Positions 1-64,000 of a stretch of 64,000 nt of DNA are shown piece by piece. Made by a program: the position numbers and the translations under genes. Source of the DNA: Gemmatimonadaceae bacterium (GTDB taxonomy: Bacteria; Gemmatimonadota; Gemmatimonadetes; Gemmatimonadales; Gemmatimonadaceae); contig JBHYGA010000001.1 of the NCBI GenBank assembly GCA_051859245.1, positions 1,597,722 through 1,661,721 of the forward strand, written 5' to 3'. The notes beneath the pieces are model-generated. The model was not told the origin of the DNA, made no database searches, and saw only the letters and a list, made by a program, of their open reading frames with translations. How positions within the stretch are numbered: the stretch's first letter is position 1; every line of letters begins with the position of its first letter.

Positions 1-1407
1 AATGATGCGTCGTTCGAAGTCGTCTCGGCACTCGAAGAGCGCCGCATTGATTTTCCGGGGCTCATCATCCAGAGCAGTCCGAAGCGGTACTATCCGGACG
101 GTGAAGCGATCGCGGCGATCATTGGCTACACCAACGAGATCAACGATCAGGATTTGCTCCTCCCGGAGTTTGAAGCAACGTACAAGGCTGGGCAGCAAAT
201 CGGGCGCGCCGGACTCGAGCGCAAATACGAATCACGACTGCGTGGTATTGAGGGCAGTCACTTCGTTGAAGTCGACGCGCGTGGACGTGTCGTGCGCGAG
301 CAGGGCGTTCGTGATGACATTCCGCCCAAGCCGCCTGAAGCGCTTCGCAGCACGCTCGACATGGATCTCCAGCGTTTCATTCATGAGACGTATGGCGACT
401 CATTGCGCGGTGCAGTGGTTGCATTGGATCCCACATCCGGTGGCGTCTTGGCGCTGTACAGTGGTCCCACGTTTGACGCGAACCGATTTACTGGCGGCGT
501 TGCGGCCAGCTACTACAATCAACTGAATACCGATCCCGCGCGGCCCATGTATAACAAGGCCGTGCAAGGCGCGTATGAGCCAGCGTCCACGTGGAAACTG
601 GCAACGTCAATCATTGCCATGGAGCAGGGGTTGGCCGAGATCGGCACGCGTATGGAGGTACCGTGCACGGGCGGCTATCAGTTCGGCAATCGCCGTTTCA
701 AATGCTGGAAGCCCGAGGGGCACGGCAATGTCACGCTCGCACAAGCCATCGCAAACTCATGCGATGTGTATTTCTACCAGCTCGGACTCAAGATTGGGCT
801 CAAGAATCTTGTCGCGGGTGGTGTGCGGCTGGGGTCCGGTGATCGAACCGGTATTGATCTGCCAAGTGAGACTCGGTCGTCCTTCCCGGACACCAACGTC
901 ACGCGCTACTACAACGAAAAATACGGCGCACGCGGCTGGAGTAACGCCGTCATTCTCAACCTGAGCATCGGGCAGGGCGAGAACGCCCAGACGGTGATCA
1001 ACATGGCGCGCTTCTATACCGCGCTTGCCACAGATGGCGCTGCCGCGCCACCACACCTCATCGAAACAAACGTCGAGCGCAAACAACTGTTCAACTTGCG
1101 TCCCGAACAGTTGGAGGCGTTGCGGGCCGCCATGGCCGACGTCGTGTCTGGACGCGGCACGGCCGGAAGCGCGGCGCTGCAGGGCATTGTTGTTGCCGGA
1201 AAAACGGGCACCGCGCAGAACCCGCCGAATCCGGACCACGCCTGGTTCGTGGGGTTCGCGCCGTACGAGAAGCCAAAAATTGTGGTCGCCGTCTTCCTGG
1301 AGTACGGACTGCATGGCTACGCGGCGGCGCGCATCGCAACCAAGGTCATGGAGCGGTATCTCAATGTGTCACTGGTGAATGCGTCGGCCACTACAGCGGC
1401 GCAGTAA
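1..1407 (+). CDS. mrdA: Penicillin-binding protein 2 (5'-truncated by the window edge)
   Basis: Frame +1 is open from base 1 (NDASFEVVSALEERRIDFPGLIIQSSPKRYYP...). Transpeptidase motifs STWK (SxxK), SCD and KTGTAQ are present. Lies directly upstream of rodA. Confidence 0.95.
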   Translation, partial: NDASFEVVSALEERRIDFPGLIIQSSPKRYYPDGEAIAAIIGYTNEINDQDLLLPEFEATYKAGQQIGRAGLERKYESRLRGIEGSHFVEVDARGRVVREQGVRDDIPPKPPEALRSTLDMDLQRFIHETYGDSLRGAVVALDPTSGGVLALYSGPTFDANRFTGGVAASYYNQLNTDPARPMYNKAVQGAYEPASTWKLATSIIAMEQGLAEIGTRMEVPCTGGYQFGNRRFKCWKPEGHGNVTLAQAIANSCDVYFYQLGLKIGLKNLVAGGVRLGSGDRTGIDLPSETRSSFPDTNVTRYYNEKYGARGWSNAVILNLSIGQGENAQTVINMARFYTALATDGAAAPPHLIETNVERKQLFNLRPEQLEALRAAMADVVSGRGTAGSAALQGIVVAGKTGTAQNPPNPDHAWFVGFAPYEKPKIVVAVFLEYGLHGYAAARIATKVMERYLNVSLVNASATTAAQ

Positions 1408-1436
1408 GTCGTGGCGAACTCGTGGTGTAACGCCGA

Positions 1437-2699
1437 ATGAATCGTCGGATCTCTCGAACCACCGGGATTGACTACCCGCTGCTGGTGCTGGCGCTGCTGC
1501 TGTCCGCGTTCGGCGTGGCCATGGTGTACTCGGCCGGTCAGGTAGACATCGCCGCCGCCGCCGTGCAGTCGCTGTGGAAGAAGCAGCTGGTATGGCTATC
1601 GATTGGGCTGCTTGCGACCTGGGTCATCTCCAAGTCGTCAGTGCGGCTGATCGAATGGAGTGCGTGGCCGGTGTACGCGCTCTCCATCGGTTTGCTGTTG
1701 TTCACCGCACTGTTCGGTTCCGGAGCTGGCACGGCCGAGAGCACGAGTGGTTGGCTGACCATTGGCGGCGTGCGGCTCGGTCAGCCTGCGGAGTTGGCGA
1801 AAGTCTCAGTGGTGTTGATGCTCGCCAAAGTGCTTTCGAGCATGCGCAACACGCCGCGATCGTTGCTTGATCTCTGGGTTCCGTTGCTCGTGGTTGCGGT
1901 ACCGTGGTTGCTGATTCTGGCGCAGCGAGACCTCGGCACGGCCATTGTGTACATCGGCATCTGTTTCGTGATGTTGTTCTGGGCCGGCGCACCCTGGCAG
2001 CTCCTGATCATGCTGGCGAGTCCGGGTGTCAGTCTGGTGCTGGCGTTCAGCACGGGGGTGTGGGGAGCCTGGTTTCTGATCCTGCTGGCGCTGGTGTTCT
2101 GGTACCGCCCGTATCTGGTGGAGGGCGTACTGCTCGTCGTGGTGAATGTGGTAATGGGCGTGGTCGCGCCGCTGGTCTGGGATCGCATGGAGCCCTATCG
2201 ACAGCGTCGTTTGCTCGTGTTCCTGGATCCCCAGTACGACCCCAAAAACGCCGGCTATCAGGTGTTGCAGTCGCAGTACGCCATTGGATCTGGCGGCATC
2301 ACCGGGAAGGGCTACACGCTCGGGACACAAAAACGCCTCGGGTTTTTGCCCGAACACGAAACCGACTTCATCTTCGCGGTGGTTGGCGAAGAGCTGGGTT
2401 TTATCGGGGTTACGATCGCGCTGTCACTGTTCCTCGCTCTCTTCTACCGTTGCACGCGCGTCGCCCAGCGTGGCAATGAAGCGTTCAGCGGGTTGGTCGC
2501 GATCGGGCTTGCGGCCGGTTGGTTCGTGCACGTTGTTGTGAATGTGGGCATGACGCTGAACCTCATGCCGATTACCGGAATTCCGCTGCCGTTCTTCAGC
2601 TACGGCGGCTCCTTCATGCTCATGTGCTGGCTCTCGGTGGCGTTGCTGCTGCGCATCTCGTCCGAGGGTCGCGGCCAGGCCGACGGCCTTGGACTGTAG
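1437..2699 (+). CDS. rodA: Rod shape-determining protein RodA (SEDS family)
   Basis: Multi-TM protein with QPAELAK, DLGTA, GYQVLQS..AIGSGG, PEHETDFIF and PITGIPLPFFSYGGS motifs; follows mrdA. Confidence 0.95.
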   Translation: MNRRISRTTGIDYPLLVLALLLSAFGVAMVYSAGQVDIAAAAVQSLWKKQLVWLSIGLLATWVISKSSVRLIEWSAWPVYALSIGLLLFTALFGSGAGTAESTSGWLTIGGVRLGQPAELAKVSVVLMLAKVLSSMRNTPRSLLDLWVPLLVVAVPWLLILAQRDLGTAIVYIGICFVMLFWAGAPWQLLIMLASPGVSLVLAFSTGVWGAWFLILLALVFWYRPYLVEGVLLVVVNVVMGVVAPLVWDRMEPYRQRRLLVFLDPQYDPKNAGYQVLQSQYAIGSGGITGKGYTLGTQKRLGFLPEHETDFIFAVVGEELGFIGVTIALSLFLALFYRCTRVAQRGNEAFSGLVAIGLAAGWFVHVVVNVGMTLNLMPITGIPLPFFSYGGSFMLMCWLSVALLLRISSEGRGQADGLGL

Positions 2700-2745
2700 A
2701 GCTCGGCACTAGCCTTCAACGCGCCAGCTGCTGATCTTACGACCT

Positions 2746-3609
2746 ATGGCTTGGTTCAGAAAAGAGAAAAAGCCGCGGCAGCCGCCGCGTGAACGCCTCG
2801 AAATCCCCCGCGATACGTGGGAGAAGTGTGAGGCCTGTGGGCACACGGATATTCGCGACAAGTTTCTGCGAAACTTCAACGTGTGTCCGGAATGTGATTT
2901 TCACCGTCGCTTTCGCGCTCACGACTACGCCGGGATGCTGCTCGATGATGGCTCCCAGATCGAAGTCGGGATGGAGCTGCGATCCGTCGATCCGCTTGGT
3001 TTTCCCGACTATCCCAACCGCCTCAAGCGCGCGCTCGCGAATGCAGGGGACGGCGACGCCATTCTGACCGTGGCCGGAACGCTTGAGGGCATGCCCGTCG
3101 GGCTTGGCGTCATGGACTTCGCGTTCATGGGTGGCTCGATGGGCAGCGTCGTTGGCGAAAAGATCGCGCGCCTAGGACAGCGCTGTCTCGAACGCAAACA
3201 TCCGTTGGTCATCATGTCTGCGTCGGGCGGCGCGCGCATGCAGGAAGGCGTGCTGTCGCTGATGCAAATGGCCAAAGCGTCGGCGGTGCTGTCGCAGTTG
3301 GCGGAACGACGCATTCCGTACATCAGCGTACTCACGAATCCCACCACCGGCGGTGTGAGCGCGAGCTTCGCCATGCTTGGTGATGCGATCGTTGCGGAAC
3401 CGGGCGCAGTGATCGGCTTTGCCGGTCCGCGCGTGATCAAGCAAACGCTGGGGCAGGATTTGCCCGAGGGATTTCAGACGGCCGAGTTTCTGCTGGATCA
3501 TGGCATGGTGGACCGCGTGGTGCATCGCAAGCAGCTCCGCGAAACGCTGTCGCGCCTGATGCGCCATATGTCGGGCCGTCCGGCAGCTGCTGGGTACGAC
3601 GAAGCCTGA
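2746..3609 (+). CDS. accD: Acetyl-CoA carboxylase carboxyltransferase beta subunit
   Basis: CxxC..CxxC zinc ribbon, MGGSMGSVVGEK, SGGARMQEG, PTTGGVSASFA, GFAGPRVI. Confidence 0.97.
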   Translation: MAWFRKEKKPRQPPRERLEIPRDTWEKCEACGHTDIRDKFLRNFNVCPECDFHRRFRAHDYAGMLLDDGSQIEVGMELRSVDPLGFPDYPNRLKRALANAGDGDAILTVAGTLEGMPVGLGVMDFAFMGGSMGSVVGEKIARLGQRCLERKHPLVIMSASGGARMQEGVLSLMQMAKASAVLSQLAERRIPYISVLTNPTTGGVSASFAMLGDAIVAEPGAVIGFAGPRVIKQTLGQDLPEGFQTAEFLLDHGMVDRVVHRKQLRETLSRLMRHMSGRPAAAGYDEA

Positions 3610-3641
3610 CCCACGATCCGCTTTCACCGTCACCGCGCGGC

Positions 3642-4943
3642 GTGGCACTGCCGCCCGGTGCACCGGATGACTACCAGCGTGCGCTACGCGCGCTCTTTGC
3701 GCGAACCACGGGCGTCTGGCGTCTCGGCCTCGAGCGTGTTGGCGAGTTCCTGCGGCGAGTCGGCGATCCGCATCGCACGTATCCCGTATTTCACGTTGCG
3801 GGTACCAACGGCAAGGGCAGTGTGGTTACCACGCTGGACGCGTTGCTGCGGCACGCGGGGTATCGCGTGGGGCGCTATACGTCGCCACACCTCGTGGACT
3901 TTCGCGAGCGCATAGTGGTGAACGGCGTGCCAATGCCGCCCGCCGAAATCGTGCGATGGCTCGACGAAAAGGCGCCGCTCGTTGAAGAGCTTGGAGCCAC
4001 GTTTTTCGAAGTCACCACGGCGATGGCGTTTGATTGGTTCGCGCGCGCCGGCGTTGACGTGGCGGTGATCGAAGTGGGGCTTGGCGGTCGGCTCGACGCG
4101 ACCAACGTTGTGCAGCCAGTGTGCGCGGGTGTCACCTCCATTGGCATTGATCACCAGGAGTTTCTTGGAGACACGCTCACGCAGGTGGCGCTAGAAAAGG
4201 CGGGTATTTACAAGCCGGGGGCAGCAGCGGTTGTGGGCGACTCGCAGCTGCTCGTGAGCGAGACGCTGCGACAGGCTGCGCTCGGCGCTGGTGCATCACC
4301 ACTGCTGGCCGCTGGTCAGGACTGGGACGTAAGCGAGGTATCGGTGGCAGCCGACGGCACGCGCTTCACGCTGCACGGACTCTTTGACGAGCCTCGGCGT
4401 GTCCATACGGCGCTCGTGGGCACGTATCAGGCCGAAAACGCGTGTACAGCCCTCGCCATGCTCAAGGCAGCAGGAGCGCCCTGGAGTGCCGCCCTGAGTG
4501 CTGTAGACGAGGTCTTACCGACCGTGCGGCTCGAGGGGCGCTTCCAGCGCGTTGGCGCTTGGATTTTTGATGTGGCGCACAACCCGGATGGCGCACACAC
4601 CATCGGGCAGACGTTGGCGCTCACGCCCGTGCCGCGGCCGCTGCTGGCCCTTGTCACCGTACTGCGAGACAAGGATTGGCGCGGCATTCTGCGCGAGTTG
4701 GCGCCCGCGGTGGACGGTTTTGTCATCAGCAATGCGCCTACGGCGCCCGCGAGCCGACGCTGGGACGCCAATGAGGCGGCGGAATACGCGCGCGCACTCG
4801 GGCGCCCAGTGTTTCTGGAGCCTGATTTTGACGCGGCAATGGCGCTCGCGACTCGCCAGGCGTCGACCGTGCTCGCCACCGGCTCATTCCACACGGTGGG
4901 CGACGTGATGGAGCGCTTGCCGGTGGATCCTCTCGCTCAATAG
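3642..4943 (+). CDS. folC: Folylpolyglutamate synthase/dihydrofolate synthase
   Basis: HVAGTNGKGS, YTSPHL..FRERI, EVGLGGRLDATN, DVAHN; conserved accD-folC order. Confidence 0.96.
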   Translation: MALPPGAPDDYQRALRALFARTTGVWRLGLERVGEFLRRVGDPHRTYPVFHVAGTNGKGSVVTTLDALLRHAGYRVGRYTSPHLVDFRERIVVNGVPMPPAEIVRWLDEKAPLVEELGATFFEVTTAMAFDWFARAGVDVAVIEVGLGGRLDATNVVQPVCAGVTSIGIDHQEFLGDTLTQVALEKAGIYKPGAAAVVGDSQLLVSETLRQAALGAGASPLLAAGQDWDVSEVSVAADGTRFTLHGLFDEPRRVHTALVGTYQAENACTALAMLKAAGAPWSAALSAVDEVLPTVRLEGRFQRVGAWIFDVAHNPDGAHTIGQTLALTPVPRPLLALVTVLRDKDWRGILRELAPAVDGFVISNAPTAPASRRWDANEAAEYARALGRPVFLEPDFDAAMALATRQASTVLATGSFHTVGDVMERLPVDPLAQ

Positions 4944-4952
4944 CTTGCAGAG
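4917..4952 (+). promoter_or_regulatory. Putative sigma70 promoter of hisS (leaderless-type)
   Basis: TTGCCG(4917-4922)-N18-TAGCTT(4941-4946)-N6-ATG(4953). Confidence 0.5.
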
Positions 4953-6284
4953 ATGCCCCCTAAAGCCCTGCCCGGATTCAGAGACTTCTATCCGGCCGAG
5001 TTCGCCGTTCGGGCCCACATTCTTGACACCTGGCGCCGCATCGTGCGGCGTTATGCGTTCATGGAGTACGATGGGCCACCACTCGAACCACTCGAGCTGT
5101 ACACGCAGAAGAGTGGTGACGAGATCGTCGGGCAGCTCTACTCGTTCGAAGACAAAGGTGGTCGCGCTGTCGCGATGCGTCCCGAGATGACGCCCACGTT
5201 CGCACGCATGGTGGCCGCGCGCGCGCAGGCGCTCCGCAAACCGGTGCGCTGGTTTTCCGTACCACAACTCTTTCGCTACGAGCGCCAACAGAAGGGGCGC
5301 TTGCGTGAACACTTTCAGCTGAACGTGGACATCGTTGGTGAAGCCGACGTGTTGGCGGATGCCGAGTTGCTGTCGGTAGCGATTCAGATTTGTTGTGCGT
5401 TCGGGCTGGATCGCACCGACTTTTACGCGCGCGTTTCTGATCGCCGACTGCTCAACGCGTTGCTGGCGAATCTAGGGATCGACGCCGATGCCTGGCCCGC
5501 GGTGTACGCGGTGCTCGACAAGCTGGAGCGTCAACCGCGCGATGTCTCGTCGGAAAAACTTGCGGCGGCGGGGCTGAGCGAGAACGCACGCGAGACCGTA
5601 CTGGGCTTTGGCGACTTTGACTCCGTTGACGCGTTGCGTGCGCGCTTTGGTGATTCGCCCGATGTCGCGGTGCATCTTGATCGCTTCGCCGAGTACGCCG
5701 CGCATTTACACGCCCTCGGTGTGGGCGAGTACTTGCGACTGGACCTCACCATTGTGCGCGGACTCGCGTACTACACGGGCATCGTGTTCGAACTGTTCGA
5801 TGCGCAGGGTGAGTTTCGTGCCATCTGCGGTGGTGGTCGTTATGACAATCTGCTGAACGCGCTGGGTGGTGTGGATTTGCCGGCGCTGGGCTTTGGTATG
5901 GGCGATGTCGTGCTGGGCGAGTTGCTCAAGGCGCGCGGCAAGCTGCAGGAGGTAGGCGTGCCGTCGCCCGACGTATGGATCATCCCGTCGGAGGAAACAA
6001 GCGTCGCGCATGTGTTGCAGGCGGCGAGCGTCCTGCGCAGCGCCGAGTTGAGTGTTGAGTATGTGCTCAGCGGCGACAAGCTGCACAGCCGAAAGGCTGG
6101 CGCGCAGCTCAAGGACGCGCAGAAAGCAGGCGCACGCATCGCCCTGGTGTTTCGTGATCGTGTGCATGCTGAAGTCATGGCGCTCGGCAGTGAAAGTGCA
6201 GGTGAGCGTGCAGTTGTGAATACCGATGGCTGGACGGCTTCCTCGGCTGACCTGTCATCGATTCTGTCATTGCTTGGTCGCTAA
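4953..6284 (+). CDS. hisS: Histidine--tRNA ligase
   Basis: RPEMTP, FRYERQQKGRLREHFQ, RGLAYYTG and GGGRYD motifs. Confidence 0.97.
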   Translation: MPPKALPGFRDFYPAEFAVRAHILDTWRRIVRRYAFMEYDGPPLEPLELYTQKSGDEIVGQLYSFEDKGGRAVAMRPEMTPTFARMVAARAQALRKPVRWFSVPQLFRYERQQKGRLREHFQLNVDIVGEADVLADAELLSVAIQICCAFGLDRTDFYARVSDRRLLNALLANLGIDADAWPAVYAVLDKLERQPRDVSSEKLAAAGLSENARETVLGFGDFDSVDALRARFGDSPDVAVHLDRFAEYAAHLHALGVGEYLRLDLTIVRGLAYYTGIVFELFDAQGEFRAICGGGRYDNLLNALGGVDLPALGFGMGDVVLGELLKARGKLQEVGVPSPDVWIIPSEETSVAHVLQAASVLRSAELSVEYVLSGDKLHSRKAGAQLKDAQKAGARIALVFRDRVHAEVMALGSESAGERAVVNTDGWTASSADLSSILSLLGR

Positions 6285-6317
6285 GGCGACCGGCGTTCTC
6301 TTTCGTACCAGACTGTT

Positions 6318-7787
6318 ATGGCCGACGACAAAAAGCTCACCACCCGCGCTGATGATTTCAGCGCGTGGTACAACGAACTCGTGTTGCGCGCCGAACTGGC
6401 CGACTACTCGCCGGTGCGCGGATGCATGGTCATTCGCCCGCTCGGTTACGGCGTCTGGGAGCGCATGCAGCGCGCGCTCGACGACATGTTCAAAGCCACC
6501 GGGCACGTGAACGCGTATTTCCCGCTGTTCATTCCGGAAAGCTTCATGAGCAAGGAAGCGGAGCATGTGGAAGGCTTCGCACCGGAATGCGCCGTAGTCA
6601 CGCATGGCGGCGGCAAGCAGCTCGAAGAGCGGTTGGTGGTGCGCCCCACGTCAGAGACGATCATCTACTCGATGTTTGCCAAGTGGGTGCAGAGCTATCG
6701 CGACTTGCCGTTGCTCTACAATCAGTGGGCGAACGTGGTGCGCTGGGAAATGCGTACGCGCTTGTTCCTGCGCACCATGGAGTTTCTCTGGCAGGAAGGG
6801 CACACGGCGCACGCCACGCACGAAGAGGCCGAAGAAGAAGCGCGAAAAATGCTCGGCGTGTACCGCACGTTCATGGAAGAGTACATCGCCATGCCCGTGA
6901 TCACCGGACAAAAGACGGATGCTGAGAAGTTTGCCGGTGCGCTGCGCACGTATTCCTGCGAAGCCATGATGCAGGACAACAAGGCGCTGCAAGCGGGCAC
7001 CTCGCACAATCTCGGGCAGAACTTTGCCAAGGCATTTGATCTTTCGTTTCAGACTGAAACCGGTGAGCAGGCGTTTGCCTGGAACACCAGCTGGGGCGTG
7101 AGTACGCGTATGGTGGGCGGCATGGTCATGACGCACGGAGATGACGCCGGACTGCGCTTGCCGCCGCGCCTCGCGCCGATTCAGGTGGTGATTGTACCCA
7201 TCTGGAAAACGGATGAAGAGCGTACGGCAACGGTAGAGAAAGCCCGCGCGATCGCTGAAGAACTCGGCAGCTTCAAGAAGCATGAGCACGAGCGGATCCG
7301 CATGCATGTGGATGATCGTGTTGGCATCAAGCCTGGCGCCAAGTACTACCACTGGGAGTTGCGCGGTATTCCCATTCGCCTTGAAATCGGGCCCCGCGAT
7401 CTGCTCGCGAACTCGTGCATGCTGGTGCGACGCGATACGCGCGAGAAAGTCTCGGTGTCCATCGATTCGCTGGCCACGGAGTTGCCCGCGCGTCTTGAAG
7501 CGATGCAGGGGGAAATGCTGGCCGCCGCACGCGCGCGCATGGAAGCCAACTCCATTCGTGAACGCATTTCGTACGACAAGTTCAAGGAAGTGATGGAAGG
7601 CGACGGCGCCTTTGTGTATGCGGGCTGGTGCGGCGATCCGGCGGTGGAAGCGCAGGTGAAAGCCGAAACCAAAGCCACGATTCGCTGCATTCCCGATCCG
7701 GAGTTTCGATCGGCGGAAGCTCCAACCACATGCATGGTGACCGGTCGTCCGGCGGTTGCTGAGGTGTTATGGGCGAAAGCGTACTGA
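6318..7787 (+). CDS. proS: Proline--tRNA ligase, eukaryote/archaea-like type (no INS editing domain)
   Basis: [52 protein letters not shown] and C-terminal AKAY. Confidence 0.97.
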
Positions 7788-9064
7788 CGTCAGGATTTTC
7801 GCGCGTGGATGGCGCCATGTTCGTGGAAGGCGTGCCACTCGAGCGAATCGCGGAAGCGGTGGGCACGCCCACCTACGTGTACAGTGCCGGCCGCATTCGT
7901 GAACAGTATCGCCGACTCGAGTCGGCGCTGATGGCCGCGCTGCCTGACGTGTCGCATCGCATTCACTTCAGCGTAAAAGCGAACTCGAACCTCGCCGTGC
8001 TCCGCACGTTACAGGAGCTGGGCGCGGGTGTCGACATCGTGTCGGCGGGCGAGCTGTTTCGAGCTCGCGAGGCGGGGTTTGGTGGCGCTGATGTTGTGTT
8101 CAGCGGCGTTGGCAAAACAGCGGATGAACTGGCGCAGGCGCTGTCATCGCAGGTGCTGTTCATCAATGTGGAATCAGAAGGCGAACTCTTGCTTGTGGAG
8201 CAGGTGGCCGCTGAACACGGGGTGATCGCGCCGGTCACACTGCGCGTGAATCCCGAAGTCACGGTGGAGAGCCCGCACGAATACATCCGCACGGGAGAAA
8301 AGGGCCACAAGTTTGGTATTCCCTACGATGATGCCGAACACGTGGCGCTGCTCGCGCATTCGCTGCCGCATGTCAAACTTGTTGGTCTCGACATGCACAT
8401 CGGCTCGCAGATCGCCGCCTGGGATCCGTACGCAAGCGCGCTGACACGACTGAAAACGCTGCTTGCGTCGCTGCGCGCGCAGGGTGTGACCACCCTCAAG
8501 TGGCTCGACATTGGAGGTGGACTCGCGGTCACGTATGACGACGAAGCACCTGCCGATGTGGAGCGGTTTGCTCGTGGAGTGGCCGAGGCGGTGCGCGGAC
8601 TTGATGTATCGGTGGTGCTGGAGCCCGGTCGCTTTCTCGTTGCCGAGTCGGGCGTCTTGTTGGCGCGTGTTCTCTACCGAAAGCGCAGCGGTGGCAAGGA
8701 GTACATCATCACCGACGCGGGCATGAACGATCTCGTGCGTCCGTCACACTATCAGGCGTATCATCGCATCGACGCCGTGCATGACATCGACGAACGCGTC
8801 GTGGCGGACGTTGTTGGGCCCGTGTGCGAGTCCGGTGACTTTCTCGCCTTGGCGCGCGATATGCCGGCGGTTGAACCCGGTGATTTGCTCGCGGTGCAAA
8901 CGGCGGGCGCGTACGGCTTTGTGATGTCGTCAAACTACAACTCTCGCCCCAAGCCTGCGGAAGTGCTCGTAGATGGGGATCGCTTCGCTGTAGCCACTGA
9001 GCGTGAGCGTCTCGAAGACCTGGTGCGGCTGGAACGGGCGCACCTCCAATGGAGGAGTGCCTGA
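7769..9064 (+). CDS. lysA: Diaminopimelate decarboxylase
   Basis: FSVKANSN (PLP lysine), [33 protein letters not shown]. Confidence 0.96.
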
Positions 9065-9574
9065 GTGAAAATCGGCCTGTTGTCAGATAGTCATGATCGC
9101 GTTCCGGCAGTGCGGGCGCTTGTTGAGCGCATGCTGGCGGAGGGCGTGGCGGTTGTGATTCATGCGGGCGATTGGTGCGCCCCGTTCACGCTCAAGGCGA
9201 TGCAGGATTTGCAGGTACCACTGCTCGGTGTCTTCGGCCGGAACGACGGCGATCCCGAAGGATTGCGGGCCGCGGCGCAGGCCGCACTCGGCGCTGAACT
9301 GTACGAATCACCGCACAGCTTTGAGTTTGGCGGCCAGCAGATTCTCGTGGTGCACGACATCAACGACGTGCACGAACGATCGCTCGCTCAACATCAGGTT
9401 GTGGTGCACGGATTTACGCACGTTGCCGAAATGAAAACACGCGGTGACACGATCATTGTGAATCCCGGTGAAGCGTGCGGCTGGGTGCACGGCGAACCGA
9501 GCGGTGCCATTCTCGACCTCTCCACCAAGGCCGTGGAGTTCATCAAGCTCACCGGACCGGAGTGGAAGTTCTGA
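9065..9574 (+). CDS. Metallophosphoesterase (YfcE/MJ0936-like)
   Basis: SDSH, HAGD, GRND, HGFTH and NPGE calcineurin-like motifs. Confidence 0.88.
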
Positions 9575-11118
9575 TGGGAAGTCGCATTCTGATTCTCGAT
9601 TGTGGTTCGCAGTTTACGCAGCTCATTGCACGTCGCGTGCGTGAGGCGCGTGTGTACTCGGAGATTCATCCCGTGGCTACACGCTCGCTGGAATGGGTGC
9701 GTGAGTGGAAGCCGGACGGCATCATTCTGTCAGGCGGGCCCAACTCGGTAAACGATGAAGGTGCACCGACCATTGATCCTGCGATGCTCGACATCGCGCC
9801 GGTACTTGGCGTCTGTTACGGCATGCAACTGTTGGCCAAACTGGCTGGCGGAACGGTGGCAGCAGCAGGTCGACGTGAATACGGGCGTGCCGAAATTGAG
9901 GTGAAGGACAACACCGGATTATTTGGTGGGTTTGAGCTGGGCGAGCGCAGCACGGTGTGGATGAGCCACGGTGATCATGTGGACGCGGTTCCCGCCGGTT
10001 ATGTGGAAACAGCACGCAGCGGACACACGCTCGCGGGCTTTCGCCACGAGACGCGTCCCATTCATGCCGTGCAGTTCCACGCGGAGGTTGCACACACCGC
10101 ACGCGGCGCGCAGATCATCGAGAGCTTTCTCTTTGACATCTGTCATTGTTCGCCGGATTGGACGCCCGGTCACTTCATCGATCTTGAAGTCGCGCGCATT
10201 CGCGAGCTGGTTGGTGACAAACATGTCATCTGCGGTTTGTCCGGCGGCGTAGACTCGTCGGTTGCCGCCGCGCTGGTGCACAAGGCTATTGGTGATCAGC
10301 TCACCTGTATCTTTGTTGATACCGGTCTCTTGCGATTGCACGAGCGCGAACAGGTGGAACGCACCTTCCGTGCGCATCTCGGCATCAAGCTCGTAACCGT
10401 GCGAGCGGAAGATCGATTCATGTCGGGCCTCAAGGGTGTTGGTGAACCCGAGAAGAAGCGCACGATCATCGGGCACACGTTTATTGACGTGTTCGAAGAC
10501 GCGGCCGCAGAAGCAGGGAAAGATGCGTCGTTTCTGGTGCAGGGCACACTCTATCCCGACGTGATCGAATCGGTGAGTGCGACTGGCGGACCGTCGGCGA
10601 CGATCAAAACGCATCACAACGTGGGCGGGCTCAAGCCGGGCATGAAGTTCGCGCTGATTGAGCCGTTGCGCGAGTTGTTCAAGGATGAAGTGCGCAACGT
10701 GGGTCGCGAGCTCGGATTGCCGGAAGAAATGGTCGGTCGCCACCCGTTCCCAGGTCCTGGATTGGCGATTCGTGTGCTCGGTGCTGTTAGCGAATACGAA
10801 GTGGATATTCTGCGCCGCGCCGACGCGATCTATCTCGAAGAGATTCGTGCGGCCGGGCTGTACAATGACATCTGGCAGGCGTTCGCGGTGTTCCTGCCGG
10901 TGCGTTCGGTTGGCGTCATGGGCGATGGACGCACATATGAGCACGTAATCGCCTTGCGCGCCGTCACCAGCACAGATGGCATGACGGCCGACTGGTTCGC
11001 GTTTCCGCACGAAGTGCTTGGTCGGATCTCCAGTCGCATCATTAACGAGGTGGACGGTGTGAACCGCGTGGTGTACGACATCAGCTCAAAGCCACCGGCC
11101 ACGATTGAGTGGGAATAG
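9574..11118 (+). CDS. guaA: GMP synthase (glutamine-hydrolysing)
   Basis: [43 protein letters not shown]. The ATG at 9574 overlaps the upstream TGA. Confidence 0.98.
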
Positions 11119-11134
11119 TTCACACAGTGACAAG

Positions 11135-11178
11135 CAAACGGCCCGCCAACTCAGATCGAGTTGGCGGGCCGTTTGTTT
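11135..11178. terminator. Bidirectional intrinsic terminator between guaA and the fasciclin gene
   Basis: Perfect 18-bp stem CAAACGGCCCGCCAACTC / GAGTTGGCGGGCCGTTTG with a 5-nt loop, between convergent genes. Confidence 0.85.
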
Positions 11179-11199
11179 GCTCGCGTGAACGCGGGCAGC

Positions 11200-11760
11200 T
11201 TACATCTTGGGCGGCATAAGGACCGCGTCGATCACGTGAATCACGCCGTTCGAGGCCGCGATGTCCGTGTTCGTGACGTTCACGTTGCCGTTGAGCACAA
11301 CCTTGCCATCCACGACCTGGATCGTGACCTTGCGGCCTTCAACCGTGGTGGCTTCCGTCATGGTGGTGACCTGCGAGGCCGGCACGTTGCCGGAGATCAC
11401 GTGGTACGTGAGCACCTTCGTGAGCTCATCCTTGTTGGCGAGCAGCGCCTGGAGGTCGGCGGCCGGGATCTTGGCGAACGCTTCGTCCGTCGGGGCGAGC
11501 ACGGTGTACGGGCCTGCACCCTGCAGCGTCTCAACGAGGCCAGCGGCCGTGAGGGCCTGGGCCAGCGTGTTGAACGTGCCAGCGGCGGTGGCCACGGCGA
11601 TGATGTCGCCCGGAGCGGCGGGCTGCATGGCAGCCTCAGCAGCGGCGGCCGCGGCAGCGGAATCCGCGGCGGCAGCGGCTACAGCGGCGTCATCCTTGGC
11701 AGCGCCTCCGCAGGCGGCCAATGCAACAAGAGCAAACGTACCAATCGCGCGATGCATCAT
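11200..11760 (-). CDS. Fasciclin (FAS1) domain lipoprotein
   Basis: Lipobox LAAC, Ala-rich linker, [18 protein letters not shown] and [11 protein letters not shown]. Start placed at the ATG at 11760. Confidence 0.92.
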
Positions 11761-11827
11761 AAGATTTGGATTCCGATTCGTTGTGAGAAGTCGAATGACT
11801 GCGGGGGCTCTCACCCACACCACGGGC

Positions 11828-11854
11828 TAACAGCTCGTGTTCCGGGAAAGTTCC
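11828..11854 (-). promoter_or_regulatory. Possible ECF sigma-factor promoter of the fasciclin gene
   Basis: Minus strand reads GGAACTT-N15-TGTTA, about 70 nt upstream of the ATG. Confidence 0.4.
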
Positions 11855-12041
11855 CAGAAACCATGGGGAGACGCAATTTCGCTGGCGCCGCCTGCACCGC
11901 AAGGGGCTCATCGTGACGGACAGGACCTGTTTGTGCTCCAGATCACCAGTCGGCGTCTGGCCCTCGATACGATTGACAGCAGTGGCAACGCACATCAGGT
12001 TCGCCGCAGGACATGACGTCTCGCCACTCTCCCACCAAACC

Positions 12042-13619
12042 ATGCCATCCGTCTTCTCACGTCTCATCGACGACTGCCGAACGTCGCTCGTCGCGTCGTC
12101 GCTGTTCGCGACACTCTTGCTGCCGCAGCGATTGGCCGCTCAGGCGCCGTCGACGAGCGCGGCCGCCGCTCAACCCGCCGCCGCGCCGCAGCACGGGGTG
12201 CGACCGCAGCGACTCGTGATTCGCAATGTGATGGTCATCGAGGGGAACGGCACGCCGGCGGAAGGGCCCAAAGACGTGGTGATCGAGGGCAACCGCATTG
12301 TACAGATCGCGAATCTTGATCCGGTCGCCGTACGCGACGGCAGCGCGAGACGGCCGGCGCGCGGTGATGCGGAAATTGATGGCACGGGACACTACGTGAT
12401 GCCCGGGCTCATCAACCTGCACGGGCACGTGCAGGAAGAACGGGGCGGCGTACCACAACCGCTTGAGTATCAGTTGAAGCTGTGGCTTGGCATGGGCATC
12501 ACCACCGTGCGTGATGTCAGCAGCAGCACAGAACGCACGCTGGCGCTACGCGACCGCAGCGCTCGCGGCGAAGTGGCGGCACCGCGACTCTTTGTCTACG
12601 CGCGCTACAACTACATGCCGATTCCGCTCACGGAGGCGGCCACGCGTCAACGCGTGCGTGATCTCAAAGCGATGGGCGCCGACGGTACCAAGTTGTTCGG
12701 CATGGATCGCGAGTTCTACGGGCCGTTGCTGGACGAAGCAAAGAAGGTTGGACTGCGCACCGCACATCACATGGCGGTCGATGAAGCCAACGCGAATGAT
12801 GCCGCAGCGGGCGGACTGACGAGTATCGAACATTGGTATGGTGTACCCGACGCGGCGATTCCCGGCGGCGTGCAGAACTTTCCGCCAGAGTTCAACTACA
12901 GTGATGAGGGCATGCGCTTTCGTCTCGCGGGCCGACTGTGGCGTGAAGCTGATCCGGACAAACTCCAGGACGTTCTGAAGTCGCTGGCCAAAGCCGGTGT
13001 GTCATGGAATCCCACGCTCGACATTTACGAAGCAAGCCGCGATTTGCAGCGCGCGGAATCGCAACCATGGTTCAAGGAATACTTGCATCCCACGCTCGAG
13101 AAGTTCTTTCGACCAGATCCAGCGAGCCATGGTTCGTACTTCGCCAACTGGAGCTCAATTGATGAAACGTTCTGGAAAGAGAACTATCAGATCTGGTTCA
13201 AGGCGTTGCGTGACTTCGAAAGCTACGGCGGCGTGATCGGCGCCGGCGAAGATGCGGGCTTCATCTATCAGGTGTATGGCTTTGGTCTGATTCGTGAGCT
13301 CGAGTTGCATCAGGAAGCGGGCTTTCCCGCGCTCAAGGTGTTGCAGCACGCCACGCAGAACAACGCGCGCATTCTCGGCGAAGAATCACGTCTTGGAAGG
13401 GTGCGCCAGGGACATCTGGCGGATGTGATTGTGGTCAAGGGCAATCCGCTTTCGGATCTCAAAGTGTTCTATCCGCCGCTCGACGGCGCGGCGGCTGGCA
13501 CGAACGCGGGTGTGGCGTGGACCATCAAGGACGGCATTCCGTATGACGCACCGCGCATGCTACGTGAGGTGCGGGAGCTGGTAAGCGCGGCCAAGGCCAA
13601 GACCACGTCGTCGCGCTAA
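12042..13619 (+). CDS. Exported amidohydrolase-family metalloenzyme
   Basis: Signal peptide (..LAAQ), PGLINLHGH metal motif, GITTVRD, SIEH, GEDAG and ADVIVVKGNP. Confidence 0.85.
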   Translation: MPSVFSRLIDDCRTSLVASSLFATLLLPQRLAAQAPSTSAAAAQPAAAPQHGVRPQRLVIRNVMVIEGNGTPAEGPKDVVIEGNRIVQIANLDPVAVRDGSARRPARGDAEIDGTGHYVMPGLINLHGHVQEERGGVPQPLEYQLKLWLGMGITTVRDVSSSTERTLALRDRSARGEVAAPRLFVYARYNYMPIPLTEAATRQRVRDLKAMGADGTKLFGMDREFYGPLLDEAKKVGLRTAHHMAVDEANANDAAAGGLTSIEHWYGVPDAAIPGGVQNFPPEFNYSDEGMRFRLAGRLWREADPDKLQDVLKSLAKAGVSWNPTLDIYEASRDLQRAESQPWFKEYLHPTLEKFFRPDPASHGSYFANWSSIDETFWKENYQIWFKALRDFESYGGVIGAGEDAGFIYQVYGFGLIRELELHQEAGFPALKVLQHATQNNARILGEESRLGRVRQGHLADVIVVKGNPLSDLKVFYPPLDGAAAGTNAGVAWTIKDGIPYDAPRMLREVRELVSAAKAKTTSSR

Positions 13620-13634
13620 CGCGTCGCGCCAGGA

Positions 13635-13665
13635 GGTACTCGCGGGTGTCGCCCCCGCGAGTGCC
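13635..13665. terminator. GC-rich hairpin after the amidohydrolase gene
   Basis: GGTACTCGCGGG / CCCGCGAGTGCC 12-bp stem with one G-U pair; no clear U-tract. Confidence 0.4.
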
Positions 13666-13715
13666 AGCGCGCAGCTAGGTTTCCGGATTCGGATTCCTTA
13701 TCTGCACACGATCGC

Positions 13716-15095
13716 ATGCTTAACCGACTGCACACTATTGGTCCCGACCTGCGCGAGATGGCCCGCATCGCGTGGCCGATTGTGCTGGTCAGCGTTGGCA
13801 TTCAACTCATGGGTGTGGTGGATGCACTCATGGTGGGCCGACTTGGTGGATCGGCCATTGCCTCTGTTGCGCTGGGCAATTTCTACTTCTTCAACATCTC
13901 GATTTTTGGCATCGGGTTGTTGTATGCCATCGATCCGGTGGTGGCCCAGTCGGTTGGCGCCGGCGACAGCGTTGGTGTGGCGCGCGGTGTGCAACGCGGT
14001 ATGGTGCTCGCGATCGCGCTGGCATGTTTGATCATGCTGGCCCTGGCACCGGGTGAGTGGGTGCTCAGCGCGCTGAAACAACCGGATGACGTCATCGAAC
14101 CAACAGCGGCGTACTCGCGACGTCGGCTGTTCGGTGTGTTGCCGTTCCTGCTGTTCAATGTGTGGCGACAAGCCCTGCAAGCGATGGGTCCGGTCCGGCC
14201 GATTGTGTTTGCCGTGCTCGCGGCAAACGCGGTGAATGCGCTGGCCAACTACCTGCTGATTTACGGCAACTTTGGATTTCCTGCACTCGGCGTGGTGGGG
14301 GCAGGGTGGGCAACGGCGATCGCACAGTGGTGCATGGCACTGATGCTGCTCTGGTTTGCGTGGCCGTTATTGCGCGACACGATGCTGCCATGGCGCCCGG
14401 AGGCTCTGCATTGGCCACCGTTGCGTCGCATGATCGGGATCGGCGCACCGATCGGGACGCAGTGGTTCTTTGAGGCGTTCGCGTTCGGCATTACGACGAT
14501 CTTCATGGGATGGATGGGCACCGCGTCGCTCGCCGGACATGAAATTGCACTCAACATGGCGGCGCTCACCTTCATGGTGCCGCTTGGTTTCTCGGGGGCG
14601 GCGGCCGCCGTCGTCGGTCGCGCCATCGGGCGTGGTGATGTGACAACGGCGCGTCGAGATGCCGCGGCTGCGATCGTGTGTGCGGTTGGCTTCATGTGTT
14701 GCAGTGCGGCGGTGTTCGTTGCCGTTCCCACGTGGTTGGCCACGCGCTATACCACCGATGCCGCGACACTCGCCGTTGCGGTGTCACTCATACCGATTGC
14801 GGGTGTGTTTCAGGTGTTCGACGGCACGCAGGCGGTCACGAGCGGTGTGCTTCGCGGCACGGGAGACACGCGCATTCCGGCGATTCTGCACATGGTCGCG
14901 TTCTGGGGCGTGGGAATTCCACTCGGTGTCACGCTCGGCTTTTTTACGCCGTTGCGTGAGCGTGGATTGTGGTGGGGGCTCACGGCCGGCCTGGCGTCCG
15001 CCGCCATTCTGCAAACATGGCGCGTGCGCGTGCGACTGCGCGGTGACATTTCGCGTGTGCTGATCGACGACGCAAAAGGCGCGAAAACTGCGTGA
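13716..15095 (+). CDS. MATE family efflux transporter (NorM-like)
   Basis: About 12 TM segments, VD..MVGRLG, GNFGFPALGVVGAG.AT, FQVFDG.Q...GVLRG.GDT. Confidence 0.93.
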   Translation: MLNRLHTIGPDLREMARIAWPIVLVSVGIQLMGVVDALMVGRLGGSAIASVALGNFYFFNISIFGIGLLYAIDPVVAQSVGAGDSVGVARGVQRGMVLAIALACLIMLALAPGEWVLSALKQPDDVIEPTAAYSRRRLFGVLPFLLFNVWRQALQAMGPVRPIVFAVLAANAVNALANYLLIYGNFGFPALGVVGAGWATAIAQWCMALMLLWFAWPLLRDTMLPWRPEALHWPPLRRMIGIGAPIGTQWFFEAFAFGITTIFMGWMGTASLAGHEIALNMAALTFMVPLGFSGAAAAVVGRAIGRGDVTTARRDAAAAIVCAVGFMCCSAAVFVAVPTWLATRYTTDAATLAVAVSLIPIAGVFQVFDGTQAVTSGVLRGTGDTRIPAILHMVAFWGVGIPLGVTLGFFTPLRERGLWWGLTAGLASAAILQTWRVRVRLRGDISRVLIDDAKGAKTA

Positions 15096-15107
15096 GTTTT
15101 CGCGCCT
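15074..15107 (-). terminator. Intrinsic terminator between the convergent MATE and EIIA genes
   Basis: Perfect 13-bp stem AGGCGCGAAAACT / AGTTTTCGCGCCT; short T-run follows on the minus strand. Confidence 0.7.
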
Positions 15108-15136
15108 AGTGAGCGGGCTATTGACGTTGCGAAGCT

Positions 15137-15589
15137 CTAGATCTTCTTCTCTTCGAGCAGCGCCATGAAGTCGGCCGGCGTCGGCAGCGTCATCAATCGG
15201 CCCGGCACATCGGGTTCCTTGCTGAACTGCGCGATTTTGCCGAGCACAGGCAGATACTGATTGGACACCTCGAGTGGCGGCGCCACAATCAGGAACATGA
15301 AGTGCACGGGCTTGTCGTCAATCGCCTTGAAATCGAGGCCAGTGGCCTTGCGACCAAATGCCACGCGCAGCCGGTTCACCACCAGCGAGCGGCAGTGCGG
15401 GATGGCGATGCCGCGGCCAATTCCCGTGGAGCCGAGATTTTCGCGGCGCTTGAGCATTTTGAAGAGCATCCCCTCGGCCTTTTCGTCGAGCTTAAGGAGG
15501 GAGATGAGTTCCTTCAGTACTTCGTCCTTCGTTGTGCCTTCGAGCTCAAGCTTGACGGCATCTTCGGAAAAGAATTCACGGAGTTCCAT
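15137..15589 (-). CDS. Stand-alone PTS EIIA (Ntr/Fru-type) protein
   Basis: RENLGSTGIGRGIAIPHCR with the phospho-His; GLDFKAIDDKPV. Start at the ATG at 15589. Confidence 0.92.
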   Translation of the reverse strand: MELREFFSEDAVKLELEGTTKDEVLKELISLLKLDEKAEGMLFKMLKRRENLGSTGIGRGIAIPHCRSLVVNRLRVAFGRKATGLDFKAIDDKPVHFMFLIVAPPLEVSNQYLPVLGKIAQFSKEPDVPGRLMTLPTPADFMALLEEKKI

Positions 15590-15669
15590 AGCCTTCAATG
15601 CTAACCGTAGGCGACCACATGTCAAACCGCCGCGTTGCCCGCTACGCCGAACTCGGCTAACTTTGTAAA
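15590..15669. promoter_or_regulatory. Divergent sigma70 promoters of EIIA and dusB, both leaderless-type
   Basis: Minus strand: TTGACA(15625-15620)-N16-TAGCAT(15603-15598)-N8-ATG. Plus strand: TTGCCC(15635-15640)-N17-TAACTT(15658-15663)-N6-GTG. Confidence 0.6.
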
Positions 15670-16719
15670 GTGAGCAAAGTCAAGACGTTCCCGTATCCGG
15701 TGCCCCATGCGGTGCCGATTTTTCTGGCGCCGATGGCGGGCGTGTCGGAATCTCCGTTCCGTCGGCTGTGCCGTGCGCATGGCGCGGACGTCGTGGTCAC
15801 GGAGTTCCTGTCGGCCGAAGGCATTCGCCGCGAGAACGAGGCCACGCTGTCCAAGCTGCGCTTCTCCGCAGACGAACGCACTATCGGTGTGCAGATCTTC
15901 GGTGCCGATCCGGCCGCGATGGCCGACGCCGCCGCGCTCGTGACCGATGTGTTTCAGCCAGAGTTTGTGGACATCAACTTTGGCTGCCCGGTCAAGAAGG
16001 TGGTCAAGCGCAACGGTGGCTCCGGCTGCCTGCGTGACCTTTCCTTGGTGCGCGACGTAATCAAGGCGGTGTCCGCCGCCACGCACCTGCCGGTCACGGT
16101 CAAGGTGCGCAGCGGATGGAACGAAGAGATGCGGGATCCGGTGAAAATCGGACTCGTATGTCAGGACGCCGGTGCTCGTGTGCTCACGTTGCACGCGCGC
16201 ACACGCACGCAGATGTACACCGGCAAGGCCAACTGGGATGAGATCGCGGCCGTTGCTGAGGCGCTGGATATTCCGGTGGTTGGCAACGGCGACATCAAGT
16301 CACCGGAAGACGTGGTGCGCATGTACGAGCATACGCGCGCCAGCGGCATCATGGTGGGCCGCGGATCGTTCGGACAGCCGTGGATATTCAATCAGGCACG
16401 CGCGCTGCTGGACGGTCTGCCAGTGCCGCAAACGCCCGGCGTGGAGGAGCGCTTTCGCGTGGCGCTCGACCACATGCGTATGGTGCAGGAATATGAGGCT
16501 GATCCCGATGGAGCGGCGTACGAGTTCCGCAAGCACCTCGGCTGGTACGTGAAGGGGCTGTTCAACTCGGCGGATCTGCGCAAGAAGTTGCACCAGGTGA
16601 CGTCGTTCAGTCAGGTCGAAGACATCTTCACCGACTACCTCTCGGATCATGGTGATCGGGCGCGGGTATTGACGGGGGTAGGCGATTCCAACGAAGTTGA
16701 AGTGCACGAGGCGGCGTAG
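15670..16719 (+). CDS. dusB: tRNA-dihydrouridine synthase B
   Basis: LAPMAG, QIFG, DINFGCPVKKV, HARTR, NGDI and RKHLGWY. Confidence 0.94.
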   Translation: MSKVKTFPYPVPHAVPIFLAPMAGVSESPFRRLCRAHGADVVVTEFLSAEGIRRENEATLSKLRFSADERTIGVQIFGADPAAMADAAALVTDVFQPEFVDINFGCPVKKVVKRNGGSGCLRDLSLVRDVIKAVSAATHLPVTVKVRSGWNEEMRDPVKIGLVCQDAGARVLTLHARTRTQMYTGKANWDEIAAVAEALDIPVVGNGDIKSPEDVVRMYEHTRASGIMVGRGSFGQPWIFNQARALLDGLPVPQTPGVEERFRVALDHMRMVQEYEADPDGAAYEFRKHLGWYVKGLFNSADLRKKLHQVTSFSQVEDIFTDYLSDHGDRARVLTGVGDSNEVEVHEAA

Positions 16720-16781
16720 TCGGCTCGTGTGATGTCAGGGTGGTGAGCTTGTTGGCACAGGCGTAGGACCGTTCGATAACC

Positions 16782-17140
16782 GGGGGTGCACTGGTTTCGA
16801 CGGGTTTGGTGAAGCTGTGGCTGCGTGTCCAGGTCCTCGGGCTCCTGGTAAAACACCTGGGAAACCATTAAACGCCAACAACAACCTGGCGCTCGCCGCG
16901 TAACTTTCGAGTTACCGCTGGCAGTGCTACTCGAGGAGCCCGCCCGGGGCGCTTCGTGTAGTATCGCAAATCTGGGCTAGCATTACGGCGTGTTGCCCGT
17001 CGTAGCGCGAAACAATAGGTGACTTGTCTGCGAGTGGGCTTCCCATTGGCCAGCGCGCGGAGACCTCAATCAATGGGATACACACGTAGACGCTGTGGTA
17101 GATCCAAGCTCGGACAGGGGTTCGATTCCCCTCACCTCCA
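16782..17140 (+). ncRNA. ssrA: tmRNA; tag peptide (A)ANNNLALAA encoded at 16874-16903
   Basis: 5' end GGGGGTGCACTGGTTTCGAC; 3' T-arm GGGTTCGATTCCC and acceptor CACCTCCA with a G3-U pair; resume region ATTAAAC-GCC, tag ending LAA-stop. Confidence 0.96.
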
Positions 17141-17152
17141 CTTGGTATGCAC

Positions 17153-17192
17153 AAACGCCCCGACGGCCTGAGCTGTCGGGGCGATTGTGTTT
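17153..17192. terminator. Terminator between ssrA and convergent ppdK
   Basis: Stem CGCCCCGACGGC / GCTGTCGGGGCG with a 4-nt loop and A-rich/T-rich flanks. Confidence 0.75.
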
Positions 17193-17205
17193 GATTGCGT
17201 ACGTG

Positions 17206-19869
17206 TCAGCTGTCGAGCGCAGCGTGCGCCGCCGCCAGTCGTGCCACCGGCACACGAAATGGCGAGCAGGATACGTAGTCGAGCCCGGCGTCATGGCAGA
17301 AACGCACGGAGCGTGGTTCACCGCCGTGTTCGCCGCAAATGCCCAACTTCAGCGAAGGGCGTGTGGCTCGTCCGTCAGCAATCGCCATCTTGACGAGTTT
17401 GCCAACGCCCTTCACATCGAGCACCTGAAACGGATCGTCTTCAAGAATTCCCTTTTCGAGATAGAAGGGAAGGAAGCGTCCCGCGTCATCGCGGCTGAGA
17501 CCGAGCGTGGTCTGCGTCAAATCGTTGGTGCCAAACGAAAAGAAGTCGGCAACACGCGCGATTTCATCGGCGGTAAGTGCGGCGCGCGGCAACTCAATCA
17601 TGGTGCCGACAAGGTACGGCACATGTTCATCCATCGCGCCCATCACTTGCTGCGCCGCGTGTTCAATCACGGCACGCTGATGCTCGAGTTCGCGCGCGGT
17701 GGCAACAAGTGGCACCATGATTTCCGGCATGACATCAAACCCGCGACGCTTGGCACGCACGGCTGCCTCAAAAATGGCGCGCGCCTGCATCTCGGTGATT
17801 TCCGGATACGTGATGCCCAGACGGCAACCACGATGTCCAAGCATTGGATTGCTCTCGCGCAACGCCTCAACGATCGCCGACAATGCCGGTCGGCTGATGC
17901 CGAGCGTATTGGCCAGCTTCTTGGATTCTTCACCACCGTGCGGGAGAAACTCGTGCAATGGCGGATCCAGCAACCGGATTGTGACCGGGCACCCATGCAT
18001 TGCTTCAAAGATGCCTTCAAAATCTGCGCGCTGCATCGGCAACAGTTTGTCGAGCGCACGACGACGTCCACCTTCATCACGCGCCACGATCATCTCGCGC
18101 ATCGATGAAATGCGATCGCCTTCAAAGAACATGTGTTCAGTACGACACAAGCCAATGCCTTCGGCGCCGAACGCGCGCGCGAGTCGCGCATCACGCGGCG
18201 TGTCGGCATTGGCGCGTACTTTGAGTCGACGCACTTCGTCGGCCCAGCCCATGAGCTCGTCGAATGCCCGATACACCGGTGCGTCGGCGGCGCGCTGTGC
18301 ACCGGCCACCACGCGCATGACTTCACTCGGCAGCGTGGGAAGATCGCCGGTGAATACGCGGCCGGTTTCACCATCGAGCGTGAGCCAGTCGCCCTCATTG
18401 ACCGTGACGTCTCCCACGGTAAATCGACGTTCACCGCGTGGGATGATCATTTCGGTGGCGCCCACGATCGCGCACTTGCCCATACCACGCGCCACAACAG
18501 CCGCGTGACTGGTCATGCCACCGCGCGTGGTGAGAATCGCCCGTGCGGCCACCATGCCGTGGAAATCTTCCGGTGTGGTTTCTTCACGAACAAGAATCAC
18601 CGCTTCGCCGCGCTGCGCACGTGACTCGGCTTCGTCAGGATCGAACACGGCGACACCACTCGCTGCACCAGGACTCGCCGGCAACCCATGCGCGATCGGG
18701 GAAGCGCGAACGGCCGGATCGATCACTCGGTGCAAGAGCTGATCCAACTGACGCGGGTGCAAACGACGCACCGCCGTGGTGGTATCGATCACGCCTTCGC
18801 GCACCATATCAGTGGCGATACGCAACGCGGCCGGCGTGGTGCGTTTACCCGTTCGCGTTTGCAACAAATACAAACGTCCGCGTTCCACCGTGAATTCGAT
18901 GTCTTGCATGTCACGGTAGTGCCGCTCGAGCAGCGCCTGCGTTTCCATCAGCTGCGTGTACGCGGCCGGCAATCGTTCCGCCATCTGATCGATGTGCAAC
19001 GGTGTGCGAATACCAGCAACAACGTCTTCACCCTGGGCGTTGATCAGAAACTCACCGTAGAACCGATGTTCGCCAGTGCTCGGATCTCGCGTGAATGCAA
19101 CGCCGGTGCCGGAGTCATCACCCATGTTGCCGAACACCATCGCCATCACGTTCACGCCTGTGCCAAGCGTATCGGGAATCTCGTTCACACGCCGGTAGTC
19201 AACCGCTTTCTTCAGCGTCCACGAACTCCACACTGCCTCAATCGCTCCCCAGAGCTGCACGCGCGGATCGGTGGGAAACGGCTGACCAGTGGTGTGCTCA
19301 ACCAGATCGAGATATTCATGCGTGAGCGCCTCGAGCGATTCAGCATCGAGGTCTGCATCGGTCGCAGCATGTTTGGTGAGACGTTTGGCCGCGAGCAAAT
19401 GCTCAAACTGTTCAAACGGCACATGCAGCACCACGTCGCCATACATCTGGATAAAGCGGCGATATGAGTCCCATGCAAACCGTGGGTTGCCGCTCGCTTT
19501 CGCGAGACCAACGGTGGTTTCGTGATTGAGACCGAGGTTCAGAATGGTCTCCATCATGCCGGGCATGCTGACGGCCGCGCCCGAGCGCACGCTCACTAAA
19601 AGCGGCATGCTCGGGTCTCCGAATCGTTTGTCCCCCGCTTGTTCGAGGCGCGCGAGCGCGGCGTCAACTTCAGCCCGCAGCTCCTCGGACACACCGCCGT
19701 GCTCTAGATACTCAAGACACTGACTGCAGGCGATCGTGAATCCCGGTGGAACGGGCACGCCGAGATTCACCATCTCCGCGAGGTTTGCTCCCTTTCCACC
19801 CAGGACCGATTTCATTTCACGCGTGCCGTCGGCCGCGCCATTCCCAAAGAAGTAAACCGAACGTGTCAC
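17206..19869 (-). CDS. ppdK: Pyruvate, phosphate dikinase
   Basis: LGGKGANLAEM, SVRSGA..SMPGMM, GGMTSHAAVVAR (phospho-His), GLCRTEHMF, GICGEHGG. Confidence 0.98.
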   Translation of the reverse strand: MTRSVYFFGNGAADGTREMKSVLGGKGANLAEMVNLGVPVPPGFTIACSQCLEYLEHGGVSEELRAEVDAALARLEQAGDKRFGDPSMPLLVSVRSGAAVSMPGMMETILNLGLNHETTVGLAKASGNPRFAWDSYRRFIQMYGDVVLHVPFEQFEHLLAAKRLTKHAATDADLDAESLEALTHEYLDLVEHTTGQPFPTDPRVQLWGAIEAVWSSWTLKKAVDYRRVNEIPDTLGTGVNVMAMVFGNMGDDSGTGVAFTRDPSTGEHRFYGEFLINAQGEDVVAGIRTPLHIDQMAERLPAAYTQLMETQALLERHYRDMQDIEFTVERGRLYLLQTRTGKRTTPAALRIATDMVREGVIDTTTAVRRLHPRQLDQLLHRVIDPAVRASPIAHGLPASPGAASGVAVFDPDEAESRAQRGEAVILVREETTPEDFHGMVAARAILTTRGGMTSHAAVVARGMGKCAIVGATEMIIPRGERRFTVGDVTVNEGDWLTLDGETGRVFTGDLPTLPSEVMRVVAGAQRAADAPVYRAFDELMGWADEVRRLKVRANADTPRDARLARAFGAEGIGLCRTEHMFFEGDRISSMREMIVARDEGGRRRALDKLLPMQRADFEGIFEAMHGCPVTIRLLDPPLHEFLPHGGEESKKLANTLGISRPALSAIVEALRESNPMLGHRGCRLGITYPEITEMQARAIFEAAVRAKRRGFDVMPEIMVPLVATARELEHQRAVIEHAAQQVMGAMDEHVPYLVGTMIELPRAALTADEIARVADFFSFGTNDLTQTTLGLSRDDAGRFLPFYLEKGILEDDPFQVLDVKGVGKLVKMAIADGRATRPSLKLGICGEHGGEPRSVRFCHDAGLDYVSCSPFRVPVARLAAAHAALDS

Positions 19870-19898
19870 GTGTGCTCCAAAGGGGAAAAAACAGGCGT

Positions 19899-21293
19899 TC
19901 AGATTGCGCCGACGGGCCCTCCTCCTGCACGGAGAAGTTCGGGCTCAGAAGGAATCGCGGTAGGATAGCGACCCGAGAAGCAGGCGTGACAGTAGCCCGA
20001 CGGTCCGTTTGGAACAGCCGAGAGCATACCGTTCAGCGACAGATAACCCAACGAGTCAACGCCCAAATGACGAGCCAGTTCCTCTTGTGTCATACTGGCC
20101 GCGATCAACTCCTCACGACGAGGCGTATCGATGCCGTAATAACAGGGACTGATAATCGGTGCACTGGAAACTCGCATGTGCACTTCACGCGCACCAGCCG
20201 CACGAACAAGAGAAACCAATCCGCGAGTGGTTGTCCCTCGAACGATTGAGTCGTCCACCATGACCACGGACTTGCCTTCGATCAGCTCGCGCACCGGGTT
20301 GTACTTCACTTTCACCTTGGCGTCGCGACCGGCCTGCGTTGGCTGAATGAACGTGCGACCCACATAGTGATTGCGAATGAGCGCGAACTCAAACGGAATG
20401 CCCGACTCCTCCGCAAAGCCGAGCGCGGCCGAGTTTGATGAGTCTGGTACGGCGAATACCAGGTCGGCCTGCGGTGCAGGGCACTCCTGCGCGAGCTGCC
20501 GACCAAGCGCCCGTCGAGCGCGGTGCACGGAATCACCAAACACGTTGCTGTCGGGTCGCGCAAAATACACATGCTCGAACACGCAACGGTTGAGTTCGGC
20601 AGGCGCAACGGCCTGAATCGTGCGCAATCCGAATCGATCAATCGCCACGATTTCACCGGGGGCGACATCACGCACGAAGGTCGCGCCGACGATATCCAGT
20701 CCACACGTTTCCGAACTGACGACCCACGCTTCACCCAGCTTACCAATAGCGAGTGGTCGCCAACCGTGCGGATCGCGTGCGGCGAGAAATGTGTCGTCAA
20801 TCACAACCAACAAGCAATACGCACCTTCCACACCGTTGAGCGCGTGTGCGAGCCGCTCTTCCGGGATCACACCGGGCGCGCGTGCGATGCGATGCACAAT
20901 CGCTTCCGAATCCATCGACGACGTGAAGATCGCACCAACCTCTTCGAGGTCGCGTCGAAGTTCAACGGCGTTGGTGAGATTGCCGTTGTGCGCCAGCGCC
21001 AGATGCCCTTTGCGTACGCGCGCAAGAATCGGCTGCGCGTTTTCAATGGCAGATGCGCCGGCGGTTGAGTATCGCGTATGCCCAACGGCAATTGGTCCGT
21101 TGAGCGCGCGCATGGACTCGTCGCCAAATCCCTCGGACACGAGACCCATGGTGCGACGCAAGCTGGCAACACCCGTATCATCAACCGCGACAATACCGGC
21201 CGATTCCTGACCACGATGCTGCAGTGAATAGAGGCCCAACTGCGTCAGCGCTGCCGCGTTGGGATGACCGTACACGCCGAATATGCCACACAT
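19899..21293 (-). CDS. purF: Amidophosphoribosyltransferase
   Basis: N-terminal MCGI, QHRGQE, GHTRYST, HNGNL and VDDSIVRGTT. Confidence 0.98.
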   Translation of the reverse strand: MCGIFGVYGHPNAAALTQLGLYSLQHRGQESAGIVAVDDTGVASLRRTMGLVSEGFGDESMRALNGPIAVGHTRYSTAGASAIENAQPILARVRKGHLALAHNGNLTNAVELRRDLEEVGAIFTSSMDSEAIVHRIARAPGVIPEERLAHALNGVEGAYCLLVVIDDTFLAARDPHGWRPLAIGKLGEAWVVSSETCGLDIVGATFVRDVAPGEIVAIDRFGLRTIQAVAPAELNRCVFEHVYFARPDSNVFGDSVHRARRALGRQLAQECPAPQADLVFAVPDSSNSAALGFAEESGIPFEFALIRNHYVGRTFIQPTQAGRDAKVKVKYNPVRELIEGKSVVMVDDSIVRGTTTRGLVSLVRAAGAREVHMRVSSAPIISPCYYGIDTPRREELIAASMTQEELARHLGVDSLGYLSLNGMLSAVPNGPSGYCHACFSGRYPTAIPSEPELLRAGGGPVGAI

Positions 21294-21307
21294 GAGAGTG
21301 AGTTCCG

Positions 21308-23632
21308 TCAGACAGTGGTGGGCGTCGTCGAAGCGCCGTCCGCAGTTGCTGCGGCGTCGCCATTCATGATGCCCGGAATGGTGTCGTGAAACGCGCGAGC
21401 CAGCGGTGCGATTGCCGAGTGCGCCGATACAGCGCCGATAAGGAAGTCTACACCCTCGCTGGCGTCAGTCACTCGACCGAGCACCTGGGCGGGCACGCCA
21501 TGAGTGCGCGCAGCGGCCAACACGGCCTCCGGCGACGATGTACTGATCACCACACGCGCCTGGGCTTCACCGAAGAGCAATGCACGCAACGGCAGATCGG
21601 ACCATGGCGTGAGATCGACCGAGAATCCAAGTGCATGCTCACGCCGCATCATCGCACACTCGGCGAGCGCAACGGCCAGGCCGCCATCGCTGCAATCGTG
21701 TGCGCTCTTTACGTGCCCCGCCCGAATCGCATCGAGCAGCGCATCAATCAAGCGGCCTTCCACCGCGGGATCGCACGCCGGCGGGGCGCCAATCGCGAGA
21801 CCGTGCACACGCTGCAAATACTCACTGGCACCAAGCTCCGCGGTGTTTTCACCGAACAACACAATGCTGTCACCAGCGTGCTGGAACGCCGACGGGGTCG
21901 CGTGGTCGAGCGAGTCGAGCACACCAACCATGCCGATCGTTGGCGTGGGGTAAATCGCGCCCTGCGGATTTTCATTGTACAGCGACACATTGCCGCCGGT
22001 CACCGGCGTCTCAAGCGTGCGGCACGCGTCGCCCATGCCACCAACGGCTTCCTTCAACTGGAAGTACACTTCCGGTCGTGTCGGATTGCCGAAGTTCAGG
22101 TTGTTGGTAATGGCGCGCGGGCGTGCACCACTGCACGCCACATTGCGTGCCGCTTCACACACGGCGATGCGACCGCCAACACGCGGATCGAGTGCTACAT
22201 AGCGGCCGTTGCCATCGATACACAACGCGATCGCCGCGTCCGTGCCACGCAAACGCACAATCGCGGCGTCGCTGCCCGGACCGGTAATGGTGCTCGTACG
22301 CACCATGGAATCGTACTGACGCCACACCCACGCCTTGCTGCTGATGGTGGGCGAGGACAACAGCTGTTCCAACGTCCAGATCGGGTCCGCTTCTTCCGCC
22401 AAGGGCTCCACGTCGTGCGGATCACGCGCGCGTGCTGCGGCCAAGACTGGAGACTCTTTTGCCTCAATCACGTACGTGGGGCAATCGGTCACCAACTGAA
22501 TGCCCGGGAACTCCGCCACAACACGATCACCTTCAGTCACGCGATACACCGGCTCGGCGATCACCTCGCCGATCACCGCCGCTTCAAGGTCCCACCGCGC
22601 GAGGATCTCCTCCACCTGCTTTTCACGTCCTTTGTGCGCCACCACGAGCATGCGCTCCTGCGATTCGGACAGCAGAATCTCGTACGGCGTCATGCCTTCT
22701 TCGCGCACCGGCACCTTGGTCATGTCGATGGTGACGCCAACATCACCACGCGCCGCCATCTCGGCAGACGACGAGGTGAGTCCCGCGGCGCCCATGTCCT
22801 GAATAGCCACGATGTGCCCGCTCTTGATCAGTTCGAGCGACGCTTCCAGCAGCAGCTTCTCGGTGAACGGATCACCGACCTGCACGCGCGGACGTTTGGA
22901 CTCGCTCTCTTCGCTGAGGTCTTCACTGGCAAACGATGCGCCGTGAATGCCATCGCGACCGGTGCGCGCTCCAACGGCAATGATCGGATTGCCAACGCCC
23001 TCGGCAACCGCGCGAATCAGCTCCTCTTCGCGCAGCACGCCAACGCACATCGCGTTCACGAGCGGATTGCCTTCGTACGAGGGATCGAACATGACTTCGC
23101 CGCCAACGGTGGGCACGCCCACGCAGTTGCCGTAGTCACCAATACCTTTCACCACGCCGGCAAACAGATACCGCACGCGTGACGACGTGAGCGGACCAAA
23201 CCGCAGCGAGTTCAGCAGCGCAATCGGACGCGCGCCCATGGTGAACACATCGCGCAGAATACCGCCAACACCGGTGGCCGCGCCCTGATACGGTTCCACA
23301 GCGCTCGGATGATTGTGCGATTCGATCTTGAAGGCTACGGCAATGCCGTCTTTTACGGCAATCACGCCCGCGTTTTCGCCCGGCCCCTGCAGCACCCACG
23401 GCGCCTCTGTAGGAAGCGTGCGCAACAAAGGACGTGAATGTTTGTACGAGCAATGCTCGCTCCACAGCGCGCTCACGATGCCGAGTTCGGTGAACGTAGG
23501 AGTGCGACCGAGCATGGCGAGCACTTTCTCGTACTCCGACGGCGTGATGCCGTGTTCTTTGATCAGTGCGGGCGTAATCTCCGGATCGCCGGGTCGCGGC
23601 TGCACGTTCGATGGTGTCTTCACACTGCTCAT
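21308..23632 (-). CDS. purL: FGAM synthase subunit PurL
   Basis: [33 protein letters not shown] and SESQERM. Confidence 0.98.
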
Positions 23633-24333
23633 GCGTTCACCTCGGCAAGCATGGCATCTGCGAGAGAGTGCAACAGAGGCAGTCCGTCGGCGGAACCGAT
23701 TCGCAAATCGACCGCGCGCTCCGGGTGCGGCATCATGCCAAGCACGTTGCCGGCCGCGTTGCGAATACCGGCAATGTTGCGCTGCGACTGATTGGGATTC
23801 GCTTCTTCTGTGACATGACCTGCGGCGTCGACGTAACGGAACACCACGTGTCCTTCACCTTCGAGGCGCTCCAGCGTGTCCGCGTCAGCCGTGTAGCGAC
23901 CGTCGCCGTGCGCCACGGGAATGCGAATCACCTGACCGATGTGGTACCGGGACGTAAACTGCGTGGCAATGCTCTCCACCCGCAGATGAACCTGATCGCA
24001 CACAAACTTGAGGCTGGCGTTGCGCAAGAGTGCGCCGGGAAGTAATCCGGCTTCACACGCGATCTGAAAGCCATTGCAGATGGCGAGGACCGGACCGCCA
24101 CGCGCGGCGTGCGCAACCACTTCCTGCATGATCGGGCTGAAGCGTGCGATCGCACCTGGGCGCAAGTAATCACCGTAGCTGAAGCCACCGGGAAGCACCA
24201 CCAGCTCGGCGCCCTGCAGATCATGCTCTTTGTGCCAGCAGTAGACGGCCTCTGCGCCCAGATGATCCGCGAACGCGTTGTACGCGTCCTCGTCGCAGTT
24301 GGAGCCTGGAAAGCGAACGATGCCGACCTTCAC
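23629..24333 (-). CDS. purQ: FGAM synthase glutaminase subunit PurQ
   Basis: [23 protein letters not shown] and GMMPHPER. Confidence 0.98.
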
Positions 24334-24587
24334 GCGTGCTCCACCGAGTCAATGTGAAAGTCTTCCGTGACAGGATTCGCGAGCAGCTGCTCGCACATGC
24401 GCTTGACGGCGTCACGCGCGGCCTGCTCGTGCTCCGCATCGGTGTCGAGCACGAGATGACGGCCCACGCGCACATCGCCAACACTGGCGAAGCCAAGCGT
24501 GTGCAACGCATCCGAGACGGCCTTCCCCTGTGGGTCAAGAATGCCGCGACGCGGCACAATCTGAATGGCCACGCGGAATCGAGTCAT
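24330..24587 (-). CDS. purS: FGAM synthase subunit PurS
   Basis: ILDPQG, DVRVG and LLANPVTE; directly upstream of purQ. Confidence 0.96.
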   Translation of the reverse strand: MTRFRVAIQIVPRRGILDPQGKAVSDALHTLGFASVGDVRVGRHLVLDTDAEHEQAARDAVKRMCEQLLANPVTEDFHIDSVEHA

Positions 24588-24589
24588 GT

Positions 24590-25501
24590 TCAAGAATCCT
24601 TTCGGTCGCTGCGGCGACCGCTGTCAGAGCGGGAGTCACGCCGACGCGAACCGCGACGACGAAGTGGAGTCGAACTGGTTACGGCAACACCATCGGCGAC
24701 AAGCGCCACATCGTCACCATCATCATCGTCGTCCGACTGCGTCGGCAGACGATCGAGCAAACCCAGCAGTACGGTGCGGCCAATTCCGTACAACACGTAG
24801 CACATCAGGGCCGGGAAGAAAAACTGTTTGGGCAGGAAGATCACACCAACGAGCGTACCCACGACGAGCAACAGACCCAGCACGCCACGCCACGACTTGA
24901 GTCCAACCGTTGGTACGGCGGCATATTGCACATTGCTGATCATGAGCATGCCCAGGCCGAGCATGACCCAGCGCAACATCTGATGCCACGGCAAGCCACC
25001 GATCATCGTTTCCGTGTACAGCGGTGTCTGACTGAACCAGTAGTACGTGGCCAGCGTCATGCCCGCTGCAGGACTTGGCAAGCCGGTGAAGTGTGTCTTG
25101 GCGCGCCCAGCCTGCTCCACATTAAAGCGCGCCAGTCTGACGACGGCCGCCGCCGTGAACAGAAAACAGAAGATCCAGTCCCAGCCGGTGTTGTTCAGCA
25201 CGGCGAAATACATGATCAGCGCCGGCGCGAGGCCGAAGCTGATCGCGTCGACCAAGCTGTCCAACTCGGAGCCGAACTTGCTGCCACTTTTTGTCGCGCG
25301 CGCAATGCGACCGTCCAGCGTATCCGCGACCGCGCCAAACACGATGTAGCGCGCGGCACCATCGAAATCACCGCGTGACGCGGAGACGATCGCGAACACA
25401 CCGAAAAACAGATTGGCGAGCGTCAGCCCGTTCGGCAGGACAACGACTGCGCGACGACGTGGTCGTCCGGTGTTGCCTGCCGTGGTGCCGGGTTCAGTCA
25501 T
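24590..25501 (-). CDS. pssA: CDP-diacylglycerol--serine O-phosphatidyltransferase
   Basis: LPNGLT, DTLDGRIAR...G.ELDSLVD..SFG.APA, RLARFN and F.GLPSP. The ATG at 25501 overlaps the upstream TGA. Confidence 0.93.
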   Translation of the reverse strand: MTEPGTTAGNTGRPRRRAVVVLPNGLTLANLFFGVFAIVSASRGDFDGAARYIVFGAVADTLDGRIARATKSGSKFGSELDSLVDAISFGLAPALIMYFAVLNNTGWDWIFCFLFTAAAVVRLARFNVEQAGRAKTHFTGLPSPAAGMTLATYYWFSQTPLYTETMIGGLPWHQMLRWVMLGLGMLMISNVQYAAVPTVGLKSWRGVLGLLLVVGTLVGVIFLPKQFFFPALMCYVLYGIGRTVLLGLLDRLPTQSDDDDDGDDVALVADGVAVTSSTPLRRRGSRRRDSRSDSGRRSDRKDS

Positions 25502-25719
25502 CAGGCGCGCTCCAGCGGAAGAAGGACGGCGACATCGGCGTACGCCGTGACGGTCGTGCCGCGGAAGTACCAGGAGGCACACAGCGCCAGGATCAACAGC
25601 GAAAACGCGCCCAGCCAGAGCGGCCAGGACCGCAGCCGCAGTGCCGCAAGGAAAACCAGCGCCGCCAGCAGCGTAAGTCCAACCACGTACGCATAGCCTT
25701 CGGGCGCGAGTCCGTTCAC
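25501..25719 (-). pseudogene. psd: 72-aa two-TM ORF, probable truncated remnant of phosphatidylserine decarboxylase (N-terminal anchor only)
   Basis: Sits in the usual psd position before pssA. The pattern (A)PEG-TM-RSWPLW-TM-YFR resembles the N-terminus of short Psd proenzymes. The catalytic HVN and FGS motifs are absent. Confidence 0.62.
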
Positions 25720-26696
25720 GAGCGCTGCTCCTCACTCGCCGCGTTTACGGCGGCATCGATCGCGTTCGTATCGAGCGGTGCGCCTGACACGCGCGCGAAT
25801 GCGTCAAGGTATCGCGCGCTGGTCGCGGCAACGACCGATGCAGGCAAGGCAGGCCCAGGCGCGTCGCCGTTCCACCGACCCGCGCGGCGCTCTGCATCTA
25901 ACCAGTCGCGGAGCGGTTGTTTGTCGAAGCTGGGCTGACTCCGTCCTGGCGCATACTGATCCGCCGGCCAGAACCGAGACGAGTCGGGAGTGAGGACTTC
26001 ATCAATCAACAGGAGCTGGCCATGTCGTACACCAAACTCAAACTTTGTATCCGCCACAATGATTCCGCGCGGCGCAGCGGTCTCGCGTCCGAACTCGTAA
26101 ATCGCACGCGAGCTGCGCTCGAGCGCAGCACTCTGTTCGTCACCGAGTTGCGCCACAACTGAGGCGTACGTGATGTTTTCGTCGTGTCCGGTCTCCGCCT
26201 TGGTGGCGGGTGAGAACAGCGCCGGGTCCAGCCGGCTGCTCTCCAATAGTCCTGCCGGCAACGCTTCACCAGCAAGCGTACCCGTGGCCGAATATTCTTT
26301 CCACGCAGAGCCTGCGAGATAACCGCGCATCACGCACTCCACCGGAATCACATCGGTTCGCAAACACAACATGGCGCGTCCGACCAGCGTGTGCCGGTGG
26401 GACTGCAGTGCAGGAACCCGACGCGCAATCTCATCCGCGTCAGCGCTCACCATATGATGTGGCAGCGCGTCACCAAAGTGTGCCGACAACCGCGTGAGCC
26501 ACCACGCACTCAACTGCGTGAGCACCGCGCCTTTGTACGGAATGGGCGCGTCGAGCACCACATCAAACGCACTCACGCGATCGGTTGCGATCAGGAGCAC
26601 ATGCTCATCACCCACCGAGTACACATCTCGCACTTTGCCTCGACGCAGCAGCGGCAGAGGCAACGCCGTTTCGCGTACAGCTTCCGCCGTACTCAT
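25716..26696 (-). CDS. purC: SAICAR synthase
   Basis: [44 protein letters not shown] and SFDKQ. Confidence 0.97.
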
Positions 26697-28138
26697 ACGC
26701 GCACCTCGTCGTTCGCCGTATGCGAGGGGTGCGCGGCAAGCAGCGGCTCAATGACTTCCGCAAGAAAGTCATCCACCTGTTGTGGTGCACGCCCGGTAAA
26801 GCGAGACGGCTCGGCGAGCGCCTGCAAATCTTCAAGGGGAACACCAAACGTTTCGTCTGCCGCAAGGCGTTCAAGCATATCGTTACGCGGCGCGCCATCT
26901 TTCACGGCGCGCGCGGCGGCGATCGAATGACCGCGAATCGCCTCGTGCGCGATTTGCCGATCGCCACCGGCTCGGACTGCGCGCACAATGATTTCTTCAG
27001 TCGCCATGAACGGCAGTTCGTCGTCGACTCGGCGGCGAATGCGCGCCGGATGCACTTCGAGGCCGGCCACCACGTTGCGCAGCAGCACAAGAATCGCATC
27101 GGTCGCGAGGAACGATTCCGGAATGACCAATCGGCGATTCGCGGAATCATCAAGCGTGCGTTCGAAGTACTGCACCGCGTGTGTCTGATTCGCGTTGGGT
27201 TCAAGCGACAACACAAATCGAGCGAGTGCCGCAATTCGCTCCGAGCGCATGGGATTGCGCTTGTACGCCATGGCCGACGAACCAATCTGATCGCGCTCGA
27301 ACGGTTCTTCGATTTCTCCGAACGCCTGCAGCATGCGCATGTCGCCGGAAAACTTGGACGCACTCGATGCGACGCCGGCCACCACGCCGAGTACCTGCGC
27401 ATCAATCTTTCGGCTATAGGTCTGCCCGGTCACGGGAATCGATGCGTCAAATCCCATGGCCTTTGAGACGCGCCGATCAAGTTCCCGCACCCGTGCGTGA
27501 TCGCCGTCGAACAGCGACAGAAACGACGCCTGCGTACCGGTGGTGCCTTTCACGCCACGGAACGGCAGCGTGGCGATGCGATGATCAAGATCGGCAATGT
27601 CGAGCACCAGATCCTGCATCCAGAGCGTGGCGCGCTTGCCCACGGTCGTGAGCTGCGCCGGCTGCAAATGCGTGTAGCCAAGGCACGGCACATCACGATA
27701 CTGCCGCGCAAAGGCGGCGAGCGATCGCACCGACTCCACACACTTGTCGCGCAACAGCTCCATACCGCGTCGCATCAACACCAGTTCGGCGTTGTCCGTG
27801 ACGTAACAGCTGGTGGCGCCGAGATGAATGAACGGACGTGCTGAAGGCGCGACATCGGCGAAGGCATGCACGTGCGCCATGACATCATGTCGAAAGCGCT
27901 TTTCGTATTCGGCAACCGACGCAAAGTTAATGTCGTCGAGGTGCGTGCGCATTTCATTGATTGCCGCCTCGGGCAAATCGAGCCCGAGTTCGCGCTGCGC
28001 TTCGGCGAGCACCAGCCACAGGCGGCGCCACAGCCCGTAGCGCATTGACGGGCCCCACAACTCCAGCATGGCGCGCGACGCATACCGCTCGGAGAGCGGC
28101 GACGAATAGATCGAAGGTGCAGAAGTATCAGCGGACAC
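26693..28138 (-). CDS. purB: Adenylosuccinate lyase
   Basis: [24 protein letters not shown] and [11 protein letters not shown]. Start placed at the GTG at 28138. Confidence 0.96.
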
Positions 28139-29561
28139 GGAATGAAATCGGAGAATAGAGCCGTCCGTTGCGCTCGAACCACAGCTGCACAGGGCCGCGA
28201 GCGGCGTAGGCATCAATGGCGCGCGCCGCGAGATCGGCCGAAGTAATGGGAGTATTGCCGATCTGAACGATCACATCGCCAGCCTGCAATCCAAGCTCTG
28301 TTTGCAGCCGTTCAGACGTCCGAACGATCAACGCGCCGCCAGCGGACTGGATGCGCCGTTCAAGCCGAATTGCGGGAGTTACCGTGACGAGTTCCAGCTC
28401 GCGTAACACGGTCACACGCGGCGCGCTGACCTCGGGCACGTCCGCCACAGTCACCTGGAGCACGATTTCGCGCGTGCCACGTCGAACCGTCAGCGGAAAC
28501 GCCTCACCAACACGCAGTTCGAGCAAACGTGCTTCCCAGTCGAATGGATTACGCAGCGGCTTGTTGCCGGCGCGTACCAACACGTCGCCCGCTTGCACGC
28601 CCGCGCGTTCTGCGGGAGAGCCAGGCACGATACGTCCAACGGTTGGCACGGTGCGTACTGCGTCACGTGCGCTGTTTACTTCAGGCATGCGCAGCTGTAC
28701 ACCAACCCACGGCTGGCGCACCCGTCCGTGTGTGAGCAAGTCGCTCACAATGCGCATGGTGCGGTCAATCGGAATGGCGAACCCAAGTCCGATCGATCCT
28801 CCCGACGGTGAATAGATCGAACTGTTCACACCGATCACCGCGCCGTTTGCGTTCACGAGCGGTCCGCCCGAGTTACCCGGGTTGATGGCCGCATCGGTTT
28901 GCACCATGTCGAGATACACGCCGCCGCCTTCGCCGCGGGCCGTGATATTGCGACCCACCGCACTGATCACACCAACGGACACACTCGGTTCGCTATTGCC
29001 AAGCACAAAGCCGAATGGATTGCCAATGGCAATGCTCCACTCGCCCACGATCAGATCCGCCGACGTACCAAGCGGCGCCACCGGAAGGCCGGTCGCCTCA
29101 ATGCGCAGCACCGCCAGATCATTCTGCTCGTCTTCGCCGACCAACTTCGCTTCGTACGTCGTGCCATCGCGAAGCGCAACCGTGATGCTTGATGCGCCAC
29201 TGACGACATGCGCGTTCGTTACAATGACACCATCCGGGCTCACGATGAAGCCGGAACCAATACCCGCGCGCGCCCGCGAACCAGAGCGCCCACCGAACAT
29301 CTGTTCGAACATGTCAACAGGAACGCGTTCAACCGTTTCCGTTTGCACCGTGACCACAGCGGGCGCAACACGCTCGGCCGCAGTGGTAATCGCCGTTCGC
29401 CGCGATTGATCAATCGATTGCGCCGGGAGCGGCGCGCTGATCACGGGTGGTGGCGCAGTCTGTGTGGTTGACTGCGCGAGCGAATCGGCGGGGCTCGCGC
29501 CGACACATCCGGCCACAAGCAGCGCCACCGCACCAATCGCCGTCAGCCGCGCCACAATCAC
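28128..29561 (-). CDS. htrA: HtrA/DegP-type serine protease with two PDZ domains, probable lipoprotein
   Basis: Lipobox-like VAGC, GSGFIV, TNAHV, DLAVL and QTDAAINPGNSGGPL. Confidence 0.93.
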   Translation of the reverse strand: MIVARLTAIGAVALLVAGCVGASPADSLAQSTTQTAPPPVISAPLPAQSIDQSRRTAITTAAERVAPAVVTVQTETVERVPVDMFEQMFGGRSGSRARAGIGSGFIVSPDGVIVTNAHVVSGASSITVALRDGTTYEAKLVGEDEQNDLAVLRIEATGLPVAPLGTSADLIVGEWSIAIGNPFGFVLGNSEPSVSVGVISAVGRNITARGEGGGVYLDMVQTDAAINPGNSGGPLVNANGAVIGVNSSIYSPSGGSIGLGFAIPIDRTMRIVSDLLTHGRVRQPWVGVQLRMPEVNSARDAVRTVPTVGRIVPGSPAERAGVQAGDVLVRAGNKPLRNPFDWEARLLELRVGEAFPLTVRRGTREIVLQVTVADVPEVSAPRVTVLRELELVTVTPAIRLERRIQSAGGALIVRTSERLQTELGLQAGDVIVQIGNTPITSADLAARAIDAYAARGPVQLWFERNGRLYSPISFRVR

Positions 29562-30232
29562 AGCTCGCCTGCGCGCAAACGTTGTCCACCGGTGGGGCGA
29601 CGCTGTGCATCAGCCAGCGCCTGATCCGTGAACGGATAGGCAATCATTGCGCGCAGCGTGGACGCGCCAACCACCGCTGCGTCTGCACCTGCGGCGCCAC
29701 ACGCGGCCAGCGACGCGGAGCCCGACGGAAACAGTGCTACAAGCTCCGTTTCGAGCGTCGCTGCATCGAGCAGGTCGCGCGCGGTTTCAATCACACCCGC
29801 GCCGGCCCCGCTCATCGCGTCCAGTCGATCCACGTCGATCAGCACGAACGACGCGCCAGACTTGGCCGCGAACAACGCCTGCGCTGCCGTTCCAACAAAC
29901 GTCGCCGACACACGAATCCCGCCGGCGGCGAGTGATCGCATGAGCACCGCGTTGTCTTCGGTGAACGGTACCTGCAGCACCACATTGTCGGCAGCGCGTC
30001 CGAGGGCGCGTGCGTGATCAAGACCCGCAGCACCGTGTGACAGCGTGTCCGCCGCATCAACCAGCACGGGGAAGGGCACCGCGCGCGCAAACGAAGCCAG
30101 CCAACTGACAGCGGCTTCTTCGGTGGCGGCGCTCCGCAACGCGGCGTCCGGCAGAACAACACCGTCACACCAGCCGCGGGCCGTTGCCCACTGCACATCG
30201 TCGAGCGCGTCGGTCGCAAGAAAGAGCTTCAC
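29558..30232 (-). CDS. Transaldolase/FSA-family protein with degenerate active site
   Basis: Colinear with short transaldolases (MKLFL, DGV, NVVxxVP, GIRV..T, QALFAAKSGA.FV, RLD, GAD, YPFTD). The Schiff-base Lys, catalytic Asp and TTNP motif are all replaced. Confidence 0.8.
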   Translation of the reverse strand: MKLFLATDALDDVQWATARGWCDGVVLPDAALRSAATEEAAVSWLASFARAVPFPVLVDAADTLSHGAAGLDHARALGRAADNVVLQVPFTEDNAVLMRSLAAGGIRVSATFVGTAAQALFAAKSGASFVLIDVDRLDAMSGAGAGVIETARDLLDAATLETELVALFPSGSASLAACGAAGADAAVVGASTLRAMIAYPFTDQALADAQRRPTGGQRLRAGEL

Positions 30233-31014
30233 GTTGAAGAAAGATAAAGGGTCGCAGGGTAACGGACCTGCTCAAAGAACAATCCGTGGGCCGGGGCAGG
30301 CGACCCGGTCTTGCGATTGTCCGCGGCCAGGAGAAGTTCGGCGATCGTACCCTCGGGTCGCCGCCCGAGACCAACATCAACCAGCGTCCCCACCAGAAAA
30401 CGCACCATATGGTGGAGGAACCGGTTTGCTTCAATGTCAAACACCAATCCGCCGTCGCGATGACTCCACCGAGCCTGCAGAATGTCGCAGCGGTGGTCGT
30501 CCTCAGCGGGCGCGGTGCCAAGTACGGCGAACGCGCGAAAGGTGTGCTCCCCAAGGAGCGACTGCGACTCCCGGTTCATGGCGTCCACGTCGAGCGGCCG
30601 AGCCAGCGCCCACTCGGTACGACGCCGAAATGGCGACCAGGACGCGTTATCGGTGCCCACGAAATAGGCGTAGCGGCGACTTTCCGCGCTAAATCGCGGG
30701 TGAAAATCGGGGTGCATGGCGTGCGAGTCCGCAACCCAGACATCGGGCGGCAACTTGGAGTTGATTGCCCGGCGGATCACCTCAGCACTCCACGACGCAG
30801 ACACCCTCACCCCCACACCCTGACCGCGGGCGTGCACGCCGGCGTCGGTCCGACCGGCTCCTGTGGCCGTTACAGGGGCCCCGCACAGCGTGGCGAGCGC
30901 GCGCTCCATTTCGCCTTGCACCGTGCGCTCGCGCAGTTGTCGCTGCCAGCCGGCGAACGCCCCCCCGTCATAGTGGGTGACCAGCAAAAACGAGGCGTCA
31001 GAGGCAGAGTCCAT
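30229..31014 (-). CDS. truA: tRNA pseudouridine(38-40) synthase
   Basis: YDG..FAGWQRQ, GAGRTDAGVHA, FHPRF and FLHHMVR..VG. Confidence 0.96.
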   Translation of the reverse strand: MDSASDASFLLVTHYDGGAFAGWQRQLRERTVQGEMERALATLCGAPVTATGAGRTDAGVHARGQGVGVRVSASWSAEVIRRAINSKLPPDVWVADSHAMHPDFHPRFSAESRRYAYFVGTDNASWSPFRRRTEWALARPLDVDAMNRESQSLLGEHTFRAFAVLGTAPAEDDHRCDILQARWSHRDGGLVFDIEANRFLHHMVRFLVGTLVDVGLGRRPEGTIAELLLAADNRKTGSPAPAHGLFFEQVRYPATLYLSST

Positions 31015-31170
31015 GAGCCTCGAAAGATACGCTCTCGCAGACCCCCCTTCAAGCGACACGTGTGCGCCGTTCAGTCGTCCTAGGGCAGAGCGCTTGAGCA
31101 GTGGACGTTTGACAGGACATACACTCGCTTTCCACATTGCGCCGCTCCACTTCCCTCCGTCTTCCTGGTC

Positions 31171-32484
31171 ATGGCTCCACGCTCACTCGCCTCGCTCGCC
31201 CACGCCCTCGGCGCCACGTCAGACCTCGACGGAGCGTTGGTCGCGCTGTCCGAGTGTGTGGTGGAAATGGATCGCGGCGCGTCGCTGGCCCTGTTACGCT
31301 ACGACGGACGGCAGGAAATGCTGCGCGAACGACTCACCCCGATCATGGGTCGCGTCGAACGTGCACAGGTTGAAACAACCTTCGATCACTTGCCGGCGCC
31401 CGTCCGCATGAAGGTGGCAGCGGGTGGTCAGTTTGTGGATATGGCGGAACGCTCGTCCGAATACGCACGACTGTTCGGCTTTACGCACGCCTTGGATGGC
31501 GGTGTGTTGGCCCTCCGTGGATTGCGTGTGGAGGGCTATCTCGCGGCGGTTCTGGTGCTCTACGAGCCTCGCAAGATTTTCGGCACGCGCACCACCGAGC
31601 GTCTGGCGCCCGCACTCGCGCTGTTTGATCTCGCCTTTGGCCGTCTCTCGGAGCGGGAAGCGCGCGAAGAGGCCGTTCGCACACTCGAGGATGTCACGCA
31701 ACGCGTGCACGGCGAATACGTGCGCAAGCTGCGCGCGCTGGAAACAGAACTGCGTGACGCGCGCAATACCACACCAAGTGGCGTGCCCATGATTTCGGCC
31801 GCCGAAGCAGTGGCGCTGCAGGCGGAGTCAGCGCGTGCCGATGAAGACGTGCGTCGTGCGACACGCAAGGCCGATCTGGCGGAGCAACAACTCATGTCGG
31901 CCGTTGGACAGCTGGAAACGGCGCACGTCGAACTGCACCGTCGCAGCGAGGCGTTGCGCCAGCGCACGCGAACCTTGTACCTGCTGGATCGTGTCCTCAC
32001 GCTCGATGCCGGCACGGAAAGCCCGCAGGAACTGGTAGACGGGTTGCTCGCCCTTGTTGGCGATGACATGCAGGCGCAGCGTTGTTCGCTCATGCTCATC
32101 GCGCCAGAGCCGGATCATTTATACCTCGCAGCCGGGCGCGGGCTCGCGCCGCACGTGACGCTCGGCTTGCGCACGCGCATCGGTGAAGGTGTCTCGGGCC
32201 GCGTAGCGGCGGCTCGGGAACCGCTGCTGGTACAAGATGTTTCACAAGCCGACCGACACCCGTTGCTGCGCGATCAGTATTTTACGACTGGCAGCTTTAT
32301 CAGCTTTCCCCTTGTGTATCACAACGAGCTTGTTGGTGTTGTGAACCTGACCAATCGCGCCAAGCTTGGTGTGTATTCAGAGGAAGACGTGGAACGTGTG
32401 CGAATTCTGGCGCTTGTGATTTCGCTGGTGGCGTGGAACGCGCAGCTCGCGGATCGACTCGTCGTGGCACTCAATGCCGATTGA
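31171..32484 (+). CDS. GAF-like domain, coiled coil and GAF domain protein with no output domain
   Basis: C-terminal GAF (RCSLML..GEGVSGRVA..EPLLV.DV..SFISFPL..LVGVVNL..YSEED), a central heptad-rich helix and a degenerate N-terminal GAF; overlaps trpD by 11 nt. Confidence 0.78.
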   Translation: MAPRSLASLAHALGATSDLDGALVALSECVVEMDRGASLALLRYDGRQEMLRERLTPIMGRVERAQVETTFDHLPAPVRMKVAAGGQFVDMAERSSEYARLFGFTHALDGGVLALRGLRVEGYLAAVLVLYEPRKIFGTRTTERLAPALALFDLAFGRLSEREAREEAVRTLEDVTQRVHGEYVRKLRALETELRDARNTTPSGVPMISAAEAVALQAESARADEDVRRATRKADLAEQQLMSAVGQLETAHVELHRRSEALRQRTRTLYLLDRVLTLDAGTESPQELVDGLLALVGDDMQAQRCSLMLIAPEPDHLYLAAGRGLAPHVTLGLRTRIGEGVSGRVAAAREPLLVQDVSQADRHPLLRDQYFTTGSFISFPLVYHNELVGVVNLTNRAKLGVYSEEDVERVRILALVISLVAWNAQLADRLVVALNAD

Positions 32485-33529
32485 GCCCGGATCGCCGGAC
32501 GCGCTCCGGCTGGCAATACGTCGTCTCGCGAGCGGCGAATCACTCGATGCCGATACGATCACTGGAGCCTTTGATGTCATCATGCGCGGCGAAGGCACGC
32601 CCGCGCAGGTGGCGGCGCTGCTCATGGCGCTTCGCGTCAAGGGCGAGACAGTAGCGGAAGTTGCGGGTGTCGCGCGAGCGCTGCGTCGTGCGATGATCAC
32701 CATTGACGTGCCCGACGCCGCATTTGTCGTGGATACGTGCGGCACCGGTGGCGGGACGCTCACCACGTTCAACATTTCCACCGCGGCGGCGCTCTTGGCT
32801 GCCGGCGCAGGCGTGCGTATCGCCAAACATGGCAATCGCTCGTTCACATCGCGCTCCGGCAGTGCTGATGTGCTGGAGGCGCTTGGTGTGGCCATCGATG
32901 GTCCACCCGAGGCGATGATTCGCGCGCTGCACGATGCAGGCATCACCTTCATGTTCGCACCGCTGATGCATCCGGCCATGCGGCACGTGGGTCCGGTGCG
33001 GCGTGAGCTCGCGATTCCAACGGTCATGAACATTGTCGGTCCGCTGGCCAATCCGGCGCGCGCGGGCCGGCAGGTGGTGGGCGTAGCAGATCGGGCGCGA
33101 CTGCCTCTGATCGCCGGTGCGTTGGCGGCGCTGGGCAGTGAGCGGGCGCTCGTGGTGCACGGCGAGCCCGGCATGGATGAAATTTCGCCGCTCGGCAACA
33201 CCACGGTGCTCGAAGTCACCGCGGAAGGCGTCCGCGAGTGGACAATCGACCCTGAATGGTCAGGCGTGCGAGGCGTGCGCGCGGAAGACCTGGCGGGCGG
33301 TGAGCCGGCCGAGAACGCGGCAGTGATTGAGGCCGTGCTGCGGGGCGAGGGTCCGCCAGCTGCGGAGGCCGCCGTGGTGCTCAACGCGGCGGCGGCGATC
33401 TACGTGTCTGGCACGCGCGAGAGCTATCAGGTTGCCATTGCGCATGCCCGCGAAGCGTTGCGCGATGGCGCAGGCTTGCGGGCATTGGCGAAGCTCCGCG
33501 GGTCGTTCGGACCGCCGCGCCCGGCGTAA
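32474..33529 (+). CDS. trpD: Anthranilate phosphoribosyltransferase
   Basis: DTCGTGG, FNIST, KHGNR..S.SGSADVLE, HPAMR and GPLANP. Confidence 0.97.
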   Translation: MPIEPGSPDALRLAIRRLASGESLDADTITGAFDVIMRGEGTPAQVAALLMALRVKGETVAEVAGVARALRRAMITIDVPDAAFVVDTCGTGGGTLTTFNISTAAALLAAGAGVRIAKHGNRSFTSRSGSADVLEALGVAIDGPPEAMIRALHDAGITFMFAPLMHPAMRHVGPVRRELAIPTVMNIVGPLANPARAGRQVVGVADRARLPLIAGALAALGSERALVVHGEPGMDEISPLGNTTVLEVTAEGVREWTIDPEWSGVRGVRAEDLAGGEPAENAAVIEAVLRGEGPPAAEAAVVLNAAAAIYVSGTRESYQVAIAHAREALRDGAGLRALAKLRGSFGPPRPA

Positions 33530-33554
33530 CCGGGCGACGGCGGTTTGGTACTGC

Positions 33555-34163
33555 TTAGTACCGGCGCAACACGCCAACCACGATGCCCTGAATGCGCACG
33601 TCGTCTTCGTGCACAATGAGCGGGGCCATGGTTTCATTGGCTGGCTGCAGCCGAATGCGACCATCTCGTTCACGGAAATACCGTTTGACAGTGGCGGCGG
33701 CGCCGTCGAGCAACGCGATGACCATTTCGCCGTTATCGGCGGAATGACGCTCATTGACCACCACATAGTCACCATCTTCGATGTGGTCTTCGATCATGGA
33801 TTCGCCGCGAACTCGCAGCACGTAGTGACTGCCATTGCGACGCAGGAACCCGTCTGGCACCGCAATGCTCTCGTTGTGCGACAACGCTTCAATGGGCGAC
33901 CCGGCCGCCACCAGCCCCAAGAGCGGCAACTCAACGGACCGCTGAAAAATGTCGCTCGGCAGAATCTCGATGGCCCGACTCTCATTGTACGAGCGCTTGA
34001 TGTAGCCTTTGCGCTCGAGATTCGTGAGGTGCTCGTGAACCGTGGCGAGCGAGTTATAGTTGAACCTGGAGGCGATCTCCTCGAAGCTCGGCGCGTAACC
34101 GTTGTCTTCGGCGTACGACGTGAGGAAACTCAGGATCTCGCGTTGGCGCTTGGTAAGCGGCAT
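33555..34163 (-). CDS. lexA: SOS repressor LexA
   Basis: LTKRQ, GYAPSFEEIA winged HTH, Ala-Gly cleavage site VAAGSP, catalytic Ser (GESMI) and Lys (TVKR); GGAG Shine-Dalgarno before the ATG at 34163. Confidence 0.97.
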   Translation of the reverse strand: MPLTKRQREILSFLTSYAEDNGYAPSFEEIASRFNYNSLATVHEHLTNLERKGYIKRSYNESRAIEILPSDIFQRSVELPLLGLVAAGSPIEALSHNESIAVPDGFLRRNGSHYVLRVRGESMIEDHIEDGDYVVVNERHSADNGEMVIALLDGAAATVKRYFRERDGRIRLQPANETMAPLIVHEDDVRIQGIVVGVLRRY

Positions 34164-34199
34164 GGCGGACTCCACAAGTGGGTGGGTACAGCGGTGGCG

Positions 34200-34263
34200 C
34201 CGAAGCAGAATTGCTCCCGAATACTTTCCGAAACAAGCTAACCGAACAGGGGCCGAAGTGCAA
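34200..34263 (-). promoter_or_regulatory. lexA promoter with two tandem candidate LexA operators (TTCGG-N6-TTCGG)
   Basis: Minus strand TTGCAC(34263-34258)-N17-TAGCTT(34240-34235). Plus-strand CCGAA occurs at 34200, 34217, 34228, 34242 and 34253, giving two pairs with 11-bp period. Confidence 0.72.
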
Positions 34264-35109
34264 GCAGTTGATGGACTCCGAGGATTAGATCCCAATCGCG
34301 CCGACGTCTGGACACCACCCACCGGAACGCTTGGACGACTCACCGATGCCGCGCATGCGCGCGCCGCACGGGTGGTTCACACCCTGCCGGCGCTCAAATC
34401 GCAGTGCGCGGATCTGCCGGCGCCGCCCTCATTCGAGACGGCGCTGCGCCGCGAAACGCTGGCCATCATCGCCGAAATCAAGCGTGCGTCCCCGTCCAAA
34501 GGACACATCGCGCCGGGACTCAACGCCCGCGAACAGGCCGAGGCGTACGAGCGCGGTGGCGCCGCGGCGATTTCTGTCTTGACCGAGCCCGATGAGTTCG
34601 GGGGCTCGCTCGACGATCTGCGTGAGGTGGCGCGTCATGTCGCGCTGCCCGTGCTGCGCAAGGATTTCATCGTGCACGCGGTGCAGATCTGGGAAGCACG
34701 CGCGGCGGGCGCGGCCGCCGTGCTGTTGATCGCGCGATCGCTCTCACCGGACGCGTTGCCCGCCCTGTACCAGGCATCCCGTGCAGCCGGGTTGGATGTG
34801 CTCGTCGAGGTCCGTGACGCCCGAGAGATGCAGCGAGCCATCGATGTTGGGGCGCGCGTGATTGGCGTGAACAACCGCAATCTGGAAACGCTGGTGATTG
34901 ATCCCGCAACCGCTCCGCAGCTCATGCATCTGGTACCGCCAGATCGCATTGCCGTGGCCGAGAGTGGTATGGCATCGGTGAACGACGCAACGGCGGCGCA
35001 ACAGGCCGGTGCAGACGCACTGCTCATCGGGTCGGCGATCTCCGCGGCGACCGATCCGGCGCATGCTGTGGCTGCGTTTGCGCAACTCACGCGCGTGGCG
35101 CGTGCCTGA
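34258..35109 (+). CDS. trpC: Indole-3-glycerol phosphate synthase
   Basis: IIAEIKRASPSKG, ISVLTE, LRKDF, GVNNRNL and AESG. Start placed at the GTG at 34258 (uncertain). Confidence 0.95.
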   Translation: MQAVDGLRGLDPNRADVWTPPTGTLGRLTDAAHARAARVVHTLPALKSQCADLPAPPSFETALRRETLAIIAEIKRASPSKGHIAPGLNAREQAEAYERGGAAAISVLTEPDEFGGSLDDLREVARHVALPVLRKDFIVHAVQIWEARAAGAAAVLLIARSLSPDALPALYQASRAAGLDVLVEVRDAREMQRAIDVGARVIGVNNRNLETLVIDPATAPQLMHLVPPDRIAVAESGMASVNDATAAQQAGADALLIGSAISAATDPAHAVAAFAQLTRVARA

Positions 35110-35776
35110 CGCCGCATCGCACGTGCAAGCGCCACGCATCAAGTTCTGCGGACTCACGAAACAGACGGACGCGCAGTACGCCGCTGAACTCGGCGCCGCG
35201 TTCGTAGGCGGTATTCGCGCCGGTGGTCCGCGCCTGCTCGGCACCGACGCCTGGCGCGACACCATGCGCGGATTGCCGGCGAACGTGTTGCGCGTTGCGG
35301 TACTTGGCGCGTTGTCGCCCGAAGAGGTGATGGCAGAAGTCGAGTCACTCGGCGCGGACATCGCACAGTTGCACGGTGATCCCGTCGCGACTGAAGTGGC
35401 GCTTCTTGCAAAGAGCGGCGTGCGCGTATGGCCGGTGCTTCGCGTGTGCGGCCACGAGCTGCCGCGCGAGGCCTGGGCGCTGGCGGCGCACGCCGACGCG
35501 CTTGTGCTCGACGCGCTCGTGCAGGGGCAACTTGGTGGCACGGGTGTCGCGCTGAACTGGCAGGCACTGCGCGAGAGCGTGGAACGTTGGCGACACGAGT
35601 TCCCGAACGTACAACTCGTGTTGGCGGGCGGGCTGAATGCGGACAATGTCGCGCACGCCATTCAACTGCTTGCGCCCGATGTCGTCGACGTATCTTCAGG
35701 AGTGGAAATCGCACCGGGGATCAAGGATCCCGAGCGGATGCGAGCCTTTGCAGACGCAGTTCGAGGAAGTCATTGA
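35102..35776 (+). CDS. trpF: Phosphoribosylanthranilate isomerase
   Basis: IKFCGLT, QLHG, GGTG, LAGGL and DVSSGVE..PG.KD. Confidence 0.95.
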
Positions 35777-36981
35777 TGGAACCCACGGGAGCAGTACTGG
35801 CGGAGCGGGACGGAGACCGGTTTGGCGGATTCGGCGGACGGTACGTGCCGGAAACGCTGGTCCCGGCGCTCGATGCACTTGATGCCGAGTTCGATGCGGC
35901 GATGGTTGATCCGGCATTCCTCGCCGAGCTCAACGACATGCTGCGCAACTATGTAGGCCGGCCCACGGCACTGAGCACCGCGCCGCGCCTCTCGGACCTG
36001 GTCGGTGCGCCGGTCTGGCTCAAGCGCGAAGACCTCAATCACACGGGCGCCCACAAGATCAACAATACGGTGGGGCAGGCACTGCTGGCGCGTCGCATGG
36101 GAAAGACCCGGATCATCGCGGAAACGGGCGCCGGACAGCATGGCGTGGCCACCGCGACGATTTGTGCCCGGTTCGGGTTGGAGTGCGTCGTATATATGGG
36201 CGAGGAAGACATGCGACGGCAGTCGCTGAATGTGTTCCGCATGCGGCTCATGGGAGCGACGGTTATTCCCGTGACCGCCGGCACCCGCACTCTCAAGGAT
36301 GCAACCAGCGAGGCCATTCGTGATTGGGTCACCAATGTTAACGAAAGCCACTACATCATCGGCTCGGTCGTCGGACCAGCGCCGTATCCGCGTATGGTGC
36401 GCGACTTCCAGCGCGTGATCAGTCGCGAGGCACGTGCGCAGATGCTTGAGCGGGCCGGGCGGTTGCCCCGGACCGTGGTCGCGTGCGTTGGTGGCGGGTC
36501 CAACGCCATGGGCGCGTTTGCGGACTTTGTGAACGATGCCGATGTCGAGCTCGTGGGTGTGGAAGCGGCCGGTGAGGGGTTGGGTACGGATCGCCACTCG
36601 GCATCGCTGACCAAAGGCACACCAGGTGTGTTGCACGGCGCGTTGAGCTACCTGCTGCAGGACGAAGCCGGTCAGGTGCATCCGGCGCACTCCATTTCCG
36701 CCGGCCTCGACTATCCAGGCGTAGGTCCTGAGCACGCATTCCTCAAAGACAGCGGGCGCGCGGAGTACGTGAGTGTCACCGATGCGGAAGCCCTCTCGGG
36801 TGTCTCCGTGTTGAGTCGCCTCGAAGGCATCATTCCCGCGCTGGAGACCGCACACGCCGTCGCGTGGATTGTGCGGGAGAAGGGACGGTGGGCGGCAGAC
36901 GAACCCGTACTGCTCTGCGTGAGTGGTCGCGGCGACAAGGATGTCGGCACCATGACCGAACACTTGTTGCCCACTTTGTGA
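35776..36981 (+). CDS. trpB: Tryptophan synthase beta chain
   Basis: [46 protein letters not shown] and SGRGDKD. Confidence 0.98.
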
Positions 36982-38705
36982 CGTCAGTGATCAGCGCCCC
37001 GGTCGAACAGGACGTCGCCTCTCATCCGTTGATTGAAGAGGCGTTGCGGACGTTTGCCAAGGCGTTCAGGGCGTGGCAGTTGTATTTGCCAAACAATCCA
37101 ACACGCGAACGGGCGCTGAGCATTTCACGCGCAGCGTTCGTCGCCTGTTGGACTGCAGGGATTGAGCAAATCCGGTTGCAGGTGCGGGAAGCGGAGTTTC
37201 TGCACAACGGGCATCCGGTCCTCCGTGAACTCGAACGACCATCCGACGGAATCCCGTGGATTCTCTATCGTGATGGATTTCGCGAGCTCACGATCATGCC
37301 GGGCTTCGAAACCGAAGCGCTGGACGCAATGCTGGCGTTGCTCCAGCGCGCTCGACAGGCAGCGCCCGACGATGACGATCTCGTCACCATGCTCTGGGTC
37401 GCCGACCTCGAGTCGCTGCACTATCGCTACGTCGAGGTGGGCACCAACTACGATGGTCTGCTGAGCCCGGGCGCGCACGCCGCGGGCGGTACCGGGGCCG
37501 GCAGCACAGAGTATGTTCGCCCCGCGCCGCGCGCCGAAGCACTCGATGACGCGCCCGCGTTTGAATCTGCGGCGCCTGCGGGTTTGGTGCGCGTTGAAGA
37601 CTTCGACAGCACGCTGTACTTCCTCGATCGTCGAGAGCTGGCGTATCTGCAGGAGGAGGTGCGCGCCGAATTCTCGGCCGATCCGCGACGCGAAGTGCTT
37701 TCGATTCTGTTTGATATTGTGGAGGTACAATCAGACTCCGCGGTGCGCGCAGAAGCGATTGATCGGATTGACGAGCTGATGGTGAATCTCCTCACTACCG
37801 GCACCTACGATCTGGTGGCGCTCGGGCTTCGCGAAGCTACAGAAACGCTGCGTCGTGTTCCGGAGCTTGATGAACGCGCGCGCCATCGCGTGCTCTCACT
37901 CGCCGATCGTTTGAGCGAACCGGGTGTGATTGGGCAGTTGCTCCAGGCTGTGGACGAAGGCACGCGTGCGCCTGGCGCCGAAACACTCGAAGCGCTGGTG
38001 TCGGAGCTGCGTGGCGGTGCGCTCGCGCCGCTGCTGTCGTGGGTCACGCACTCGGCACCCGGACCGGCGCGTGCGGCCGTTGAACGCGCGGTCGTGGGAC
38101 TTGCCGAACGACAGACAGGCGAACTTGTGCGTTTACTCACCAGTGATGACGCGTCTACGGCACTGGGCGCGATTCGACTGAGCGGACGTTTGCGAACTGC
38201 GGCGGCGGTACCAACACTTTCGCAACTGGTACGCACCAGCGATCTCGCCGTGCGTGTAGAAGTGGTGCAGGCACTCGCCTCCATTGCATCGCTTGGCGCC
38301 ATGCAGGCGCTTGAATCGGCACTTGATGATCCTGAACGAGACGTTCGCGTCGCGGCGCTCAAAGCGGTTGGCGCGCAGCGACACGCGGGCGCGCTCTCGC
38401 GTCTCACCGCGGCGCTGCGCAAGAAGGAACTGCGCACGGCGGATCGCAGCGAAAAAACCGCGCTCTTTGATGCGTTTGGTGCGGTGTGCGGCGACGCGGG
38501 CGTCCCCGCACTTGATGCCGTGCTGAACGCGCGTTCACTGCTCGGCCCGAAGGAATCACCGGAAATGCGGGCCTGCGCGGCGCGTGCGCTCGGACTCGTC
38601 GGCACCGAATCCGCTTTTGCGTCGCTTCGCAAGTCGGCGGATACGCGCGATGCCGTGGTGCGCAACGAAGTGGCGCGCGCCCTGCGAGTGGGAGGCAATG
38701 CGTGA
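36978..38705 (+). CDS. HEAT-repeat protein with uncharacterised N-terminal domain
   Basis: C-terminal HEAT/PBS-lyase-like repeats ([44 protein letters not shown]); GTGA overlap with the trpB stop. Confidence 0.85.
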
Positions 38706-40180
38706 TGCAGCGAACGGCGGCGCAGGACGCAAGCAGCTCCGCACGCGCGAGCGGGCCGCTGTTTGACGCGAATGACGAGCGACGCGCGCGAGCCGTCGTG
38801 GTGTCGCTCCACGGTGCCCTTCGGGCCGTGCGTTTGTACCCGATCGAGAATAGCGCGGTACAAAAAGCTCTGGCCGAGTTAGACGCCAGTTGTGGTCGCG
38901 TGATGTCCGATGGCGCGTCGTGTGAGGTGCGCCGGACCGGCGATTTCATTTTTGTGAATGAAGCGCGCGTTCGACTTGCGCTCGACAACTACGCGGCGGT
39001 GGCGTACGTGCTGTCGTTGTTTCGCGAGGCGGGCATTGGCAGTTTGCGCGTCACGCAGCGTGCCGAGCCGAGGGCGTGGGTGGTGCTGCTGGCATTCCTG
39101 CAGGCTCCGCCGCTTGAGTATCCGGAAGACGCGCGGCTCGGACAGCTCGAGCAGCGACTCGCACAGGCCGATGTCCACTGTTTTGAGTTTGATCCTCCGG
39201 CCGACGAACTCGAGTCGGAAGATGAACTCGATGCCCGAGAGCGGGCGCGTCAAACGTACATGCGTTCACTTGACGTGACGCGTGACGTGATGAATGCGGC
39301 GCGGCTGGGACGGAGCCCGAGTCTGAAGCGCGTCAAGCGCGCGGTGCAGGGCATCGTTGACAGCATACTCACCGATGCGTCATCGCTGATTGGGTTGACG
39401 ACGTTGCGCGAGTTTGACGAATACACATTTGTACACAGCGTGAATGTGTGCATTCTGTCCGTGTCGCTCGGTCGCCGGCTCGGGCTATCAAAGCCGCAGT
39501 TGCTGGATCTCGGCGTAGCCGCGCTGCTGCACGATATCGGAAAATCGCGCGTACCCACCGAGGTGTTGAACAAACGCGGCGCGCTGGATGATGCGGAACG
39601 ATCGCTGATTCAGACGCATACGTGGCAGGGGTTGCTCACCATCTTCTCGCTCCCGGTGGGTTCAGGACGCCCCTGGCGTGCGATGGTGTCCACCCATGAG
39701 CATCACATGCGCATGGACCTGAGCGGCTATCCCGTGAGCGTCCGTCCGCGTCGCTTGAGTTTGCTCAGCCGCATCATTGCGGTCGCCGACGGATTTGATG
39801 CCGCTACGACCACGCGTGTGTATCAGGACACCCCGTGGTCGCCCGCCGATGTGCTGCAGGGTATGCGTGATAACGCGCGCTTGGGCTTTGACTCGGTACT
39901 GGTAAAGGCGTTCGTCAATCTCACCGGCATTTACCCGATCGGCACGGTGGTGGTACTCGACTCATTCGAGTTGGGCCTCGTGCACGCGGCCAATCCCGAC
40001 GAGACCGCGCTTTCACGTCCGATTGTGCGCGTGCTCTCGGACGCCCAGGGCAACATGCTGCCGGAGCCGCCGCTGGTGGACTTGTTGGCAAAGGACGCGG
40101 CAGGTCATTATCTCCGAACCATCATCCGGACCGACGACCCCGATCGCTGGGGTATTCGCGTGTCCGACTACTTCGCTTGA
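38702..40180 (+). CDS. HD-GYP domain protein (predicted cyclic di-nucleotide phosphodiesterase)
   Basis: EYTFVHSVNV, LLHDIGK, HT..G, EHH.RMDLSGYP and IIAVADGFDA; GTGA overlap with the HEAT gene. Confidence 0.9.
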   Translation: MMQRTAAQDASSSARASGPLFDANDERRARAVVVSLHGALRAVRLYPIENSAVQKALAELDASCGRVMSDGASCEVRRTGDFIFVNEARVRLALDNYAAVAYVLSLFREAGIGSLRVTQRAEPRAWVVLLAFLQAPPLEYPEDARLGQLEQRLAQADVHCFEFDPPADELESEDELDARERARQTYMRSLDVTRDVMNAARLGRSPSLKRVKRAVQGIVDSILTDASSLIGLTTLREFDEYTFVHSVNVCILSVSLGRRLGLSKPQLLDLGVAALLHDIGKSRVPTEVLNKRGALDDAERSLIQTHTWQGLLTIFSLPVGSGRPWRAMVSTHEHHMRMDLSGYPVSVRPRRLSLLSRIIAVADGFDAATTTRVYQDTPWSPADVLQGMRDNARLGFDSVLVKAFVNLTGIYPIGTVVVLDSFELGLVHAANPDETALSRPIVRVLSDAQGNMLPEPPLVDLLAKDAAGHYLRTIIRTDDPDRWGIRVSDYFA

Positions 40181-40208
40181 TTACAGCCCTCGGGCCGCAG
40201 CTTCTGAC

Positions 40209-41000
40209 GTGAACGCTACCACTGCTACGCCGTCCAGCATCGACGCGCGCTTTACTCAGCTGCGCGCCGAAGGTCGGCGTGCGCTCGTTGCCTACGTAAC
40301 CGCCGGACATCCAACGCCCACCGATAGCGTCGCGCTGATGCGCGGGCTTGAGCAGGCGGGCGTCGATATCCTTGAAATCGGTGTGCCCTTCTCGGATCCG
40401 CTGGCCGATGGACCAGTTATTCAGCGCAGCTCGCAGATTGCGATTGAGCACGGCATGTCGCTGAATCGCACGCTCGAGCTCATTGCTGAAGCGAAGCTCA
40501 CCATTCCGGTGGTGTTGTTTTCCTATCTGAACCCGATCATGGCAGGCGGGGCGGATGTGCTTAAGCGCGCCAAAGCTGCGGGCGTCGCGGGAGTGCTCGT
40601 CACGGATATGCCGGTCGGCGCCGATCCCGTACGCGAGGCCTGGTTCGGCGAGAGTGGTCTCGATTTTGTGCGGTTGGTCGCGCCAACCACGCCGTCCGAA
40701 CGCATGGCCGAGATCGGTCGACACGGTGGCGGGTTTGTCTATCTCATTTCACGACTCGGTGTGACCGGTGAGCGTGAGACACTCGCGCTCGATCTACCAG
40801 ACTCCGTGTCTCGACTGCGCGCCGCAACCACGCTGCCGATTTGTATTGGCTTTGGCATCTCCACGCCGGAACAAGCGCGCGCGGCCGCTGCGCTCGGCGA
40901 CGGTGTGATCGTCGGGAGCGCGATTGTGCGCGCGGCGGAGGAGTCCGTTGCGTCAGCGGTGGCGCTCGCCGTGTCATTGCGGGCGGCAATGGACACATGA
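40209..41000 (+). CDS. trpA: Tryptophan synthase alpha chain
   Basis: EIGVPFSDPLADGPVIQ, YLNP, LVAPTT, GFVYLISRLGVTG, GFGIS and DGVIVGSA. Confidence 0.97.
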   Translation: MNATTATPSSIDARFTQLRAEGRRALVAYVTAGHPTPTDSVALMRGLEQAGVDILEIGVPFSDPLADGPVIQRSSQIAIEHGMSLNRTLELIAEAKLTIPVVLFSYLNPIMAGGADVLKRAKAAGVAGVLVTDMPVGADPVREAWFGESGLDFVRLVAPTTPSERMAEIGRHGGGFVYLISRLGVTGERETLALDLPDSVSRLRAATTLPICIGFGISTPEQARAAAALGDGVIVGSAIVRAAEESVASAVALAVSLRAAMDT

Positions 41001-41566
41001 GTCGTTCGGAGGCGTCGCACTCAACACCTGGCAGTGTGCCGCGACTTCCATCGTGGGCGATCGCTTCGGACAAACGACGTGGTCACATCGCGCGCGTGAC
41101 GGCGCTGCTCGACGCGTGGAGTGAGGCGCTCGGCCTTGACGAGGCAACACGCCAGGCCTGGCATGATGCGGGGCGCTGGCATGATGCCGTGCGCGATGGC
41201 GACGAGACCACGCTCCGCACGAACGCAGGTCACGACACACGCCCTCTCGGTTTGCTTCATGGTCCCGTGGCGGCCGCGTGGCTGGCGCGCGACGGTGAGC
41301 GGCGTGACGACGTGCTCGATGCCGTTCGCTGGCATACCACCGGCTGGGCGCAGTGGGGCCCGTTGGGACGCGCACTCTACATGGCCGATTTCCTTGAACC
41401 TGGCCGTCCATTCATGCAAGCGGATCGTGCGTTTCTGGCGCACCTTGTGCCCGTGCAGTTTGACGCGGTCTTTCGTCAGGTGGTGCGGCTTCGTTTGGAG
41501 TGGGCGCTCCGCGAAGGAAAGGGATTTGCGCCCGAGACAGTCGCGCTGTGGGACGCCGTTCGATGA
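40997..41566 (+). CDS. yqeK: YqeK-like HD hydrolase (putative Ap4A hydrolase)
   Basis: R..H...V, WHDA, LLHG, AVRWHTTG and YMADFLEPGR; ATGA overlap with trpA. Confidence 0.78.
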   Translation: MSRSEASHSTPGSVPRLPSWAIASDKRRGHIARVTALLDAWSEALGLDEATRQAWHDAGRWHDAVRDGDETTLRTNAGHDTRPLGLLHGPVAAAWLARDGERRDDVLDAVRWHTTGWAQWGPLGRALYMADFLEPGRPFMQADRAFLAHLVPVQFDAVFRQVVRLRLEWALREGKGFAPETVALWDAVR

Positions 41567-41587
41567 TCGCTGTCTCGTGAGCTGATC

Positions 41588-42037
41588 ATGCGACGACTTG
41601 TGTGGGTGAGTGTGCTTGTGACAGCGATCGCGGTGGTCGGTTTTGGCGTGTGGTACTTTCGTGCGCCAACCGCCGTTGAGGCACCGAACGCTTCAGCGGT
41701 TGCGATGGCGGAGCGCGATACCGCCGGCCTCGCACCGGACAGCGTGCGTGTTCGCGTTCGCGTGCTGAATGGCACGAAGATCACCGGCCTCGCACGACGC
41801 GGCACCCAGCGACTTCGTGACTATGGCTACGATGTGGTGGACTACAGCACCGCATCGGATTCAAGCGCGCGAACCATCGTGGAAGTCGATCGCAGCTCTC
41901 GCGCGTACGCCGATCGGATTGTCAGAGCGTTGGGTGGCGGCGTAGTACGAGAACGCGATGAACCGTCGCCGTACTACGATGTCACCGTCACGTTAGGAAG
42001 CGACTGGAAGCCGACGTCCCAGTCGTTCCGTCCGTAG
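41588..42037 (+). CDS. Membrane-anchored LytR C-terminal domain protein
   Basis: N-terminal TM helix, VRVLNGT..TGLA...L...G and DVTVTLGSD. Confidence 0.82.
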   Translation: MRRLVWVSVLVTAIAVVGFGVWYFRAPTAVEAPNASAVAMAERDTAGLAPDSVRVRVRVLNGTKITGLARRGTQRLRDYGYDVVDYSTASDSSARTIVEVDRSSRAYADRIVRALGGGVVRERDEPSPYYDVTVTLGSDWKPTSQSFRP

Positions 42038-43084
42038 CTGTCCGCACGCGGCGGCAATGTCGAGGCCGCGGCTCTTTCGGATCGCAACTTCAACACCGCG
42101 CGCGCGGATCGCGCGCGAGAACGCCGCCATTCGCGACGCGGGTGTTGGATCAAAACCGAGCGAGCCACCGGGATGCAGCGGAATCAGATTCACGAACGCG
42201 CGACACTCACGCGCCAAGGTGGCGAGCATCGCGGCGTGCTCCGGATGATCGTTCACGCCATCGAGCATGACGTACTCAAACGTCACCCGCCGATCAAACT
42301 CGGCGGCCGCGCGAATCACATCAGACAGTGGATACTTGATGTTCACCGGCATCAGAGAACGACGCAGCTCGTCGCTTGGCGCGTGAATGGAAATTGCAAG
42401 ACGAAACTGTTCCTTGCGCGCAGCGAGCGCTTCGATTCCCGGTAGTACACCAACGGTGGAAATCGTAATGTGCCGCGCACCGATGCCGAGAGCGCGCGGG
42501 TCGTTCAGCAGCGTCAGCGTGCGGTCTACCGCACTCCAGTTCATGAGTGGTTCGCCCATGCCCATGAACACGATATTGGTGGCCAGCAATGGTGGCTCGA
42601 GCAGCCGCAGCTCTCGCACTTGTCCAGCGATTTCTGATGGTGTCAGGTTGCGCTGAAAACCCATGGCGCCAGTAGCGCAAAATGCGCACTGCAACGCGCA
42701 TCCGGCTTGCGACGAGATGCACAGTGTCAGGCGATTGCCTTCGGGAATCGCGACCGTTTCGATCGCCTGACCATCTGCCAACCGAAACAGAAACTTTTCG
42801 GTGCCGTCGCTCGATGTTTGCCGGGCCTGCAGTTCGAGGCGAGGCATCGTGTACTGCTCGGCGAGTTTCTGTCGCAGCGCCTTCGGCAACTCAGACATGT
42901 CCTCGAAGCTCGCAACGGGACGCTGCCACAAGCGCGCGAAAATCTGCGCGGCGCGGTAGCTCGCCTCGCCCTCGGCGGCGATAAACTGCGCGAGCTCGTC
43001 AAGCGCTTCGTCGGGCGCCAGATCAAGCAGATTCTTGACGCGCGAAACGTCGGAGTTCGGTGCCGAAGGTGCAGAAACGTTCAT
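41993..43084 (-). CDS. rlmN: Dual-specificity RNA methyltransferase RlmN
   Basis: DGTEKFL, CISSQAGCALQCAFCATG (radical SAM), FMGMGEP and DIAAACGQL. Confidence 0.96.
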   Translation of the reverse strand: MNVSAPSAPNSDVSRVKNLLDLAPDEALDELAQFIAAEGEASYRAAQIFARLWQRPVASFEDMSELPKALRQKLAEQYTMPRLELQARQTSSDGTEKFLFRLADGQAIETVAIPEGNRLTLCISSQAGCALQCAFCATGAMGFQRNLTPSEIAGQVRELRLLEPPLLATNIVFMGMGEPLMNWSAVDRTLTLLNDPRALGIGARHITISTVGVLPGIEALAARKEQFRLAISIHAPSDELRRSLMPVNIKYPLSDVIRAAAEFDRRVTFEYVMLDGVNDHPEHAAMLATLARECRAFVNLIPLHPGGSLGFDPTPASRMAAFSRAIRARGVEVAIRKSRGLDIAAACGQLRTERLGRRLPVAS

Positions 43085-43095
43085 CACGTGATCGA

Positions 43096-44019
43096 TTATT
43101 TGCCAAACGAACTGAAGGTGAACTGATACATCGGGCCGAGGCCAACGGACGCGTCTTCACGTCCAATACCCACCACAAATCGCGCCAGATACAGCGATAC
43201 CGAAAACCGGGTCCGCGTGATCCGCACGTCGCCGCTCCAGACTGTTGGTACGGCGGCCCGTGCCTCAATCGGTCCAAGTCGTCCGCTCATGAACGGCCCC
43301 AGTTCACGCGATGTGCGATCACGCTGTCCGCGCGTGGCCGATTGACCGGCCACACCGAGTCGAGCCTCGCCGAGTGACGACGAGCCAACCAGTCGTGCGT
43401 CGGTCGCGATGGTAATGAGCGGTCGATCTTCGGCTTCGCGCCCCGGCCGCCAGAGAAATGTACCAGCGGCAAGGCGGAAGTCGCGCCACGGCGCGTGGTG
43501 CACCAGCGCACCGATATCGGCCGCGAGCGCACTGCGCACATCCCGCTCCGCGCGTCCCTGTCGCAGCCGCGCGGCCACGCCCGCGGTCAGCCATGAGGTG
43601 ATCGGTCGGGCCACGGAGAGCGATCCCAGCAAACTCTCGTACGGCAGCGATCCCAGACTCTGCGGATCTGTGTCCGTCCTCACCAAATCCCCGACCGCGG
43701 CCCGTGCGATTGAGACGCCAATGGACACGCCGCTCGTCCGTTGCCAGGCCACTCCTAGTAACTGGCCCTCAACGCCTTGGTCGGCACCGGTGGAGAGTGA
43801 CGCGACGCCGGCTCGCCAGCGCATTCCCTCTGGTAGCGCCATCATGGCCGGATTCCACAGTCCAACGCCGGCCTCGGCCGCCAGTGCGGCCGGCGCACCG
43901 ACCGCTCCAAGCGGAAAGTCCCAGAGATCGCGGGCGGGGACGGGCTGCGCTTCCGCCGACGACACTCCGGGGAGTGCGGCAACGATCACGGCAAGCCCGC
44001 ACAAGAGCTTGCGGCGCAT
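43096..44019 (-). CDS. Secreted/outer-membrane beta-barrel protein (FadL/PorV-like NPA motif), function unknown
   Basis: Signal peptide (AEA-Q), WNPA motif, alternating beta-strand pattern and C-terminal YQFTFSSF. Confidence 0.6.
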   Translation of the reverse strand: MRRKLLCGLAVIVAALPGVSSAEAQPVPARDLWDFPLGAVGAPAALAAEAGVGLWNPAMMALPEGMRWRAGVASLSTGADQGVEGQLLGVAWQRTSGVSIGVSIARAAVGDLVRTDTDPQSLGSLPYESLLGSLSVARPITSWLTAGVAARLRQGRAERDVRSALAADIGALVHHAPWRDFRLAAGTFLWRPGREAEDRPLITIATDARLVGSSSLGEARLGVAGQSATRGQRDRTSRELGPFMSGRLGPIEARAAVPTVWSGDVRITRTRFSVSLYLARFVVGIGREDASVGLGPMYQFTFSSFGK

Positions 44020-44055
44020 GCAGTTGACCATAAGCGAGCTACGTCACGCGGGCAA
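44020..44055 (-). promoter_or_regulatory. Putative leaderless sigma70 promoter of the beta-barrel gene
   Basis: TTGCCC(44055-44050)-N17-TATGGT(44032-44027)-N7-ATG(44019). Confidence 0.55.
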
Positions 44056-44104
44056 GCAAATCGCTTCCGTCATACTCTCCCGGACGTTAGGTTCCAGAAC
44101 ACGC

Positions 44105-44575
44105 ATGTTACCCGGGATACTGTTGCCAGTCGCCGACTTACTTACGCTCGAACGGATCACGGTACCAAGCTCGGCGTCGAATAAAGACGCGGTGCTGGCC
44201 GAGCTTGTGGCCCTTGCGGTGCCCGAGGGTCCGGAGCGGGACGGCTTACTGGCGGAGGTGCGGAAGCGCGAAGCGCGTTTTACCACCGCCCTGGGAGACG
44301 GCATCGCGTTACCACACGCACGTAGCGAGTTTGTGAGTGCACTGCATTTGTCGGCCACTCGGCTCGCGTCGCCGGTGCCGTTTGACGCCGTCGACGGCAC
44401 GCCCGTGGAGCTTGCGTTTCTTGTGGTGTCGCCGTCCAACGCGCCGGGAGCGCATCTCGAATCGCTGCGTGCGCTGTCGCAACTCTTTCAGAATCCGCGC
44501 GTGATTGCTGATCTGAAACTGGCCGCCACCCCCGAAGAATTCCTGCGCACGTTGCGACTGGCGGAGGCGAGCTGA
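44105..44575 (+). CDS. Second stand-alone PTS EIIA (Ntr/Fru-type) protein
   Basis: REARFTTALGDGIALPHAR and PFDAVDGTPV..FL; start uncertain. Confidence 0.88.
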   Translation: MLPGILLPVADLLTLERITVPSSASNKDAVLAELVALAVPEGPERDGLLAEVRKREARFTTALGDGIALPHARSEFVSALHLSATRLASPVPFDAVDGTPVELAFLVVSPSNAPGAHLESLRALSQLFQNPRVIADLKLAATPEEFLRTLRLAEAS

Positions 44576-44641
44576 TTTCATCGGTGTTGCTGTGCGCCGT
44601 TGACGCGTCCGCGTTAACGGTGTTGTGCTGACCCTGTGTAT

Positions 44642-44685
44642 GGCACGGTGCCGAGCGTTCTGCTCACCGTTGCCTTTTCGTTTTT
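44642..44685 (+). terminator. Intrinsic terminator between EIIA and aspS
   Basis: GGCACGGTG...CACCG(T)TGCC stem followed by TTTTCGTTTTT. Confidence 0.65.
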
Positions 44686-44712
44686 CGGCGCCGCTGCGCC
44701 CGGAGAGAGTAC

Positions 44713-46530
44713 GTGAGCGTGTCGGTTTCTGAGTTGCAGTCATCGGTATTGGCGACCTCAATGCGCACGCACACGTGCGGCAGCTTGACGGCGGAGCACG
44801 TCGGTCAGCAGGTACGGCTCGGTGGTTGGGTGCATCGGAGCCGCGATCTTGGCGGCTTGGTGTTCCTCGATCTGCGCGACCGCACGGGCGTGGTACAGCT
44901 TGCGTTCGGGCCGGCATGGTCTGATGCGAATACGCTCACCGCGGCCGCGGCCGTTGGAGTTGAGTCGGTGATTGTGATCGAAGGCACCGTGGTCGCGCGC
45001 GCCGAGCAACAGCGAAACGCCGACATCTCCACCGGTGATATCGACGTACAGGTCACATCAGTGCGCGTGGTGGGAGTCGCGAGCACGCCGGCGTTTCCCG
45101 TCGCTCCCGCCAAGGGCGACAAGCTACCCGCCGAAGAACTGCGCCTGCGCCATCGGTATCTGGATCTCCGACGTGCAGACTTGCAGCGCAATCTCATGCT
45201 GCGTCACAAACTCACGCAGGCCACACGCCGGTTTCTTGACACGCGCGGGTTCCTTGAGCTTGAGACGCCGATTCTCACCAAGCCCACGCCCGAAGGGGCA
45301 CGCGATTATCTCGTGCCCAGTCGCGTGCATCCCGGTGAGTTCTACGCGCTGCCGCAGTCGCCGCAGATCTACAAGCAGCTGTTCATGTGCGCCGGCTACG
45401 ATCGCTACTTCCAGATCGCGCGTTGCTTTCGTGACGAAGATCTGCGCGCCGACCGCCAGCCGGAGTTCACCCAGATTGACATCGAAGCGTCGTTCGTGGG
45501 TCAGCAAGACATTCTGTCACACGCCGAAGCGCTCATCGCCGAGCTGTGGAAAACGGCCGGTGTTCCGGCGCAGTCACCGTTTCCACGCATGACATACGCG
45601 CATGCCATGGAGCACTACGGCTGCGATCGACCCGACCTTCGCTACGGGCTCGAACTGCATGACGTGACGCACGTGTTTGCGGCGAGTGAGCTGTCGTTTG
45701 TGCAGGCCGCGATTGCACGCGGCGAACGCGTGCGAGGCTTGCGCGTGCCCGGCGGCGCCGCCATGTCGCGCAAGCAGACGGACGATCTTGAAATTGTTGC
45801 CAAGAGCGCGGGCGCGAGTGGACTAATTGTTGTGAAACGCACAGACACGGGACTCGACGGCAAAGTGGCCAAGTTTCTTTCGGCCGACGCTGGAGACCTG
45901 CTCGGACTGGCCGTTGGTGAAGTTGGCTTGTATGTCGCCGCTCCGGATCACGTAGCATCACCCGCGCTTGATCGGGTGCGTCAGGCGGTGGCACAGCGAT
46001 TGGACTTGATTCCCGCAAACGTGCACGCGTTTGTGGTGGTCACGGATTTTCCGATGTTCGAGAAGGATCCGAACACTGGTGCGCTCGGGGCTGTGCATCA
46101 CCCGTTCACGGCGCCCAATCCCGAAGATCTTGCGCTGCTCGACTCGGCGCCTGAACGCGCACGCGCGCTCGCGTACGACATCGTGTACGACGGACTCGAA
46201 TTGGGTGGCGGCAGCATTCGTATCAGTGACTCGGCACTCCAGGCGCGAATTTTTGGCTTGCTCGGCATTGATGAGGCCACGGCGCAGGCACGCTTTGGGT
46301 TCTTGCTCGAAGCGTTGCGCGCTGGTGCGCCTCCGCACGGGGGCATTGCATTCGGTCTGGATCGCATCACGATGCTGCTCGCGGGCGCCACGTCACTTCG
46401 TGATGTGATTGCATTTCCCAAGACCACTGCCGCGCGCGCACTGTTCGAAGGCGCGCCATCACCGGTGCCAGCCGCTGATCTGCTCGACCTATCATTGGCT
46501 GTGGCAAGCCGCCCAGGTGCAAGTGCATGA
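44713..46530 (+). CDS. aspS: Aspartate--tRNA ligase
   Basis: MRTHTCG, RDLGGLVF, PEGARDYLVPSR, ALPQSPQ, FRDEDLRADRQPEF and PPHGGIA.GLDR; alternative start at the ATG at 44761. Confidence 0.97.
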   Translation: MSVSVSELQSSVLATSMRTHTCGSLTAEHVGQQVRLGGWVHRSRDLGGLVFLDLRDRTGVVQLAFGPAWSDANTLTAAAAVGVESVIVIEGTVVARAEQQRNADISTGDIDVQVTSVRVVGVASTPAFPVAPAKGDKLPAEELRLRHRYLDLRRADLQRNLMLRHKLTQATRRFLDTRGFLELETPILTKPTPEGARDYLVPSRVHPGEFYALPQSPQIYKQLFMCAGYDRYFQIARCFRDEDLRADRQPEFTQIDIEASFVGQQDILSHAEALIAELWKTAGVPAQSPFPRMTYAHAMEHYGCDRPDLRYGLELHDVTHVFAASELSFVQAAIARGERVRGLRVPGGAAMSRKQTDDLEIVAKSAGASGLIVVKRTDTGLDGKVAKFLSADAGDLLGLAVGEVGLYVAAPDHVASPALDRVRQAVAQRLDLIPANVHAFVVVTDFPMFEKDPNTGALGAVHHPFTAPNPEDLALLDSAPERARALAYDIVYDGLELGGGSIRISDSALQARIFGLLGIDEATAQARFGFLLEALRAGAPPHGGIAFGLDRITMLLAGATSLRDVIAFPKTTAARALFEGAPSPVPAADLLDLSLAVASRPGASA

Positions 46531-47483
46531 CAGGACCCGTTACCACAATTCGCGTTCCGATTGAAGGGGTTGATCAACTCGCACTCGCGGGCGTCAACGA
46601 CGCGAACCTCGTCGAGTTGGCCAAAATTTCCGGAACGCGCGTGGCGCTGCGCGGTGATTCGCTCACCGTCACCGGCGATCCGGATACGGCCATGCGCGGC
46701 GAAGCGATTGCGCTCGGGATGGTGGCAACCGTGCGCGAGGGACACACGCTGTCGCCAGACGACGTACTGCGACTGAGCCTCGAGCAGCGACCGGAGGATC
46801 AGGCCGCGCGTGCTAATGGCGCACTTGTGCTGCCCGGCGCCAAGCGGGTGGTGAAAGCGAAGACGCCCGGACAGGCCGAATACATGAAGGAAATTCTCGA
46901 ACACGACATTGTGGTCGGGATTGGACCCGCGGGCACAGGCAAAACGTATCTGGCCGTCGCCGCTGCCGTCGATGCGCTTATGCGCAAACGCGTGCGACGC
47001 ATTGTCCTGGCGCGACCGGCAGTAGAAGCGGGTGAAAACCTCGGCTTTCTGCCTGGCGATATGCAGGCCAAAGTTGATCCGTATTTGCGTCCACTGTACG
47101 ACGCACTTGATGATCTGATGCCGTTTGATCGAATTCAGAAAGCCATCGAATCGCGCACGATTGAAGTGGCACCGCTCGCGTTTATGCGTGGACGCACACT
47201 CGGCGATGCCTTCGTCATTCTGGACGAAGCGCAGAACGCCACGCATTTGCAGATGAAGATGTTTCTCACGCGACTGGGCGTGAACTCCAAGATCGTCATT
47301 ACCGGCGACAAAACGCAGGTCGATCTGCCCAAGCGCGAAGAGTCAGGTCTGATGCAGATCGAACGCATTTTGCACGGAATCGAAGGCATCAAGTTCCACT
47401 ACTTCACCGAAGCGGACGTCGTGCGGCATCGGTTGGTGCGCGACATCATCCGTGCCTATAACGAGGATGCCGCAGGCGGCTGA
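46527..47483 (+). CDS. phoH: PhoH-family ATPase
   Basis: GPAGTGKTYLA, RPAVEAGE.LGFLPG, MRGRTL and DEAQN. Confidence 0.95.
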   Translation: MTGPVTTIRVPIEGVDQLALAGVNDANLVELAKISGTRVALRGDSLTVTGDPDTAMRGEAIALGMVATVREGHTLSPDDVLRLSLEQRPEDQAARANGALVLPGAKRVVKAKTPGQAEYMKEILEHDIVVGIGPAGTGKTYLAVAAAVDALMRKRVRRIVLARPAVEAGENLGFLPGDMQAKVDPYLRPLYDALDDLMPFDRIQKAIESRTIEVAPLAFMRGRTLGDAFVILDEAQNATHLQMKMFLTRLGVNSKIVITGDKTQVDLPKREESGLMQIERILHGIEGIKFHYFTEADVVRHRLVRDIIRAYNEDAAGG

Positions 47484-49713
47484 GCCTCCGATACCGGCGC
47501 GCGATGATGCGTCGGTGACTCCGGTGCGCGGCGCGTTTTTGCGTCATGCACCGGGGCTGTTGCTGGCTATCGGTCTCGCGATGTGCACGGTGTTGCTGCT
47601 ACCGCCGGGTGAAGGGTTTCGAACGCCGGTGTACGACATTGGCAGTGTCGCGGACGAAACCGTCATCGCGCCGTTTGCTTTTCAGGTCCCACGTCCAGCC
47701 GCTGATGTGGCACGAGAGCGAGAGCGACTGGCGGCCGCTGTACCACCGGTGTTCGCGTTCGATAGCACCGCGATCGATTCGGTTCGGGCACGCCTGACGG
47801 CATTCGCGGCCGCGCTCGACAGTATTCGACCGCGTGATGTGCCGGCCGAGAAAGATTCCGCGGCGGCGCAGGTGACCGCCATCGGCGAGCGTTTTGGTGT
47901 GGCGCTCACTACCGCGGAGTCGGAGTGGCTGGCGTTTCCAAGTCGGCGCGCCGCGGCACTGTCGGCGGTGCGACGGGCGTTCGAGCGTACATTACCTGAC
48001 GGTGTTGCAGCCTCACGTGCGCTCGACGGCGTGAGTACGACCATGCGCATTCAACGCGGCGGCAACGAACGCACCGTGCGAAGTGATGCCGTGGCCTCGT
48101 GGAGCGATGTGCTGCGCGCCGCGCGGCTACTGCATCCAGATGCATCGTCGGCGGTTGCTGATGGTGCGTATCAGCGCCTGCTGAGCGCGCTGTTCATTCC
48201 ATCGCTTCGTTTTGACAGCGTGACAACCGACGCGCGGCGTGCAGACGCCGTTGCGCGCGTGCAACCGTGGCGCTTTGAAGTGCGCAGCGGCGAGAAGATC
48301 ATCGGCGCGCATGAAGTGGTGCGCGAGGAGGATCGCGCACGACTCGAAGCATTGCGTGACGTCACGCTCGCCGGCACGTCGTTCGCCAATCAGTCGGTGC
48401 GTACGCTGGGCACGTTCCTCCTGAATCTTGCGGTCATCGCGATCTTCGTGGTGACACTCGCGTTCTATCGCCCCGAGATCTACACTCGCCCGCGTGCGCT
48501 CGCCGTCATTGCCGCGTGCGTGATTGTGGTTCTCATCGGTGCCGCCATGGCGCTCCGAGGCAGCAGCATGCCCGGTTCGTTGGTGCCGATCGGCGTGGCC
48601 GCGCTGCTCATCAGTATTCTGTTTGATTCGCGCATCGCGCTCGTGTGCGCGCTGGTACTCGCCGTGTTGCTCGGCGTGCAGCCTGCGTTTCGTGGCTCGC
48701 CGGTTTTGTTCTTTGTGCTTGCCGGTGGCGCCGCGGCAGCGTTCAGTGTGCGTGCACTGGAAAGACGTACGCAGTTCGTGTGGTCCATCGTGGCTGTGGC
48801 GGCTTCATACTCGGGCGCCGCAGTGATTTCCGCACTCGCCTTTGACTGGGCGTGGAGTGACGTGCTGCAGGCGTCCATCTTTGGCACGATGAACGCGGCG
48901 GTGTCGGTCGCACTGGCAATGGCGTTGCTTCCGCCAGCAGAAGAAGCCTGCGGTGTGGATACCTATGTGAAGTTGCTGGAATGGTCGGATCTCAACCGCC
49001 CGTTATTGCGGCGTCTGGCGGTGGAAGCGCCGGGCACGTGGGCGCATACGTTAGCGATGGCGAATCTCGTTGAGGCCGCGGCCCAGGCCATCGGGGCGAA
49101 CGCCTTACTCGCGCGCGTCGGCACGTATTATCACGATATCGGAAAACTCGGCAAGCCGGGTTACTTCGTGGAGAATCAGGCCAGCGGCCGCAACCCGCAC
49201 GACAAACTCAAGCCAGCCGCCAGCGCGTCGATCATTCGCAATCATGTACGCGACGGACTGGCCCTGGCAGCGCAAGCGAAGGTGCCGCGTTCCGTGCGTG
49301 CCTTCATTGCGGAGCATCATGGCACGGGGCCGATCACCTACTTTCTCGAGAAGGCACGCGAGCGCGACGCCTCGGTGCATCTCAGCGGCGAGTTCATGTA
49401 TCCGGGGCCGTCGCCACAGAGTGTGGAAACAGCGATCTGCATGCTCGCTGACGGCGTGGAAGCTGCGTCCCGCGTGCTGGTCTCTCCATCGGAGGAACGA
49501 TTGCGCGAAACTGTAGAAAAGATCGTGCGCGGTCGCATTGATGCGGGCCAGCTTCGCGACGCGCCGATTACATTGCAACAGTTGGAAACCGTCAAATCGG
49601 AGTTTGTGCGCGTGCTGCTGGCTACGCGGCACGGTCGCATAGACTATCCAGGTCCCGAAGGTATCAGCGCTGGAGCGCGCACTGATCCGTCGTTGCCTGC
49701 CTTCTCAGCCTGA
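47467..49713 (+). CDS. 7TM-HD (HDIG) membrane phosphohydrolase, PgpH-like
   Basis: TM, large extracytoplasmic domain, about 7 TM, then APGT..H, YYHDIGK, F.ENQ, NPHD, EHHGT, YPGP.PQ and MLAD.VEA; usual phoH-ybeY context. Confidence 0.9.
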   Translation: MPQAAEPPIPARDDASVTPVRGAFLRHAPGLLLAIGLAMCTVLLLPPGEGFRTPVYDIGSVADETVIAPFAFQVPRPAADVARERERLAAAVPPVFAFDSTAIDSVRARLTAFAAALDSIRPRDVPAEKDSAAAQVTAIGERFGVALTTAESEWLAFPSRRAAALSAVRRAFERTLPDGVAASRALDGVSTTMRIQRGGNERTVRSDAVASWSDVLRAARLLHPDASSAVADGAYQRLLSALFIPSLRFDSVTTDARRADAVARVQPWRFEVRSGEKIIGAHEVVREEDRARLEALRDVTLAGTSFANQSVRTLGTFLLNLAVIAIFVVTLAFYRPEIYTRPRALAVIAACVIVVLIGAAMALRGSSMPGSLVPIGVAALLISILFDSRIALVCALVLAVLLGVQPAFRGSPVLFFVLAGGAAAAFSVRALERRTQFVWSIVAVAASYSGAAVISALAFDWAWSDVLQASIFGTMNAAVSVALAMALLPPAEEACGVDTYVKLLEWSDLNRPLLRRLAVEAPGTWAHTLAMANLVEAAAQAIGANALLARVGTYYHDIGKLGKPGYFVENQASGRNPHDKLKPAASASIIRNHVRDGLALAAQAKVPRSVRAFIAEHHGTGPITYFLEKARERDASVHLSGEFMYPGPSPQSVETAICMLADGVEAASRVLVSPSEERLRETVEKIVRGRIDAGQLRDAPITLQQLETVKSEFVRVLLATRHGRIDYPGPEGISAGARTDPSLPAFSA

Positions 49714-50228
49714 TGCGCACTCATTCTTCCCGAAACGCCAACGCAACGCGTGCGGTCACACGTGTGCCGAAAGTTGAAGCACACACCGTGCACGTCTCTT
49801 TGGACGGCGTGCGTTCACCGATTGCGTCCATTCACCTGCAGACGCTTGCACGCGCGGTACTTGCGGCCGAGAAAGTGCCGCGTGCCATGCTGAGCATCAC
49901 ATTGGTGAGCTCGCGTGAAATGGCTCGATTGAATCGCCAACACCTCGGCCATCGCGGCGCGACCGACGTGATCACCTTCGCACTGGGCGACGACGGTTCC
50001 GGTGTGCTCGTGTCGGACATTTATATCTGCCCCGATGTCGCGCGCAAACAGGCCGCCGAGTGGAAGGTCGGTGTGCGCGACGAGATTGCGCGGCTGGTCG
50101 TGCACGGCGTGTTGCATTCGTGTGGGTGGGAGCATCCGGTTGATGAAACTCGTGAAGGGTCACCGATGTGGCAGCGTCAGGAGCGACTGTTGTCGCGCTG
50201 GCGTACGTCTCGCAGCGTTCGGGAATGA
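49713..50228 (+). CDS. ybeY: rRNA maturation endoribonuclease YbeY
   Basis: LNR..., TDVITF, DIYIC and HGVLHSCGWEH. Confidence 0.93.
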   Translation: MRTHSSRNANATRAVTRVPKVEAHTVHVSLDGVRSPIASIHLQTLARAVLAAEKVPRAMLSITLVSSREMARLNRQHLGHRGATDVITFALGDDGSGVLVSDIYICPDVARKQAAEWKVGVRDEIARLVVHGVLHSCGWEHPVDETREGSPMWQRQERLLSRWRTSRSVRE

Positions 50229-51499
50229 GCCTGCTCGCGTGGAGTATCGCGGTTGGCAGTAGTGCGTTAGCTGCGATCGCGGCCGTCGCCGACGGGGCGC
50301 TGCTTTCGGGCGTGCCCAGTCTTGCCACGCCAGATGGCGACATGGCAGCGCGCGCGTCAGCCGCACCAATGATCGGCCGTGCGCTGCCGGCACGTGAACG
50401 CGCGCATCGCGCGCTGGCGTTTCTGCGTGTGGCAGCGCATGGAATTACCGGCGGCGCAGTGGCCAGCGCGTTGTCGTTCAACGACGGTACGTGGGCCTTG
50501 CGCGCCACTGGACTCGTCGCGGCCGCAACCGCCGCCGTGTTATTGGCCGAAGCCGCGGCGCGGGCGCTCGGTGATATGCTCGGCGACACGGCTGCACATC
50601 GGCTCGCTCCGTTCATGCGTGTCGTGGAGCGGTTGCTCTCGCCAGTCGTATTTCTGGGTGGCTGGCTTGATGACGTGTTCGCGTCGGTGATCACGCCAAC
50701 GGAATCATCGGCCGATGCACGCGAAACCGCAGCGGAGCAGTTCCGGCAGGTGGTGGAAGCCGAGCCAACCGTGTCGCTCGTAACACGCGATCTGCTGCTT
50801 GGCGTGTTCGACTTTGGTGAGACGACGGTGAGTGATGTGATGGTCCCGCGCGTCGATATGGTGGCGATTGATCGCGAGACGCCATGGAATGAAGTCGTGG
50901 ATCGCGTGCGCAGCGCCCATCACTCCCGCATTCCGGTTTACGTCGACACCGTGGACGATATTGTGGGCGTGCTGTACGCCAAAGATCTGCTGAGTGCCGT
51001 GATTGCCGATGAAGAACCGGCCGCGGGCTGGCCTTCGCTGGTGCGCGAGGCACGCTACATCCCGTCCACCAAGCGCATTGCCGATCAGTTGCGTGATTTC
51101 AAGGCCTCGCACACGCACATTGCTGTGGTGGTCGACGAGTATGGCGGCACGGAAGGGATGGTCACCATTGAGGACATCCTCGAAGAACTCGTTGGTGAGA
51201 TTCGGGATGAGTATGATGATGAGGAGCGTGAGATCGCGTCCGAAGAAGGCGGCCGTTACTGGGTGTCTGGCCGACTCACACTGGATGAACTCTCCGACGC
51301 ACTTGATCACGATTTCCGTCGCGATGAAGTGAGCACCATTGGTGGGCTGATCTTCGAGTTGCTCGGCCGTGTCCCGCGCGCTGGCGAGTCAGTCGACATT
51401 GATGGGTTCCGTGTGATCGTGGAGCGTGTGGTGCGTCGCAAGGTAGAACGCGTCTTCCTGCAACGCCCCGTGACCAGCAACCGTGAGGATGCGGAATGA
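50225..51499 (+). CDS. Hemolysin/CorC family protein (CNNM-CBS-CorC)
   Basis: DVMVPRVD, HSRIPVY, VVVDEYGGTEG.VTIEDILEELVGEIRDEYD and a C-terminal CorC_HlyC domain. Confidence 0.9.
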   Translation: MSLLAWSIAVGSSALAAIAAVADGALLSGVPSLATPDGDMAARASAAPMIGRALPARERAHRALAFLRVAAHGITGGAVASALSFNDGTWALRATGLVAAATAAVLLAEAAARALGDMLGDTAAHRLAPFMRVVERLLSPVVFLGGWLDDVFASVITPTESSADARETAAEQFRQVVEAEPTVSLVTRDLLLGVFDFGETTVSDVMVPRVDMVAIDRETPWNEVVDRVRSAHHSRIPVYVDTVDDIVGVLYAKDLLSAVIADEEPAAGWPSLVREARYIPSTKRIADQLRDFKASHTHIAVVVDEYGGTEGMVTIEDILEELVGEIRDEYDDEEREIASEEGGRYWVSGRLTLDELSDALDHDFRRDEVSTIGGLIFELLGRVPRAGESVDIDGFRVIVERVVRRKVERVFLQRPVTSNREDAE

Positions 51500-52526
51500 G
51501 CACTCCCACGACCGGACGGCGCTGACGATGCGTTTCATGATCATGTTCAGCACCACACTTGTGGTGGCCTTGCTCACGGCGGGTGCGACGTCGGTGCGCG
51601 CGGTGAATCGCCTGTGGTTGCGCTCGTGGATTGAACGCGACGATGAGGAAGATGCCGAGCCTGCGCAGCGTTTTGTCGAGCACCCCAAGCGCTTGTTGCT
51701 TAGCGCCGGTACCGGCGTTGCACTCGTTGTTTTTCTGGCCGGTGCAGGGATCGCGCTGGTGAACGTTGGGCAACCATGGGACCTGGCCCGAGATGGAGGG
51801 CTGCTTGCGCTCTTTGTGCTCACGTTTGGTCAGCTGCTGCCGCGCGCCATTGCGCGGCGCTGGGCACCGCGGCTTGTGCCGGTATTCGTGCCCATGTTGC
51901 GCGCGGTGGCCGCCGCGCTGACACCCGTGCGGCTGATCGCCAAACGCATTGCGCGCTTGATCGCGCGGCGCGTTGCGCCAAAAACAACGGCGCGTGTGGA
52001 GGCCAGCGATGCATCGCGCGAAGGATTGGAAGAACTGCTTCAGGACGGGACGCTCGAGGGGCTCGATGCGAGTGAAGAGATTGCGATCATTTCCGGTGTG
52101 GTGCAGCTGAGCGGCAAAACTGCGGCCGATGTGATGACACCGCGCGCCGACGTCTTCGCGCTCGATGAATCACTGCCGGTTGATGAAATGGCGCAGCGAA
52201 TCGCAGCCGCAGCGTTCAGTCGTGTGCCGGTGTATCGCGGCTCTCTCGATCATCCTGTTGGCATGCTTCACGCTTTCGACGTGTTCGTAGTGGCCGGTCA
52301 GGGACGGCCGGCGCTGCGACCGATCAGTGAGGCTACCGTGCAGAAGCCTGCGGGAGACCTGTTGTACGAAATGCTGCGCGCGCGCCGCCAGCTCGCAATT
52401 GTGCGCGCGCTCGACGGTACCGTTGCTGGCCTGATTACGCTTGAAGACTTGCTGGAGGAGTTGGTGGGAGAGATTCGGGACGAACATGACGAGCCCGCGA
52501 CGCGCGCCGCTGGAGATGCGCGATGA
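51489..52526 (+). CDS. CNNM/CBS-pair protein lacking the CorC domain
   Basis: TM region with FGQLLPR, DVMTPR, FSRVPVY and GLITLEDLLEELVGEIRDE; start uncertain (51483, 51489 or 51528). Confidence 0.85.
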   Translation: MRNEHSHDRTALTMRFMIMFSTTLVVALLTAGATSVRAVNRLWLRSWIERDDEEDAEPAQRFVEHPKRLLLSAGTGVALVVFLAGAGIALVNVGQPWDLARDGGLLALFVLTFGQLLPRAIARRWAPRLVPVFVPMLRAVAAALTPVRLIAKRIARLIARRVAPKTTARVEASDASREGLEELLQDGTLEGLDASEEIAIISGVVQLSGKTAADVMTPRADVFALDESLPVDEMAQRIAAAAFSRVPVYRGSLDHPVGMLHAFDVFVVAGQGRPALRPISEATVQKPAGDLLYEMLRARRQLAIVRALDGTVAGLITLEDLLEELVGEIRDEHDEPATRAAGDAR

Positions 52527-53662
52527 GCGCCACGTCATACAGCACGGGACACGCCGCCATCGATCGACTCCTCGTTGATTTTGACGCGCGGAAACCTGCG
52601 GCGCTTGCTCGCGCGGTGTCGGTGGTAGAAAACCATCGCAAGGGATTCGATGCACTGGCGAGTGTGCTGCACCCACGCTTGGGGCACGCACGACGGATTG
52701 GTATTACCGGACCGCCCGGTGCGGGAAAAAGCACCATTACCACACAGCTCGTTCGCACGTGGCGCGAGCAGGGTCGCACGGTTGGTGTGATTGCCGTGGA
52801 TCCCACCTCGCCATTTACAGGCGGCGCGCTGTTGGGCGATCGCATCCGAATGGAGGAAGTGGCGCTCGATCCCGGCGTCTTCATTCGATCCATGGCCACG
52901 CGCGGATCACTGGGTGGGCTGGCCAGCGCCACACGTGATGTGTGTGATGTGCTCGATGCCTTCGGTCTCGACATCATTCTCATCGAGACGGTCGGCGTGG
53001 GGCAGAGCGAACTGGATGTCGCACGAACGGCTGACACCACGCTGGTCGTACTCGTGCCAGAGTCGGGTGACTCCATTCAGACGCTCAAGGCCGGCGTCAT
53101 GGAGATTGCCGACATCTTCACGGTGAATAAAGCCGATCGACCAGGTGCGGATCGGCTGCGCAACGACCTCGAGCTGATGCTCGGTCTACGTCCCGGCGCG
53201 GCTTCGTCGCACGGGGCGCCCGCCCATCACGGCATTGATCTTCGCGCGGTTGCTGATACGGAGCGTGAGGCCATGCGCGATGCGCTCAATCCCGCGCGCG
53301 CCGCACGAAAAGCGGCGCAAGACGACGACGCCGATCGCTGGACACCGCCCGTGCTGCGCACCATTGCCGCACAGAAGGAGGGCATCTCGGATCTGGTGGA
53401 AGCCATCGAGCGCCATCATGGCTATCTTGATCGGAGCGGCGAACTGCAGTCTCGGCGGCGGGAGCGTTTGCGGGAGCGCGTGCGCGAGGCCGTTGAGCTG
53501 AAAGCCCATCAACGGCTGTGGCAGGACGCGGCAACGGTGGCCTGGCTCGAGGCGCAGCTACCGGCGCTGGAATCTGGATCGGCGGCACCATTTTTCGTAG
53601 CCGACGCATTGCTCGCGCAGAGCGGAGCGCTACTCAGCGGGACCAACACCGGAGCATCGTGA
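52523..53662 (+). CDS. meaB: Acyl-CoA mutase-associated GTPase MeaB/ArgK
   Basis: [41 protein letters not shown] and NKAD. Confidence 0.96.
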
Positions 53663-55356
53663 TGACGACTATCCCCGAAATGGCTGACGTTGTGCGTCAG
53701 CAGCAGGAAGAGCTGGCACAGCTGCGTGCGGAAGTTGCCGCGTGGCGTGAACGTTATGACGCGTCGCGCGTCCGCGCGGTGGCATACACCAACTCGGCCA
53801 GTGAGGTTGAGCCGTTGTACACGGCGCTCGATCTTGAAGGCTCTGCGGGCACTGCGTTCGAAGCGCCGGGTTCGTTTCCGTTTACGCGTGGCATTCACGC
53901 CACCGGCTATCGCGGCAAGCTGTGGACGATGCGTCAGTTTGCTGGCTTCGGTACCGCACGAGAGACCAACGAGCGTTTCAAGTTCCTGCTCGCACAAGGC
54001 CAGACGGGCCTGTCGGTCGCGTTCGATTTTCCCACGTTGATGGGATACGACGCGGATCACGTGCGCAGCGAAGGCGAAGTCGGCAAGTGCGGTGTGTCGA
54101 TCTCGTCGCTCGCCGACATGGAAACACTGTTCGAGGGCATTCCGCTCGATCAGGTCACCACGTCCATGACCATCAACGGCCCGGCCATCATCTTGTTCTG
54201 CTTCTATGTGGCGGCCGCCGAGAAGCAGGGCATTCCGATTGATAAAGTTGCCGGCACGGTGCAGAACGACATTCTGAAAGAGTACATGGCGCAGCATGCC
54301 TGGTGCTTTCCGATTGAACCGGCGCTGCGTCTCGTGGTCGACATGTTCGAGTGGTGTTCAACCAATACGCCGTCGTGGAATACCATTTCCATTTCCGGCT
54401 ATCACATTCGCGAAGCCGGCTCCACCGCCGCGCAGGAACTCGCGTTTACCCTGGCCGACGGCTTCACGTACGTAGAGCGCGGTATCGCGCGTGGCCTCGA
54501 CGTCGACGAGTTCGCACCGCGGTTGTCGTTCTTCTGGGACATTCACAACGATTTCTTTGAAGAGATCGCCAAGTTGCGCGCTGCCCGTCGTATCTGGGCG
54601 CGACATATGCGTGATCGCTACGGTGCCAAAAATCCGCGCTCGTGGGTGATGCGCTTTCATTCGCAAACCGCGGGCGTCACACTCACGGCGCAGCAGCCCA
54701 TGAACAACGTGGTGCGCGTGGCCTATCAGGGATTGGCCGCCGTGCTCGGTGGTACGCAGTCGCTGCACACGAACAGCATGGACGAAACGCTGTCGTTGCC
54801 CACCGAAGAGGCGGTGCAAGTTGCGTTGCGTACGCAGCAGGTGCTCGCGTACGAAACGGGTGTACCGAACGTCGCCGATCCGCTCGGTGGTTCGTACTAC
54901 GTAGAAGCACTTACGGACAAACTTGAAGCCGAAGCCGAAGCGCTATTTGCGCAGATCGACGAAATCGGTGGTGTGGTGCGTGGTTTGGAAGACGGCTGGT
55001 TCCAGAAGCGCATTGCCGAAGCGGCGGCGCGTCAGCAGTGGGAAATCGAGCAGCGTCGCAAGCTGGTGGTTGGTGTCAATGAGTTCGTCACCGATGAACC
55101 CGAGCTTTCCATTCCGCTGCTGAAGGTTGGCGCTGAAGCAGAGGCGGAGCAGCGCGAAAGCATGGCGAAGTTGCGCGCGTCTCGTGATCAGGCGCTGGTC
55201 ACCGCGCGGCTTGACGCACTACGCAACGCAGCGCGCGGCAGTGACAATGTGGTTCCGTACATTCTCGATTGTGCACGGGCGTATTGCACGCTGTACGAAA
55301 TCCGCGCCGCGCTCGAAGATGTGTTTGGTGCGTACCGCGAACCGGTGTTCTTCTGA
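53662..55356 (+). CDS. B12-dependent acyl-CoA mutase large subunit with isobutyryl-CoA mutase (IcmA)-type specificity residues
   Basis: MCM-family motifs ([31 protein letters not shown]) with RQFAGFG and [10 protein letters not shown] instead of RQYAGF and KEFMVR. Confidence 0.88.
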
Positions 55357-56120
55357 GTCCGGCCAGAAAGGTCGCCGCGCCGTGGTGGACCACACATTTC
55401 GATAGCCAGTACCTCCACGAGTACGAACCGCTCTTTACCGCGACTCGTGATCGCGAAGAGGTGGCCAGGCTCGTTGAGATCATTGGTGAGTTACCGAGTG
55501 GAGCGCGCATCCTCGACTGCCCGTGCGGTCAGGGGCGTCACGCGCATCTGCTGGCCGAAAACGGGTTCAACGTGGACGGATTGGACTATTCGCGCACGTT
55601 GCTCGACGCCGCAATCGAACGCGGCACCGGTCCGCTCCTGCGCTACACGCAAGGCGATATGCGCAAGTTGCCGGCGAAGTGGACCGGTCGATTCGACGCC
55701 GTCGTGAATCTCTTCACATCATTCGGGTTCTTCGACGACCCGGCGGATGATCGCCGCGTCCTGGCGGAGTTTGCGCGTGTGCTCAAACCAGGTGGTCTGA
55801 TGGTCTGGCACGGTGGCAGTCGCGACGGCGTGATGGCCAAGTTCCTCGGCCGCGACTGGTGGTCCACCGCCGACGGCACAGTTTTTGGCCAGGAACGCCG
55901 GTTCGACCCCCTGAGCGGCTTTCTGTACGTCAGCTCGACCTGGCGCGGACCCGGCGGTGAAGGGGAACGCGAGCACAAAATCCGTCTCTACAGCGCGTCA
56001 CACCTGAGCGAGCGCCTGGCCGAGGCTGGTCTTGTGGTGGAGGCGGCCTACGACGGCTGGACCAACCGTCCGCTTCATCGGCGCGCTGGCGAGATGCTGC
56101 TGGTGGCCCGCAAAGACTGA
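55353..56120 (+). CDS. Class I SAM-dependent methyltransferase
   Basis: [20 protein letters not shown] and [14 protein letters not shown]. Start uncertain: CTG at 55353, or TTG at 55269/55284. Confidence 0.85.
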
Positions 56121-56140
56121 CGCGTGCCCGCGGTGGCACG

Positions 56141-56176
56141 TTGCCGCACGCCGTAGCGACACCCTAACTTTCACGC
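56141..56176 (+). promoter_or_regulatory. Putative leaderless sigma70 promoter of the cobalamin-binding subunit
   Basis: TTGCCG(56141-56146)-N18-TAACTT(56165-56170)-N6-ATG(56177). Confidence 0.5.
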
Positions 56177-56590
56177 ATGTCCCGTCCTATTCGAGTTCTC
56201 GTCGCGAAACCTGGCCTCGATGGCCACGATCGCGGTGCAAAAGTTGTTGCCGCCGCACTGCGCGATGCCGGCATGGAAGTGATTTATACCGGGCTGCACC
56301 AAACGCCCGAAATGATTGCCTCGGCCGCAGTGCAGGAAGACGTTGACGTGGTCGGTCTGTCGATCCTCTCTGGCGCGCATATGACGCTCTTTCCGCGCGT
56401 GCACGACCTGCTCGTGGAAGCCGGACGTGATGATATTCTGATCACGGGCGGCGGCATCATTCCCAAGGAAGACATGGCCACGCTCGAAGCACGCGGCATT
56501 GGCCGCTTGTTTGGCCCTGGCACCAGCACACAAGATCTCGTGGAGTTCATTCGCGAATGGTTCGCGGCTCACAAGGCGCAGGAGGCGTGA
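56177..56590 (+). CDS. Acyl-CoA mutase small, cobalamin-binding subunit (IcmB-like)
   Basis: [12 protein letters not shown] (DxHxxG), [14 protein letters not shown] and FGPGT. Confidence 0.93.
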
Positions 56591-58203
56591 GTACACGACT
56601 TCGCACGCTCGCCGCGGAAGTCCGTGAGCTCGAAGCGACACTCCGTCTTGGTGGCGGTGCCGAACGCATCGCGAAACAACACGACCAGGGCAAACTCACC
56701 GCGCGCGAGCGCGTCACGGGATTGCTCGACGAGAACGCACCGTTTCTCGAGATCGGTTTGCTCGTCGCGCACGATCGATACGACGGTCAGGCGCCGGCCG
56801 CCGGTGTGATCACCGGTCTTGGTCAGGTGCACGGACGCGAGGTTGTGGTGGTCGCCAACGACGCAACCGTCAAAGCCGGATCGTGGTGGCCAGAAACCAT
56901 TACCAAGATTCTGCGCGCGCAAGAAGTGGCGATGCGCTGTCGCGTGCCGATTGTGTATCTCGTGGATTCGGCTGGTGTGAATCTGCCGTATCAGGGCGGC
57001 GTGTTTCCCGGACAGTACGGGGCGGCGCGCATTTTTTATTACAACTCGATCATGCGTCGGTATCTGCGTATTCCGCAGTTCTCCGCCGTGATGGGACAGT
57101 GTGTTGCCGGCGGTGCGTATTTGCCAGCGCTCAGCGATGTGATCCTGATGGTGAAAGGCACATCGTTCATGGGGCTTGGCGGGCCGAATCTGGTGAAGGG
57201 TGCAACCGGACAAACCGTTGACGGCGAGACGCTTGGTGGTGCTCTCACGCACACCGAAGTGAGTGGCGTGGCGCACTACGCAGTAGACGACGATCACGCG
57301 TGCCTGGCGAAGTTGCGTGAACTCATCTCGCGACTGCCGGCACCACCGCATCGTCCCGCCGTTGCCAAACACGATGCGCCGGCCAAAGATCCGTCATCGT
57401 TGTACGACATGCTGCCGAGTGATCACCGCATGTCCTACGACATGCATGATCTGCTTGGCGCCGTGCTCGACAACGGAAAGATCGACGAGTTTCAGCCGAA
57501 CCTCGCCAAGGAAATGATCTGCGGCGACGCGATGATTGAAGGCATTCCGGTTGGCGTCATCGCGAATCAGCGTGGCTTGATCAAAGGGCGGCCGGGTGAA
57601 CGTCCGCGTTTTGGTGGCATCATTTACGCCGAAAGTGCAGAGAAGGTGGCGTATTTTATTGATCGCTGCGACCGTCAGGGACTGCCGATTGTTTTTGTAC
57701 AGGACGTGAGCGGCTTCATGGTGGGGCCCGACGCGGAGCACGAAGGAATTATTCGTGCCGGGGCCCGTTTTGTTGAAGCCATGGCGTGCGCGCGCGTGCC
57801 CAAGATTGTACTCACCGTCAATCACGCCAGCGGTGCGGGCTACTACGCCATGGCGGGGCAGGGGTTCGATCCCGATTTCATTCTGTCATGGCCAACAGGA
57901 CGCATGGCGGTCATGGAAGGTGAAGCGGCGGTGACGGCAGTGCATGGGCCCACCTTTGAGAAAGCCAAGAAGGCGGGTGTGCAACCCTCGCCCGCCGTGC
58001 TGGCGTCAGCCGATGAAATGCGGGCTGATTACGAAGAACAGCTGGATGCGCGCTACGCCGGTGCACGCGGGTTCATTGACGCTATTGTGTATCCAGAGGA
58101 CACACGCGATCTGCTCGCGCTTGCATTGCGCGCCGCGCTGCACAATCCAGGACCGCACCTTGGTGCATTCGTGTTGCCGCCAATGCCGATGTCCGGCGCG
58201 TAA
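56587..58203 (+). CDS. Acyl-CoA carboxylase carboxyltransferase subunit (MCC-beta/AtuC-like)
   Basis: [41 protein letters not shown] and GAGYYAM; GGAGG Shine-Dalgarno and GTGA overlap. Confidence 0.92.
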
Positions 58204-58230
58204 TGGCACACACACTTAAGTCGATCTGTC

Positions 58231-59610
58231 ATGTCTGATTCAAACACGCAGGATCGCGTAGTTCGCGTTGCCAGTGGCCAGGGCTTTTGGGGCGATTGGC
58301 TCGAGGCGCCGCGTCGTCAGGTTGAAGGTGGTCAGGTGGACTACCTCATGCTTGACTATCTGGCCGAAGTCACCATGTCGATCGTGCAAAAGCAGAAAGA
58401 GCGCGATCCGAACATGGGCTACGCACGCGACTTTATTGGCGCGATGGAAAGTGTATTCCCGGCCGTTGCAGATCGCGGCGTAAAAGTTATCGCGAACGCC
58501 GGTGGTGTGAATCCGGTGGCCTGCGCACACGCGGTGCTGGCCGCTGCCGACAAGGCGGGCGTGCGCGGCAAGCTCAAACTTGGTGTCGTCACGGGCGATG
58601 ATCTGTTGCCGCGTCTCGACGAGTTGCTCGCCGCAGGGCATGAGCTCAAGCACATGGAGTCGGGCGAACCGTTGTCAACGGTGCGAGATCGTGTGCTGAG
58701 CGCCAACGCGTACATCGGTTCCACGCCGATCGTCGAAGCGTTGGCGCGTGGTGCAAACGTGGTCATCACAGGTCGCAGCACCGATACGGCGCTCACCATG
58801 GCGCCGCTGCGCCACGAGTTTGGGTGGGCCGCCGACGACTGGGACAAGATGGCGTCAGGCATTGTGGCCGGACACATTCTCGAATGCGGTGCGCAAGCCT
58901 CGGGCGGAAACTGTTTGCACGACTGGCGCAACATTCCTGACCTCGCGAATGTCGGCTACCCAATTGCCGAAGCGCACGCGGATGGAACGTTCGTGATCAC
59001 CAAACATCCGGGCACCGGCGGTCGCGTCAGCGTGCCGAGCGTCACGGAACAGCTCGTGTATGAAATGGGCGATCCGCATAGCTACATCACGCCCGATGTC
59101 GTGGCGGATTTCACCAGCATTCAGTTGGAAGACGCGGGTGAGAATCGTGTGCGCGTGCACGGCATTACCGGCGGACCGGCCACGCCGTTTTTGAAAGTCT
59201 CTATCGCATATCGCGCGGGCTATAAGGCAGTGGGTACACTCGTGTATGCCTGGCCCGATGCGCTCGAAAAAGCGCAGCTGGCCGATCGTGTGTTGCGCGA
59301 GCGTCTGCAGAACCTTGGCCTTTCGTTCGACCACATCCTGACCGAGTTTGTTGGTGTGTCGGCCACGCACGGCGCACTCGCGGGGACACCCGGCGATGTA
59401 CCGGAAGTGCAGTTGCGCATTGGTGTACGCGGACCGGATCGCGCGGCGGTGGAACGCTTCACGCGCGAACTCGCGCCGCTCGTGTTGAATGGCCCGCCAA
59501 GCGTGACGGGTTTCGCGGGTGGTCGCCCGAAGGTGGAAGAGATTGTGGCTTACTGGCCGGCGCTGATCGACAAGCGCGCGGTCTCCACGCACGTTGACAT
59601 TCTGGAGTAA
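58231..59610 (+). CDS. AtuA-family (DUF1446) protein, N-terminal part
   Basis: [57 protein letters not shown]. Confidence 0.9.
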
Positions 59611-59616
59611 GAGCGC

Positions 59617-59970
59617 ATGCACGTACGATTGCTGGACATCGCGCACGCGCGCAGTGGTGACAAGGGCGACACGGCGAATGTGGGCGTGATTGCCCTCAAG
59701 CGAGAGTGGTATCCCATTCTTGAGCAGTATCTCACGGCTGAGCTCGTTGCCAGGCATTACGGAAAGCAGCTGACCGGACGTGTCGAGCGTTTTGAGCTGC
59801 CCAACCTTGGTGCCGTGAACTTTCTGTTGCATGGTGCACTCGACGGCGGCGGTACGCTGTCGCTGCAAACGGATGCACAGGGGAAGGTGTACTCCACGTC
59901 GGTGCTGCGACTGGTGCTCAACGTGCCCGACGATGTGGCAACGAAGGCCGGCTTGCCGTCCGCGCCGTAA
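59617..59970 (+). CDS. AtuA C-terminal-like domain protein
   Basis: AHARSGDKGD.ANVGVIA, VERFELP..AVNF.L..ALDGGG..SL..D.QGK. Confidence 0.85.
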   Translation: MHVRLLDIAHARSGDKGDTANVGVIALKREWYPILEQYLTAELVARHYGKQLTGRVERFELPNLGAVNFLLHGALDGGGTLSLQTDAQGKVYSTSVLRLVLNVPDDVATKAGLPSAP

Positions 59971-60000
59971 GCAGCGCGTGTCCCTGAACAAAGTCTACGA

Positions 60001-60210
60001 ATGACACCCATCACGCGCGCCAAACTCACGCTGACGCTCAGTGCGTTGGTGTTTTTTGCCGCCGGCATGCGCAGCGGTTTGGAGTGGCAGCGCTGGGTGG
60101 GCATCGCGCTGCTGTGCGGCGCGGTGGCGTTGCGCTTCGTCAAGCAGGACCGCCCCGCACGCGGGGCGTCATCCGATACAGACGAAACGCCAGACAACGA
60201 CGCGAGATAG
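60001..60210 (+). CDS. Small two-TM hypothetical membrane protein
   Basis: 69-aa ORF with two hydrophobic segments and a polar tail, co-oriented after the AtuA pair. Confidence 0.55.
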   Translation: MTPITRAKLTLTLSALVFFAAGMRSGLEWQRWVGIALLCGAVALRFVKQDRPARGASSDTDETPDNDAR

Positions 60211-60316
60211 TCTCACTTCTGAGGCTTGGTACCGCGTCTATCCGACGATCTCGCTCGGAAATGTATTGTCGTGGGACGGTGTGTTGACGTGATGTTGCGG
60301 GTAGTCACAGACATTC

Positions 60317-60336
60317 ACGGTTTGTCACCGTTTTTT
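60317..60336 (+). terminator. Weak intrinsic terminator candidate
   Basis: ACGGT-ttgtc-ACCGT followed by TTTTT. Confidence 0.35.
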
Positions 60337-60339
60337 CGA

Positions 60340-60368
60340 TTGACAGTGCCAGTACGCACACCTATCGT
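60340..60368 (+). promoter_or_regulatory. sigma70 promoter of susC
   Basis: TTGACA(60340-60345)-N17-TATCGT(60363-60368). Confidence 0.7.
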
Positions 60369-60578
60369 GAGCCTACTTCGCTGCGCCGGTTCCCCCTCTG
60401 AATCGTGGCCTGATCCTACCGCCACGCTTCACTGACGGTGTCGCAGCGACCGCCTGTCGTCGTTCACTCCCACCTTTCCCTCCGCCGACGTCGGCACGGC
60501 GCTCCTTCCTGCGGCAACCCAGCAGTCACAGCGAGTCTTGGCTCCCAGCTCGCTGCCTACCACAACCCGGTACAGTGC

Positions 60579-63500
60579 ATGATGAAAACACGAGTACTCG
60601 CGGCTTTGTTTGGCCTCCTTCTCGGCGCGGCACCTGCCAGCGCGCAAGAGAAAGTGGTCACCGGCAAAGTCACGCGAGACGGCAGCGTTCCACTTTCGGG
60701 CGTCTCCGTAGTGATCAAAGGGACGAGTTTTCTAACGCAATCCAATAACGCAGGCGACTATTCCATTCGTGTTTCGCCTGGTCAGGTGCTGCAGTACCGT
60801 TTGATCGGCTACGCGCCGGTAGAACGGACGGTCGGCGCTGATAACGTGATCAATGTGCAGATCGAGCGTTCGGCAACCAACCTCAACGAGGTGGTGGTCA
60901 CGGCGCTTGGACAGACGGCGGTGCAGCGAAGCATCGGAACCGCACAGCAGACCGTGTTGGGCGCCGACATTGCCGCCACCGGCCGCGAAAACTTCATCAA
61001 CGGCTTGCAGGGACGCGTGGCTGGTGTCGAAGTGACCAGCTCCTCCGGCGTACCGGGCGCCTCCGCCTCCATCACCATTCGTGGTGTGAGCTCCATCAGC
61101 AGCAGCAACCAGCCGCTCTTCGTGATCGACGGCTTGCCGATGGACAACAAGACGCTGAACACCAATGTGCTCGCGTCAGACGCACCGGGTTCGGCCACGG
61201 CGTTCAACAATCGCGGCCTCGACTTCACGAACCGTGCGGCCGACATCAATCCGGAAGACATCGAGTCGATGGTCATCCTCAAGGGCCCGGAAGCGTCGGC
61301 GCTCTACGGCATTGATGCAGCCAACGGCGCGGTTGTGATCACGACCAAGCGCGGCAAGGCGGGCACCGGGGGGCTGGAGTACAGCAACGACTTCCGCATT
61401 GACAACACCCGCGCGCAGCCTGTGCTGCAGCGAACATACGGTCCGTCCAACACGTCGGGCGAGTTCCTCACCGGCTTCAACTACTTCGGCGCGCCGTACG
61501 CGGATACCACGCGATTCTACAACAATATCGATGGTTTCTTCCGCACCGGTTTCATGCAGACGCACAACCTCGCGTTCAGTGGCGCGTCTGGTGACAACCG
61601 CATCAACTATCGCATCTCAGCGGCCACCACACGGCAGGAAGGTGTCGTGCCAGGTGGCGTCTACAACCGAGTCACGCTCACCGGTGCCACAGGCGCACAG
61701 GTCACGAACTGGTTGCGATCGGACGTCACGATCAACTACTCCCAGGCCGGCAACGATCAGGCCTACAAGGGCGCGAACGGTCCGCTGATTGGCTTACTAT
61801 TGTGGCCGCAAACAGACGATGCAGCGGACTACCTCACGCCCGCCGGCTCGCGCCGTCGCATTACGACACTCGCGGCCAACAACGAAACGGACAATCCGTA
61901 CTTCAACGTCGACAAGAATCGGATTAACTCCAACAACAACCGCATCATTGCGAATGTCGGATTGATCACCACGCCGTTTGCGTGGGGTAACTTCCGCACG
62001 AACATCGGTGTCGACGCTTACACCAATGAGAACCTCGTTCTCCGGCACCCGGAGAGCGTGTACGGCGCGCTCAATCGCGGCATTCTCGACGTCGCCAACG
62101 ATGTCACGCGCAATATCAATTTGCAGAACATCTTCAACGTCAACGCCATCAACCTGACCGACAAGTTCTCGATCTCAGGCTTTGTTGGTCACTCGCTGAA
62201 TGACTCGAAGTCGCAGACGAACGCCTTGGCCGGACAGGATTTCCTGGATCCGAACTTCGTGTCGATCAACAACACGAACGTTCGTCAGAATCGTACGATT
62301 CTGTCGCAGCGTCGCCTCCTGAGCGCGTTCGGTCAGGCAACCGCGAACTACAACGACTATTTGTTCCTCACCGTGACCGGCCGTAACGACTGGACGTCCA
62401 CGATTCCGATTGAACGCAACTCGTTCTTCTATCCTTCAATCAACGGCGCGTTCATCTTTTCAGACGCCATTCCGTCCATCGGCAAGTTCATGACCGGCAA
62501 GCTGCGCGGCGGCTACGCTGAGGTCGGACGCGATGCGCGCCCGTACGCCTTTCGCCCGTCACTTGAGTTCAAGACGACGTCATTCGGCGGCTACGGGTAC
62601 GGCTTCACCGGACCCAACCGGAACCTGAAGCCCGAGTTTACACGCTCCTACGAAATCGGAACGGAACTCGGCTTCTTCAATGACCGGCTCGGTGTCGACT
62701 TCACCACGTATCGCAAGCAGACCAAAGACCAGATCGTGAATGACATCCGCGGCAGCTATGCGACCGGATTCATTCTGTTCAACCTGAACGGCGCGGTCAC
62801 GCGCAACGAGGGTATTGAAGTGACGGTGCGCGGTACGCCAGTGCTGAAGCGCGACTTCTCCTGGGATATCGTCACGAACTTTGAAAGCGCGCGTGGTCGT
62901 GTGCTCGCACTCCCGAACGAGCTGCCTGAATCGTACGTCTCGGACACCTGGCTCTATGGCAACGTGCGAAATGGCACCGCGCCGAACCTCTCCACGCGCT
63001 CACTGACCGGCTGGTTCTACCTCCGCGATACAGTCCGTGGTGAAGTCCTCATCGATCCAGCGAGTGGCTTGCCGCTTCGTTCGAATGTCTTCACCGACGC
63101 TGGCTACGATCGTCAGCCGGACTTCACGATCGGTCTTGAAAACACGCTTCGCTATAAGCGGTTCTCGCTCAAGTTCCTGTTTGACATTCGACGGGGCGGC
63201 GACGTGCTCAACGCTACCGAGCACTTCCTGACAACTCGCGGACTCAGCGAGCGCACACTTGATCGTGACCAGCCACGCGTGATCGAGGGCGTGCTGCGTG
63301 ACGGCAAGGAGAACACCGACAACCCGACCCGCAATACCATCGTGGTGATTCCGTCGGTACAGAACGGCTACTACACCGGTATCAGCGAAGAACTGTTTAT
63401 CGAACAGGACATCAACTGGATTCGCCTGCGTGACGTCACGCTGCGCATGGCGCTACCCGGCAAGTATTTCATGGCGCGCGATGCCAGCATGTTCCTGCGC

Positions 63501-63656
63501 GGCACCGACCTGTTCCTGTGGACGAACTACTCGGGCCTTGATCCCATCGTGAACGGCAACACCGCCGCAGTTGGCGGTTCCGGCGCGGCGGGGATTGACT
63601 ACGGCAACTTCCCGATGCCGCGCGGTTTCGCGTTCGGCTTCCGGGTGGCGTACTGA
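60579..63656 (+). CDS. SusC/RagA family TonB-dependent outer-membrane transporter
   Basis: Signal peptide, carboxypeptidase-regulatory-like N-domain, LNEVVVTALG, PLFVIDG, DINPEDIESMVILKG..ASALYG..AANG.VVITTK and C-terminal aromatic residue. Confidence 0.96.
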   Translation: MMKTRVLAALFGLLLGAAPASAQEKVVTGKVTRDGSVPLSGVSVVIKGTSFLTQSNNAGDYSIRVSPGQVLQYRLIGYAPVERTVGADNVINVQIERSATNLNEVVVTALGQTAVQRSIGTAQQTVLGADIAATGRENFINGLQGRVAGVEVTSSSGVPGASASITIRGVSSISSSNQPLFVIDGLPMDNKTLNTNVLASDAPGSATAFNNRGLDFTNRAADINPEDIESMVILKGPEASALYGIDAANGAVVITTKRGKAGTGGLEYSNDFRIDNTRAQPVLQRTYGPSNTSGEFLTGFNYFGAPYADTTRFYNNIDGFFRTGFMQTHNLAFSGASGDNRINYRISAATTRQEGVVPGGVYNRVTLTGATGAQVTNWLRSDVTINYSQAGNDQAYKGANGPLIGLLLWPQTDDAADYLTPAGSRRRITTLAANNETDNPYFNVDKNRINSNNNRIIANVGLITTPFAWGNFRTNIGVDAYTNENLVLRHPESVYGALNRGILDVANDVTRNINLQNIFNVNAINLTDKFSISGFVGHSLNDSKSQTNALAGQDFLDPNFVSINNTNVRQNRTILSQRRLLSAFGQATANYNDYLFLTVTGRNDWTSTIPIERNSFFYPSINGAFIFSDAIPSIGKFMTGKLRGGYAEVGRDARPYAFRPSLEFKTTSFGGYGYGFTGPNRNLKPEFTRSYEIGTELGFFNDRLGVDFTTYRKQTKDQIVNDIRGSYATGFILFNLNGAVTRNEGIEVTVRGTPVLKRDFSWDIVTNFESARGRVLALPNELPESYVSDTWLYGNVRNGTAPNLSTRSLTGWFYLRDTVRGEVLIDPASGLPLRSNVFTDAGYDRQPDFTIGLENTLRYKRFSLKFLFDIRRGGDVLNATEHFLTTRGLSERTLDRDQPRVIEGVLRDGKENTDNPTRNTIVVIPSVQNGYYTGISEELFIEQDINWIRLRDVTLRMALPGKYFMARDASMFLRGTDLFLWTNYSGLDPIVNGNTAAVGGSGAAGIDYGNFPMPRGFAFGFRVAY

Positions 63657-63724
63657 ACATGAGCAACTTCTCCGAGCGCAAGGCGCATCGCGCCGCGCAG
63701 ACGAACCTGAACTTTCGGACATCG

Positions 63725-64000
63725 ATGAAACGAGCAACCGCTCTCCTGCTGGCCGGCGCGCTCACATTCACTGCGGGGTGTGATGAGTTCCTCGATGTGA
63801 ACGAGAATCCGAACGCGCCGCAAACCGTGACGGCTAATCTCTACCTGCCGCCGATGTTGTACTGGATGGGCACCGCCCCGCAGTGGGATGGTCGCTTCAT
63901 CGGCCGCTACACGCAGCAGTGGTACGTGCAAGGCACCACGTTCACCACATGGGATCGGATGGGATACGATCCGGGAAGTGACAACGGTGGGCAGGTGTGG
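63725..64000 (+). CDS. SusD/RagB family lipoprotein (3'-truncated by the window edge; not in the ORF track)
   Basis: My translation: MKRATALLLAGALTFTAG-CDEFLDVNENPNAPQ..., i.e. a lipobox plus the LDVNxNPN motif, directly after susC. Confidence 0.9.
   Translation, partial: MKRATALLLAGALTFTAGCDEFLDVNENPNAPQTVTANLYLPPMLYWMGTAPQWDGRFIGRYTQQWYVQGTTFTTWDRMGYDPGSDNGGQVW

Follow-up and report, generated by a model that had tools for sequence, protein, structure and literature searches.

Mazon et al. reportedly described in 2006 a GTTC-N7-GTTC consensus for the LexA box of Acidobacterium capsulatum, and Sanchez-Osuna, Barbe and Erill are said to have reported in 2017 a direct-repeat motif for the LexA of Patescibacteria. 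A LexA motif of Acidobacterium is cited (PMC7739468) and has an entry in Table S2 (PMC8565304), the direct-repeat motif of Patescibacteria is cited as already reported in 2017 (PMC7739468), and two Patescibacteria LexA proteins stand among the validated entries (Table S2, PMC8565304). The alphaproteobacterial LexA box is GTTC-N7-GTTC (PMC9578287, PMC8565304, PMC3323433), the Gram-positive box is CGAAC-N4-GTTCG (Table 1, PMC9578287) and the Balneolaeota LexA recognises the direct repeat TTACACATATTTTWTACATA (PMC7739468). The 2021 table of 44 validated LexA proteins lists no Gemmatimonadota (Table S2, PMC8565304), and we found no SOS or LexA box of this phylum in the literature searched, which included the supplements of two papers and covered subscription papers thinly.

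Here we describe two TTCGG-N6-TTCGG direct repeats in the lexA promoter of a Gemmatimonadaceae bacterium (the host). Like the A. capsulatum box, they are direct repeats with an 11-bp period and a TTC core, and they share this period with the alphaproteobacterial box, with the TTC core in the same register. From sequence comparison, we propose with a probability of about 0.9 that these two boxes are LexA operators of the lexA promoter and that the same box is the SOS box of the class Gemmatimonadetes. Such an operator pair is apparently undescribed for Gemmatimonadota and falls within the known kind of direct-repeat SOS boxes.

Results

Two direct repeats in the lexA promoter

The window, meaning the whole stretch of 64,000 nucleotides analysed, holds a 94-bp gap between lexA and trpC in which CCGAA had been noted five times and CAGAA once, and re-scanning the sequence returned every copy at the position given (CCGAA at 34200, 34217, 34228, 34242 and 34253; CAGAA at 34206), together with the 11-bp steps claimed for 34206/34217/34228 and 34242/34253. 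Only five places in the 4.70 Mb genome hold five CCGAA copies within 94 bp, and besides the lexA gap these are a 15-bp tandem repeat and, in three instances, a dispersed repeat. Read along the lexA strand, the order is a -35 TTGCAC, TTCGG-N6-TTCGG, one base, a -10 TAGCTT, two bases, a second TTCGG-N6-TTCGG, 53 bases and the ATG (Table 1). Just as the original prediction had it, the distal pair fills the 17-bp spacer between the two hexamers and the proximal pair covers the predicted lexA start (about 34228, as inferred from the -10), while a generic sigma-70 scan called no promoter at lexA.

Table 1. Features of the lexA-trpC region (window coordinates) and host genes carrying the box (C1, host contig)
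Feature	Coordinates	Strand	Basis or remark
Distal box TTCGG-N6-TTCGG (candidate operator 1)	34242..34257	-	fills lexA -35/-10 spacer; in 49/49 primary lexA regions of the class
Proximal box TTCGG-N6-TTCGG (candidate operator 2)	34217..34232	-	over predicted start; second pair in 46/49 regions, offset 21-34 bp
Predicted -35 hexamer TTGCAC	34258..34263	-	TTG here in most orthologues
Predicted -10 hexamer TAGCTT	34235..34240	-	first T, A and final T retained in 45, 47 and 48 of 49 orthologues
Extra CCGAA (34200) and CAGAA (34206)	34200..34210	+	unconserved across 30 aligned orthologous regions; probably outside the operator
lexA, 202 aa	33555..34163	-	TIGR00498, 205 bits (cut-off 111)
trpC (indole-3-glycerol phosphate synthase), divergent from lexA	34258..35109	+	NF001377, E 7e-76, just below cut-off
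trpD, convergent with lexA	32474..33529	+	TIGR01245 above cut-off; 25 bp between stop codons
dnaE2	C1		NF004225 above cut-off
imuA-like RecA-fold gene			NF033429, below cut-off
imuB-like gene			IMS-family
Cho-like nuclease gene			GIY-YIG/UVR
Exact-box regions of the host genome			lexA, dnaE2, imuA-like, imuB-like, Cho-like, uvrB, atpI, one ORF of unassigned product

The host genome (62% GC) has a single lexA and also encodes recA. The LexA protein carries the recognition helix SLATVHEH at residues 38-45 and, judged by motif position in an alignment to E. coli LexA, the cleavage and catalytic motifs Ala87-Gly88, Ser122 and Lys160. Its gene lies antisense within a trp cluster (window 32474-35109), between trpD and trpC, an arrangement that recurs in relatives, with trpC upstream of lexA in 28 of 30 loci and trpD downstream in 26 of 30. 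Because the stop codons of trpD and lexA are so close and a search of this gap found no terminator-like site, trp transcripts may read through lexA. On the opposite side, the probable start codon of trpC shares bases with the lexA -35: on the plus strand the hexamer forms a probable GTG CAA start, which is also where a simple gene call begins trpC.

Conservation of the box in the class Gemmatimonadetes

A first search of 41 related genomes yielded 30 lexA loci from three families, all of which (30/30) carry two boxes, one of them with four half-sites in phase. A phylum-wide sample of 121 genomes then gave 40 regions, namely 19 primary lexA regions from other orders of the class, 12 regions from other classes and nine second paralogues; the exact box was found in 19/19 of the primary regions (six further families), in 0/12 of those from other classes and in 0/9 of the second paralogues. 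The motif was thus kept, as had been anticipated, before orthologous lexA genes in all 49 primary regions of the class (30 + 19), a count over related genomes that are not independent samples. One of the 30 lexA loci, and likewise one of the 30 recA loci considered below, comes from an unpublished genome (G021), and a second unpublished genome (G129) accounts for an Acidobacteriota row that lacks a dyad; neither genome is needed for any claim. Among titled GTDB records, those that combine the same promoter layout with a LexA protein 58-87% identical to that of the host all belong to Gemmatimonadota, and on this basis the window was assigned to the class Gemmatimonadetes.

Two boxes are present in 46 of the 49 regions, 21-34 bp apart, and one further genome (G211) has an offset of 37 bp. 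Since this offset varies between 21 and 37 bp, the boxes are best read as two separate operators rather than as one phased array. The half-sites are invariant in the 30 loci, and the spacer is variable except for a T at its fifth position (54/61 sites). The distal box is preceded by TTG and followed by TA...T, the predicted -35 and -10, in 43/49 regions. The copies at 34200 and 34206, which had been counted as operator parts, did not survive this comparison: in the alignment of 30 regions they are lost in orthologues, even within the genus, and, because the CAGAA at 34206 is not kept, the triplet 34206/34217/34228 is no conserved unit. Across the genome the dyad is unenriched, with 18 copies at N6 versus 8-65 at spacers N2-N15, so that the weight of this evidence lies in the location of the dyad and in its conservation.

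A second, distant lexA whose product has an STK(T/S)V helix occurs in many Gemmatimonadetes; none of the nine examined carries the box upstream.

Comparison with described LexA boxes

The claim that the three best-known LexA boxes are absent from the gap was accurate as far as exact E. coli, Bacillus or alphaproteobacterial boxes are concerned, but the distal pair, read as GAAC-N7-GAAG, is one mismatch away from the alphaproteobacterial GAAC-N7-GAAC. In the lexA regions of the class, exact GTTC-N7-GTTC was found in 0/30 and 4/19 regions. Where the alphaproteobacterial box has a leading G, the class has C in 35, T in 7, A in 4 and G in 3 of 49 before the first half-site, and G in 23/49 before the second; moreover, the trailing GG is invariant in the class boxes, unlike in GTTC-N7-GTTC. 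The one alphaproteobacterial LexA sampled has the helix SKSGIHRL, which differs from that of the host.

The Gram-positive box has the same TTCG core in its half-sites and a comparable footprint, and the second half-site of the class often reads T-G-TTCG-G; however, the Gram-positive box is palindromic, and GAAC-N4-GTTC occurs in 0/49 class regions. The E. coli CTGT-N8-ACAG is likewise found in 0/49. Balneolaeota LexA also binds a direct repeat, controlling lexA, recA, translesion polymerases and a radical SAM gene, but its half-site sequence is unrelated to TTCGG.

Acidobacteriota LexA proteins are the nearest outside relatives of Gemmatimonadetes LexA in our trees. Their lexA promoters carry TTCGC-N6-TTCGC in 5/30 cases and GTTC-N7-GTTC in 0/30, with Lys at helix position 44, whereas the host combines G with Glu.

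Predicted members of the regulon

At recA, a site with at most one mismatch was found in 29/30 loci, always on the strand of the gene, and the lone miss is cut by a contig end; the site reads TTCGT-N6-TTCGG in 18 loci and is exact in 11. In the host genome, where a simple self-trained script called 3931 genes and the zone from -150 to +30 was searched, the exact box was found at 12/3931 predicted genes from eight regions, six of which are SOS genes. Enrichment had been predicted at a set of repair genes named in advance, and this held in part: three of the nine have an exact box (Fisher p 2e-6) and four of nine a site with at most one mismatch (p 2e-5), but both uvrA genes, recN, ssb and dinB lack a site with at most one mismatch in this genome. 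No such site was found at uvrC or at a second Cho-like gene either, and these six kinds of gene were consequently dropped as host regulon members. With control spacers of 3, 4, 5, 7 and 8, no SOS gene was matched, and among other spacers only lexA was, at N9.

The imuA-like, imuB-like and dnaE2 genes (C1:252923, 532980 and 556345) are dispersed rather than joined in one operon, each with its own exact box, and 3/4 imuA homologues have an exact box. We rejected uvrB as a class-wide member, given that its box is exact in 3/30 class genomes and within one mismatch in 5/30. Three exact host sites precede non-SOS genes, namely atpI, an ORF of unassigned product and a metallo-beta-lactamase gene. 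The ATP synthase operon has an exact box (C1:848207) 55 bp ahead of its first gene. A subclass B3 metallo-beta-lactamase gene (NF033105 above cut-off) is preceded, at about 60-75 bp, by an exact box at C1:306040. The latter was discarded as a conserved trait, being found in 2/12 cases, only in the two closest genomes, and in 0/10 other homologues; it is possibly a recent SOS link, or chance.

Two further complete genomes have 10 and 24 exact matches, with neighbours that include lexA (two matches each), a GIY-YIG nuclease, radical SAM genes, an IMS-family gene, uvrC, Vsr and two DUF222-HNH genes; the remainder are coding or unexplained. A scan of GTDB species for the double box gave at least 120 loci, and among the 80 titled loci listed 29 were from Gemmatimonadota: 25 before lexA, two before an imuA-like ORF, one before a DnaE-like gene and one before a probable imuB-like gene, the four non-lexA loci being assigned by eye. 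Of 50 other titled loci listed, none has lexA within 800 bp and most are 11-bp tandem repeats. Bacteroidota account for 24 of the 80 listed, with imperfect TTCGG tandem arrays of 11-bp period and no lexA nearby.

The host genome also contains 40 copies of a dispersed GGCCGAA-rich repeat of about 60-70 bp (for example at C1:950661 and, on contig C5, at C5:184474-184655; none in the window), many of them in inverted pairs spaced by about 180 bp, and most contig ends carry it; the repeat resembles a REP-type or small mobile element.

Altogether, the box behaves as was predicted for a LexA operator, being conserved at lexA and recA throughout the class, enriched at SOS genes and placed within the spacer of the predicted promoter and over its predicted start.

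The fifth base of the half-site and residue 44 of LexA

E. coli Glu45 is among the DNA-contacting residues of helix III, according to the available part of PMC3091678. Residue 44 of the host LexA aligns to it without gaps. Among TTCG-N7-TTCG dyads from 210 lexA regions, half-sites end in G in 208/212 cases when this residue is Glu and in C in 69/78 cases when it is Lys, and one Acidobacteriota LexA with Glu has TTCGG. Such a match is chemically plausible, since Glu accepts a hydrogen bond from cytosine and Lys donates one to guanine on the opposite strand, and an E. coli LexA Glu45Lys mutant is said to read G in place of C. Since none of the nine second paralogues, which have a different helix, carries the box and since the fifth base tracks residue 44, the box appears to follow the type of LexA.

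Placed on a tree, residue and base agree in 75/77 rows, the rows being those in which the residue is Glu or Lys and the dyad is clear (left out were 12 rows of the same genus, dyad-less rows, ties and other residues, and the helix columns were removed). However, this tree holds only about four residue changes, and its well-supported branches give two independent pairs (sign test p 0.5), so that the match may stem from shared descent. The pairing of Glu with G and Lys with C, seen in aligned sequences, is therefore a strong lead rather than proof.

At recA, 15 genomes outside the class (five Lys-type Gemmatimonadota, five Acidobacteriota and five Patescibacteria) gave no perfect promoter dyad and one far dyad on the opposite strand. 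As these promoters lack the box, a switch from G to C cannot be demonstrated at recA, and we abandoned the idea of a regulon-wide switch there. Two Lys-type genomes have TTCGC boxes at lexA, one of them also at the adjacent dinB, and in a Glu-type Acidobacteriota genome (G121) only lexA was recognisable among 26 matches. By eye, Acidobacteriota lexA promoters also show TTCACC/TACACC repeats with NG/NA-type helices and TTACGC repeats with YGT/LGT helices. The direct-repeat family may hold further specificity switches.

Related boxes in other phyla

The operator had been called the lineage's own. That it is a LexA operator found support, but it is not confined to this lineage, because Patescibacteria lexA promoters carry the same box, and Acidobacteriota as well as the other classes of Gemmatimonadota carry a TTCGC variant. 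In a first Patescibacteria sample (45/61 genomes matched, 30 loci read), TTCGG-N6-TTCGG was exact in 8/30 promoters and within one mismatch in 13/30, in the -35/-10 spacer and usually directly after TTGAC, and many of these LexA proteins share the SLATVHEH helix of the host; in one titled record of this phylum, dinB is preceded by a double box. One Patescibacteria class (that of G041; 41/51 genomes matched, 30 loci read, three common to the first sample) has a looser box, exact in 0/30 and within one mismatch in 9, with TTYGG-N6-TTYGG in 13/30 versus none at spacers 4, 5, 7 and 8. Patescibacteria usually have one box at lexA, and 0/5 have a promoter-proximal perfect dyad at recA, whereas in Gemmatimonadetes lexA has two boxes and recA has one. 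Given that Patescibacteria promoters carry TTCGG-N6-TTCGG, the motif reported in 2017 is probably this sequence or a looser form of it, a comparison made through sampled promoters. TTCGC-N6-TTCGC was found at lexA in 5/30 Acidobacteriota and in 8/12 regions from other Gemmatimonadota classes.

Alternative explanations

Could the box instead be the damage-control site of another protein, for instance the second LexA-like paralogue or a WYL activator of the PafBC/DriD type, with lexA as merely one of its targets? The host does encode a 776-aa fused two-WYL PafBC-like protein (on C5) with a one-mismatch box upstream, a second lexA exists in many class members, and a direct repeat is an unusual geometry for LexA. 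Still, we consider this unlikely: PafBC-like homologues, most of them split in two, occur in 13/61 class genomes and only that of the host has the site (1/13, so that conserved LexA control of this gene was also rejected), as opposed to a box at 49/49 lexA genes; the host has one lexA; the placement in the spacer and at the start site suits a repressor; and in three phyla a change of the LexA helix residue goes along with a change of the fifth base.

It is less probable still, and by a clear step, that the repeats are the promoter itself, read by a stress sigma factor, with no operator involved. The fixed distance of the distal box from TTG and TA...T, kept in the 43 class regions mentioned above, in 10/11 Patescibacteria and in 22/30 Acidobacteriota, would fit such a reading, but the second box follows the -10 at a variable distance (21-37 bp), boxes lie on the opposite strand before uvrB and before Patescibacteria dinB, and the flanking hexamers resemble ordinary sigma-70 elements. 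Finally, a role of the repeats for the divergent trpC, as a ribosome-binding site or in trp regulation, is suggested by the frequent presence of trpC upstream of lexA and by a distal spacer that within the genus reads AGGGG just before the probable trpC start, but is largely refuted by the recA and imuA sites and has next to no chance of being right, since recA, imuA, imuB and dnaE2, all of them far from trp genes, have the same box, as does lexA at two loci (L029 and L030) where trpC was not found upstream, and since the spacer letters vary while the half-sites are constant.

Discussion

If the two boxes are indeed LexA operators, one LexA dimer would bind each box, with both half-sites on the same helix face owing to the 11-bp period; occupancy of operator 1 would block polymerase binding and that of operator 2 the start site. 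By the established SOS pathway, DNA damage would lead to RecA filaments, which would trigger LexA self-cleavage and lift repression, and the genes released would be lexA, recA-recX, imuA, imuB, dnaE2 and a Cho-like nuclease, plus uvrB in the host genome. Glu44, at the position of E. coli Glu45, would read the C opposite the last G of the half-site, and a Lys at this residue would read the G opposite the C of the TTCGC variant.

We also considered that Gemmatimonadetes, Patescibacteria, Acidobacteriota and the other Gemmatimonadota classes share an unrecognised family of direct-repeat SOS boxes, TTCG(G/C)-N6-TTCG(G/C), whose fifth base has changed on more than one occasion through one Glu/Lys exchange at the residue matching E. 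coli Glu45, a proposal that we regard as an even bet. If it is true, the Acidobacterium box would be an incompletely read TTCGC-N6-TTCGC, and cultured Gemmatimonadetes that have two perfect operators would be well suited to study a symmetric LexA dimer on a head-to-tail site.

As LexA autorepression through tandem operators and direct-repeat boxes are already known, these findings should be useful rather than surprising to specialists. They provide an SOS box and a first regulon outline for a class of bacteria common in soil and freshwater. The box enables the prediction of damage-inducible genes, such as imuA, imuB and dnaE2 as a dispersed set and, in two close genomes, possibly a native metallo-beta-lactamase, and the pairing of Glu with G and Lys with C offers a simple, testable rule for how LexA specificity may change.
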